NCBI GenBank assembly: GCA_030295235.1
Contig: AP026127.1
Coordinates: forward strand, 620,001 to 684,000
Reading direction: 5' to 3'
Origin: Fistulifera solaris
Taxonomy: Eukaryota
DNA: 64,000 nucleotides
The notes beneath the pieces are model-generated. The model was not told the DNA's origin, made no database searches, and was given only the letters and a program-made list of their open reading frames with translations. Each line of letters starts with the position of its first letter. The first letter of the stretch is position 1. Below, one piece after another: positions 1 through 64,000 of this stretch. The translations under genes and the position numbers were made by a program.

Positions 1-243
1 AGAAAAGAGCACACGGCTGCATTTTTGCGGACGAGGTTTTTAGTCATGCGCGATCGGGACTCACGTCACTAATATGATCCGCCTCAAGACGCAAGGAAAT
101 AACACCATCAAGATCGTCTAATCCAGAGACGAAGTTAAGTTTTAGCAGTACTAATCAAAGCGTTCTGTTCAACAAAGAAAACATACTTGCGTTCGCGCGC
201 ACAGGAAGAAACAATGTAAACGGTTTTTTATATTTTCGCACCT

Positions 244-1125
244 TTACAGTTCGTCCTTGCCGGCCGTTACCTTTGCGTTCAAAATATTGTCGTACCCTTC
301 TTTCACAGCTTCCTTCCACTTTTTAGGATCTTTTACAATATCTTTCATGTCCTGCGAGTCAAAAGCATCTTTCAGCAAGGGATCATCGTTGAATCCTCCC
401 GCTAGGAGCTTCAAACGCGCCTCTTCGATCTGGTCGTCCGACATATCGCCCATCATTTCGGCCAATCCTGCAAACACACTTTCAGGATTCTTCATAAGTT
501 CGGCAACATTTTGCATAGCGTCTGTTGCGTATTTCAGATACTCGGGGTTAGTGAATACTTGTTGCATTTCCTCAAACGATTCTCTCATTTTTAACTCGAA
601 GTAAGCGTTGTCTGTTTTATAACGAGCCAACTCCTCCGGCGGCACCGCTCCGGACGCTTCCAGGTTTTTGATGACATCGTCTTTGTTCTTTAGAACTTCA
701 GTAAGCATGTCTCCTTCTGACAACATTTTCATGGCTTCGGCCATTTGCGCTTGTAGCTCTTCCGGTGTCATTTTCGACAATTGCTCCATCGCCTGTTCAT
801 ACTGCTTCAACGTTTCTGGATCGTTAAAAGCTTCGGCGAGCATTTGGGCCATGTCATCGGCATCGGCGCCCGCAGTGGCTTGCGCGGCTCGGTTTTGCAG
901 ATCTTGAAACTTGGTTCCCTCTTGTTGCCGACGATTTCCTCCGACACCGAATTGAGCACATACGGGCTGAAAGAAAAAGCGTCAGATTGTATTCGAAAAT
1001 ATGATGAAGGAAGTACAAAGGGGATATTGGATGAGTACATCAACCACTTAGAAGCTGCTATCGGAACTTACCGAGAGGAGAAACAAAGCCGAAAGGCCAG
1101 CAAAATGCACTAATCTTGTCCACAT
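244..1125 (-). CDS. ER-lumen protein: signal peptide, Met/Glu-rich STI1/HOP-like helical repeats, C-terminal KDEL; 2 exons
   Basis: Exon 1 (1125-1072) gives MWTRLVHFAGLSALFLLS. A GTAAGT...TTTCAG intron (1071-967) joins it in frame to PVCAQFG...DDMAQM and ORF 244..852, which ends GKDEL. DP/NP-xx-M motifs are STI1-like. Confidence 0.8.
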
Positions 1126-1419
1126 ATTATTACTACGTCTTCTGTTTCGCGCGGAATAAGGCTTCCTTTTGTATAAGAGCAATAATTCGACTATCAAGAA
1201 GCCTACCAGGTATACTTGATCAATTAATTGATAATGACAACAAATAAAATCGAAGTCGGACAAGAAACACAAAAAGGTTTGAGTTCCGCGTGGCGATCGC
1301 AATCACGCGAACTGCGCTGAACTGTCGGTCGGTCGCACAAACGTTCGTAGTGGGGTGTTTTGTCTTTTATGTTGTCTTTGTCACTTCCAGAAAATCTGAG
1401 AAAGTCTACGGAGTATTTA

Positions 1420-1742
1420 TTTTCACGTGTCCAACAAATGTGGGCGCGTGATATCTTCACGTCTCCAGAAAATGTGGGAGAGTGATATTTTCACGTATCC
1501 AGAAAATGTGGGCGAGTGTTCTTTTCACGTGTCACGTGTCCAGAAAAATGGGAATGTGTCTTTTCACGTCTTCAGAAAATGCGGGAATGTGTCTTTTCAC
1601 GTCTCCAGAAAATGTGGGGGTGTACTATTTTCACTTGTCCAGAAAATGTGGGGGTGTGTTCTTTTCCCTTGTCCAGAAAATGTGGGGGTGTTTTCTTTTC
1701 ACGTTTCCAGAAAATGTGGGGGAGTGGTATTTTCACGTGCAC
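1420..1742 (+). repeat. 34-bp minisatellite, array 1 (about 9.5 units)
   Basis: Repeated unit TTTTCACGTNTCCAGAAAATGTGGG plus about 9 variable nt, read directly. Confidence 0.95.
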
Positions 1743-1871
1743 ATTTCGCGATTTTGTTGCGATGATTATATTGCGAATTGCGATTGAAAAGCGACATTGT
1801 TTTTTCATGTCGTCAACAAATTGGAGACACTCATGAAGATCCTTCCCAGAAACCACTCAAACGCTTTTAGA

Positions 1872-2766
1872 ATGAAGGCATGGATGTCATTGTGTCTCTT
1901 ATTAAACTTTTCCGATGGATTTCTCCTCTCTGAACAATTTCGACGCGGTCATCTGCGGTTGCATACCGCTAGTCTGGACGAGATCAATGAAACGAATCCT
2001 CACTCATTAGAAGAGGTGCAAGAGAAGAAGCGCCTAAAGCTGAAGCGCAAATTGAAGAATTTAAGTGAACAAACGGACCGAGGGTTTCGAGCAACGTTGG
2101 AAGAACAAAACAAGATACGCAAAATGATATTTCAGTTGGCTGCCCTCAATCCGACACCAGCACCAGCAGAAGCTTACTTTTCTGCAAATAAGCAACGAAT
2201 GGATGCGACGTACACCACTGCTGCTTCGGCACGAGGAAAATGGACGCTCATTTTCACTGATGCTCCTGACATAACTAGTTTGAAGAGTCCTTTCAATCCT
2301 TGGGCGGAACTTGGTCGCATTGGCCAAGAATGTGAGCCCCCAACAATAGCAAACGTCATTGAGTGGAAAGCTCCGAACTGGGTTCAACAGAGCCCTTTTG
2401 TTCCCGACCTGTGGAAAGGACGCAGTGAGAGCGGTGTACCACGCATTCTGCAAAAAGTAGTCACAGACGTCAGAGCCTCACCCCAATCCCCCCTCCAAAG
2501 TCTTTCTCAGACTCTCGGGCTTCAAAATCGAAGGACCTCCTGTGGATGGAGCACGTGACGTGTCGGACTTGTTTGGTTTTATATCGCAGAATGGCGTCGT
2601 TGCTGGAGGCCTTCAACAGTTTCCAATCAACTTACAAGGGCCACTGTCGGCGCCCTTTGGTGAATTTGAAATACTTTACTTGGACGAAGAGATGAGAATA
2701 ACAAGAACGGGACAAAATTACTACGCTGTTAACCTGAGAGATAGTCTATACACTGAATGGTTTTAG
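1872..2766 (+). CDS. Plastid lipid-associated protein (PAP)/fibrillin family, plastid-targeted; one apparent frameshift
   Basis: Signal peptide MKAWMSLCLLLNFSDG-F. Fibrillin motifs L..LNPT and GKWTLIFT. The C-terminal FEILYLDEEMRITRTG lies in ORF 2542..2766. Confidence 0.8.
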
Positions 2767-3162
2767 TTAGGAGGAAAGGCGACAGACGCATACGTGCTAA
2801 TCTAAAAGAGCAACAAGGGCATCATCGATTCAGCTATTTAAGAGAAAGGAAACGCTTTGACCTTCATAAAAGTAATTCTTATGTCCTGATTCTAGTCTTT
2901 ACAGGGAGCGAAAGCTCGAGGAAGAAAAAATAGACTAAAATGGGTGTTTTTCGCTATGTATCGAGATTAAGACGTACCGGTACCGTACCCTATACGGAGT
3001 ACAATCTATTCCTATGATGGTACGACATAAGTTCCCACTAGTTCTACTCTGTTTGTAGTTTGTACCTCATGATGACGTCATGAATGCCAACGCCTCCGCT
3101 GCTGCGCGGCCGCAAAACCCTCATCGCAAAAATTCATCGCGTTGAAGCGAACGATTGTTACC

Positions 3163-3575
3163 ATGGCCTCTTTCGCAGCAATCGGGGCTTTTGCCCGCCG
3201 TCGTGTAGCACATGTCGTGACACGACACACACAGAAACGTAACATGTCGTTGGGTCACCCCCTCCGCCGCCCCCGGGAGGCTGGACTGGCATTGACAAGA
3301 TTTTGCGAGACCGTCTGCCGTACGACTATCAGAGTACGTAGAGATTGTACCAGCCGTCTAGAGTAATGCATTTCACATTCATTCTTATCGTTTTCTTTTT
3401 CTTACAATCTCACTTCATTCCGAATATTACCATCGTATCAGTTGCCGCCGCCATCCTTGGTACCTACACTACTTTGATTGTTTTGTGGAGAGTCAAGGCT
3501 GCCATTTCTAAAAAAGCCCAAGGAGGAAACACCCGAGGTTACGGAAGAAGCCGCCACCGCTTAAACGTTGACTAA
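3163..3575 (+). CDS. Small mitochondrion-targeted single-pass membrane protein, uncharacterised; one intron and an apparent frameshift
   Basis: Arg-rich presequence MASFAAIGAFARRRVAH. An alternative frame gives GWTGIDKILRDRLPYDYQ, then a GTACGT intron, then the TM segment AAAILGTYTTLIVLW. Confidence 0.5.
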
Positions 3576-3921
3576 ATTGATCAAAGGAAGCCAATTAAGT
3601 TGGAATAAACTATAGGATTTTAGTCAACACTTTGCATCCAAAAGTGTCTTTAGTTAAAGGCGCGTAGAGCAAATCAATTTGCAAACAAACATGAAACATT
3701 TTGCAACAATTTTATTTGTCTTCCATTTATTTGAACATTTATTGAGAAGTTGTCATTACATCTTTGTTAACTTTGCTAAACTAAATGTGCGGTCGCACTA
3801 GGTTTCGACCTCACCTCAAAAGGAACATAGCAATGTGCCGAAACCTTGAAACTTGGATCTGTAATGTGAGGCCTTCATCTTATCTAAACATGATCTCACG
3901 TTTCGTCAAAGAATGGCAGTT

Positions 3922-4611
3922 CTAAATTGCATCATCGTTATTATCGACGTCAAAATCAGCACGAGGCTGACTTATATTTGCAACAACTGGTTTGAGGGCG
4001 CGGCAAAAATCGGACACAGCCATTCCTAACTTCAATAGAACGTGGCCTCCACCCATCCAAATAAACTTCTGTGATGCTGCAGCCTCGGCTAAAACAATGA
4101 GCACATGATTTGGGTCTGCCATACCAAAGGGGGTGACGGAATTGTGTTTGTAGCCAGTCAAACGATCGTTATCATCTTGACTCGCTATTCTGAAATCGAA
4201 ACTATTATCCTCCAGTCTGTCTTTTACAGGACGCAAGGCTCGGATGGCATTCACCAGCAACTTGTTGTCCAAACTGGCCGCGTACGGCAAGACAACTAGT
4301 ACATGTTTCGGATAGGTTGGATCGAATTGAGCAGAGTCCGGTGCTTTCTGGTTGTCCAAAAGCAAACTCTTGCACAAATTGTGCACACTCGTTGCACCCA
4401 GGCACTCGGCTCGTTTGGAGAGGGGCCAAGTATAATACGGTTCAGGGACAAACTTCCAGCATGCCGAATAGATAGCAGCATCCTCAACTGCCAGGCGGGC
4501 TCGACGCATCGCTTCGTCGACCTTATCTTGGCTACCATGATGTCGCAATTCCAGAGCCTCGACTCGTTTCTGCAGTTCTGCTACATCCGCCATTATAACG
4601 GTGGTAGTCAA
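3922..4611 (-). CDS. YbaK/prolyl-tRNA editing (aminoacyl-tRNA deacylase) domain protein
   Basis: LCKSLLLDN, LTGYKHNSVTPFG and IWMGGGHVLLKLG match YbaK/ProX family motifs. Confidence 0.85.
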   Translation of the reverse strand: MTTTVIMADVAELQKRVEALELRHHGSQDKVDEAMRRARLAVEDAAIYSACWKFVPEPYYTWPLSKRAECLGATSVHNLCKSLLLDNQKAPDSAQFDPTYPKHVLVVLPYAASLDNKLLVNAIRALRPVKDRLEDNSFDFRIASQDDNDRLTGYKHNSVTPFGMADPNHVLIVLAEAAASQKFIWMGGGHVLLKLGMAVSDFCRALKPVVANISQPRADFDVDNNDDAI

Positions 4612-4725
4612 AATATATTGTAAACGTGGGTACGGTTTGTTTGAACCGATACAACAAACAACAACTTTTTGAACGCTGCGTGGAATGATAACCTTACCCG
4701 AGGCAAAGAAAACGCATCGAACATA

Positions 4726-5240
4726 CGTCTCCAGAAAATGTGGGAATGTGTCTTTTCACGTGTCCAGAAAATGTGGGAATGTGTTCTTTTCACGTGTCCA
4801 GAAAATGTGGGAGCGTGATATTTTAAAGTCTTAGAAAATGTGGGCGTGTGTTCTTTTCACGTATCCAGAAAATGTGGGCGTGTGTTCTTTTCACGTCTCC
4901 AGAAAATGTGGGATCGTTATATTTTCACGTGTCACAAAAGTGGGCGCGTGATATTTTCACCTCTCCAGATAATGTGGGCGAGTGATGTCTTCACGTTTCC
5001 AGAAAATGTGGGGGTGTGATACTTTCACATGTCCAGAAATGTGGGAATGCGGTGTTGTGTTTGGGGTTGTTGATCCAGATAATCTGGATGTTTTTGTTTC
5101 ACTTCTCCAGATAATCTGGAAGGGCGTTGTTTCGACGTGTCCAGATAATCTGGGATTGCGGTCTTTTCACATGTGCAGAAAATGTGGGGGTGTGGTATTT
5201 TGTGGAATTTTCACTTGTCCAGATAATAAATCTGGGGATC
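4726..5240 (+). repeat. 34-bp minisatellite, array 2 (about 15 units, degenerating rightwards)
   Basis: Same unit and orientation as 1420-1742. Right-hand units carry the variant core CCAGATAATCTGG. Confidence 0.95.
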
Positions 5241-5514
5241 TAAAGTGTTCTCTTCGCTTCTAACAGAAAATCTGATGGGGCTTCACTGTACCTCTGGTAC
5301 TCGGGCGGATTTCGCACGACAAAACTTTTTCGATCCTTCCCAGGCAAACTTTCTGCGTTTATACGAACAAGGAGAAAATGATCATGAAGAAGGAATGAGC
5401 AATGCTCGAGCAAAGATCAGCCAAGGAGCGTGCTTTGCACCGCCTTTCGCTCATAATTTTGATAGTTAAGAAACTTGTCTCCGTTGCTTTTGTTGAACGC
5501 ACTATCGTTTCACC

Positions 5515-6249
5515 ATGAAGGTCTCCGGATATCATTATTGTATGTTCGTCAGTATGACACTCTTCGCTGTCAATGCCAGAGCCCAAGATAATCTTTGCGC
5601 CGAAGGCTACATTATGGATGATTTGTGCGTCCAACGTGGAACATTGTTGGACCCTGCCGGTACTCCGACTTTTGTCAACCCTGCTGTGCACACAGTGCAC
5701 TGTTTGATCGATGTTGATGCATGCCGCGACAGTGGCTTCCACATCCTCCAGGATCCCACATCCGAAGGTGGGGAGTACTCGATTGCTTACACGTTCACAG
5801 ATGATGCCAACGCGATGCTCATCGACTTGATGAAAGCCGAAGGAAGCTGCACCAACGGATGCACAGGAACTGCTGTCGACAACTTTCGTATTGGTGTGAA
5901 AGGGACAACTCAAGAAGTGGATGGTGTAATCAAATTTGAAGCCTCCGAAAGTGCGTATATTTCTGCTGATGCGATAGGCACCTACTGCGAGGAAGGAACA
6001 CCTGAAGAAAGTCCTGTGACATCGGCGCCCGTAGCAACAACCCCTGTCGAGAATCCCGTGACATCGGCGCCTGTAGTAACCCCTGTTGAGAATCCTGTCG
6101 CAACCGAGCCGCCTGTAGTAACCCCTGTTGAGAATCCTGTCGTAACCGAGCCTGCAGAATCTCCCGTTTCAAGCCCTGTTAGCTCGGGAACTCTCACCCA
6201 TGGACGGATCGCGGCCATGATCTTTGCACTTGTCGCTGCCGTGATGTAA
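5515..6249 (+). CDS. Secreted/cell-surface Cys-rich protein with Pro/Thr/Val stalk and probable GPI-anchor signal
   Basis: Signal peptide ending ARA-QD. Cys/His domain CAEGYIMDDLC...HTVHCLIDVDAC. Tandem PVENPV/TSAPV repeats. Hydrophobic terminus after SSG. Confidence 0.75.
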   Translation: MKVSGYHYCMFVSMTLFAVNARAQDNLCAEGYIMDDLCVQRGTLLDPAGTPTFVNPAVHTVHCLIDVDACRDSGFHILQDPTSEGGEYSIAYTFTDDANAMLIDLMKAEGSCTNGCTGTAVDNFRIGVKGTTQEVDGVIKFEASESAYISADAIGTYCEEGTPEESPVTSAPVATTPVENPVTSAPVVTPVENPVATEPPVVTPVENPVVTEPAESPVSSPVSSGTLTHGRIAAMIFALVAAVM

Positions 6250-6554
6250 ACGTTTGCGGCAGGAACTACATATTGATATTACATGATATCATTTTACACT
6301 GCTTTTGTGTTGATTAGGTCTAGTCAAGTGTAAAGCTTTAGGGACCTACTTTCAGTCACGTTCTCGCACGACTAAGTTGCTCTCGCGCATACACGCGCGA
6401 AGGATATTATATTTTTTATACGATGAGCAGCATGAATTAATAGATCAAAGCCTAAATTATGATTCTTGCTTGGGTGCTGCTATATTCGAAACGGTAAATC
6501 GAGGCTGTGAAACCCGGTGCATGTACCGGAAACTCAACTTCATCAGTTGGCAAA

Positions 6555-8246
6555 ATGGCCGTTGAAGTCATCATTGCCATCGACATCGGAAGCAGCAGCA
6601 TACGATGTTCTGCATACAGAGAACTCAATATCATAGCGTCATCCTTTAATACTACCAGTTCTGTCAATACTGTCTCTGGAATGATCAATATTCAATCCAC
6701 CGGTGCGAAGACTCTGCTGGATCTGGTAGAGGAATGTTTGGATGAAACACTCGAGAAACTGGAGTACATGGATGAGACCGTGCAGGTTGTATCCGTTGGA
6801 TTTGCATGCTTTGTCATGAACTTGATAGGAACTGATAAAAATGGCAATATCATCGGATCAGAGGCGACCATGAGTTACGCCTGCGGCTCAGATGAAGTGG
6901 CAAACGAAGTTGACGCTCTGAAAAGGTAATATTGCTCGGGGTTTTCATTTGCTCTTGTTCTGTTGAATTATCGTTCTCAGTTTAGCTACGTTGGATTTTC
7001 CAAGGGAACTAGGAGAAGAAAAAAGCACTGGAGCTCTACAAACGAACCGGTGCACCGCTACACTCCCGCTTACGCGATAGCGCAACTCCGGGCCTTCTAT
7101 AAGTCAAATTCAGATAGTGTTTCAAAAGTCAGCCAGTGGAAATCAATATGCAGCCTACTACTGGATCGATGGACGGCTAGAGACGATACCCCGATATCCT
7201 ATTCGGAGGCTAGTTGGTGCGGACTTCTCAATTATGGAACGTGCGATTACGATGATCTGGCTTTGGACTTGCTTCCTGATGCTTGCACAAACGCTTTACC
7301 AAAACTAGCAGACTTCGATGAAGTCCCATTTCTCAACGAAGGGATATCACAACGGACTTCTTACTGGGAGCGTTGGCCGTTACTACGTGGATCGAGACTG
7401 TTTTTAGGCCTTGGAGATGGTGCTTGTGCCAACATTGGTAGTAAATGCTCTGTCCCTAATCGTATAGCTTGCACGGTTGGAACATCTGCTGCGGCTCGCG
7501 TTTGTTTGCCCTGTCCCATCGGACTTTCCGAAAGTCTCAATTTTGAAGCTGGATTGTTTTGCTACCGAATCGATCGTTCGCATATACTTCTTGGTGGTGC
7601 TTTGAACGACGGCGGAAATGCGGTTGAATGGATTCGGCAACTGCTGAATTTGCAGACTGATGAGAGTTTTGATGAATGCTTGAAAGCGGTCTCCTTGCTG
7701 ACGGAGAGTGACTGTAATAAGGGCTCGTCAATAGGGACCCCCACATTAATACCTTTTTTGAGCGGAGAAAGGAGCACTGGTTTCCGTACAAGGGCAACTG
7801 GTGCGATGATTGATCTCACGCATGCCACCACCCCAGCGCACATGCTCAAAAGTGTTCTCGAAGGTGTCACCTTACGTTTAAACGCGATTGTGGCGCGGAT
7901 ATGCCAAACCTCTAAGTCCCTTCATCAAAGTACGGCCTCTATCTTAGTTGTCAGTGGTAAGGCACTGGAAGTCAACGACATATGGCGTCAAATGTTAGCG
8001 AATTGTTCCGGGATCAAGGTTGTTTTTGACAAGGCCACTCAAGAAGGAACCAGCCGCGGCGTCGCAGTTCTTATTACAAGAGCAATACAGCAGAGTAGAG
8101 ATAGAGATGCGAGATTATATCTTCCGGGAGAGACCATTTCCAACGCATTGATAGAAGAACCCGTCGATGCTTTGAGAGGGTATTGGAAACACATTTCCAA
8201 CCGACAAGAGAAGTTGCTTTATGCTATATCAGACATGTACGATTAA
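6555..8246 (+). CDS. FGGY-family carbohydrate kinase (gluconokinase/xylulokinase-like); intron at about 6926-6984
   Basis: IAIDIGSSSIR phosphate-1 motif, GLGDGACANIGS, TVGTSAAAR, PFLSGERSTG, SVLEGV. Confidence 0.9.
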
Positions 8247-8283
8247 CAGAATAACTTCGATTTTACATTGTAAAAGTTTCTAT

Positions 8284-9499
8284 CTATGAACTTAATAGGG
8301 CAGGTTCCAGTGTACCTTCCTCCGCTGCCTGTCGTAGCTTCCCCAAAGCCGCATGACATAGTCTTCTGCAGTATTCGGCTGAAACCTGCATACGCTTTCC
8401 GATCTCGACAAAGCTCATGGACTCACCCCACCTGCCGCCAGCTGGAATTTCTGACGCGGTGTAAGTGGATGATGTCCCGAAAATGTTTTTTTCGGCTTCA
8501 CTTAGATAATTTCTTTTTAGAGGGAGGCGCGTACCGCTCTTCATTGAGCCCGTACCTCCAGCTCAGTGCTTCAATTTCGCGTGGACCTAAGAATCTCCCA
8601 AGAGCCTGCTTTAGCTGCTCTTTATCAGCCACGGTCAGTGACTGGGTGTCTGGAAAGCTTCCGAAATCCGAATCGAGATCCTTGCCTTTCTGCATCCACG
8701 TCTCGAAGGATACAACGCCAGCCCTTCTTCTGCGATTGACCTTCATTGCAGTTTCAAGCTGCTTCTCGCTGACGCCGGCAGTTTCCGCGAGCATTTTTGC
8801 CGACTGTGCCTCCTTCCATGCGCTGCTACTCTCAAGGGAGATGAAACTGTCTCCATTGATATCTAAACCGAGCGTCTTGGCCGCTCGCGTCACCTTTCGA
8901 ACGGCAGCTGAGACGTGCTCGGGAACCCTTACGATATCATCTCGCTCAGCTATACACCGAAAAATCGCAGCTCTGATCCAGTACATAGCATAGGTGGAGA
9001 ATTTACCTCCTATTTCAGGGTCCCAGCGGTCTACAGCTCTGGCCAGACCGATGGCACCTTCCTGCACTAAATCCTCATGAGAAAGAGACTGAAGCTTTTT
9101 CTTTCTGTTTCCCATAATCTCATTCACTGAAAAGTAAACCAGGCCCATATTTCTTGTCACTAGCTGTTCTCGCGCCAAGTACCCACGGTTCTCAATTTCC
9201 TGCATCTTCTCCAGATCATATCCAAGTGCTCGAGAAAGCTCAAGCCGCGACACTTGAAGCTTCGGTGATTTCATTGCTAATTCTTTTTCCTTCGATTTTA
9301 AAAGACGCGCTTCGACTGCTTGTTTGAGTAGCTCAGCTTGGTCTTCCGGCGATAACCGCTCCTGCCGTAATGCATACATAGAGGAGGAAAATCTTCGGAT
9401 CGTTCTTGGTTGCATCGTCGTAAAACCGGATACCGTCACTCCGTTAACGCAGAGCATTGCGCATACTGCTATCAATCTTTTTCTTGAAGGGAACGCCAT
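8284..9499 (-). CDS. Nucleus-encoded plastid RNA polymerase sigma-70 factor; apparent frameshift near 8520
   Basis: Bipartite leader ...VTVSG-F. Region 2: NMGLV, DLVQEGAIGLARAVDRWDP..GGKFSTYAMYWIR. Region 4: REIEALSWRYGL and MSFVEIGKRMQVSAEYCRRL. Confidence 0.9.
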
Positions 9500-9976
9500 T
9501 GCTTCGTCTGAATGTGATGACTGCGACGCTCTTATTATTTTATGTCAAGGCAAACGCTACCTTTCTGCGCTGACTCTGCGATCTGCGCAGCATGCCTTTT
9601 TCACCGAAAGAGTCAGAAAGGCTCAGCACATCACGTGTTGAGATGACCTAGCGCTGACGTCATGAGTGCGGAAAAGAGTAGACTTGGTTGAACGTTGACG
9701 TTGGACACTGACTGTTTTTGTACAACGTCGGCAGAGCTTCTGAGTTTCTCTCGTCAACTCAGTCAAACAAAACGGCTAGGGATAACGAGATAGGGGTTCA
9801 CCGCGCACCTTACTTATGTTCCCGATCATGTTCCATGTTGTTTTATAATAGCCTACGATAACATCAAGAATGAACGAACAAAAAGATACTTTCCTATCGA
9901 AGATCTATAGGACTAAAGCACTGACCCGTCATCAGTGTTCTTTACTGTCTCGTCGTCAGTTTCGTAGCATGATTCA

Positions 9977-12094
9977 TCATCGGCATTTCGCTTCGTGCGC
10001 CTCACCCTTCCCCCTGAATTTGCGACTGCAGCCGTCCTGCTTCGCCTTCTTTAAAGAGAGTTTCTCCAAAAACTCCATGCTTTTGTTAACCCTGGTCTTT
10101 GGTTTCTCGGGGTATTGGTCATCTCGCTCAGATTGATGATCCGAGCAATCACTATGTGGCGTAGCTTTCGACGAAACTGATACTACACCGGAGCCGTGCA
10201 AAGATCCTGGCATTACGATGTTTCCAACTAAGCTTGCTAGGCTGACGGAGTGATCATCTTCGCTGGCGCTTTTTGGACGTTCTTGATAAACTGGTAATTC
10301 AAGCGGTAGGTGCTTCTGTCTTTCGTTTTTCGCCGTTGTTCGCTTTTTCGAGATTCTCATTAAATCGTTCTCATCGCGATTTTTCTCGAAAATAGATTTT
10401 GCAGCTTTCACGGGAGCTAAACTTTCAGTTTCGACTAAGCCCGTCGCTCCATACTGATCGCGGAACTTGGATCGATATGGCGCATGCTTTCCTTGCTCCT
10501 CCCTTTTCTTCGGAAGTGCATTATTTGACCTAGGCCCCTCTGATGCCCCTCGGGATGTTTTCTTTTGAGCAGTATCCGGGGCGATTGGTTGGCGGGCTAA
10601 TCGAGCAGGTTGAGTAGGCTGAGTAGAGTGAGAAGAAAAATTCAGCTCGTCATCGTCTCCATCTCCCAAAATATAGTTCAAATCAGAAAATGACTCAAGT
10701 AGCGAAGCCGGTTGAGCGAAACTTGCTGCATCCTCTTCAAGTTGTCTGTCATGCTTATCGCCAGGCGACTTTTCTTTCCTGCGTTCCCGAGACATGCTCC
10801 TTTCACGTCTTTTGCCAGATCCTTCTGTCCGATGACTCGTATCGTCTTTTCTGGTAGTTGCTTGCGAGATTCGTCCGTGTGCTGAACGAGAGAGACATCT
10901 GTTACCGCTTGAACTTGACACAGAGGAATCGCAACTTGATTTGCTGTGCTTCAACCGACGTATCGGTTCCCTTTCCGCCTCCTTCCGAACAGTCTCCTCT
11001 CGACTTCGATTGTTTTTGCTCGTTAACCTGGAATCCTGCGTATCCTTGACGTCAGATATCTCTTGTCTTAGGCTACGCGAGCTTCGGCTTATATTATCAC
11101 TGTAGCTCGACAGCTTCGAGCCACGGGTAGAACGAGGCTCAACGTGCTTTTCGATACGTCGCGAATGGTTCGAATCAATCATTGACGCAAGCTTCTGAAC
11201 ATGCGAAGAAGTCTGGGGCGTTCGTTTGCTTGTAGCATACGTGGTTTTCTTATCGTCGTTCTTATTCAAGAAAGAGGCTTTTCTTCGCGAGCTTCTTTCA
11301 CTAATATCCTCGTCCGGGCGTTGCTTGGAGGATGCAGACGATCCAGCGTGCTTTTTGGATAAAGAAATGGGTCTACGACTGCTTACAGTACTTCGTTCGC
11401 TTGTTTCCTCGCTACGATCACGCCCACACCGCTTCTCTTTCTGTTCCTTTGGCTTGGAAGAAGTGCTATTTGAAGAACCTTTCACCTCGCCGTTCTTTGA
11501 TATGCGATTCTTCTTTTCTGTCATGGTTTCCTTTTCAGCTCTTTGGCGAGACATTGCACGATCTTTACCTTCAACCGGAAGGTTGGGTCGACGATCTTCT
11601 TGTTTGATGCTCATTTTTCGTTTTATACTCACAGGACTCATGAAGCTCTTCTGATCGTCTTTCTCATCTGCAAAAATACCGGAGCAGTCAAAGTCATCCC
11701 CTTCGAATTCTGCCAAACCCAATGAATCGATTGACGCATACGAACTGTGACAATCGCTGTTGCTGGGGTCGTTTGCTTGACTTTCAGGTCTCGTACTGTG
11801 ATCTTCTATAGAGCCCGAACTCCCCGAAGAAGTCAATGTGAGGGACGTCGCGACAGTGGCCCCGGATCCCTTAGGGAGCACTCGCTTCCTCTCCAGAAAA
11901 GTCAGATCCGTTTTGTTGCGTGAACCAGATTTCAAACCTGTATCCGTCGCTCGTTGCCTCTGCACTCGATCGGACACCGTCATCACTGTGTTGTTAAATA
12001 CTCCCGCCTTGCGCATTTTCACCGGCGGCTTGTGACTGGAAGTCTTGTTCATTTCCAGTGCAGCCGTCAGGCGACTCACGGTGCCGGAAGCCAT
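9977..12094 (-). CDS. Ser/Arg/Lys-rich low-complexity hypothetical protein
   Basis: Uninterrupted 705-codon ORF of disordered composition. No recognisable domain. Confidence 0.65.
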   Translation of the reverse strand: MASGTVSRLTAALEMNKTSSHKPPVKMRKAGVFNNTVMTVSDRVQRQRATDTGLKSGSRNKTDLTFLERKRVLPKGSGATVATSLTLTSSGSSGSIEDHSTRPESQANDPSNSDCHSSYASIDSLGLAEFEGDDFDCSGIFADEKDDQKSFMSPVSIKRKMSIKQEDRRPNLPVEGKDRAMSRQRAEKETMTEKKNRISKNGEVKGSSNSTSSKPKEQKEKRCGRDRSEETSERSTVSSRRPISLSKKHAGSSASSKQRPDEDISERSSRRKASFLNKNDDKKTTYATSKRTPQTSSHVQKLASMIDSNHSRRIEKHVEPRSTRGSKLSSYSDNISRSSRSLRQEISDVKDTQDSRLTSKNNRSREETVRKEAEREPIRRLKHSKSSCDSSVSSSSGNRCLSRSAHGRISQATTRKDDTSHRTEGSGKRRERSMSRERRKEKSPGDKHDRQLEEDAASFAQPASLLESFSDLNYILGDGDDDELNFSSHSTQPTQPARLARQPIAPDTAQKKTSRGASEGPRSNNALPKKREEQGKHAPYRSKFRDQYGATGLVETESLAPVKAAKSIFEKNRDENDLMRISKKRTTAKNERQKHLPLELPVYQERPKSASEDDHSVSLASLVGNIVMPGSLHGSGVVSVSSKATPHSDCSDHQSERDDQYPEKPKTRVNKSMEFLEKLSLKKAKQDGCSRKFRGKGEAHEAKCR

Positions 12095-12817
12095 TGTTGT
12101 TGATTATCAAAGCAATCTTGGCCTTGCAGGATGCAAAGGTCAAAAGACTATTCAATCGCAAAATCTTGCATCCACGATGGGTATTCTCTACAAAGACGAA
12201 GGCGGAGAAAGACGCCAGTGCAAGTGCAAGACCGTTTTGCGCTTGGAGCAAAAATGCAACGAGAGGGGGAGAAATTTTTTACTGGCGAAAAACGAATTCC
12301 CTACTCATCGAAGCTATAGCACATTTCTCCTATAAGGAAGTCAATACTGAGCACAATCCAAGGGGTTTCTGTTTCTTGTGTCCATTTCTTACTGAACCTC
12401 TTATCAGGTGAGTTAATTCTCCTAAGAGTCTAACAGACTAATATGTCAGCCTTTTGAGACGGTGTGATTGGTGCCCATTCATTTCGATACAAGAGGAATC
12501 CGTCTGCAAAAGTTCAACGTCGGCTAGGTTTTTGTTGCATGGCCCTAGCTCCTAGCCATCTACCCATCGACATACCTCCTTGGCTTCTCTAGGCATGGTG
12601 AACCGAAGACGGTTTCGAAGATAAGCGCCTAGCAAGCCAACCTCTTTGCGCTTCGCAACTAGCATGCTTTTAAATCGCGAGACAACGCACTCCTAATGAT
12701 GTGTAAACTTATTATTTGTAATGTAGCATCGTTATTTGGGTTTTTAGTCGTTGAGCTCTGTACAGTGTAACTTATATGAAAGAGGTAAGGAAACTATTTG
12801 AATGGCAATCCATCAAA

Positions 12818-14328
12818 CTATGAGATTGTGAGGAGATATTCTTCCAGCGATTCCGCCTCGGCAGCTTCTCGCAACTTCTTGAGGCATTGTTTCGCCAGCT
12901 GGTTAACTCGAGTGTAGCTAAGACCCATCGCGTCAGCGCACTCATGCAAAGTACGAGCTCGCCCGTCGGTCAAGCCATATCGCAACCTCATCAATCGACC
13001 TTCCCGCACGTCCAAGTTCCGAGCCATGGCCGCTAATATGTCGGCGTGCATTTGGGTCCGATCGGCCAGGTCTTGTTCTTCAATCGAATGTCGTGATTCT
13101 ACCGTCTCTTCGGGACCATTGTCAGCGCCGCTTCGAGATTGTCCCTTCATCTTGTGGTCGAGAGAGAAGACGCGTTTCGCTTGCTTCATTTTGCGTTGGG
13201 TGGATAAGATCTCCGCCACCGTAAGGCCAGTTTGCGCGGCAATCTCCTCGACGGGAACACAAATGTCGAGTGAACTCCTTTGCTCATTTGATGTGTCGGA
13301 CATGGCGAGAATATCTTTTGGGCTTTCAGAATCTTGCTCCACTTATTCTTTTCGCGAAGAGGTAAGCGAACAATTTCACAGTCAGGGACGTGGCTATTCG
13401 ATAAGGTACCCTTTATCCAAACCACCGCGTAGGTAGAAAAGCGTAGTCCCCTCTCAGGATCAAACAACTCGGCTGCTCGTAGCAAACCAAGACTGCCCTC
13501 TTGCACCAGTTCCTGCTTTGTAACACCCGTTCGCGCGTATCGACTCGACCACAGCTGGTTCACCACCGCATGAACAAGACCAAGATTGGCTACCACTAAA
13601 TCATGCTTCGCTCGTCGGTACGTAGCCACCTGTCGACGCAGTTCCTTCGATGTCAAACCGGCCAAGTCTGCCCATTCTTTGTGTGTAAGCTCCTTCCCTC
13701 TTTCGAGCGCATCAGTGCGGATCTTATATAAAGCCGCTCCTTCTTTGATTGTGCGAGCCAGGGCAATTTCTTCTTCAGGGGTAACTCTTTTGTTTTTCGC
13801 GAAAAGAAGATCGTTCCTTTTCGTTTTGTTTGCGCTGGAATTACTCTTTTGGCGTCTCGTCTGCAAGGCTTGCACTGCTTTTTGCGGCAACTGTTCGGTG
13901 ATCGAAATCATGGCAATTTTTTCCATCGTAGACTCTCCATGTTTCTCTAAAAATTCATCCGGGCCTTTATCAATCAATGTCTGTACATCGGAAGGCAGAA
14001 TTTCTGATCCAGTCGATTTCACGAGCTGCTGAAAACCAGGAACCGATGCTTCTACAAATAGCTCGTCATTCTCTTCGACTTGCATCGAGTCGTACATCTC
14101 GTCAAAAGCATAGTAACTTTTTGCGACATCGAAAGTGATATCTTCTGTGGATGATTTGGTCTCATGGCCTTCCACAACTTGCAAAGAGGCATAACGTGAC
14201 GCCGAGATGGGTCTCCTCGACGCGATTCGAGGTTGCAAAGACGTAACGCAAGGAGCGGTAAGCGCCACTGCAAGAATTGCCAGCGATGCTCTACTTCGCT
14301 TTCGTTGTTGATTCATTGTTATTGTCAA
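12818..14328 (-). CDS. Second nucleus-encoded plastid sigma-70 factor; apparent frameshift near 13320
   Basis: Leader ...APCVTS-L. Region 1.2: TPEEEIALAR. Region 2: ANLGLV, ELVQEGSLGLLRAAELFDPERGLRFSTYAVVWIK. Region 4: MRLRYGLTDGRARTLHECADAMGLSYTRVNQL. Confidence 0.9.
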
Positions 14329-14973
14329 ATAATATTATTCGGTGCGTTGGCTCGGTCTTTCTCAAACTATGACCGTAACAAAGCAATCGGTGATTGTAAT
14401 GTAATCTCTGCTTGCTCAGCGTTTTCCAGCGTTGTTGTCCTTTTGGCTTGCTCAGCGGGAAAGTTTGCCAGCGATGGCCTTTTCGCGGCTTGCGATTATG
14501 CGTCATCCAACATGCTGGCGTTGCGAGAAAAAAGCGAACCGCGAGGGAGTGACTCATTATGTTAGCCACTGTCCATCAATCTGTACGATTTGCCTTCTGC
14601 TTTCAAAAGATCGGAGTTTCAAGTAGCCAATCAGCTACTTTGACGCGCTGACTCAAACGTGAAGTGTCGACCAAAATGTACGCTGCCATGTACTTTCTTG
14701 ACCGCAGACGTCAGACGAATGACGAAGAATGCCTACGCAGCGAACTCTAACCTTAGCGCATGAAAACGATTTTGACACACGTTCAAACAGGGTTTCATGC
14801 GCACCCATCATAGCCTTCCTTCAGTCAAATCGCACTTTAACTCATGAAGATTGATGAAAGGGCTCATTCAATAAAAGAGTATTTGTTTTTGCAACATAAG
14901 CAGTTAGACCATCATTCATGTACAAAATATACTGGATCCTACGTGTATCCCGGGAAATATTTTTGGGTCATTT

Positions 14974-15190
14974 AGTCACGAGTTTCAAGGAGGGTCCCGT
15001 CTGTCCGTGCGTCCACCTACGACATCGGTTAGTCGCTCTGCGACAGGGGATGCCGTTTCATTACCGGTCCGAGATGTCCCCTACATTATAAATGTAGTGT
15101 TGATGTCATGCCACTTTCTGCCCTTACTGTGATCATAGGTCAAATTTCTGCCCAAAAATGCAAGGGGATTGCCCATGAAATTTTTTTCTT
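14974..15190 (+). repeat. Dispersed repeat copy A (possible transposon terminus, Helentron/DINE-like)
   Basis: Colinear blocks shared with 46990-47200: AGTCACGAGT, GGGTCCNGTCTGTCCGTGCGTCC, CTGCGACA, TACCGNTCCGA, CCAAAAATGCAAGGG. Confidence 0.6.
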
Positions 15191-16322
15191 CGCAGTTTTG
15201 CAGCATCTCTATCGACAACTGGTCATGTGTTTGAAAGGTTTTTTTTTCGTTCTAGCTAATGCCATCATTAATATCATCATCCGTGATATTTGACCTCGTC
15301 TGGTCTAGTAACGGCACATGAACTGCGTGACGCTGTGACGAAGCGCTTCGAAAAGGGACCCTGAGGTCGTCGTCATGAGTCATGAGGGCCTTATTGCTAC
15401 AATCATCTCAGTTTTTTCCGATGTGTAGAATAATTTGAGTAGTCATGGACATCCCAAGAGGTCCTGTCGATTCTGCCTATACCAGGTGGCGGGTAGCTTT
15501 TACTTCCGACCGAGCCAATCAGAATGTAACTGCAAGTCGTCAACAATAACGACTGATAAGCGCCCGCACTCCTTTCATAGGTTGTAAGTTTCCATTGACT
15601 ACGTGTCAGGTTCTACGTGAATGTATCAACGGACGGGTATGGGTGTCTACTTCCTCGGTCATCTCGTCTGGAATCATGGATAATTATCTCCGTTTGGCGC
15701 AACGTTTATGCAAAATATACGGGCTAGATGCTTGCGGCTTTGTTCTTCTGCACTGAGTGCCGTTGTTTGTTTTGTGTCGACATAGTAAGAAAATGTTGCT
15801 TGTCCAAATGTTTCTCTAGGATTTTCGTTCCCTACGGGTTTGCCTTTTCATGCATTTATGCATACATGCCTCTGCTAATTCGACTGTCACAAGGTTAAGG
15901 ACAGTTAGAGTCTACTCCGTACTAAAGAAACTCAGCGCGGTTCACGGACCAATTTTACACGAGAAATTCTTGGTAATGCAGAAAATAAATACTCTGGAGA
16001 ACGACTACTTATCGCTTGCTTGCTGTAACGCTTTTAAACCATAAGAGACCGTAACTTCTCATTTATTCAAGCTTTTTTGGCAACACATCGTGCCGCATGG
16101 TCGCGGGGGATGTATCAGCCAATGACTCGGCGTGTGTTGCCTTCGACCTAAATAGCCGAGAATGGAAGTCGACTTGTTGTGACTTGTGCGTTTGATGACG
16201 CGGACCACAAAAGCAGACACGAAAGAAACGGGGGCTGTGTCCCTGTAGGATTGTAAACACACCAGCCCTTGCAGCTCAACCTTTCTATAGGAACTACTGA
16301 TCTCAATGGTACAAACTAAATC

Positions 16323-18383
16323 TTACAACTCGATTCTCGATCCGATTGGGATTTCGTGAAAAGCACCTTCCGACTGCGGTTGAATACCGAAAACCCTGCA
16401 AAAGAAATAGTATTCACTGCTCAACGCATGACTGACGTTTTCTGGTTTGCGAAAGCCGTGCTGCTCGCCTTTGTAAATGACAAGAGTAGTCGGCAAATTT
16501 TTCGTCGACAACGCCTCAAACATTTGTTCCGCCTGGTTTGGTGGAACAACCTTATCTTCACCTCCTTGCAAAAGAATAACTGGACAAGTCAGATTATCAA
16601 CGAAGTTGATAGGACATCGCTCATCATATACATGCTTCATTTCTGGATATGGGCCGATAAGACCGTCCAAGTATCGGCTTTCAAATTTGTGAGTTTCTTG
16701 TGCAAGAGCATTGAGATCTCCTATGCCGTAAAGCGAAGCCCCAGCTCGAAAGGTATCCCGAAACACAAGAGCAGCCAGCGTCGAATAACCGCCAGCACTA
16801 CTGCCATCGATGCAGAGCCAGTCCTCCCTTGCAAGCCCTTTCGAAACGCAGTACTTCGCTCCATTGCAAGCATCATCAATGTCCAGTATTCCCCAGTTAC
16901 CTCGCAAGCTCTTTTGGTACGCTCTGCCGTACCCCGTGGAGCCACCGTAGTCGACATCCAAAACAGCGAATCCCCGAGTGGTCCAGTATTGAATATCAAG
17001 GCGGAAGGTCGTAGATGTTCGCGCGGTTGGTCCACCGTGTGCTTTGACCAGCAGAGGCGGTTTTGCTTCCGGCGAAGAGAGACTAGGAGGATAGTAATGT
17101 CCGTACGCATACCCGAGTCCATTGCAGCTCGACGGAGACGGGAATTTGATGTGTTTCGGAGTCGACATTGCGGTTTTCAGATGCGTCCACACGTCCGCAT
17201 CAAACAAATCAGAAGCGGGATCGAACACTGGGACTGCCACGGAATCATCGACACCGGGAGTCTTCCACACCCACACTGCCGGAGGCGCGGATGTGGAGCC
17301 TCCAAAGAAATACAGAGCTTGTTCGCTATCGGAGTAAGCCAGTGACGAGATCGAATGAGGAGGAAGACACGACCGTCCATATTCGCGTACAGAACCCGAC
17401 ATGAGATCGATGAAGACGAGTCTTGATCCTGACGAATCGTCATTTCCCGAGTCCGGCGGTGGGGCATAATTTGCAACCAGCATGCGCTTGTCGCCCATGA
17501 AAACGAAATTGTGACAACCAAGCATCCAGCCACATTTTGCTTCTGAGAAATCGGCATCAATTGGATACAAACACTTCAAGCCGTTTGTATTGGCTTCCCA
17601 TTTGTAAATGTTATACCACCCTGACTGGTTGTAAAGAAAGAATAGTTTTCCTTGAAACCATGCAGGGGAATAAACACCAAAGCTGTCGTTGTGACAGGTG
17701 GAAGTGACAGGTTGAGCATCAGGAACTTGATCGCTCGTGGAGGGATCGATGCTTTCCTTTGTAACATATAGAACACTGTGATCCCAAGGCATGTTCGGAT
17801 GGTCCCACGCAACAAAAGCCAAGCGTTGCGACGAATCGTCCCAACAGGGAGACGAATAGAAATCCTTCCCGCAAGCAAGCGTACGATACTTTGCCGTCCC
17901 ATCCAGAGCGACGGCTACAATTGAGTTTTGAACGTTGGTGGGGTCGGAATGATCCTCCATCACGGCCAGCAAGAACACGTCGATCGCACCTTCGACAACT
18001 TTAAAATCGGCCAATCGACATGCTGACTTCGTAGCAGCTGCTGGAAATATTTGCACCGCTTCTTTTTCTTTCGATAACCAGTAAACAACATGACTGGGAA
18101 AATCCGTAAAGATCACTCCGTCTCCATGCGGCCCGACGCAGAATGCCCCACCGCCGTATTCGTGTACCGCCGACCGGACATTGTAGAGTTTCGGATCAAC
18201 GAGAGTCACTGCTCCCGCAGCTGTCACATGTTGGATGGCCGTCTTTCCTTGGCTTTCTGGATCGTTACACGAAACATAAACACCGACGGTGGGCGCCGCC
18301 ATCATTTCCGCGAGCGAAGACGCCTTGGCTTTGCCCACCATATCCGCGGAGATCGGCGAAATGTCGTCCGTTAAAGATATCAT
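16323..18383 (-). CDS. S9-family serine peptidase (dipeptidyl/acylaminoacyl peptidase-like)
   Basis: HGGPT, GFAVLDVDYGGSTGYGR, nucleophile GSSAGG, QGGEDKVVP (Asp), GEQHGFR (His). N-terminal VHEYGGG. Confidence 0.93.
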   Translation of the reverse strand: MISLTDDISPISADMVGKAKASSLAEMMAAPTVGVYVSCNDPESQGKTAIQHVTAAGAVTLVDPKLYNVRSAVHEYGGGAFCVGPHGDGVIFTDFPSHVVYWLSKEKEAVQIFPAAATKSACRLADFKVVEGAIDVFLLAVMEDHSDPTNVQNSIVAVALDGTAKYRTLACGKDFYSSPCWDDSSQRLAFVAWDHPNMPWDHSVLYVTKESIDPSTSDQVPDAQPVTSTCHNDSFGVYSPAWFQGKLFFLYNQSGWYNIYKWEANTNGLKCLYPIDADFSEAKCGWMLGCHNFVFMGDKRMLVANYAPPPDSGNDDSSGSRLVFIDLMSGSVREYGRSCLPPHSISSLAYSDSEQALYFFGGSTSAPPAVWVWKTPGVDDSVAVPVFDPASDLFDADVWTHLKTAMSTPKHIKFPSPSSCNGLGYAYGHYYPPSLSSPEAKPPLLVKAHGGPTARTSTTFRLDIQYWTTRGFAVLDVDYGGSTGYGRAYQKSLRGNWGILDIDDACNGAKYCVSKGLAREDWLCIDGSSAGGYSTLAALVFRDTFRAGASLYGIGDLNALAQETHKFESRYLDGLIGPYPEMKHVYDERCPINFVDNLTCPVILLQGGEDKVVPPNQAEQMFEALSTKNLPTTLVIYKGEQHGFRKPENVSHALSSEYYFFCRVFGIQPQSEGAFHEIPIGSRIEL

Positions 18384-19133
18384 GTTGTTATGAGCTTCCT
18401 GATTGATTCAAATTTCGATGTGCTTTCAGCTATCACCTTTCTTTTTATGATGGGCTTGTTATTTCGACATGACTGCCGTCGTCGCGGCAATATAAGAAAC
18501 GCGCACACTCTAATAATAATTGTTCGTGACTGAAATCCAGTCATGGTAAAGGTCCAAGACGTCGGTTCGCAAATATTTGCGACGTGACTAGCGATTTGCG
18601 TCTTGAAAATGGTGCAAGAGATATTTGTATTAGTATTAAGGCCTGTTGGATCACAATATTAGCAGGTTAGACGGTAGACGGAAGCCAGTGGTCATTTACG
18701 GACTTGGGGCAACTTCGATTCATGACTGAAATGCAGTCGTGGCGCCTGTAAACCAACACTTTGGACTTATAGTCAATAGAGAAGCGGACTATGTCAAATG
18801 CTTTCCGACGTTAATAAATCGTGGCGTGTACAAATGCTGTAAGAGGAACTTCTTGTTGACTACAAATCCAGTAGATGGGATCAAGACGGGAACAAAGTAA
18901 GTGCGGATACGGTTGATGACATGACCCTCTTGACTACAAGATCTATGTAGTCTTGGTTTCGTAGAATCAACACTTTCGTCTTATAGTCAAGTACCAGATA
19001 CCGAGAAAAGGAGCGGTGCACAAAAATAATCAACAAAACTGTCTTCGCAGTTCATCGAAAAGCAACTGCTGCCATCTTTTCAAAAACTATCCTAAAATAA
19101 CTCCATTTCAACGTTCAAGTACTAGTTCAAAGC

Positions 19134-19379
19134 ATGTCTTCAACACCCGAAAATAGCAAAAACGCCAGTGGGCATCTGTCTTTGCTGGACGATAGTCCGC
19201 TGAAGGAAAAGCAGTCCCGCACGCTGTGCGAAGAGCAGTGTAATCCAATGCTGGAGCGAGCCAGCAAGTGGATGGCGCAACTGGAATCCATTCGTGACGA
19301 CTATGCGCTCTTGAAAGTCAAAAACGCTATTCTCTTGGACCGTCTTGTCATGGCCGGAGAAGACATTGATGAGAATTGA
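19134..19379 (+). CDS. Small coiled-coil hypothetical protein
   Basis: 81-aa ORF with an A-rich start context and a heptad-like segment LESIRDDYALLKVKNAILLDRL. Confidence 0.5.
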   Translation: MSSTPENSKNASGHLSLLDDSPLKEKQSRTLCEEQCNPMLERASKWMAQLESIRDDYALLKVKNAILLDRLVMAGEDIDEN

Positions 19380-19498
19380 GCGGACATGCATCGTGTCATT
19401 CGATGACACGAAAGCACCTCTAGAGCTGCTGATGGATTGCAATATATATTTAGTAGAGTACGAGAAATTATATCATTGATTATGCATTATGCGCGTTT

Positions 19499-20695
19499 TT
19501 AAGTGGTTGCCTGCGTTCTTACTTTGACTGTAGGTGCGTTCAATCGTCGGGCTACGCCATTGACATGTAAAAAACCAAGAACGGCTACGACTCGTCCGGG
19601 TCGTTCGCCTTGCGCTCTTGTCATGGCAATTTGACACGCGGATCGAACGCCTGCCGCCAGCTGATCATCGCGATCCGACAAAATGATTTGCGTTGCCGGT
19701 AAAGCTACCGAAAGATATACGGCAAAGAGAAATGCCACGTTGGCGATGACAGGAAACAAAAGGGCTGGCTCAAGAAAAGAAGAGAATATATCCACCGGAG
19801 ACAGATCATTCACAATAGCAACTCTCTCAATTTCTGGGGGCTCACTCAACAATCTCTCTAAGAAATAACCCAAAGCCACATTGATCGACTCCAACATGAT
19901 GAGCGGAGGAAGAAACAGCCGTACTAAATCGCGAACAGCTGCTTCGTTTCTGGTCAGGAAGCGCGGAAGAGTGACGTACTGATTCATGTTTGCGTCACCG
20001 AGAAGGGCTGTGGTGAGTGAAACCGATTGTGTGGCGAAAAGCGATTGATCCCAATTCTTTACATCGATAAGATTTTTCCATAGTGATACAGATGTTTTGG
20101 GAAGATTCCCAAGTCGATTTAAAATATCATCAACATCTTGATCGGCAAGAACGATATCTGAGTTGTCTGAAGCTAGGCGAAGCGCGGTAGTAAATTCTAA
20201 ACCAGGCTCGAGCCCTGAAAGAGCGGATTGTAGGCCCCCAACACCTCCCAAAACGGCTGCGGCCGCTGCGGTAGATAGACCGCGCTTTTTGACCGTCTGG
20301 GTGACCATCGATGAGAACCGCTCGATCCACGGTTGAGGTCGCGTTAGTTCTTTATTTGACCCCATTTCACCGCGCTTTAAATCGGCAAATCGATTCGCAC
20401 AGAGTTCTAACACTACGGCGTCGGTACGCTCTGACAGAGCCAGTTCAACATCTCTTGCAGAACTCTGTGACCCATGAAAGCACCCAACAAGAATGACTTG
20501 ACATCTCGTGGTCGGTTCGATTAGTTCAACGTTACTGCCTCGTGAGGATTGAAGGCGAATTGCTGAGCAGGCATTGATTCTTTGCGCTCCACCCAAAACA
20601 CTGCGCGCATACTTTCCGGTAATTCCGGGCCGATTTGTCCAACTGGAGACAGTGCGAAATAATAATAGATAGCAACAAAACCGATCGATCTTCAT
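19499..20695 (-). CDS. TraB/PrgY-family protein, probably plastid-targeted
   Basis: Likely start MKIDRFCCYLLLFRTVSS-W. Motifs LVGCFHGS, VVLELCANR, PGLEF, DRDDQLA, VAVLGFLHVNG. Confidence 0.85.
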   Translation of the reverse strand: MKIDRFCCYLLLFRTVSSWTNRPGITGKYARSVLGGAQRINACSAIRLQSSRGSNVELIEPTTRCQVILVGCFHGSQSSARDVELALSERTDAVVLELCANRFADLKRGEMGSNKELTRPQPWIERFSSMVTQTVKKRGLSTAAAAAVLGGVGGLQSALSGLEPGLEFTTALRLASDNSDIVLADQDVDDILNRLGNLPKTSVSLWKNLIDVKNWDQSLFATQSVSLTTALLGDANMNQYVTLPRFLTRNEAAVRDLVRLFLPPLIMLESINVALGYFLERLLSEPPEIERVAIVNDLSPVDIFSSFLEPALLFPVIANVAFLFAVYLSVALPATQIILSDRDDQLAAGVRSACQIAMTRAQGERPGRVVAVLGFLHVNGVARRLNAPTVKVRTQATT

Positions 20696-21082
20696 TTTCT
20701 CATTGTTGTTATTTCTTTTCATAAACAAATAATAATGGTGGCAAGAATGAGCTCGAAATCCGGCGAATTTCGTTTTTTGTTTTCGCTTCAACTTCTTCCA
20801 TTTCATCAGGTCGCAGCGGGACAAGAAAAGGTCGTTGCCGTGGAATCCGGTATTCCTCATCTACATTTAACTACTATAGTCGTTGAATCTTGTGACGGCA
20901 TTTGGTGTTCTCTGAATTTGGCCACAAAAACGTTTTTCCGTCACAATTTCATTGCCGTTTTTTGGCTGGTGTGATGACGAAGAACAATCACATAGTCTTG
21001 AAAGGAAATGACAATCTTTTGATACCATCATAAAAAATAACCAATCTCTTTTACAAGAGCAAGAAGAGACGTGCGATCGACC

Positions 21083-21979
21083 ATGCGCTTTACCGTATCT
21101 TTGCTTGCTCTTCTAGCGGCGCATCCTGTCGAATGGATTGCGTCTGGAAAGGTAAGGGGAGGCGGTGTGATGGAATTCGGTGGTCTGTTAGGACATGAAG
21201 ACAGAGGCCACCATCATGAAAACGAAAAAGTTGAAGATATTGGAGCAAAATCAACAAAAAAGAACGACGGTACAGATAAGGGCACTGGCAACGACTATGA
21301 AGAGTCGAGCGAGGACGACGACGCTTTGGTGGATGATGAAGTCCCTACCGACGACGATGGGGCTACAGATGATGATGGTGGAACTCCACCGGATGACGAT
21401 GATACGCCATCTCCACCAGATGGATTTCAGCTGAGAGATTTATTCTTTCCATGCGAGTTAATAGAATCTCAATTCGATCTCCCGGTTTCATGCGAGCTTG
21501 ATGTCGTCGATGCGCTCTTATCCGAAGGAAGTGTCGGGATTACGGTAGAAGTGAATGATCGAGTCTGTACGCCTGCAATTCTGAATCGAAATGCATGTGT
21601 CAGTCCTATTTATTCGGCTTACTTTGGTATCTTCAATCTTGCTATTTCTTCGAGAGTCGACTTCACCAATATTACCGTGGGAGAGTTTGCATTAGGAGAT
21701 GTTGGACTAGAACTTGAAGCGTGTGGTACTGACTCGGAAACTGACAACTTCTTTTGCAGCTGCGCGGCCAGCTTCAATGGAAATGCATGCACGTCTTGTG
21801 AAATATGTGGGTTTGGTAACGGCAACCCCATCACTGGGGTATCCTTTGACTGCACAAACCTTGTCCCTCTTCTCTCCAGTTTCAACTCGTGCCAAGAAGT
21901 CGCCGCAATACAATCTTTGCAGGCGGACAGAATTCCAGTTTCGGTTCCCAACTTTATCAAGGAATTGGAGTTCCGATAA
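21083..21979 (+). CDS. Secreted protein with acidic Asp-rich linker and Cys-rich C-terminal domain
   Basis: Signal peptide MRFTVSLLALLAA. DDDG repeats. CSCAASFNGNACTSCEICG...FDCTN. Confidence 0.7.
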   Translation: MRFTVSLLALLAAHPVEWIASGKVRGGGVMEFGGLLGHEDRGHHHENEKVEDIGAKSTKKNDGTDKGTGNDYEESSEDDDALVDDEVPTDDDGATDDDGGTPPDDDDTPSPPDGFQLRDLFFPCELIESQFDLPVSCELDVVDALLSEGSVGITVEVNDRVCTPAILNRNACVSPIYSAYFGIFNLAISSRVDFTNITVGEFALGDVGLELEACGTDSETDNFFCSCAASFNGNACTSCEICGFGNGNPITGVSFDCTNLVPLLSSFNSCQEVAAIQSLQADRIPVSVPNFIKELEFR

Positions 21980-22753
21980 GAAGATTGGCGATGTAACCTA
22001 CCACATGGATCCTCCGACGCTTCCTACTCAATGTTCCGCTGTACCAGGTACTAGCTGCTGTCAAACCGCCCTTGTCATTTAACTAATAGATTTTATTTTG
22101 CATATTTTGTTGTACATGCGCGAATCTCAGCACGGAAATGAGTCTAATCCTCTACGCTCTCCGTGAAAAAGGATTGTTTTGTACTACGTATATTGCAGTG
22201 GCACAACTTCAAGTCTAGAGAGCCAGATCAGAAATAGCCTGAGTAATCTAGCCTTAGCTTTTCAATTTTTAGTTTTGAGTCACTAACGTCACTTCAAGCT
22301 CAGAGGTTTGTACTTCCACCCTTTCTTCCAACTTCCAACCGATGCGGATGCAGAGACCGAGGAAGTGTAAAGAATACCATACCATCAATAAGTGGCACGA
22401 ACGACCGGCGTCCAAAGCGATACGTGTTCTTCTACACATTGCCCTACAAGTCATTTTTTACTTATGCTCATTGCGGAGTAATTTTTCATGTGGGCAATGC
22501 TGCACGCTGCCTGCACAGCTGCGCGCTTTGGTTGTGCACGCGTGCAGCTGTGGTTACTGGTTAGGTATGGTGTCGGAGAATAACGAAAAATGAGAACGCA
22601 AGACCGAATAGCAGTTTATTGCACAGTCCGAGGTCCGAGGATCCATTTCATAGACAATCGACCGCACAATCGACACCATCCTTCGCTTTCTTCCACATCA
22701 ATAAAGGAAACAACAGCACTGACTATCGAATCATCGTCGGAGTAAGCTGCGAA

Positions 22754-23335
22754 ATGAGCAAAGAACAAACACACCTTTCTAACCTCGACGAAACAGAGAC
22801 CGAGTCAGAAGAGCTCGATCCTCCGTCAGAGTTTATCTGTGGCCTAACGATGGAGATCATGCACGATCCCTTAATGAGTAAATACGGCCACAATTATGAA
22901 CGTGAAGCAATAATAGAATGGCTTACCCGAGGAAATGATTCGTGTCCCATGACACGTCGACCGATGAGACTTTCCGATTTGATTTCAAATCATAATCTTC
23001 GTGCTCGAATCGATGAATGGAGGAAGGAACATCGAGATGAAATCAGCAACCCATCTCTCGTCGAAATAACGACGCCGGTGCCGCAATGCTTCGGCGTTAT
23101 CAGCTTGGACCGTCAAGAAGTAGTGAGAAGACGCAGTTCATCCTCAACTCATCGGAGCACGCGAAGACATCGCCATAGACAAGGGTCCTCTCAACGACGA
23201 CCGAGTGCTGCACAGTCAGTAGCAACCGCGGCGGAAGTGCCTAGCGAACAATCTCGCCGAGGTGTGTCTGCTAGGTTCATGAGACGACTTTTCTCTGGCA
23301 GAGGTGTCGCATCGCGTGATGTTCAACAAAGTTGA
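22754..23335 (+). CDS. U-box E3 ubiquitin ligase domain protein
   Basis: PSEFICGLTMEIMHDPL...GHNYEREAIIEWL...CPMTRRPM...LISNHNLRARIDEW. Confidence 0.9.
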   Translation: MSKEQTHLSNLDETETESEELDPPSEFICGLTMEIMHDPLMSKYGHNYEREAIIEWLTRGNDSCPMTRRPMRLSDLISNHNLRARIDEWRKEHRDEISNPSLVEITTPVPQCFGVISLDRQEVVRRRSSSSTHRSTRRHRHRQGSSQRRPSAAQSVATAAEVPSEQSRRGVSARFMRRLFSGRGVASRDVQQS

Positions 23336-24173
23336 AACTCTTCTCCGACTGACTAGAGACGCTAATGCGCTACGATAATACCTGTTAAAAATTAAGTTAC
23401 ACTTCTCGTGGATGTTCAACGGTACAGTGATCGTTACAGCGATGAGCTTGTTTTGACGAGATAATGCGAAAATGATGGATGAACAAAATGATCAACCATC
23501 TAGAGTTTTTGCTTTCAACCTTACGATGCTTCGTAGTTTTATTAAATTATTGACAAATACAACACTTTTTAGCTGCAAGGAAGCTTTTTGTCAGCAAGCT
23601 TTTGAACCAACTAAATTCTGTGCTCTAGAATCCTCGTAACTTAAGATTACTCCGGAGCGCTCTGTCGGTAACTTAAGTTGGTAGTTGCAATGCTTATTGA
23701 TAACTGGTACGTGATGGTATGATAAAACATCGAATATCGAATATTGTATATCCTTTAACATACTGTTTTTCGGAAGACTATGATGTGAGGCCTTTGTAAG
23801 ATATTGTAAAAACCCTTGAGGCAAGCTGAAAATGTATACGGATTCCGGATGGTAGATACCGGGACTGGAGTTGAGTCGTTAGTCGATGAGAAGTTTCAAA
23901 CTACTCGGAGTACCTAATACTATAGGGTCTACTGCATTTATTTTTTAGAGGCTTAGCAACTAAAAGTGAAACGTGTTTAAGGTTTAAGTGCCACGCGCTC
24001 GAGAAAGAATGTCCGACCTCGTCCGCAGTTTTACTGTATGCGCAAATAACGAAACGGACGGAACAAAAGAACGACGATCGACCGAAAGCATCAACAAAAT
24101 AAAACCACGACAGAGTTGATTGCGAACTTTCACATCCCTGTTTCTAATTTTCATTAGAAAGAAAATAACAACA

Positions 24174-24843
24174 ATGCAGACAAATCTGGATAAGTCACAA
24201 TACTATGCGCACCCGCCGTATTTGTACCGATGCCCTTTGAGTGGAAAGTTGATGGAAGGTACGCGCCGAATTTGTTTCACGATCGAGTCCGTTGGAGAAA
24301 CATTTACTCACTTTTGCTGCATCTCTAGAACCTGTAACGGATCCGTGCGCTCACAATTTCGATCGAGAAGCAATCACAACTTATCTGGATAGTCACCATC
24401 GCTGCCCTATTTCAAAGAAGCCTCTGAGCCCGAGTGCGCTGCGACCAAATCATGCATTAGCCGAACAAATAGAACGGTGGAAGTTTCACAAAGACCACGA
24501 CGGATTAGTGCGAGAGATTGTCGAAGAAGACCCAACATCAGCCTTGTCAGAAGATGAAGAGTTCGACGATATAGTCATTCAAATGGAGCGAGGGACTCAG
24601 CGAAAGACACGACAAGGGAAACATCACCAGAAAACTTACTATTACGATGAAATTCCGCCGGAGCTCATGCTCTTGCCCCAAGAACGTCAAATTTTAGCAA
24701 GTGTGAGAAACAAAGTGGCGACCACAAGATCTATTGCGCAGAAACAGCGTTGCTATCGAACAACGTGCACATTGATAGGCGTTCTCATTGTTTGTGCCGG
24801 GGCGCTAATTACATGGAAGTCATTCTCGGGCGACGACGAATAG
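24174..24843 (+). CDS. U-box protein with C-terminal transmembrane anchor; intron at about 24259-24328
   Basis: Exon 1 PPYLYRCPLSGKLME joins exon 2 PVTDPCAHNFDREAI...CPISKKPL...LRPNHALAEQIERW. C-terminal TM LIGVLIVCAGALITW. Confidence 0.85.
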
Positions 24844-25179
24844 TAGTGCCAAGCTCTTCGTTTGAAGGCGTGCTCCAAGTGGAACCTATGCAGTTTTTCC
24901 AATGATTTGTTCTCACTTTGCAACGGCAACGGCAACCTGTTAACTCCTTTTCGCGGATGATTGCTATCCTAAGAGTTCATCTCTGTAATGACACAACTTT
25001 GTATACTAGCATAAAACCTGATTTTCTATTATCCAATGGTCGGTGCGTATATGTTATTCATTGCATGTGGAGGAGTGAAGCCTACGGGCGAAATTTTTAT
25101 TGTTTTTTTAATGTGCATGGGTTGCAGAAAAAGTGAAGCCTTGGAAAGGGCGAGTGAGCTTAAATCCTTTTGGAGTTAC

Positions 25180-26262
25180 TTACTCTTCAATACCTTGAGG
25201 GAGAAGCAAAAGGGATTGAACGGTAACACTTGGGTCCACCATGTTGATCAAGGCAGTCTCATGGATAAGAGAAGAATCGGAGCTCTGCGAAGTCCCATCT
25301 TCAGATACAATATTGCCTTCTGAGTAATGGTCGCAGGCATCGATTTCCTGGGTAGATACCGGTAGGTCGGGGAACATCGGTAGACTTGACTCTGGTAGAA
25401 TCGAAGGCTCCACATCAACCAGCCATTCCAATGGATCTTGACCTCCGAGTTCTTTGAAGTCGTAGGTCTGATGCTGTTCGCTCTTGAAGTCCGCTCCGTC
25501 AGACGTAGCAGGGAAACAGAAAGAATCAAGCTCGTGTGCATCGATTACCGATGCCGGAGAAAACGTATCCCATACGTTTTCAGTTTCAGTCGACACAGAA
25601 GATGCGTTGGAAACAAGAATAGGAAATGGGAGGCTGCGAGAAGAATAAACATTGTAAGCTTTGTAGGCAACCGTAAGGAAAATTCACAAGTTTTGAACTT
25701 ACACTTCCGTAGGAAGCTGGGATGGTAAAGCAGAAAGAGAAGACGACCGAGCGACTTTCTTTGGAAGTTTTGGTTTCTTCATACTTCGTGAAGGCAAGGA
25801 GGGAGGAAGACTCATTTTTCGCTTCGCAGACGGCTTGCTTGGCGAAGAAGGCGCCGCGTTGCCTTTATTGACGATATGACGCTCCATGCGTTGAAAGTAT
25901 TTTTGGGCGTGCGTCCGCACTTGAACAACCGTACGCGTCCCTATCATATTTGCAATTAGCTTCCACTGCTTTCCGTGCTTCTCAAGTCCTTCGAGAAAGA
26001 CTTGATGTTCCTGCTCGGTCCACCTACCAATCTTTTCTTTATCTGCAAGAGAAGACGAAGAAGACCCCCTTGGCGTGATCACAGCTCCTGAATCGTCCGC
26101 AAGAAAAGAGTCTGTGTTCAGCACTGATACTCGTAAGCCGTGTCCATCATCCGACTTGGGCAGAGGCATGCCGCACGGTTCGGGACCATCAGAAACGTCG
26201 GCCGTCTCAGGCAACGATACCGATTTACTTACGAAAACATTGACGGGAAAAGAGTTGTTCAT
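25180..26262 (-). CDS. Myb-like (SHAQKYF class, 1R-MYB) transcription factor; intron at about 25702-25634
   Basis: GRWTEQEHQVFLEGLEKHGKQWKLIANMIGTRTVVQVRTHAQKYF. Confidence 0.92.
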
Positions 26263-27099
26263 TGTTTTAACAGGGGAAATGAGAGCGAGGAAGCTATAGC
26301 AATAGAAAAAGGATTCTGGAGCAACGATTTATCGCGAAAGGGTGTGGCAGATCGCCTTGGAAATGTTTCACGTCGTGCGAGATGTCAACCACTATCGATG
26401 GAGAGTGTGCGCCACCAAAAAACATCTGGCCGGAACACGGAAAGCATCTGCCTCGCCTTCACTTTGGATCTACAGTGTAATCGTAGTGGTATTCTGCGAG
26501 GTATTTCTGAGCCAACCAAGGACTACACTGGTGAAAACTGTAGGCGTGCAATTGCGAACGGAAAGGATGCTGAAAGGTCAGTGAAAGGTCTACCTAAACA
26601 AACGTAAAAAGGACAGCGAAAGAAGGGTAATCAACGAACGGTATTGAACAATTTTCTGTTTTCTATTTAAAGGATCTTTCTGATTTTATAAACTGCAGCG
26701 AATTGCGATTCATTCTAACTTGAGGTTTCTGAGTTCCTACAATTTCATCATATTCTTGTTAATGACGTGAAAAACAATATCGGCCGAAATGTAGCCGCTA
26801 GTTTGGTCCAATTAGATCGCAGCATACTTAGTCACGATAACACATGATTGAAGTAATGTGTTCAATTTCGTTTCATCGTCTATCATAGGGATTATTGACA
26901 GTTAAAAAGAAATAAGGAGCACATTTTCTACACGCCTTACTTGAGCTCAATCGCGTATCATGTCTCGGTCTTCCCAACGGAAACTGTGAGCTTGAAACGG
27001 ACAAACTTGAAAGGCGCGTCTCGTTATAGATTATCCAGCGTCTTAAAAATTTGGCGTTCTTTTGGAGACCCTTAGTCTTTAGATACTCAAAATCAACGC

Positions 27100-30000
27100 T
27101 GTCTTATGATTTGATCATGCATAAACAAGAAATTCCTTGTCAAAGCGTGACATAGCTCGTTCAAGCTCTTGGTTACTTTGACTCGGAAGGAATGCTAAGC
27201 AGCACTGATGGTGTGTTTCGTCGGCTTTCCAATTATGACCTTGCGCATTTCCGACGAGCGAATCGAAGTGTTGCGATTGTTTCCTCGGAATCTTCTTCGT
27301 TGTTGGAAACGCATGCGATTAGTTGGACTTTAGTATCAGATTCGAGACTATCAAGCAGCAGATGAGTGAGGCGTGCTGTTGCGGTAAGGCACCGAACGAG
27401 CGAAATGAATTCTTGCCGTCAACGACCTCAGAAAGCGTCTCGATAGAGCGATGAGCGAATCGCAAGCCTTTACTTAAATATCGGCTGTTCGTTGATATAG
27501 GATTGTCGTCTCCCGCATTCGATGAGGTGGAAATTAAGTCGGAACCGGCAAGGTCGACGAATTGTAGCTTCCCTCTGCTTCCAAGACCGGTTGCAATATT
27601 GATTGAATGTACGTGAATGGTGGCAATAATGTGACTTGATGATTCGTGCTCAGCGACATTGGTGCCAAGTTCCATCAGCTTTTTCACTCTGGCTTTAACA
27701 CAACATGAGCAAATAGAGCAAAAGTCCACAAAACTTTCAACCCATAGCGATACAGCGCCTTGAACGACGGTCTCGCCGTGTACGTCTGTGCGTATTTCAA
27801 GCTTAACTTGTCGTCCTGAACTATTGGCGTCTTCTTGGTCGTCACGAATTGCTTTTTGGTTCGTTTTACTAGCACTGTTTTCAGCTGTGATTATTTTCCC
27901 CCTATTGTCACCGGCTGGCGTTCCGACAAGTAAGTCACATAATCTTTCGTTGTGCACCTCAATAATGCTCAGAGTGAAGGTGTCCTTGTAGCGATCACTT
28001 CTTTCACTTGAAATATCAAAAACTGTTTCATACTTCTAAACTGTAGGCCGTGGTTCTCGATAGTAAGCTCACCGTCCACGAACCACGGGCGTCACCAAGT
28101 ATCGTGTGAGTCTTCCCACTACCTGTTGATCCATAACAAATAGTGCAAACATTGAAACCATCGAGAGCACTCAAACACACTTCTTCCATCTCTTCGTAGA
28201 TGTCTTGCTGACTGGTTGAAGTATCGAAAACTCGATCATATTCAAAGCAAAGAGGGCTTGAATCTTTTCTCACGGTCACCGTGTCTTGTGATGGAAAAGA
28301 CAACAATCCTTCGCCATTGCTTGGGGCTCGCGGCCTGCAGTAGACGCCGAACGGAACCTCGAAAGTCTTGTACTTCGTGGAGAAGTTTGCGCCCGCCGCT
28401 GATTCCACGGCAAGCTTATCCACGAAGTCGACTCACTTCATTCTTCTGTATTTCAACCACCTTCATCACCTGCTCTGCCCAAGGCAAGCTGTCCTTTGAA
28501 AGTTGAGCCAGCTCGTCTGCTGTAGTCTTTCGAAGAAGTTCAAATTGTCGCCGGAATAGTTCAGACTGGGCTTGGAGATTTCTCAGTTGCTCCGCTGATG
28601 GTTGATTGGACATCTGGCGCTGAATATGCATCAGGGTCGACGGCAGCCGCAGAAGAGAGCGGTAGCTTTTCTTCAGCTTTCTTCTTGCGACCAAAAGCCA
28701 TCTTTCTTTTCCCACTTGGCTTTTCGTTCGCCGCCGCCTCTGTCTCCTAGTTCTCTTGAAGCATTTCTAGCTCGAGTTCCAAAGCCCGGTTTCTGGCGAC
28801 CGCACCCTCGAGAGAGTCTTTCTGATGCTGATCATAGTTCTTGTAGCGCTGTGATATTGCTTCTAACTGAGACATTACAACCCGGGTTTCACTTTCAAAT
28901 CGCTCCCTCGATGGCCATTCTTTGAACCTCGGCCGCAGCTGCTCTTGTGTGTAGTTTTCCAGCCTCTTGTTCCGCTAAGCTCTGCTTGTTTTTTCCAAAA
29001 TTCGCGCACTTCTTCGTTCGGCTCTCAAGTCGCTCCTCCGCTAGTCGTTGCTTTGCCATGGCTTCGGCCGGATCGCTTTTGCGCCATCGCCGCTGCTTCT
29101 GCTGCTCGATGTGTGACTGTATTTTGCCACTCTTGGCTATTATTCTTTTCTGCACTCTGGATTGCCTGCTCGGCCACTTTCACTGCCCGCGCGGCTTCAG
29201 CTCGACTTTCCTTAAGTTCTGATCGAAGCTCATTGAGTGCATTGTGCAGCTCTTCGACCAATTCTTGATCGAATCCATGGCCTGTCAACGAAGAGACTAC
29301 TGATCCGTCGGCCGGACTCGATATTTTTGTACCGTCTGTGTTAACAGGGACGAGAGAAACAATTTTGGCCGACGAAGAATGAAGATTCGAAGAACTTTCA
29401 TGCATTTCAGATGACCGGTGCGAGGGAGGAGTGATGAGATGATTCTCCCTTGCCGTGTGCGCTAGCAGTCGATGGCGGCAGAGGCGGATAACCAGAATGA
29501 TCTCTGGTCAATTTCTTCGGCCCATCATCGGGCAAGCCATCCTTCACAAAATCAGAGTTATCTAGCTGATTTTCTCTCCGACTTTCCTCCAATGCTTCCA
29601 AAGGTAGACTCAAGAAAAGAGAAAATGCCTGGGCGCACTTGTCTCGGTCTGTCTGTGAGGGAGCTTCTATGTCCAGGGAAGGATGGACAGGATCGTCCGT
29701 AATGATCGAAAAGATGCGATTTGCAGGACAAGTACTTCGTCTGGCTTTATCAGTAGTCTTTCCTTTCCGAATAGCAATAATTCTGTCAAGAGGCATTTGT
29801 ATATCTTTTTTCTTTCCCCAAACGAGCACTTTTGTTCCTGGTTCAAGCTGCGACGTCAAAGAATAGGACGAAGCTGTGGCTTTGCCAGTTGAATTACCCA
29901 TAGACCATCGTCGACCACGGCTTCCACTCGTGTCACTACGGTTACCACTCAAACAGATATCCGTCAAATCTTCAACTCTGACACACTTGACGTATCGTAA

Positions 30001-30519
30001 GCTGGACTTGCCGTACTGGTTGATTTTTCGGATAGCGACTCCCATGCTGTCGTCGCACAATTTTTGTACAAAGAGTGCTTGCTCCTGGTCCATGGCCCCT
30101 TTCTTAGACCCTTCCGGAATATCCTTTTGATCCGAACTACCAGCAAACGACGAAGCTCCGCGAACGTCTGTAATAGGAGGCCGTAGTTTGCTCATGCTGC
30201 CGTCCGAGGCGTCCTTCGCAAACTGCTGGGTTTCTTTGTTTATATTCGACGCGCCAGTCTTTTCGCGATGGGTACTGCTGCTATCCGACATACCAGAGGG
30301 CGGAAGAGCTTTATTCTTGGTTGGTCGATTAGCAGCGCGGGTCTCTGGTTTAGAATTCTTGTTAAAGGCGTCGGCATTCTGAACTCCGGGCTGAGGTGGG
30401 CTCACCAATTCATTTGAGTTAGAACTGTGGCTGTTAGAATAAGTTGATCTGTTTCCTTCGCCGATCAAAGCGGATCGTCGCACTTTGTTTTCAGGTAACG
30501 TTACTGTCATGTTCATCAT
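27100..30519 (-). CDS. Kinesin-14-like protein: N-terminal PH-like domain, coiled coil, C-terminal motor; split by several apparent frameshifts, 3' end approximate
   Basis: ORF fragments in order give a PH-like region (KINQYGK...IAIRKGK...FSII...LDIEA), coiled coil, VYCRPR, FEYDRVF, P-loop YGSTGSGKTHT and GKLQFVDLAGSD. Confidence 0.75.
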
Positions 30520-31161
30520 GATTATTATGGATCAGGGCTGACGAGCGGCTGCCTTTCCAGTTTGCGTATTGTCTCGTGATCTAAGTTTGATAGTCGTCGA
30601 CGCTCAATGAAGACAACGGTTCAAACGAAAAGAGCTCCGGTTTGGGTCTTGTTACAAAAAAAACCTTTTACTTTTGTCGGTGATTACCATTTATGAAGGA
30701 AACGCCACGAAGATCAACAATGCTGCTGTTATGTTGTTGTCGATGAGCCTGCAGCCTGCACGGAGTAATTGAGAGTTGAGAGGAAAGAGTACTACAGTAG
30801 AACGGACACTTCAGTACCGAGCCATATATTTTATACGTCTCAAAGTAGCAAGAAACAAAATACGGTACCCATACTTAGCACAACCATTTTTATCAGTGCC
30901 TAAGTAACGGTTCTCTACGACCTACGACCTACGACTGGACTTGTGTGCGCAACGGAAATTCAAACTGACTAAAAAATCAGCATTCTACAAGATGTACTCG
31001 ATGACTGATTGATTGATTATTGATTCACGATCATGCAGTTATTTCCCCCTACCACCTACCAGGTATTATTCGTCGACGACGCTACCTTCATGCAAGGTCA
31101 GCATGAGGTAGTAGTATTGACAATCAACAAGCTAATATAGAAAGATACAAGCTCCGACGAC

Positions 31162-33218
31162 ATGACATCTCAGTGTTCTTCCCTCGAGAGGGATCTCGTT
31201 GACTACCAACCACGGCCGTTTCAGAACTCAAATATGCTCGTTCTGGGTCGAAGGGGAGTTCCGCGGTTCGGCTTTCCGTCGGGCATCGAAAAGACAGTTA
31301 ATGGGAACGTTGACGAGGCCGCGAGTTATCTCACCGGGGTTGTGGTCTGTTCCCTCTGTATCTTTTCCTTCTTTCTATGTTGGGTGATTGCTCTGATCGT
31401 ATTGCGATGTCTCGGTCCCAGGAGAGTTGGAATTTACTCAGGAGTGAGGCTTCCTCTTCCGAAACGCCCTGAACCAGCGGAAACGTATGTTTCTGAGATA
31501 ATAGCAAATGATCATGAAATCATTGAACGCGAGTCCTACGAAAGAATTCAATGTAACACGGAGCTTACAGAACAGGCAAAGGCTACTTCAGCGGAAGAGA
31601 GTATTGATGACGAAATAAATGAAACTGCATCAACTGATCAGCACGGGGGGAGATGTCAGCTTGATTCCGAGTCAAATCTAGAACACAATGATACAATTCT
31701 GACCAAGAGGTGGACAGAATGGGAACTCAGCGTCAAACAGCACAAACAACAACTTAACAGAATCCGCATTACCGTTCTCATTTGCGGCTCGCTGGTCGTT
31801 GTTTCGGTTTTAACGATGGTCATCGCAGGAATCATGAACCTAAGCGATGCGAGTAAAGCGATGACCGAAGGGCTGAATAAAGCTAGAAACATTGCCTTGA
31901 GCGGTGCTATTCTGATTGAAGACTTTTTAAGAAATCAGAACCTCCTCACTCGCAATATACAGTCCTATCGAGCTACAATGAATGGGTTCTGCCCACAGGT
32001 AGCGGAAACGGTGTGCGAGCAACTCAGCCCGATTTCAAACTGCAATTTCACCAGATTCTCGGAAAGTATTCGAGTCTTTCTTTGGGACATTTTCATTGAC
32101 TTGCGTACATATACGTTCTTTGAGTTGACATCCATTCAGAATGACCTGGTGAAAGCCGCCGACAGTATGAGCAGTATAAAACAGAATGTTAATGGATTCA
32201 CGTGGGCCTTTTGGACAGCGTGCGTATGGGCCTTACTGCTCATGATCTTCACCATGTTCCTGATGTACGGAGTGGTTCTGGCATGGCGCGAGGAACGTCG
32301 ACAAAGTTTCTTGCAATGTGTTGTGACGATGATGCACCACTGGTTAGTCGTCCCGTTCTACATTTTCTTCGTGTTTTTGACATGGGTCTTTTCAATGATT
32401 TTTGTGATCGGAACAGTTGTGACAGCTGACTTTTGCTTTGATTCTCCGGATAGTAAGATTCTTGTAAGTGATCTGAGCGCACTGTGGTACTTCGTGTCCT
32501 TTCCCCTGATTTTGTTGAAAGACTACGATTGACGCAAAGCGAGAGAGTTTTTCCGAATTAGGAGTTGAGTTTGCTACCTACTACGTGAGCGGTTGTCCTG
32601 AGAGTGGGCTGCCGAACGAGATGAAGCGCAAAAGTGATCTGTTAATCCACTTCCTGCTAAAGGTTAGTGAGTTCGGGGCAGCACTCCAGTCCGATGAGGT
32701 CATTGAGATTTGTGGTGACACCAGTCGTTATAGAGGAGTCGGGGCTTCACTCGAAGCCGCAACATGCAATCTCGCGAATACTTTATTGGACGTAAGTGTA
32801 GCTGGCTATCAATATCAAGCCTCAACAACGATCTTAACCATGCAAATGCTGCCTTATTGACTCTATCCAGGTTCAAGACTATTTTGCTTGCCAAAATTTT
32901 CATCCCGTTTATGAGGCTACCGTCTATGAAGCGCTTTGCTACGAAGCTAATCGAGGCCTTACATGGGTCGCATTCACTCAAATACTCATCGTATTTTTCA
33001 GTATGATTATGTTGATGCTCAGAGTCGCATTTGTGGAAGTCCATGAAGAGAACATGACGGCAAACACAAATAGTACATGGAATCGTCTTGTCAAACTTTT
33101 TTGTCAAAAACGGCAAAAAACTTTTAACGAGGAAACGAGCCACGAAAAGGTATATGAAGCTAATCCGAATGAAATTGAAACTTCAAAGGTCCTTGATGAT
33201 TGGAATCCAGATGGTTGA
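31162..33218 (+). CDS. Multi-pass membrane protein with Cys-containing luminal loops (loosely Tweety-like); introns near 32464 and 32792
   Basis: About 5 hydrophobic segments. ADFCFDSPD motif. GTAAGT donors at about 32464 and 32792 join the downstream ORF pieces. Confidence 0.6.
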
Positions 33219-33466
33219 CACAGGTTGAGCTGAATTTATACGTTGCACGTGCTGGGTATAATAAGAATGAATTTTGTGCGATAACAAAAGTGATGACCGC
33301 TTGAAATACAATGCAAAATACACCATAGAGTTGGATGTCACCAGATACCGGCTTTAAGTGTGTTTGAGAATCACGGCAGTGTTAGCAGTTTCCTCTGGGC
33401 GGTGCGAAAGAAGGGCCGCACATCGTACAATGAAAGGCTTGGTAAATACTTTCTATGAAAGGCAAC

Positions 33467-34309
33467 TTACACATTAACTCGATACCAGCTCCAACTTCCT
33501 TTCTCATCTCGCTCATTTCTCTGTCTGTACAAATTTTGTAACCGTAGATACTCGACAAAGTGCGGAGTTAGAAGTAGAAGAACAAACGTCTCAGGTGGGG
33601 GCAAGATTGTGCCATCCAACTCGGATCGGCCGCCTCTCTGGACGATCGATTCACCTTCATAAGGCTCACCCGACAGCTTATCTCGGAAAAAGGCTTCTCT
33701 TCCAACATCCGTAAGTCGTTCCCATTTCTTCAAACGAGCTTCCTGAAGAACCCCAGATGCTGTATTATCCACAATTAATAGATCACCTCTTATCCGATAC
33801 TGTTCTGTCAAATTCCCAAACCACCAATGCACCTCAGCTTTTGGATTCTCTCGTATTTGTTGTATTTTATCGGATCGAGCGTCCGCTACCATAGTCAAAA
33901 TTGTTGACAATTGCTCGCCGCATTCATTCTTCAGTAAATGATCGTGGGGTAAATCCAGAAATCCTCGAAAGACAATCGATCGGCATCTTGGTTCGTTTGT
34001 TGTGCCGTCCACAGTTGCTAGCTGCAAGTATTGAAAGCCTTGAATCTCTTGTGATTTAGCAATAGATCTTTCCAACCGTTCTCTCCACGATATCTCCACA
34101 TACGGGTCTGAGTCTTCCTTGTCGGCGAAAGTATTTCCAATATCCGCTAGTCCGACGGCATCAAATCTATTGTCGTCGGTAGATTCTTGAAGTCCGCTGC
34201 CAGTCATCAACGCCCGTTTCACCGTCGGTAACCGAAAGCTACTGCCAAAGCTAAAGAGATAGATCCACAAGTATAAGCAACTTACAAGAGGCTTCATCAT
34301 GTTTATCAT
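33467..34309 (-). CDS. Pyridoxamine 5'-phosphate oxidase-like FMN-binding protein, probably plastid-targeted
   Basis: Leader ...SFGSS-F. YLQLATVD..PRCRSIVFRGF, DARSDKIQQI..NPKAEVHWWF..EQYRIRG, FVLLLLTP..VEYLRL. Confidence 0.85.
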   Translation of the reverse strand: MINMMKPLVSCLYLWIYLFSFGSSFRLPTVKRALMTGSGLQESTDDNRFDAVGLADIGNTFADKEDSDPYVEISWRERLERSIAKSQEIQGFQYLQLATVDGTTNEPRCRSIVFRGFLDLPHDHLLKNECGEQLSTILTMVADARSDKIQQIRENPKAEVHWWFGNLTEQYRIRGDLLIVDNTASGVLQEARLKKWERLTDVGREAFFRDKLSGEPYEGESIVQRGGRSELDGTILPPPETFVLLLLTPHFVEYLRLQNLYRQRNERDEKGSWSWYRVNV

Positions 34310-34685
34310 AACATCTCTAACGTTCGGAGTAATTTTTCATCGTAAAAATATGATGGTATCCGGTCTCTCGCTCAAGGTTCAAGTTCTCCACGGGGCTGTT
34401 ATAGTGATGGGCTTCTTGTCAACAATAATAGACAACAAGAAGCGACGAACCAACTTATATTTGCTGTCCTGAACCAGCTGTACTTGAGGTTCTTCCTCAG
34501 GATGGAGTTCTTAGATGGAGTATGTCTATGACACATTCGAAAAACCGCAAGGAATGAAATGCAACGAGGAGTCCTAACTTCGAAGGTCATCCTCGCAACA
34601 AGAATAGTCAATTAACATTCGCGTACCAAATTTAGTTTGCTCGTTTTCTTCTACGTGTAAACTAAGAGGCAATCATGGCCGTACC

Positions 34686-35334
34686 TTACTTCTTGGCCGC
34701 GCGGCACTTCTGCCAGCAAGGCATATCGAAAAAGGTTGCACTCACCACACTCCCAAGGGTATTCCTTGCTACGAACGTTCATGTATTCCGGAAGCTCTCC
34801 TTCAAAACGATGAGGATGCTCATCAAAGAAGGCCGAGTAGAAGGCCGAGAGCAATACAATAGGGATACCAACGACAAAGGTAAGGTTGACCCATCGCCAC
34901 ATTTCGGCTACCTCTTCTTCAATGGGGTGCTCATGGAGCTTGGAGAGTTCTTTCTGATATTGCACGCGAGCACGGATCTGCTGAACAGCTTCGGCCTGCA
35001 TAGCGGCTTCGCTGTCCAATTTAGGGACCATGACAATCGAGCGACGTTGGGTGGTAGCCCGTAGGGCGGGCATGCCGCGGGCGGCAATGCGACTAGCGAC
35101 ACGAAGCGACTAATAAAATAAATCGATAAACGGTGTAAATGAGAAAAGACGAAACAGGGTGAGAACAAAGCAAAAGAATCAAACTTGTAAGATGTACTTC
35201 GCCGCGGAAGGTTCGCTTTTTGACCGTCTAAAGGAACGAGCTTATATCCGACCTGCCGGCTTCGTTTGACCAGGCAATCGATTTTCGGCTTATACAAGTA
35301 CTTGTTTGATTTTTAAAATCACACAACTCACCAT
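34686..35334 (-). CDS. COX6A: Cytochrome c oxidase subunit 6A; ATG-only first exon, intron 35331-35110
   Basis: M|SLRVASRIAARGMPALR presequence. EMWRWVNLTFVVGIP TM. PEYMNVRSKEYPW. Removing one T from a homopolymer gives CNLFDMPCWQKCRAAKK*. Confidence 0.85.
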
Positions 35335-35789
35335 GATCGACAATGGAAACGTATTATCAACGCAACAGAGTACCAGGTATATGTCTTTTGATGCGGTCGC
35401 TGCTTGCTGCTGCTGGCATCTTTTGTTTACTGTCTTGCGCTTTCAAAGTGGTGACGTAACAACATACCGATACGACACGCAAACCGGGAAAACATTTCAA
35501 ATCTGACCGTAACTCAATTACATTCTACTTTTTAAAAATATAGCTGAAAACCGTACCGACAGATCCGTTAGATTCGATCGGCATCTCGTTTGCGTGTCTC
35601 TTCACCGCAGCAACAATCTTGTGAAATTAGTGTCGGCCAAACTGTAGCATGGTAATGCGTCCCAAACAAATGCCCGTTGAGAGAGGAGAGCAGCAGCTCA
35701 GCACGAGTTACAAAACCATTGCTTTCATTGTGATCGATCCTATCTCTATTTGATTATTATATTTATTTACCCTCTTTGTTACTTAAAAG

Positions 35790-36399
35790 ATGTCGGAAGA
35801 AGACAACTACTTCGCAATGCCTGCTGGGGACGATTTCGCTCAACCAGTAGATAATGAAGGTGAAGCACCGATTATTTTAGGCGGTCCTCCGGAGGAAGAT
35901 GCGGCTTTCGTCGGGGATGTCGACCAAGTCGGAGAAGAACCTCAATTCGAAGATAATGCTGTATTCTTGATGCCTTCTGGATCGGGGGGATTATATGGGT
36001 GGAGAAGAAACGCCGGCGCCCGAGTCCAGTGCCTTGACGACTACGCCTTCCGCTATGCAAAAGTGGAACGAGGAGTGGCAGGAGACTTTGAAGGTGCGAA
36101 AGGAAGAGGAGAATGCTCGTAAGGCGGAATTGGTCGAGCAAGCGCGTATCGATCTGGAGAACTTCCGTGCGGAACGCGAACAAAAGCGTGAAACTCGCAT
36201 GGCCGCAAACCGAACGGAGGAGCAAGAGAAGTTGGAAGCCATTGAAGCTGATCTAGAAAACGATAACTCGTGGCAACGTGTCTGCAAGCTGGTCGATATG
36301 TCTCACGACAACAAGACCGCTGCTGAGGATGTCAAGCGCATGCGCGATGTCATGATTTTGCTGAAGAACGAGCCAGCCCGAGCCACTACCTTGGTTTAA
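35790..36399 (+). CDS. CLC: Clathrin light chain; apparent frameshift near 35985
   Basis: Acidic N-terminus, then AMQKWNEEW...LKVRKEEE...AR..LENF and NSWQRVCKLVD...DVKRMRDVMILLK. Confidence 0.85.
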
Positions 36400-37278
36400 A
36401 ATAATACTCCGTACTAAATAAGAATGATTCTTTTCTATGAAAAGCTTGATTAGAGAAGGATCGTAAAGGATTGTTACAGATCATGATACTTTGTAGCCTG
36501 TTTCATGACCCTGCCATGATGCTTTGATCGATACACTAATCAAAACCCCATAGTCACTATCAGCTGTGCTGATATGGGCCCCTAAAGGTGTTTATTCATC
36601 CTTTGAAAATTTACTAAGCAACATCACACCCTCTATCTCTTACTGGCCGTTATTTCAAGCTGAGATTTGCAAAGGTTTGCTTTACTTCTAGGGGTAACAT
36701 GCACCGCGGAGCCAGCAGACAACGAACAATGTTTCATATCGTATTACTTATCGGATTTCTCTCAGCATCGAATTCAAGTAACAGGCACAAAGAACTTCAT
36801 ATGAAGTGACCGTCGAGTGTTTAGACTTCAATAGTTTACAATGACTTAGGCTTCTCGTTTTAGATCCTCTAGCGAGTCAGATCCGTGACCCGTCTTCTCG
36901 CGTGGTCTGTGCTGCGTACCGTAGACGAGTTTTTGCGCCTTTTTATTGCCGCACAAAGGCATACGTCAGATCCACTCAACTGTTTCACGTGGAAGAAAGA
37001 CACACACGACAAAAGAAAATGGCAGGACGCGCCGACCATCAACGTTGAAGTTTCCAACACGCCCTTTTCATTGCTTATAACTTGTGATCAGCCATTCTTT
37101 GGCACCTCTTTGCAAGAAGTTAGAGGTAGACTATCAGCAATACAATCTACTACATTTGAGGTGGTCATAGTAAAGAGTTTGCAGCTCAACACTTGTCAAG
37201 TCGCCATCGAGAATAGAGTGACACCTGAGAGAGCCATCACAACATCTCCATAGACACAAGAGATCACAATCCACTAAA

Positions 37279-40114
<2,836 letters not shown>

Positions 40115-40472
40115 AAATAAAACCGGTGAAATTTGATTATACTAATAACAGTTACTCAGTAAGCTTATCTACGTCGGTAAACTGGTCTACTCTAGAGTTA
40201 CCATACCTTAGGTACAGCTTTCGTCAAAGGCAGAACTTGCGGAGATATAAGGAGATAAAGCGATCAACACGCAAACATATTTTGGAGGATCCCCTTGGAT
40301 CGAGTGTCGTCATCAGTTTGTAACGATGCGACTTTCTGGAAAAAGATTCGCTGCGACGTCGATTTTCAATTTCACCGAAAAAATATCATTTGCAACGGAC
40401 CTCTTTCGATTTACTTTCATTCTTTTGAAGCCCTGTTGCTTAAGCACGTTAACTATTCAAAAGATCTTCACC

Positions 40473-42167
40473 ATGGCGGCTCTCGAACCTTGGCTTATCG
40501 CTATTTGCGTACTGGGAGGATCCGTGTTCCTCTATTTGATTTTAAAAGTGTGCCTGACTTCGTGGGCAGCGAACGAGTACGTCCGCATCAAGAATAGTTT
40601 GATTTCTTCGTGTGATATCGATGCTTTCGTCGGTCCCAAGAATCCGGTTAGTCCTTTGAAGGTTGTTCTAGCTCATAAGTTTCAGTTGGGCAGTCGACAA
40701 CCATCGCAAGACGCAATTCCCCTCGAACTCGTCGATTCGCTGCACGTGCCGGTACGTAGAAAAAATAAACGCTGAGAAGTTCGCATTATTTAAAAAAAAG
40801 CTCAATGCTATTTTATTGAACATATTAAGGGTCTGAAAGTTAGTCGCAAAGCCGGATCACCAAAGGGCGATAACGATGGAAAGGTTATGCTCCTGGACGA
40901 GTTTCTCGCGGAACACAGCAAGAGCGACAAGAAACCAATCGTTATTGCTACGATTCGAATGGGCTTTGGTCATCATCGCATCGCCTACTCGGCGGCGTCT
41001 TGGGCAATTAAGAATGGACATCCGACGATTTTTCACGATCTCCTCAACATTCACTCTGCCGAAGCGGACCTTATCAAAGAAACGGACGAACTCTACAGCA
41101 AGTTTTCGCGATATGCTTCTGAATTAGGAGGACCAATCGAGAAACTTTGGGGAAGTGCTATGCTTTCTGGTAACGCTGATGCTCTACGAATTGCTTCCTT
41201 GACGGCTGCTCATTTGCAGCCGCTGCTTCTAAGCTACCCAAAAGATGTGCTCATGATTACCTCCCATCAATTAACGGCACTCACTGCATCCGCCGCAGGT
41301 TTCACCAATGTGCACAACTTAGTGGTAGACAATCATCCGCAATGGTTCTTGACTGTACCTAACACTATGAACTTATGTCAAGGTCCGGTTAACTATCAAA
41401 GTTTCCTGAAGATGGGAGTCAAGCCGAGTGAATTGGCGTGCGCAGGACATTGGTGTCCAGCTGACATGGTCGATAACATCAACGAAGATTGCCAACGTCG
41501 TATTCAGAGAGCTCAAGCACGTGTGCAGAATGCAACTAAAAAGCCGTTGCGAATTCTCATTCCTGTGGGTGGAGCAGGAGCTCAGCGCAAGTTTATTGTG
41601 AGCTTTATCAAGGTTCTGTCACCGTATGTCAAGAAGGGCAAGATTCAGTTGTTCTTGAATGCTGGTGATCATGTGCACATGAAGCAGGCTTTTCTGGAAG
41701 TGTTAGATCAATGTGGGTTGGAGTTCGACACGGTAAACGATACTGCGGGAGTCTTCGCTTTCCAGAAAAAGATGTTGGATCCCAACAATGAGCCCGCGAA
41801 GGGCATTACGTTGTTCTCGTTCGAGGAATATTTCCCGGCCGTCGCAACTACCGACATTTTGTGTCGTGTTACGGACTTACTCTCTTGCAAGCCATCTGAG
41901 ATGGCCTTTTACTGCGTTCCCAAGCTTCACATTCGTCGCGTGGGAGACCATGAAGCGGATTCGGCGTGCCGCTCTTCGGAGTTGGGCGATGGTACTGTGG
42001 AAGCCCGTGAGCTTGAGGATGCCCGCGAGTTTATTGACTTGTTCTTGGACACACCGGACCTGATTACGAGCATGAATCAAAGTATCATGGATAACAACAA
42101 GAATGGTATCTACAGCGGTTGCAAGAACGCCGTGACAATGGCAGCTGCTATCAAGAAAAACAATTAA
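40473..42167 (+). CDS. Membrane-anchored GT-B-type glycosyltransferase-like protein (MGDG-synthase/MurG-like motifs); intron at about 40752-40829
   Basis: N-terminal TM. ATIRMGFGHHRIAYS, ILIPVGGAGAQ, DLLSCKPSE, RRVGDHEA. Confidence 0.65.
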
Positions 42168-42269
42168 TTAAATAGTCCTTTTACTTTACATTTTAACATG
42201 TTCCTGATTTAAACTTGATATTGATTTGCAGTGCGCAGCGAATTCTAGCCCATCAAAACGAAAGAATTT

Positions 42270-44309
42270 CTACCAGTCACCACCGCCAGCAAGTACATCT
42301 TTATGACTACCAGCTACACGACGTGCGTCTTTGTCAATCTTAGGACAGTCAACGATTGTATGACCTAGACCTCCACAGAAAGAACAACCGGCTCCTCCGT
42401 TCTTGTCGCGTGGATCTTCCAAAATTTCCAATACTGGTGGAATTCTTTGCTTTGCTTCTCTCAGCAGTGCCTTTAAGTCCAAGAGGGTTGTCTCTTCGCA
42501 AGTCTTGTTGATAAAAGTAGTTGCCACACCTGTTTTCCCTGCTCGTCCAGTACGACCGATGCGATGCACATAATTTTCAATTTCGGCGGGCATATCAAAA
42601 TTGATTACGTGCTGGATAGCAGGGAAATCTAAACCTTTCGCAGCAACGTCCGTTGCTATGAGCACATCCTTCTTCCCTTCTTTAAACAGCTTGATGGCTT
42701 CGTTACGTTCTTCCTGATCTTTTCCACCATGAATGCTAACGGCTTCGACACCTTTCAAAAGCAAGTACTCATGTATATCGTCTGCTGCACCCTTTCTCTC
42801 GCAGAATATTATGACAGGCGGCGCCGTCTTTTGCAAGCAATGCAATAAGTATACAATCTTAGCCTCGTCCTTGACATATTCGACTTCCTGAATTACATCA
42901 AGATTTGCTGCTCCAGCGCGCCCAACGTTGACTACAATCGGCTTGACCAGAGTTTGTCTTGCAAAATCTTGAAACTTTTTGGGAAATGTGGCTGAGAAGA
43001 GGAGAGTCTGCTTTTGATTGGGGAAGAAGTTCATAATTTCACCGACTTCTTCGTCGAATCCCATGTCAAGCATTCGATCGGCTTCGTCCAAGCAAACATA
43101 TCGACAAATGGTCAAATGCATAGCACGTCGTTTCAATATGTCTCGCAACCTTCCCGGTGTCGCAACAATCCCATGCACTCCTTGCTGTTGAACGACCTTT
43201 ACCTGGTCACGAACCGATTCACCTCCAATAAGGAGTTGAGTACGCAATTCAGGGTATCCTGGAGTCGAGCTGATTTTCTGGCAAAAATCGCTCACCAAAT
43301 CGAAGGTTTGGCGCGCTAATTCGCGAGAAGGAGCGAGGATAATACCAACGGGCCCCTCACCTGCAATAAGTGGCATTCGCAACTCCTCCTCCAAAGATGC
43401 CATGACCAGCGGTAGAGAGAAAGCCAGAGTTTTACCGGAACCCGTGAAAGCAATTCCAATCATATCGCGGCCAGCCAAAGCAACCGGTAGTCCTTGAATC
43501 TGGATAGGAGTTGGTCGCAGAATGCCTTTTTCGTGTAAACAATCCATGACGGGCTTAGGAAATTTCATATCAACAAATCGCTTCAAAGGCGGGGGGATAT
43601 CACTGCCCTGTATTTGCATGTGCCATTCTTTTCGGATCTTATCCCAGCTCTCCTCTCCTTGCTCCATGATATATCTGGGCGGTCGCCAAGAAGTTGGCAT
43701 CGGGTCCTTGTACACAACTCCATGTGCCACGTCCCGAGCGGCTTGTAACGCGTTCGTCTGCACTTGCGAAGCCTCACGTAAAATCCGAGCTTCTTCTTCG
43801 TCACGTGCTAATTCGGCTCTGTCCGAGGCCGTCATCGATTTCTGCAAAGCAGCTGCCTTATCCAGGAGCGATTCTACGTTGGCAGCGTCTGGGCCTTCAT
43901 CTGATTCATTTTCGTCGCTTTGTAACTCGTTCTTTTTATCATCATCATATTTATCGCGATTGCTCGGATTTTCATCCTCGCCATGACCGTTGCCGGTATC
44001 CGTTAAGCGGGGAATAGACCCCGCTAAATTCATTGCTTCTAGGGCCTGTTTCCTTCTTTGTGCCAATACCTTTCTTCTTTGCGTTTTGTCTTCTTCACCT
44101 AATCCATCGTCAGCAATATCCTGCAATAAAATGCGCTCTTGCTCGATTCGTCGCCGTTTCGCTGCTGTCATAACCTCGCCGGCATCCGCTGTTACGAGAT
44201 CGTTGGACGAAGAGTGTGTTTTTTCGGTTTGCCTTCGTCGCGCTTCGCGTTTCTTTTTCCATTCTTCTAGTTGCTTTTGCTTCTCGTCGTCGACTTCCTC
44301 AGTTTCCAT
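42270..44309 (-). CDS. DDX41: DEAD-box RNA helicase DDX41/abstrakt
   Basis: PTPIQIQG, AFTGSGKT, PSRELARQ, LDEADRM, SAT, HRIGRTGR. C-terminal knuckle CSFCGGLGHTIVDC. Confidence 0.95.
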   Translation of the reverse strand: METEEVDDEKQKQLEEWKKKREARRRQTEKTHSSSNDLVTADAGEVMTAAKRRRIEQERILLQDIADDGLGEEDKTQRRKVLAQRRKQALEAMNLAGSIPRLTDTGNGHGEDENPSNRDKYDDDKKNELQSDENESDEGPDAANVESLLDKAAALQKSMTASDRAELARDEEEARILREASQVQTNALQAARDVAHGVVYKDPMPTSWRPPRYIMEQGEESWDKIRKEWHMQIQGSDIPPPLKRFVDMKFPKPVMDCLHEKGILRPTPIQIQGLPVALAGRDMIGIAFTGSGKTLAFSLPLVMASLEEELRMPLIAGEGPVGIILAPSRELARQTFDLVSDFCQKISSTPGYPELRTQLLIGGESVRDQVKVVQQQGVHGIVATPGRLRDILKRRAMHLTICRYVCLDEADRMLDMGFDEEVGEIMNFFPNQKQTLLFSATFPKKFQDFARQTLVKPIVVNVGRAGAANLDVIQEVEYVKDEAKIVYLLHCLQKTAPPVIIFCERKGAADDIHEYLLLKGVEAVSIHGGKDQEERNEAIKLFKEGKKDVLIATDVAAKGLDFPAIQHVINFDMPAEIENYVHRIGRTGRAGKTGVATTFINKTCEETTLLDLKALLREAKQRIPPVLEILEDPRDKNGGAGCSFCGGLGHTIVDCPKIDKDARRVAGSHKDVLAGGGDW

Positions 44310-44436
44310 TATGCTTTATAATTTTAGAAAGAAACCTTGTCGAAGGAATGATGTGAATGACAAATATAATAATGCGCACATAGTCACACCCGTTTTATCA
44401 TAATGCGGCGCGGCACTTTTATTCATTTATCGGGAT

Positions 44437-45180
44437 CGACACTTTGATTTTCCACTATGAAACGGAGTGTTAGTTTACGCCAGCCAAGACTGGATTGTAA
44501 AGTAGTCATGAACCGAACAACAAAGGGTTCCCTTTTGCGTTTTGCGTTTCGCGTCGCTCGCATCCGTCCATTGTCATTCAACTGCGAATATAATTATAAT
44601 TACGGGTAGTTAAAGTGGCAACAATGATGATTCTGAACTACTTGCTAAAAGTTTCTTTTATTTTCACGTCGAAAATCCGAGGACCGACACCTTGATTTTC
44701 CACTATGAAACGGAGTGTTAGTTTACGCCAGCCAAGACTGGATTGTAAAGTAGTCATGAACCGAACAACAAAGGGTTCCCTTTTGCGTTTCGCGTCTCTC
44801 GCATCCGTCCATTGTCATTCAACTGCGAATATCTATCTATTTATCTATCTATTTATAATAGCGCGCTGTGTCCGTGTGTGTGTGTGTGTGTCACGTAACG
44901 TAACGCTGGTCCCGGGTATCTGAATCACGGGTGTGACGCTATCCCCGGGGATCGAGCCCCCGCTTGCGGGAAGGGCGAGAACGAAAAAAGCCCTGCAGGG
45001 GCTAGACGCCGAAGGCGGCTAGTAATTATAATTACGGGTAGTAAAAGTCGCAACAATGATGATTCTGAACTACTTGCTAAAAGTTTCTTTTATATTCACG
45101 TCGAAAATACGAGGACCGAAACCTTGATTTTCCACTATGAAACGGAGTGTTAGTTTACGCCAGCCAAGACTGGATTGTAC
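44437..45180 (+). repeat. Tandem repeat of about 249 bp, about 2.3 copies (starts near 44437, 44686, 45118); copy 2 is interrupted by a Helitron
   Basis: TTGATTTTCCACTATGAAACGGAGTGTTAGTTTACGCCAGCCAAGACTGGATTGTA occurs three times. Copies 1 and 2 are near-identical apart from the insertion. Confidence 0.9.
44832..45022 (+). mobile_element. Non-autonomous Helitron (191 bp)
   Basis: Starts TC, ends CTAG after the hairpin CGCC-GAA-GGCG. Inserted between A and T with no TSD. The empty site GCGAATA|TAATTATAATTACGGG is at 44590/44591. Confidence 0.9.
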
Positions 45181-46078
45181 AGTAAACCTTACTACGAAAA
45201 CGTCGCCTTTTGACATCACAACAAAAGGCAATGTCGACTTCATTATAACATCCTTTGGTTGTCCTACTATACTAAATGAAATCAATAAGCAGGTGTCTTT
45301 TCTCTTTCAAAGCGGCCAAAGCAAAAATCAATTGTCAAAAAGTCATTTGTTGTCAATTCAGGAGGAGTTACGTAGCGTTCAATAATCCCTCACACTTTGT
45401 TGTGATTTTTGTAATGGTCGTATTTCGCTCAATTTTGGGCGTTGGAGACGTCCGGCATATCGTTCGATTCCGTTTTTTATTAAAAATGTTGTTCTATTTT
45501 CATTGTGTTTTATACGCTAGGAGACAAAACCGTGTTTTCAGTATCACGGTCAACAAAGATCATAACTATTTTACGAACGCTAGTCTACCTCAACTACTTG
45601 ACTTGTATTTCTCACTCAAGCATTGCGTGACAAGATGAACAACAATGGAACTTGACCGACTAACTTATTCTTCGGTGTCGATCGCTACCGGCAGCGTTCA
45701 GTATGCAGGACCGACCATTCATCTAGAAGTCTTTAGGCATAGAGCGCAGTGAGAAAGACAACTAGCTTCTCGAACAACGAAAACGTGGCGACAAAAAGGA
45801 TTTGACATGCATACAGAATTGGTATCATTGAATTGCATTTGCTGTTAAATCATAGATTCCAAAACGCCTATTAAAGCTCTTCGGCTGTACGCAGTTGATT
45901 TAAGCCTCAATTGCGAACTCTTGCTATTGTTGGTTTAGTGTGTTAGTGCTTTGGCTGTTCGGCAAACGCTAAAGATGTCATGCCAGATGATTCAAAGTTA
46001 TTGCTTTGAGGTAGATCAAACAATTATTGCTCCTGTTAACACTTTGGAGTCAAGCACTATGCCAATATGGTAGCCGAA

Positions 46079-46807
46079 TCATATAATCCCACGAGCCACA
46101 ATCAAAGGTCCGAACCTCGCGTGCGGGCTCAATTTTTCGAATTCACTTTCTCGAAACACAAATCGCACAGTTAACCCATCATTCTCGGGCAGATAAATAG
46201 CAGGATACACAGCTCCGCGAAACCTATTCACCGCTAGATCGTGCAGCGGCTCCCCGTTCAATAGAAATTGAACCATAGGCAAATCAGATTGCTGTACTGC
46301 AATTCCAACGACATCTCCGTCTTTCACTTTAATGCTTCTCATAAGTGAGGTACCTTTGGCATCAGCCGAATCTGGAGCGAACAAGATTCAGAGACAGCAT
46401 TGTCGACGAACATCTATTAAATATCCCTTTTTAAAAACTCACCTTGCTCTTCCATGGAACGGTAAAACTGCTGGTCTTTTTTTCGTTGCCACTCCAAAAC
46501 TCACTTCTTGTGACATGCCCGGGTCGTGTTGTATATGAGCCTCCCAATATGCGGCATCTTGCTCAACGGCAACACCGACTAATCCTAAGCCATAACCCGA
46601 CATCTTGTGCTGTGTGAGATGGTACCAACGAAATGATGAAAAGAATTTTAGCGCTCTTACCTTGCAATCATCTTGAACATCCACCGACGGAGCCGACATG
46701 ACGCGTGAAATGCTGAGCGACTTTATATTTGTAGCTTTCTGCTCTTTCATTTCGGTTTCGGACACCGCCGCCGAAGCGTCTTCGCAGCAGGAGCAACACG
46801 CTCCCAT
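46079..46807 (-). CDS. SPRYD7: SPRY-domain protein (SPRYD7-like), N-terminally acylated; 2 introns
   Basis: MGACCSCC myristoyl/palmitoyl motif. GLGLVGVAVEQDAAYWE, FGVAT, GDVVGIAVQQSDLPMVQFLLNG, RGAVYPAIY. Confidence 0.75.
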
Positions 46808-46989
46808 ATTTTGTGCCTATAGAATGAATACAAGAAGAGAAACCGACAAAAGATGTATCTTGGTTGAGATTAGAAATGATGCGCAACAAAATGAAAAGGC
46901 GATGTGCGTTTAACGCAATAAGGCGTGTCCCGGTTATTTGATACGGAGTACTACATTATTTGTTAGTGTACAATGCTTTTCACTTTTTG

Positions 46990-47200
46990 AGTCACGAGTC
47001 TGAAAGTGGGTCCAGTCTGTCCGTGCGTCCTCTGCGACCTTTTACAAGCACGCTGCGACACTAGCAAAACTACGGGTACCGTTCCGAAAAGTAAACTACT
47101 CTAAATACTACATCGACGTTTTTAGTACTTCACGCACCTAGTGTGTCCAAACCGTGCTTTTTGGCCAAAAATGCAAGGGCATAGCACAGGATTTTTTCGG
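46990..47200 (+). repeat. Dispersed repeat copy B (homologous to 14974-15190)
   Basis: Same block order as copy A. Spacing from AGTCACGAGT to CCAAAAATGCAAGGG is 175 nt here and 178 nt in copy A. Confidence 0.6.
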
Positions 47201-48678
47201 CCCATTTGCATTCACTTTCATTTCATGCCATTGAGCGACCTTTCGAAGGCATTTAACAAACTTCTTCTCAATTTCTTTTGCACTCAAGATGGAGATAGTC
47301 ACTTAGAGATGTCGACGTAAGATGGGACGAAAATTCGTTTCAGAAAGGGTTTTATCGCTATTACAATAGAATCCGTCTGTTCGATGATTTTCGTCTAGTC
47401 GGTCTTCTATCCTTGTTATCGGCTGTTTCGAAACGTAATTTACTGCGATAGCTACTAATACGAGGCCAGAAGGAGTTCAAGTGTACCATATGTTTCTCGC
47501 GCACTCGGGTTGTCGCGAATCTGGGTCGTCTACATGGCAAATCGACACCAGCACAATAGCGACGTCTTTGAAGCGATCTTCTTCAATGACAGGTCCGTCT
47601 TTTTCGTTTTCGAACGCCAAAATCGCGGAAGTCAGATTGTAACTGCATTCATGTAAGCGCTACCCAAATCAATCGAATAGATTGGCCTAACAGGATGAAA
47701 CGCGAAATTTGTTTGATCGGAGCAGAGTTTGAAAACAACAAAACACTTCATTCAATTCATAGTCCTATCGGTGACTTGCAACCGGTTTTAGGAAAATATA
47801 TCGTATTGACAAATGGATGCCACGAAGAGATTGTCATTACCAGGTACTGCACTATATTACTTGAAGTGATTGAGTTCGAGCTCTTTTATACGAGGAACAG
47901 CCTTTGGAGATGCGTTAGGAGCACGAAGAAAACAGGTCAGGTTGAACGTCAAATATGGTCTTTGCGTCGCAGGACTCCCTTATCATAGGTAGAGTTCAGC
48001 ATAGATCGAACACTTGATTCGAGGTGGTGCTGTTTTCGCTTGCAGTCTGACACTGAAAACTTACCTAGCACCCAACATGTTGCCTCAGCGCTGCAGTCTC
48101 TTGCTGCCGCATGGTGTCTTCCCGAAGCGTGGATATTTGGTACTTTTCTTCGTGTTACTGATCTCCTCCGACGGAGATTTCGCCCTGATTCAACCACGTT
48201 CCATGGAATATACGAGCACACCTTGCATCGATCCGGTTTCGTATGTATTACAAGGGAATTGTGTGTATAATTGGGAGGCATATGCTAGCTTTGGGAGCAA
48301 GCACTGAAATGAATGATTGTGAAGCAACAGACGAAGCATAGTGTATCAGCGTATGCAAAAACATATTTCCCGTTTCCGCGTACGCCTTTTCATTGATTAA
48401 CGACATGGGGACCCTTATGAGTTCATACGTTGGTGAATACGCTTTTCAATTCCTTTGGATCCTTCAAGCAAACCCAAACAAAAATCCAATGAAGAAAGTT
48501 CGTCTGAATCTACCGCTGCCCCTATCGCGAGGGGGCAATGGTGGCACCACTATTAGCATAGTGGATAGTAACGTAGCGATGCCAAAGATTAAAGAAGCAC
48601 AATTCAGGTATCGTCTACCGACAAGTTTTGCTGTTGAATACTCTAGTCAGTTGTAATGTAAAAATACAATTTCATTAG

Positions 48679-50243
48679 CTAAAGTCTAGAGATATCAGGC
48701 ATATCAACACTAGGGACTGGATCACATAGAACAGCCGTGACGGTGTCGGGTCGCCTCGGGTATTGTTTGTATCGGTGTTTGGATCCCGGTGGTTGCAGTA
48801 GCAAATACTGATAACGAAACTCAATCTGCTGTAAGTGTGCAATGAATCGACAGAGAGCTTTACCGAAGTGTCGCATGCGCCGGTCCCGATTCCTGGGCTC
48901 AAGCCGAGCCCAATCCGAGAACGCTCTTTCCCATCGTGCGGTTGGATATCGACTGGACATGTCTTGAATGTATGTTTCGCGATCGCCCAACACATATTTA
49001 TGCGGCACCGCATCTTTCTTGGAAGATAAATACGCCCATAAATCTATTTCGGTGCCATTGGTGAATGTTCCCGTCAAGTAAAGATTTTCTGCCGATTCGG
49101 AAACTTGACTAAACATAACCCAGTTTTGATTTAAACGCACCCCTTCGCCTATATCCCCTTTGTCATGCTGATGAATCCATCCGCGCATACCCATGAAGTT
49201 GTATATCATGTAGCCAAAGAAAAAGTATTGAATGAATCGAGAAACTGGATTCGGAGGAGGACGTGTCTTGGTTTTTAGAACACTGACAGAGTCCCCATCC
49301 GTTTTTTTGTACAGATCCGTTTCGGACGGCACGCCCCACAATGATGTCGGAATCCAAACCAATTGTGTCACAATACCGAGCCATTGCCAATTGGGTAGTC
49401 GAACCGTACAAAGCAGCCCCACATGTAGCGATGCAATTACTATCCCGTACCAATGCCGACGTTTACCACCCATCCACGCCAAGAACGGCAGAAAGAACTC
49501 AGTGATCATGGCTGATGCTGTCATAGCTCGAGTAATGGTAGCATTTTGTCGCAAATATTCAGTGAGCGCGTTGTGTCGTCGTGCAAAACAGCCATTCATG
49601 ACATAATGAACCGCGGAGAGATCGGGTGGCATCCACTGAGAATGCGTCCAATCAGCGATCGAGTCAAAGCGATCGAGAGTGCGATGCAGGACAGTCCCCC
49701 AGTACATAAATAGTATTTGCGTCGTCAATGCGAAGCACGCCAGTCGTGTCACTACGACGGAATGCGCTGGGCGCGATGAAGAAAGAAGCCGGCGATCGAT
49801 GCTCCAAACATCCGCCAAGGGCAAGAAGATGGACCAAAACAAGAGATGTCTGCAAAAGAGTCACTTCCATCATGATTGAGCATATTCCTATTTTGATAGG
49901 ATACGACCAGAAGAAACAGAGGCAGTTTTGTTGTCAAAGCTTGCAACGGAGTCGTCTGAAAGAATCCTATCGCAAACATTGCAGCCAATACAGCAGTAAT
50001 GCCAAATAACGTGTATTGCAACTGGGAGCTGCCCCGATAAAACCAAAATTGATGCAGCGGAGCCCCGTGAGGAGTATCGGTACGGGCAAGGAATGATGTC
50101 GGCTCATCGCTCGTGTACCAGGCAATGTCGAGTGGCCCCAGTGAAAGACGTGAACCGATATCATATAACAAGTAAACGCCCAAACCGATCCGGAATAGAG
50201 CCAGCGATCGTGCATCCAAGGAAATCGGACTGTCTTCTTTCAT
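48679..50243 (-). CDS. HTTM-domain (vitamin K-dependent carboxylase-like) membrane protein; apparent frameshift near 49850
   Basis: LDARSLALFRIGLG, SYQNRN..NHDGSD, FWSIFLPL..WSID, QILFMYW, RLNQNWVMF. Confidence 0.85.
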
Positions 50244-50505
50244 GGTGTGGTGTATGGCATATGTGAGATTGGGCTTTTCTTATACAGTATTTTCTTATAC
50301 AGTATAAGAATGATCGTGGCGATGATGCGAATGCGAAAAAATGCGATCTTTTTTCATTTTTCGTCCAGCTATTGGGCGTAGACTAGCAAACAAAATCTCT
50401 GTGTAACTGGTAAAGACGCGGAAAATGGAGTGCGATCGGAATAATATTAAGAAATATCCGGGTTTTCCTCAGTCGATAAATTTCCCTACGAGAAGCTACG
50501 TGAAA

Positions 50506-51503
50506 TGACCTTCATATTTTCACTATCATTCAAACAGTTGGTTGTACCATTACACGACTGGATTTCTGTCATGAGACTTCATCAGTCCCTGTAAGGTTAC
50601 ACGCAGCCTGCAGCGCGAATTTTTTTGTCTTTTTCGGGTTTGATTATAGTCTCATTATTACAGTAATACTCCGTAGATCTTAAGATAATTATGCTTTCAC
50701 CTTGGAATTTCGCGCAATTGCGATTTCCGCCGGCAAGGCTCTCGAATCCTGAACTTCATGTTTTTACTATCATGCAAACAGTTGGTTGTACCAATACACG
50801 ACTGGATTTCTGTCATGAGACTTCATCAATCCCTTTTATGTACACGCAGCCTGCAGCGCGATTTTTTTTGTCTTTTTCGGTTTGATTATAGTCTCATTAC
50901 CATTAAGAATCTGAAGCAAATCATGCTCTCACCTTGCAATTTCGCGCAATTGCGATTTCCGCCGGCAAGGCTCTCGAATCTTGACCTTCATGTTTTTACT
51001 ATGATGCAAACAGTTGGTTGTAACATTACACGACTGGATTTCTGTCATGAGACTTCATCAGTCCCTGTAAGGTTACACGCAGCCTGCAGCGCGAATTTTT
51101 TTTGTCTTTTTCGGGTTTGATTATAGTCTCATTATTACAGTAATAGATCTTAAGATAATTATGCATTATGCTCTCACCTTGCAATTTCGCGCAATTGCGG
51201 TTTCAGCCGGAAATGCTCTCGAATCCTGACCTTCATGTTTTTACTATAATACAAAGAGTTGGTTGTACCAATACACGACTGGATCTACAGGCAGCCTGCA
51301 GCGCAAATTTTTTTGTCTTTTTCGGGTTTGATTGTAGTCTCATTACAATAATAGATCTAGAGAGCTAATTATGCATTATGCTCTCACCTTGCAATTTCGC
51401 GCAATTGCGGTTTCAGGTTTCAGCCGGAAGCCGGAAATGTCTTCGAGTCCTGACCTTCTCTTTCACTATGCTTCAAACAGTTGGTTGTACCAGTTCACGA
51501 CTG
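50506..51503 (+). repeat. Tandem repeat, 224-245 bp unit, about 4.2 copies
   Basis: Unit starts TGA(C/A)CTTC...ACTAT...CAAANAGTTGGTTGTA at 50506, 50750, 50982, 51227 and 51451. Internal near-palindrome GCAATTTCGCGCAATTGC. Confidence 0.92.
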
Positions 51504-51731
51504 GGTGCCCGTCTGTCCGTCCGTGTGTAGTGTGTGTGTAGTTTGTGTCACGTGTCACGGGAGACGCGGGAGGCAAGGCGGGAGGATCTTATTATTGTTT
51601 GGCCGCTTTCGCACACCGCATCGTCGGCCAATGCGCTACCTGGTATTATACCTAACAAAATCTTCCATTAATTTGCTTCTTTATACACAAGAAGCGTCGA
51701 TTAATATTATTTGTGATGCTCAAGTAGCAGT

Positions 51732-52919
51732 ATGGGGCAGGAATCGAGGAAGCGTTCCCTGTTGCACTTCTTTTTTTCTTTTGATAGCGTTTCAGCTTCC
51801 ATTCTTCTACCTCTCTCATCGTCACATTCACGACGATGAACCAGCAATCGACCTTGTGACTGTAGGCAATGAAAATGCAACCAACATTTCATTTAATGGG
51901 TCTGAACGCGTAGAATTTTTACACGTTTCCGATCGGGTCTTTCCACGATGGAACAAACCTCTTCCTTGTTACAATGTGACGATCGTCCGGCCGAAATTGG
52001 GTTGGCATCGCGCGCAAAATTTGAAGCAACCTACCAAAGAGGGGCTGTTTTTTGTCAAGCTGCTCAAAACAGGAAGTACGACCGGCGCCAGTATACATCT
52101 TCGAATTGCTCGTAATCTCGCCAAGCGGCGTGGCGTTTCACCCATTTGCCGCACGCGGCATCTGCACGGCTGGGCCGGTCGTCGCATGTACAATTTTGGT
52201 CAACGTGACTTGGAACATTCTTTTCTGTGGACTTTATTGCGGGAACCGACGCCTCGGTATATATCCGAGTTCTTTCACTTTCAAGTATCCCGTAAGAATG
52301 TGAGTGCCACGGACGACAACATCATTGAGTTTTTGCGACACGGCACACATTCCGATCGGCATTATCTTTCGTGGTTGACGCTCCGAGGGTATCGAAAAGC
52401 CACATCACGGGTCGAAACTACGCTTCAGTACATTTTGGACGATTACGATTTCATGGGGATACTGGAACGACTCGATGAATCGGTCGTGGCGCTCCAAATG
52501 ATTCTCAATGTATCACTGGCCGATGTCTTGTCGGTCTCCAGCAAATTGAATGGTGGCCATGACGACGGGCAATACCAAAAGAAATGCTTTCTGATTCAAC
52601 CCAGTTTTGTGTCCTCGGGAGTACAAGCCTTTTTAGAATCAGAAGAATGGCAAGAGTACATTGGTCCTGAACAAGCCTTGTACAATGCCGTCAATCGAAG
52701 TTTGGATCGGACAATTGATGCTTTGGGAGAGAGATTTTTGCGCAAAAGTTACTGGCTTATCAGCAGGCCATGAAAGCTGTATCGCTGCGTTGCCAGAATG
52801 TTCGTTTTCCATGTTCCGAATCGGGGGAACGTCGTTCCGAGACGGATTGCTTAGCTGCCGACATGGGATGCGGCTTCGAGTGTCTGGATCAGGTGAGCAA
52901 TGAATTGAATCTTTGGTGA
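51732..52919 (+). CDS. Golgi-type sulfotransferase (galactose-3-O-sulfotransferase-like); apparent frameshifts near both ends
   Basis: 5'-PSB FVKLLKTGSTT, 3'-PB LREPTPRYISEFFH, YDFMGILERLDES. The shifted frame ends DCLAADMGCGFECLD...W*. The start MGQESRKR is inferred. Confidence 0.8.
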
Positions 52920-53265
52920 CAAAAGGTTTCAATTTTTGTCGGGGTCGGCTCTAAAAGACGGCACTCAGGAGAATCCCTAAGCTCTCAGAGGAAGCAGTTA
53001 GACTAGGTGTACAGTATAGCGTCCCTTAGCTTTTGTTTCCTCTTGAGTCGTCGGAGTTGGCGATTCTCGATTGTGGAGCGAGGAGCGAGAGGAGACCTCG
53101 ATGAAGTAATAACTAGCCAACAGCCAACAGCCAACCTACGATTACGATGACTTCAATGACCGAAAGAACAAGACCGAATCGAGAACATCGCAATGTTATT
53201 TAAATACTATGACGTATTGTGTACTCGATGTACAATAGAAGATGGGAAACGAGAAACTATGAAGG

Positions 53266-53395
53266 GGGAGACTTCCGTTAGGTCTCCAACCAGGGTGAAC
53301 CTCTTCCGATAGCTCTCCCGTTAGGAGAGACGTTAACTGACTACATTCAACTTTACAGTAGAGTACGCGCCATTGGATGTGGTACTAATTACTTA
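53266..53395 (+). repeat. MULE left terminal inverted repeat
   Basis: GGGAGACTTCCGTTAGG...GGTACTAATTACTTA, the reverse complement of 58982-59111. Confidence 0.95.
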
Positions 53396-53565
53396 AAGGC
53401 CTTCCATCCATCATTAGTTCTACTTAGGTCACGCACAATAACCGCACAATCGTTCGCGTTGTGCGTTTGTTCCGCTCCGACTGCCGACAAGATGATCAGA
53501 ACGCTGCATTCCTTATTGTCATAGTTGCCCTTCCGTTCCTACTGTTGCTCTTTTACAACATTAAC

Positions 53566-55750
53566 ATGTCGATCATTGAAACGAAGGAGGCGGCGATCAT
53601 TCGTCACGATTATGCAAAAATATGGGGCACTTCCTCCAACCGGTCCGTATGATTTTGAAAAGTTTCTCTATGACAAACCGATCCCTGAGGATGATCACGA
53701 GGAGCTTCTCCGCAGCATCGCTTTTGTGTACGATCGAAAGCTCTTACGAGATGTCAGCAAGCACGGAGAAAGCCCTTGCTACGTGTGCACTTGCTGCAAA
53801 ACGTTCTCACTTAAGTTCAAGGAAGAAAACGGCGAACTTCGATTGCTACACGACCATCCTAGTACTAACTTCAGGCACAGTTTGTTTTGCACTCCAACAA
53901 ACGACCTCCCAAAGGACTGCCGCAGAAAATCAATGATAGTGCAGAACATTCCTGCTGTTCAAGACTTCTTCAAAACATGCTTCCAGGCACCAAACTTCGA
54001 CAGTCATGCTACTCGCAAGAATCTCAACGCCGTCCTCAGGAAAGAGGGTTTCGACATCGAAGTTGGCCCGACAATGCATTCAAATCTCAAGAAACACTTC
54101 CGTGAGGTCTACCGAAAGGATTTGTTGATGTACAATGAGCTGTTGGCCCAGTATCTTCGGAAATATGTCGAGCTAAATCCAAATGCCTCCGTCAATTTAG
54201 AAACTGACCAGAACTCATGCTTTTTTCGGTCAACTGTGTTCATTGAGAATGCCGGCGCACTTCTTTAGAAATGCCTGCATTCCTGCAATCTTTTAGACGG
54301 AACACACATCCGTATACCCGAACACGATGGAATTGGAGTCCCGATCATAGGGGTCGATGGAAATGGAAGTAACATTCCACTTGGTTTTGGGTTGATTCCC
54401 TCGGAAAACAAGCAAGGGATGATATATATCCTTCTCATGATGTATCAAGCTGGGTTCAATTTCGAAGAGTTTCCAGTATTCACTGACCGAGGACACATTC
54501 TCGCCGCTGTCCGAGCGTTGGCAGAACATTATGGACTGGTTGTTTCCGTGAAGTATTGCTTGATTCATATTCTTCAAACATTTACCATCTATTCAATATC
54601 AATCAACGATCGCTGAGAGGGCAGAGCGGTCGCTTGGTTTATGCGCGAGATGCAAAGCTCCAGATGTTAACGCCTTCTTGGATGCTGCGAAGAAGCTTGT
54701 CAAAGCGCTTCCACAAATTGAAGAAAACGAAACTCTTAGTACCGGTGCGCGAATTGTTATCTATGTTCTTGGGACAATTCATCCTACTCATTGGACTGTG
54801 TTTGGAAATACACCGAGTCAACATGAATCTATGTGGGAGCCCCTATATTTTACCTATCTAGCTGAAGTGAATGGCTTCACAGAGATAAGTGGAGACGTCG
54901 ACGAATGGAGGTGGTTGCTCAACGATCACGTGCCAGTTGGAAACAAGTTCCCTTTATATGGTTTCTGTTCAACAAATCATGTCGAATCGGCCCAGCAGTG
55001 GCTTCTACATCATGAAGTGAGGACTAATACCCCTCCACTAGCCATTTCTAACTTTTTGATGGCGGCTGCCGAATCTCTTCGACAATTTCGAGATGAAATA
55101 ACAACCAAATCTGCTAGGTTCCTCACCATATACTTTCGAAGCTTGCAAGATACAGGCAATGAAGATCTAGATTTTGTAATAGAGGATGCTGAAGGATGCC
55201 CGATGGCAGTTTGAAATTCAAATTGTACGCTGAAAAGCACAAGAAGACGGAGTATGTTACTTATGAACCCACGAGCACTCCGTCCCTGTACTGCTCCTGC
55301 AGTAGAACAGCGATGCGGGAAATCTACTGCGGCCACATCAACCTTGTTTCACGTACAAGATCCTCAACTTGGCCCTCAATCCCACCCTCTGTGTTTTCGC
55401 AATTCTACGAAGAGTTTGGAAAAGTTCCGACAAGTGGTGATCGTCAGCTTCCTTACAGAGTTTCTTAACAACTATCCAGCGACTTGACGTCCCGGGATTT
55501 GGGGATATCAAGCTTGCTTATCAATCAGAAAACATTTATCCATCACCAACTTACACTGACAAGCTTAACTCGGGGAACAGAATAATCAGTAATGGTGAAC
55601 CCGGGACCACGTAAGTCAAAGAAAAAGAAGCAATCGGCGCTGGAATCAGCACGAATGACAAAGGAGTATGAGCCAAGTTCAAAGAACAAGCTCAGTCGAA
55701 ATAACGATGCAATAGCAGAAGCGATTGCCGCCCGATGGTCTGTTTGATTT
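53566..55750 (+). CDS. MULE (MuDR-type) DDE transposase with SWIM zinc finger; several apparent frameshifts, 3' boundary uncertain
   Basis: LDGTH (D at 54296), GVDGNG..PLGFGLIPSEN, VFTDRG (D at 54485), KYCLIH (CxxH), STNHVES (E at 54984). SWIM CSCSRTAMREIYCGH. N-terminal CTCC...RHSLFC. Confidence 0.88.
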
Positions 55751-57987
55751 TGGGACCAAACCAAAGGCGGAACACATGCAACAGCTAGAATCAACTCTTG
55801 GACGAACGTGAGACGGCAAGCCCTTACCTCGGCACTGCTTTCACTGCAGATCACCGAATCACACAATTCGACAGTGTCTGGACTACCTCAAAGATGATCG
55901 AAGGTACATGGATCCTGCATTACTTGAAACTGGCGCAATTCTGGTCAACCATTTCCCAACATGCGTCATTGACATGGATGCAGGAATTACTTCTGAAGAT
56001 TTGGACAACGATGATACCTCCGGGAGGACATGGCCTTCACAATATTGACAAGATTGGCTTAGTAGAAGACTCTGATGCAGCCAATGCCATTGTCCAGTCA
56101 CGGATTTTAAAGCTTACTGGAGAAGACGCTGCAGAAATTCACGCTGAAGACGACAACGAAAATAACTATCTTCTGGATATGGACCTTGCTCCGTCAGGTA
56201 GTAACCGAGATATTGTAGTAATTATTCGTGACAAGGATTACACGGAAAGAAGAAGTCACGAACAAGAATTGACCATGGTTGATGATGTCGAGGTAGGCAT
56301 CCATGACGATTCCCGTCTGAACAGTGCACACTCGGGTCATCTGTCGACAATTCTAGAGGATGAAGATGTGGAACCAAGCACCGCACATAATGCTTTTGCC
56401 TCAAGTCCCGCAACAACAGAATATTCAGTAAATGAAATGCCAACAACTAGAACAAAGAGGAGATCCAAACAAGTAACGAATTTAAAAGCGCAGAAGGCAA
56501 GTCCATCTACCGCGCAAAGTCATCGATATTGAAGACAGCGACCGCATCCAGACCGAATTTGAAACCACCGACCACAACAGCTTGTGCTTCCAGTCCAGCA
56601 ACAACAGATTTTTCATTAGTCAAAATGGCAACGAGAAAGAGGAAAACGGCCGAAACAGCCACCAAATCAAAAAGCTGAAGGAACAAGTCCCGCCACAACT
56701 GATTCGTCAATCTTTGAGAGGCCGACCATGAAGAGTCAAAATCTGAAGCCACCACCTGATATCAGAGCTCATGCCTTGACTATCGAGTCTTCAATGAATG
56801 AGAATACAACACAAAAAAGGAAAAGATCGAAACTGACAGCAAATTCCAGAGCCAAAGGCCCGACTCATGCCCGTAAAAAGAAGTTGAAACCGCCACCGAT
56901 TGCAGAAGCAAAAGCAGGAAGTCCCGCCACAGCAGTTTCTTCCATAGTTGAGATGCCAACTATGAAGAGGGGTAATCTGAGAGCACTGCCAAGATCTCAT
57001 TCGAAACAGTCCAACAACCGAAGTATCACGATTCCTGAAGATATGATTATAAAGATACCGAAGACAGAACCCACTAATGCAAGTCCCGCCACGTCTGCTA
57101 GTGACGATTCATCACATGTATTTAAAAGGCGATTAGACATCCAAAAGAAGAATGCAAGTCCCGCCAAATCCGGTAATCTCAGTGACGATTCGTCGCATTT
57201 CCTGAAAATGCCGGCTAGATCTGCGAAGAAAGAACTTGGCACAAAATGAAGCTCTCAAGTTCATTTTCAGTGGGTATTCCGAAAACCAGAAGAACTCGTA
57301 GAGCTATAACAAGTCCCGCTACTGCCACTAGTGGGACCTCATCACAATTCTTGAGAACACCCTTCGACCTGAGACGTAAGATTGTAGATCCCAGAAATGA
57401 AAATCAATTTTCATTACGCCGACAACAAGTAAGGCAAATTGGAGTAGCCCCTTTGCAACCCCCAGTCATTACTGATGAACCATCAAAGATCGTATCCTAT
57501 TTTTACGACACAGCTTATCCATTTGTGGGAACCATTGAGCAATTAAATTGTTTGGTTCAAGAACACGAGTTTGATATTCCAGAATCATTTCACGGAAACG
57601 GAAACAAATGATTTAACGATGAAAAGAAGGGCTTCAACCCGAAAACGCAAGGCAGCAAACCAGCGAGGACTTGTGAGTGAGAACAATATTGCAATCCACG
57701 TGCGCGGAATACTCTTGCAGAGACAGCAAAAGGAAAGAAGTGGAATAGAATCATTTATCACTGTAGGGACAAGAAAGAATGGAAACGATCTGATTTACAA
57801 CAAAGAAGATGCCAGGGGATCTCTTCGGTCACTCCTTTTTGCAATCCAGTGCAAGGGCGTTGATAAAGGTCGCGGAGTCGTCCACGACCTGAAGAGGGAA
57901 AGAAGCATCATATCAAGGTGCTAAGTGGTGCCACGGCATCCATAACCAGTGAATGCCTTGAAATTATGAACTCGCAATGTTATTTCA

Positions 57988-58619
57988 ATGACGATTGTGA
58001 ACAGTTTCCTTGAAAGCATAACAAGCAAGACCGTAACGGATGAGGGAGTTATTGCACACCCGTCGTATGTCATGAGTAATCTGTGGGATTCCGCCAACCA
58101 AAATATTAAGAGAGAGGGTAGACTGCAGCTTAGTTCAGCGTTTGTGGCATTGAATTCTATGACAAAATCGAACAATTTGGGCATTCATTTATTCCCTATG
58201 TGCAAGGAGAGGCACTGGTGGTTGATGGTGGTTGATGCCGATAATCGAGTTATTTATTCGCTCGACTCCCTCGAAGATCCGGACGATCACTACTCTAATG
58301 CTGTCTGGCTTTCAGGTTTATTTAAATTCGCGCGGTGAGGCAGCAATTAGAATGCGCGTCAACAAGCGAGCAGCAGGAATCAACATTACCCGATTTCGCT
58401 CCGTGGGAATACCAAGAAATGCGTCTTCCCAATAAACTATTGCAACATGATGGCCATAGTTGCGGACCATATGTATGTTTTTATGCGGCGACAATTCTGA
58501 AACATGGTCGACGTGCCCTCAATGAGAGGACATGGTTCCTTGACTCTATTTCGGAGATTGGAGTCGGAGATGATCTCCGACCTTTTGTATTTGATGTTAT
58601 GTTTCAATTGGCTGAATGA
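57988..58619 (+). CDS. Ulp1/SENP-like C48 cysteine protease domain carried by the MULE; apparent frameshift near 58336
   Basis: Catalytic motifs in the expected order: LFPMCKERHWWLMVVD (His), IYSLDSL (Asp), LQHDGHSCGPYVC (oxyanion Gln and Cys). Confidence 0.85.
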
Positions 58620-58981
58620 CACGTATAGAGTAATGTGTGATATTAATCAACCAAGTCTAGTTTGAAACTGAAATTGTGTAGATTGGGTTTTGATTATTTA
58701 CACGAAGTAGTTTTCGACGAAAGCCTTGATCGGTGGAAGGTCACGTAGGCTGGGTTTTTCTTTATTGGAAGGTCGCTCGCTGCATCAGGGTCACGTAGGC
58801 TGGTTTTTCTTTATTGACAATTGAGAGCGGTCGCTCGCTGACTTTTTCTTTATCAAGAGCGGTCGCGCTCGCTGACTATTGTTTATTGAGGATTTGGTTA
58901 TCTTAGAGGGGTGATTCATGAATCATCCGGGACTGTCATTCATAAGGCTTTGTTACTTTATCGAGCAACCTAAGTAGATTC

Positions 58982-59111
58982 TAAGTAATTAGTACCACAT
59001 CCAATGGCGCGTACTCTACTGTAAAGTTGAATGTAGTCAGTTAACGTCTCTCCTAACGGGAGAGCTATCGGAAGAGGTTCACCCTGGTTGGAGACCTAAC
59101 GGAAGTCTCCC
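58982..59111 (-). repeat. MULE right terminal inverted repeat
   Basis: TAAGTAATTAGTACC...CCTAACGGAAGTCTCCC, followed by the TSD ACTATGAAG. Confidence 0.95.
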
Positions 59112-59328
59112 ACTATGAAGACAAGACGACGTCACAATGGAAAATCTACTTGCCAAGCCTACACGGCTATGCGTATCAATTATCAATCACCCTCGACCGC
59201 CATGAGCGCATTGTGTCTCTCGCATCTCTCACCTTTTTTGCGAAGAGGACGAATACGAATTGATCAATAACCAATCCACTTCTGGCTTATCGTTGCTTCT
59301 ACTGCAGTTTTCTTTCTCCATCGAGAAG

Positions 59329-61137
59329 ATGTCGCCATCTTTGTCTCTTTGCAAAGTGGCGCTTGTGGCCCTTTTCCTCTCTTTTCTGCCTAGCTGCACT
59401 TCTCGGGCAACTTGCATTTGACTCCGAGGCTTTGGGAGTCCAGTCACCGGGAACGCTGAGCTCACAAAAAAGATATTACAACATTTGTGAAATACTTGAT
59501 AATCAATCTCCCGCGTCTTTATGGGCCCAGAATCTAAAACGTATCTTACGTGCGAGCCAAAGCCCCCTTGATGTGGATTATCAACTGCAGATTCCGACAG
59601 CCCAAGTACTGAAAGTGATTACTCCCAGGCTACATAGTGGCTTAAAATCAACTCCTCGTGACTGGCAAGCTCTGGAAAATGTGATCGAGACAACTAATCG
59701 AAGACTGGCTTATTTGAATGCAAAGAAGGAAGGTCATTTGATTGAAGAAGCCCGTCCTTTAAAGATCCTGGTTTTGGGTGGGTCTGTTACGAAGGGAGTC
59801 AACTGTAAGACTGGTATTAAGGATTACCATGACGTTGAATGCAGTTGGGTGGTCCGGCTTGAAACATTGCTCAATAACTTGGCCGGTGATCGGGTGGTGG
59901 ACGTGCACTTGGCAGCGGTGGGTGGAACGAATTCGGCTACTGCGCAAGCCATGTTAGAGTATGATCTTTTACCAGAAAAGATGAGAGAGCCTGATATCAT
60001 AATTAATGCCTATGCAACCAATGATATGCACATTTTGACGCTTCAGGAAGCTACGAGTCAAAATATCTCACTGCAAGAGAAAATCTTTGGGATGGCGCAG
60101 AATTTCACACGCACTGCGCTCCAGCAATGCACAGAGGAAGGAAAGACACCCTTACTTCTTTGGCTTGATGACTATTTGGGGAATGAACAAAGAGAAATAC
60201 TCGCTACTTCGGACTTTATTCAAAGCCTGCAAGTACTTGCGGGCTATTACGGATTTGGACTCATGTCCTATGCCGATACCGTGCGTGATCTTGTTTACGG
60301 TTCCACTGGCGAGCGATCTTTTCACCGCCCGGATGGTATAAAAACGGTCCCGAGATGAAACGAGAAATCCATCCACCGTACCCCATGCATATCGCGGTGT
60401 CGTACATTGTCGCCTACACCTTTTTGCAACTCGCGTCGAATCACTGCGGCTTGAAATCATGGAAAATTACTTCATGGGAGAATAATCTCGATTACTTCGA
60501 TGCGCCGATTCCAGATTTCCTTGACACAAAAGGAAGCATGCCTACTTTGGATTCGCCACCACTGCCTCGACCAAAAGGACTCCCTCCTTTCTTGACCAGC
60601 GATCTCAAGTTGGACGATATTTCGAAGTTGTGGCGCGAAGCGGCGCCGACACAGTGTGAAGCGGAAAAGGCGAACCGGGTTCGTTGTCCAGTGGGCTGGG
60701 TCAGTGGTTTTCGGCCGGATTTAAAGACAAATAACACCATGAATTACTTTGCGCCATATATTCGGGAGCCATTCGAATGGGAATGGCGGAACGACAAAGG
60801 GAAATTCGGATGGCTACCAACTCTTTCAAGTGGCGCAAAGATGGCTTTTGACTTTCCTTTGGAGCAGGAGATCCATCGCATAGTGTTATTCTACATGAAG
60901 AGCTACGGGGCAACATGGGAAAGGTCAAAGTCTCGTTTGCATGTCTACCTTGATGACGATAAAAGGGACGTCCCGTCTCTCGAAGTTTCTTTATCTGGGT
61001 TTCACGACAAAGAAACGAGTGAAGTATACGTGGAGGAGGTGCAGCTACCACGCGGAGCGTCGAGGAGGCTTCAAATGACGGTTGAGCATGCAGCTGGGAA
61101 GACATTCAAGCTGATGGGATTCGCGATTTGCAGCTGA
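59329..61137 (+). CDS. SGNH/GDSL-hydrolase-like type II membrane protein, paralogue 1; apparent frameshifts
   Basis: N-terminal TM. Block I ILVLGGSVTKG, block II GGTNS, block III AYATND, block V EIHP. C-terminal LFYMKSYG...FKLMGFAICS. Confidence 0.75.
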
Positions 61138-61581
61138 ACTTTACGCCTCGGTGTTTCTTTTGAAAACAACGGATTCTAAGTTCGACATGGTGCACGCTCG
61201 AAGTTTCATTAGAACACATTAGCTGGTTCAGAAAATGATGGCGAGAAACAGGAAAACGAGCTCGTCGATTAAACGTCAGCTGTGTAAGGTACATGGTATT
61301 TCGTTTAATTATCCTAGATTCTTTGTAGAAAATGTAATTTGTGGATGGTAAACGCTCCCATAATTCTTTGTGTTCCTTAAGCGTCCAGCTTGATTGTATC
61401 GCAAAATAGAAGGGGCAAAACATAGCCGTTTGGTGATTGGGCCTTAGCGAAGGTGACGTCATTCGCATGATGACCTTTCCCGTGTGACGATAACAACATG
61501 ATAACACATCATACTCCGGGGTAATAGCTGTGTTGCTATCATAATCTCAACATTTGCTTCTCATTCACTGTTGAAGAAGGA

Positions 61582-63428
61582 ATGGAAGGTAATCAAAAGC
61601 CGCAACGTCCCTGGTTGAATCTAAGAACGCAACTATTCGTTTTCCTGTCCCTGTTCTGCGCGGCAGACCTCTTTCGGCAACACGAAACCTTTCAGACGAA
61701 CGCACCGCAAGTCTTTTTCACATCTTCCTACCATGACCAATCCAGTCAACACCTGGCTGCAATAAACGACAGTATATGTGGCATACTCGACAATCAATCT
61801 CCTACAGCTTTATGGGCAAATCACATTGAAACCATTTTACGGGCCAGTCAAAGCCCTATTGACACAAATTATGTTTTGAAGGATCCGACGGCCCAAGTAC
61901 TGAAAATCATCACACCCAGATTACACAATGGTCTCAAATCCAACCCACGTGACTGGCAAACACTTCAGAATGTGGTTGAAACAACCAATCGAAGACTCGC
62001 TTATTTGAAAGCAAAAAGAGAAGGCCATGCGATGGAAGAGGCCCGACCTTTGAAGATTCTTGTCATGGGCGGGTCCGTGACAAAAGGAGTCGGTTGTAAG
62101 ACCAGCATCAAAAATTACAATGGAATAGACTGTTGCTGGGCGACACGACTCGAAACATTACTGAACGGCTTGGTTGGTGATCGAGTGGTGGATGTACATT
62201 TGGCAGCGGTGAGCGCCACTAATTCGGCGACGGGGCAAGTTATGCTCGAATACAACCTGATACCCGAGGAAATGAGGGGACCCGATATCATCATCAGTGC
62301 GTATTCCACGAATGATATGCATGTTTTTACCATCAAAGAAGCCATGAGTCAAAACATCTCGTTACGAGAGAAAATATTCGGAATGGCGCAGAATTTACAC
62401 GCACTGCCTTGCAGCAGTGTACAGAGGAAGGGAACACGCCCTTGTTGTTCTGGCTCGATGATTATTTAGGAAATGAGCAATACGAAGTATTGGGCACCTC
62501 GGAATTCATACAAGGGCTCCAAGTATTGGCTGGCTACTATGGTTTCGGGCTCTTGTCGTACGCGGACATGGTACGTGATCTTGTTTACGGCACGACCACT
62601 GAGAGATCGTTTTCACCAGCGGGATGGTACAATAAGAGTCCAGAAATGAAAAAAGAAATCCATTCACCGTATCCGATGCATATTGCGGTTGCGTATCTTT
62701 TCGCATATACATTCCTTGAGCTAGCTTCGGCATACTGTGGTCTTGAATCATGGAATGTGACGACATGGGAGAACAAAGAGAACTATTACAATGCAGCCGT
62801 TCCAGGACTTCCAGACACGCGAGAAAGCTCACAAACCTTAGACACGCCGCCCCAACCTCGCCCGATCGGTCTTCCTCCCCCCTTGGACTCCCACCTGAAG
62901 TTGGACGACATTTCGAAGTTGTGGAGGGAAGCTTCTTCAACGACGTGCGATGCTGACCGAGCGAACCGGGTTCGCTGTCCCGTTGGATGGATCAGTGGCT
63001 TTCGACCGGACCATACTACAGATGATGTGATGAATTACTTTCAACCGTACATTCAAGAGCCCTTTGAATGGGAATGGCGGATGCAGAACAAAAAGGCTGG
63101 CTGGCTACCCAAAGCCGTGACCGGCGCTACGATGACGTTTGAATTTCCATTGGAACAGGAAATTCATCGCCTGGTATTGTTTTATATGAAAAGCTATGGG
63201 GAATTGTGGGAAAATTCAAAGGCTGAGATAGAAATCTACTTGGATGAAGACAATGTCGATGATCACATCATTCAACTTTCACTAAGTGGCGTGCATGATA
63301 AGAGGGCGAGCGAGATATATTCAGAAGAAATTCTCTTGCCTCGTGGTGCGTCCAAGAAGCTTGGAATCACGGTCAAACATACAGCGGGAAACATATTTAA
63401 GTTGATGGGTTTCGCGATTTGCAGTTAA
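61582..63428 (+). CDS. SGNH/GDSL-hydrolase-like protein, paralogue 2; apparent frameshift near 62395
   Basis: Colinear and highly similar to paralogue 1 (ILVMGGSVTKG, SATNS, AYSTND, EIHS, FKLMGFAICS). Confidence 0.75.
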
Positions 63429-64000
63429 CATCGTCGCTGCTTCCACGTCCTAGACCAAAACTTTTTTATGGTTCATTTTGACGGATCATCGAGCTCAGAA
63501 TCATGCATAATGTTAGGGCACTCAAATCATCGGCATAATGAACAGCGGGACCTTATCACGTAGCGACTTCGCGATGCAAAACCTCTCATCTTAATACAAC
63601 CAATCGGCCCATTAATCTTTGCAAAAGAGACGGAATCATATCACGAGCATCGTCGCAACTGAGTGTCATAATTGTGTTACGGGTACAGCTTCAAATCCTT
63701 GCTTCATGTAAAGCTCAAGTTGGCGGATCTTTGTATGATTTTGTGTACGGCATACGGCGTACGGCATGACAGCGGAGAGAATCTTTGCGCCACCAGGATG
63801 GTACGCCGATTCCATTCACCTTACTAAACCAAGTACCCAACACATTTTGTGCATTGATTTCCGTCCCACGCGGATGGCAAAATGTCGCTTTAATGCTATA
63901 TTCCGAATTTCATGACACTTGGAATGCACTCATGTCAACAATGCACCACAGCCTCAGCTGGACGACGTTACGAAACGCCTCGTGGTTAGTAAATTCAAAA

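What the first reader, a model, noticed from the sequence alone, without database searches (positions are those of the whole stretch)
53265..59111. Young, complete MULE carrying a Ulp1-like SUMO protease, possibly as one transposase-protease polyprotein
Seen: matching 130-bp TIRs, an exact 9-bp TSD, a full D-D-E/CxxH/SWIM transposase and a C48 protease with His-Asp-(Gln)-Cys intact. ORF fragments tile almost continuously on the + strand from 53566 to 58619 with no clear intergenic gap. Established: some Mutator-superfamily elements (plant KAONASHI, Phantom) carry Ulp1-like domains, and SUMOylation takes part in transposon silencing in several eukaryotes. Inference: an apparently recent diatom element encoding its own deSUMOylase, potentially an anti-silencing or self-processing module, perhaps fused to the transposase via a long disordered linker. 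This is the best candidate for an undescribed system in the window.
Basis: partly seen in the sequence, partly recalled or inferred. Interest (0 to 1): 0.8.

Follow-up and report, generated by a model that had tools for sequence, protein, structure and literature searches.

The report
Active diatom transposon with fused protease
This is a real, very recently multiplied Mutator-type jumping gene of a diatom whose one large protein joins the cut-and-paste enzyme to a SUMO-type protease; the combination is already known from plants and animals, but this intact family is a good test case for what such proteases do.

Summary
Confirmed. The 5.85-kb element has perfect 130-bp TIRs and a 9-bp TSD. The genome holds 21 near-full copies and 3 deleted ones; a wetland metagenome shows the empty site. 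The window's stops and frameshifts are sequencing errors: two short-read runs disagree with them, and public protein P0002 gives one 1,685-codon ORF (DDE transposase, SWIM, CCHC knuckle, low-complexity linker, C48 protease with His-Asp-Gln-Cys). Errors cluster at CG, suggesting methylated copies read by long-read sequencing. The fusion is old: two other families in this genome and 12 of 28 long relatives carry C48, with His and Cys kept at 18% mean identity. Two relatives carry a USP-like protease instead, and one group has a ULP2-like domain. The deleted copies lose the transposase but keep the protease in frame. Best reading: a tethered SUMO isopeptidase acting at the element's ends; activity, substrate and expression are untested. 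Transposase-Ulp1 fusions are published (Mutator, Ginger1), and this scan noted what appears to be the same family on another piece of this genome. New member of a known kind, not an undescribed system.

The parts
53256..53264 (.). left target-site duplication ACTATGAAG
   Evidence: empty site with 9 shared letters in runs X1 and X4
53266..53395 (+). left TIR, 130 bp (extra G at 53265 probably a homopolymer overcall, inferred)
53566..58619 (+). single intron-free ORF of 1,685 codons (broken in the window only by sequencing errors)
   Evidence: P0002/P0003; short-read contigs
53786..53878 (+). N-terminal Cys/His motif (C74, C77, H104), probable zinc-binding DNA-binding region (inferred)
   Evidence: C74 and H104 kept in most of 20 aligned relatives
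54296..54986 (+). transposase core: D244, D307, C331xxH334, W410, E474
   Evidence: D244 in 20 of 20 rows; D307, C331, H334, E474 in 19 of 20, the exception being the domesticated copy P0004
55292..55336 (+). SWIM-type zinc finger C577-x-C579...C589-x-H591
   Evidence: Pfam SWIM hits on relatives
55836..55877 (+). CCHC zinc knuckle C758-C771
55965..57912 (+). linker, residues about 801-1450: acidic stretch, then a basic Ser/Thr/Pro-rich stretch with seven SPA(T/K) repeats and Lys/Arg clusters
   Evidence: not conserved in relatives
57927..58616 (+). C48 (Ulp1/SENP-like) protease domain: H1551, W1552, D1568, Q1628, C1634
58739..58880 (+). short subterminal direct repeats in the 3' non-coding region, about 49-nt spacing
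   Evidence: families D4, D8, D13, D14
58982..59111 (-). right TIR, 130 bp
59112..59120 (.). right target-site duplication ACTATGAAG
53673..56323 (+). stretch missing in the three 3.2-kb derivative copies; the joint is in frame and leaves an ORF of about 800 aa (N-terminal 35 aa, linker, protease)

Best explanation
An autonomous, currently or very recently mobile Mutator-like DNA transposon of a diatom. It makes one 1,685-aa protein. The N-terminal 800 residues bind the 130-bp TIRs, cut with the DDE core and reinsert with a 9-bp duplication (anatomy and empty site shown; chemistry follows from Muta1). The C-terminal C48 domain is most likely an active SUMO isopeptidase. The long flexible linker tethers it to the transposase, so it works where the transposase sits. 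It strips SUMO from the transposase-DNA complex and from repair or chromatin proteins that gather at the ends and breaks, so that the complex is not inactivated or cleared before the jump is finished (inferred). Odds by step: real young element with one ORF about 0.95; protease catalytically active and useful to the element about 0.9; SUMO as substrate about 0.7; target is the transposase complex and break-site proteins rather than transcriptional silencing about 0.45 overall.
For: One ORF in two public records. 21 near-full copies, only 9 clean private substitutions among 20, all beside a CG. 22 of 23 two-ended copies have a 9-10-nt duplication. Empty site in X1 and X4. Catalytic His 16 of 16, Cys 16 of 16, Asp 14 of 16 (Asn in 2), Gln 14 of 16 among transposon-linked C48 domains at 18% mean identity. 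Same layout in two more TIR elements of this genome at about 30% identity. Profile of the protease subgroup matches SENP2/SENP1 best (E 4e-10 to 7e-8), Ulp1 3e-6, SENP5 3e-4, ChlaDub1 1e-3, SENP7 1e-3; no SENP8 chain among 32 hits at E<=5. Host has SUMO genes ending in Gly-Gly. Sister lineages put a different ubiquitin-like protease in the same place, so the selected thing looks like 'a tethered isopeptidase'. The domesticated TIR-less copy has lost both catalytic residues and the protease.
Against: No activity, substrate, structure or transcript was shown. Identity to SENP1/2 is low (single-sequence E=0.96), and CE-clan enzymes at this distance can prefer ubiquitin or NEDD8 (recalled). 9 of 28 long relatives show no protease at all, so it is not required in every lineage, although some of these may be cut at an intron or contig end. 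Only 3 forward SUMO-consensus sites in P0002, conservation not tested. The three derivative copies keep the protease without a transposase to tether it.
Confidence: 0.45

Rival explanations
1. Anti-silencing: the tethered deSUMOylase removes SUMO from silencing factors at the TIRs and promoter and so keeps the element transcribed, as VANC/KIU proteins do for VANDAL elements; the protease-only derivative could help in trans.
For: CG-linked errors spare the ends: 0 of 12 CG sites in the TIRs and 5 of 33 within 300 nt of the ends, against 103 of 246 inside (p=0.004). This resembles the end-restricted hypomethylation described for TnpA (10.64898/2026.08.24.746577, passages). Two relatives carry a Tudor-like domain in the linker. 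Ulp1-bearing KIU genes belong to an anti-silencing system (PMC13317346). Young diatom transposons are repressed by DNMT5 methylation (PMC9998398 abstract).
Against: The body of every full copy looks methylated (24-36 breaks per copy). Clean ends are equally explained by short-read polishing anchored in unique flanks. Methylation was inferred from error patterns, not measured. The review says the role of Ulp1 in KIU is unknown.
Confidence: 0.25
2. The domain is a deubiquitinase or deNEDDylase, protecting the transposase from ubiquitin-dependent degradation.
For: Two relatives have a USP-like domain in the same position. ChlaDub1/2 chains are hit at E 1e-3 to 0.06. Ginger1 transposases alternate between OTU and Ulp1 (PMC2836005).
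Against: SUMO-specific SENP1/2 and Ulp1 score far better than ChlaDub, and SENP8 is not hit. Host DEN1-like paralogues score lowest of the five host domains.
Confidence: 0.15
3. Self-processing polyprotein: the protease cuts the transposase free from the linker, as viral CE-clan proteases do (recalled).
For: The only Gly-Gly in P0002 (residues 820-821) lies just after the transposase module.
Against: No Gly-Gly at a shared position in the 14 proteins where a knuckle was found; two C48-bearing relatives have none in the linker. One Gly-Gly is fewer than the 3.6 expected by chance. Plant elements often carry Ulp1 as a separate or opposite-strand gene (PMC2528002).
Confidence: 0.07
4. Neutral passenger: a captured host gene piece without use to the element (Pack-MULE-like).
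For: MULEs often capture gene pieces (PMC2528002). Some relatives lack the domain.
Against: In-frame fusion with catalytic residues kept at 18% mean identity across 16 domains; no close host paralogue among five host C48 domains.
Confidence: 0.05
5. The stops and frameshifts are real and the copies are decayed.
For: No copy in the assembly has an open frame longer than 420 codons, and the majority consensus is also broken.
Against: Short-read contigs X1 and X2 agree with each other against the window at all 12 indel rows shown. P0002/P0003 are unbroken. 85.5% of differences between copies lie within 2 nt of a CG, which covers 26% of positions.
Confidence: 0.03

Closest known systems
Mutator/MULE transposases with a Ulp1 domain (hydra, lancelet, maize, Arabidopsis, rice, melon; PMC2836005; MULE-ULP fusions in rice, PMC12903978)
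   Same: MULE DDE transposase and a C48 domain in one element; fused C-terminal position in some; function proposed but untested
   Different: Diatom host; one intron-free ORF with a 650-aa linker; near-identical mobile copies; relatives swap the protease type. I could not compare sequences with the Repbase entries.
KAONASHI/KIU of Arabidopsis VANDAL elements (PMC13317346, PMC2528002)
   Same: MULE-borne Ulp1 domain kept over long time
   Different: KI-MULEs lack TIRs, and the Ulp1 domain is on a separate, opposite-strand gene joined to VANC. This element has long TIRs and the domain is on the transposase.
Ginger1 transposases with C-terminal Ulp1 or OTU (PMC2836005)
   Same: Protease fused to the C-terminus of a cut-and-paste transposase; interchangeable ubiquitin-like proteases among families
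   Different: Ginger1 has a Gypsy-integrase-like transposase and 4-bp TSD; here a MULE core and 9-bp TSD
MULE-Diatoms, group 37 of PMC6446971
   Same: Diatom MULEs with one ORF, SWIM finger and TIRs of similar size (123-124 bp)
   Different: The table lists no protease, no CCHC and no TSD for that group; whether this element falls in it was not testable
SENP1/SENP2/Ulp1 SUMO proteases (PDB 1tgz, 2xre, 1euv)
   Same: His-Asp-Cys triad, oxyanion Gln, His-Trp motif and an aromatic-x-N-D motif aligned to WLND
   Different: About 20-25% identity; Tyr in place of the first Trp in this family (Trp in the two other families of the genome); substrate unknown

Membership tests
Mutator/MULE superfamily | Long terminal inverted repeats | tested here: met
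   130 bp, exact
Mutator/MULE superfamily | 8-11-bp target-site duplication made on insertion | tested here: met
   22 of 23 two-ended copies; empty site with one copy of the 9 letters
Mutator/MULE superfamily | DDE triad with C/DxxH motif and conserved Trp between D2 and E (PMC5225508) | tested here: met
   D244, D307, C331xxH334, W410, E474
Mutator/MULE superfamily | Match to Pfam MULE (PF10551) above the curated cut-off | tested here: inconclusive
   E=3e-4 on a window fragment, 0.014 on P0002, both below 27.6 bits; relative P0111 passes
Mutator/MULE superfamily | Excision and reinsertion by its own transposase | not testable with these tools
   Indirect only: identical copies and insertion polymorphism
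Peptidase C48 (Ulp1/SENP) | Pfam PF02902 above cut-off | tested here: met
   28 bits against 20.7; Atlas first hits 0.95-0.96 to C48 clusters
Peptidase C48 (Ulp1/SENP) | His-Asp-Cys triad and oxyanion Gln in CE-clan order | tested here: met
   H1551, D1568, Q1628, C1634 aligned to SENP2
Peptidase C48 (Ulp1/SENP) | CE-clan fold | not testable with these tools
SUMO-specific protease | Cleaves SUMO after Gly-Gly | not testable with these tools
   Sequence ranking favours SENP1/2; no assay or complex model
KAONASHI/KI-MULE | Non-TIR MULE with Ulp1 on a separate gene opposite to mudrA | tested here: not met
   Long TIRs, same-strand in-frame fusion
Pack-MULE | Non-autonomous element with a recent, usually decaying host gene piece | tested here: not met
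   Intact transposase; no close host paralogue; conserved catalytic residues

The most novel reading that the evidence does not exclude
A widespread clade of MULEs treats a tethered ubiquitin-like protease as a swappable counter-defence module (SENP-like C48, ULP2-like C48 taken from a host, or USP-like). In this diatom family the protease keeps the TIRs and promoter free of SUMO-dependent silencing while the body is methylated, and a transposase-less, in-frame derivative has spread to three sites as a protease-only helper.
Probability: 0.2. Interest if true: 0.75.

Novelty: new member of a known kind. Interest (0 to 1): 0.42.

Why it matters
Ulp1-like domains have been seen on Mutator, CACTA and Ginger transposons for nearly twenty years, and the papers read here still call their function unknown. 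Most known carriers are spliced, old or broken. This one is a single intron-free ORF in a family of near-identical mobile copies with a known empty site and a natural transposase-less derivative, so a Cys-to-Ala test of the protease in transposition is straightforward. The swap between protease types in sister lineages suggests that transposases are under general pressure from host SUMO or ubiquitin systems. A practical point: apparent frameshifts in this assembly's transposons should not be read as decay.

Tried and rejected
Majority consensus of 21 copies: still broken, because the errors recur at the same sites. Metagenome contig scan with P0002: 91 pattern matches, none confirmed. Word-based protein searches found only P0002 (1 of 1,388 candidates; 1 of 454); one search covered an unhelpful length range (2,950-5,000 aa) and found nothing. 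Sequencing runs: no RNA holder listed; X2 is only guessed to be RNA and covers flanks and element evenly, so it was treated as DNA and not as evidence of expression. X3 and X4 cover the element too thinly to use, apart from X4's 151-nt empty-site contig. Introns as the cause of the breaks: rejected, the ORF is contiguous in P0002. Conserved Gly-Gly self-cleavage site: not found. The position of USP-bearing P0012 in the transposase tree is unresolved; support labels on the path to the midpoint root may be shifted, so only forks off that path are cited. The careful C48 tree did not finish; the quick tree is used. P0018 found no solved structure by sequence. Bacterial promoter scan and tandem-repeat scan were uninformative. 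Papers with no bearing: PMC13547354, PMC12730594, PMC5735166 (no Ulp/SUMO passages), PMC10138897 (abstract only).
Full report
1. The observation. The element runs from 53266 to 59111. Its 130-bp ends are exact inverted copies, apart from one extra G at 53265. It is flanked by ACTATGAAG on both sides. Reading frames tile the + strand from ATG 53566 to TGA 58619 but in about 25 pieces. Of 12 fragments scanned, one hit Pfam MULE, one zf-CCHC and two Peptidase_C48, all weakly; a fifth hit was the neighbouring host gene.

2. A very young family. The window lies in G000, 51.7 Mb in 62 contigs. A DNA search scored 30 candidates and found 20 full-length copies (the window's included), one copy lacking its right end, and three copies with the same internal deletion, all 98-99% identical; a protein search with 50 candidates found the core at the same 21 places. 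Counts are lower bounds. Of 23 copies with both ends, 22 have a 9-10-nt duplication (18 scored 9, 4 scored 10 in homopolymer contexts); L002 has none. Run X1, a wetland metagenome, has a contig that skips the element and keeps one copy of the 9 letters; X4 has a short contig with the same joint. In X1 the element has depth 84 against 9.8 for that empty-site contig. X2 holds both junctions of this insertion, so it is probably the same strain and is independent in method only. The host is a diatom: two proteins that the source names as Fistulifera solaris match loci L039 and L040 essentially letter for letter.

3. The breaks are sequencing errors. No copy in the assembly has an open frame above 420 codons, and the majority consensus is broken too. 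But X1 gives one 5,421-nt contig over 53599-59011 with 36 gaps and 4 other letters against the window, and X1 and X2 agree at all 12 indel rows shown (22 more were not shown). P0002 from JGI is one ORF of 1,685 aa; 1,676 residues tile the window exactly. P0003 from an NCBI contig of 5,853 nt is the same sequence with 35 extra upstream residues. Whether P0002 comes from the same data as X1 is unknown. Among 20 copies, 85.5% of 1,042 discordant cells lie within 2 nt of a CG, which covers 26% of positions; 13 of the 18 short-read differences tested do too. Only 9 clean private substitutions remain, each beside a CG. Controls: the transposase-derived host gene L039 has 205 CG in 2,682 nt and no break; its partner L040 has 4 breaks, all in the last 170 residues; the single-copy element L041 has 7 breaks in 472 residues. 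I infer long-read miscalls at methylated CG. Modification-induced nanopore errors are described for bacteria (PMC11610603, abstract), DNMT5 methylates young transposons in Phaeodactylum (PMC9998398, abstract), and G000 has 11 C5-methyltransferase matches (not typed to DNMT5). The sequencing method and the methylation were not observed. The ends are cleaner than the body (5 of 33 against 103 of 246 CG sites, p=0.004); unmethylated ends or flank-anchored polishing would both give this.

4. The protein. N-terminal Cys/His motif; D244, D307, C331xxH334, W410, E474; SWIM; CCHC knuckle; a linker of about 650 residues, acidic then basic, with seven SPA(T/K) repeats; C48 domain with H1551, D1568, Q1628, C1634. 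DDE, the CH motif and the Trp are the residues shown to matter in Muta1 (PMC5225508, passages). All 24 copies carry the His and Cys motifs; the Asp motif was misread in 3. The three 3.2-kb copies join window 53672 to 56324 in frame, which would give about 800 aa with linker and protease but no transposase; each has its own TSD. In frame has a one-in-three chance, and it is one event. X2's depth (397 in the deleted part, 459 in the kept part, about 20 per copy) fits three such copies, though no joint was listed.

5. The fusion is old and the module is swapped. Two single-copy TIR elements in G000 (L041, 263-bp TIRs; L042, 238-bp TIRs) have the same layout at about 30% identity, with the protease motifs intact. 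A profile search found 535 relatives at E<=0.001; of the best 150, 28 are 871 aa or longer. Pfam finds C48 in 12 of these 28 (11 above cut-off). Four more have it in part: P0057 by my own profile, P0017 and P0103 ending in a WLND motif (read by eye), P0011 through cluster-mate P0158. Two, P0012 and P0018, end instead in a domain with a Cys box and a His box that align with each other (E=7e-6) and whose Atlas look-alikes with a family are UCH/USP clusters (0.91-0.94); this is a lead, not a fold. One has a UCH piece at its N-terminus and 9 show no protease. The profile held some protease columns by accident, so these shares lean upward. Hosts of the relatives are unnamed. Across 16 C48 domains at 18% mean identity, His and Cys are kept in 16, Asp in 14 (Asn in 2), Gln in 14; one row is cut short near the Cys. 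In a quick tree of 15 element and 5 host domains, four element domains group with a host ULP2-like gene (97), P0002 groups with P0005 (96) and with no host gene, and deep forks are open. In the transposase tree, USP-bearing P0018 is sister to C48-bearing P0017 (94.7). This suggests repeated capture or replacement, not one origin, but neither tree was tested for monophyly.

6. How it most likely works. Shown: anatomy, one ORF, recent insertion, long-term conservation of catalytic residues. Inferred: the protease is active, prefers SUMO, and acts where the transposase binds. The subgroup profile ranks SENP2/SENP1 first (4e-10 to 7e-8), Ulp1 3e-6, SENP5, ChlaDub1 and SENP7 near 1e-3, and no SENP8 among 32 hits. 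The host has tandem SUMO paralogues. I put 0.45 on removal of SUMO from the transposase complex and break-site proteins, 0.25 on anti-silencing at the ends, 0.15 on ubiquitin or NEDD8, 0.07 on self-processing (no shared Gly-Gly site), 0.05 on a passenger and 0.03 on real decay. That SUMO marks DNA-bound proteins for clearance is recalled and seen only in search listings. No fold, complex model or transcript could be obtained.

7. What is known. Ulp1 domains are reported on Mutator transposases of hydra, lancelet and plants and fused to Ginger1 transposases, where OTU alternates with Ulp1; a C19 protease fused to a Trichomonas transposase is also mentioned (PMC2836005, passages). Grapevine MULEs and CACTAs (PMC2528002, passages), rice MULE-ULP fusions (PMC12903978, passages) and KIU genes, whose Ulp1 function is called unknown (PMC13317346, passages), add to this. 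C48 is used as a routine accessory marker for fungal DNA transposons (PMC5751038, one passage). The MULE survey lists a diatom group without a protease (PMC6446971, passages and second half of section 6). I found no paper on a diatom MULE with a protease in searches; the library lacks most subscription journals and Repbase, and I opened no supplements, which may hold such elements. Earlier notes of this scan describe what appears to be the same family on another piece of this genome and similar fusions, one USP-like, in fungi; I did not check them beyond my own results.

8. Verdict. Observation confirmed; interpretation right on structure, open on function, overstated on novelty. New member of a known kind, with two additions worth keeping: swapped protease types among sister lineages and an in-frame protease-only derivative. 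Interest 0.42, mainly as a clean test system.

Noticed in passing
L039:2607-5288 (+) and L040:2572-5248 (+): A TIR-less, syntenic pair of genes derived from this transposase clade; second Asp and CxxH lost, no protease: a domesticated MULE gene, annotated only as hypothetical or SWIM-domain protein.
   Followed up: partly
L041:3092-7521 (-), L042:2274-6556 (+): Two further single-copy TIR MULEs with transposase and C48 on one strand and shorter linkers; also broken at CG-rich spots in the assembly.
   Followed up: partly
L026:1083-1989: A 900-bp MITE-like element with 183-bp TIRs (98%) and the first 80 codons of a related transposase (64% identity).
   Followed up: no
L002 (G000:C18:848116-853966): Full copy with unrelated left and right flanks and no TSD: recombination between two copies or misassembly.
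   Followed up: no
L021 (G000:C16:893103-898704): Copy whose last 280 nt, with the right TIR, are missing or garbled; more substitutions than the other copies.
   Followed up: no
L043:5553-6221 (+): A lone, broken C48 domain of the transposon type (27% to P0002) without a transposase match or TIRs in 10 kb.
   Followed up: partly
L065 and L067: Host SUMO genes occur as tandem paralogues with different C-termini (QTGG, QAGG, QVGG).
   Followed up: no
P0028, P0033: Relatives with a Tudor-like domain (PF21743) in the linker and a ULP2-like C48 domain.
   Followed up: partly
P0078, P0092, P0093, P0117: Relatives whose C48 domain sits mid-protein with 400-700 further residues behind it, not examined.
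   Followed up: no
window 59264-63425: Tandem SGNH/GDSL-like hydrolase genes just right of the insertion; the first seems to have a frameshift near its start.
   Followed up: no
L004:398-1438, L027:4208-5275, L025 near 3931: Other transposase-like ORFs and a degenerate relative of this element (86% at the ends) in fetched flanks.
   Followed up: no
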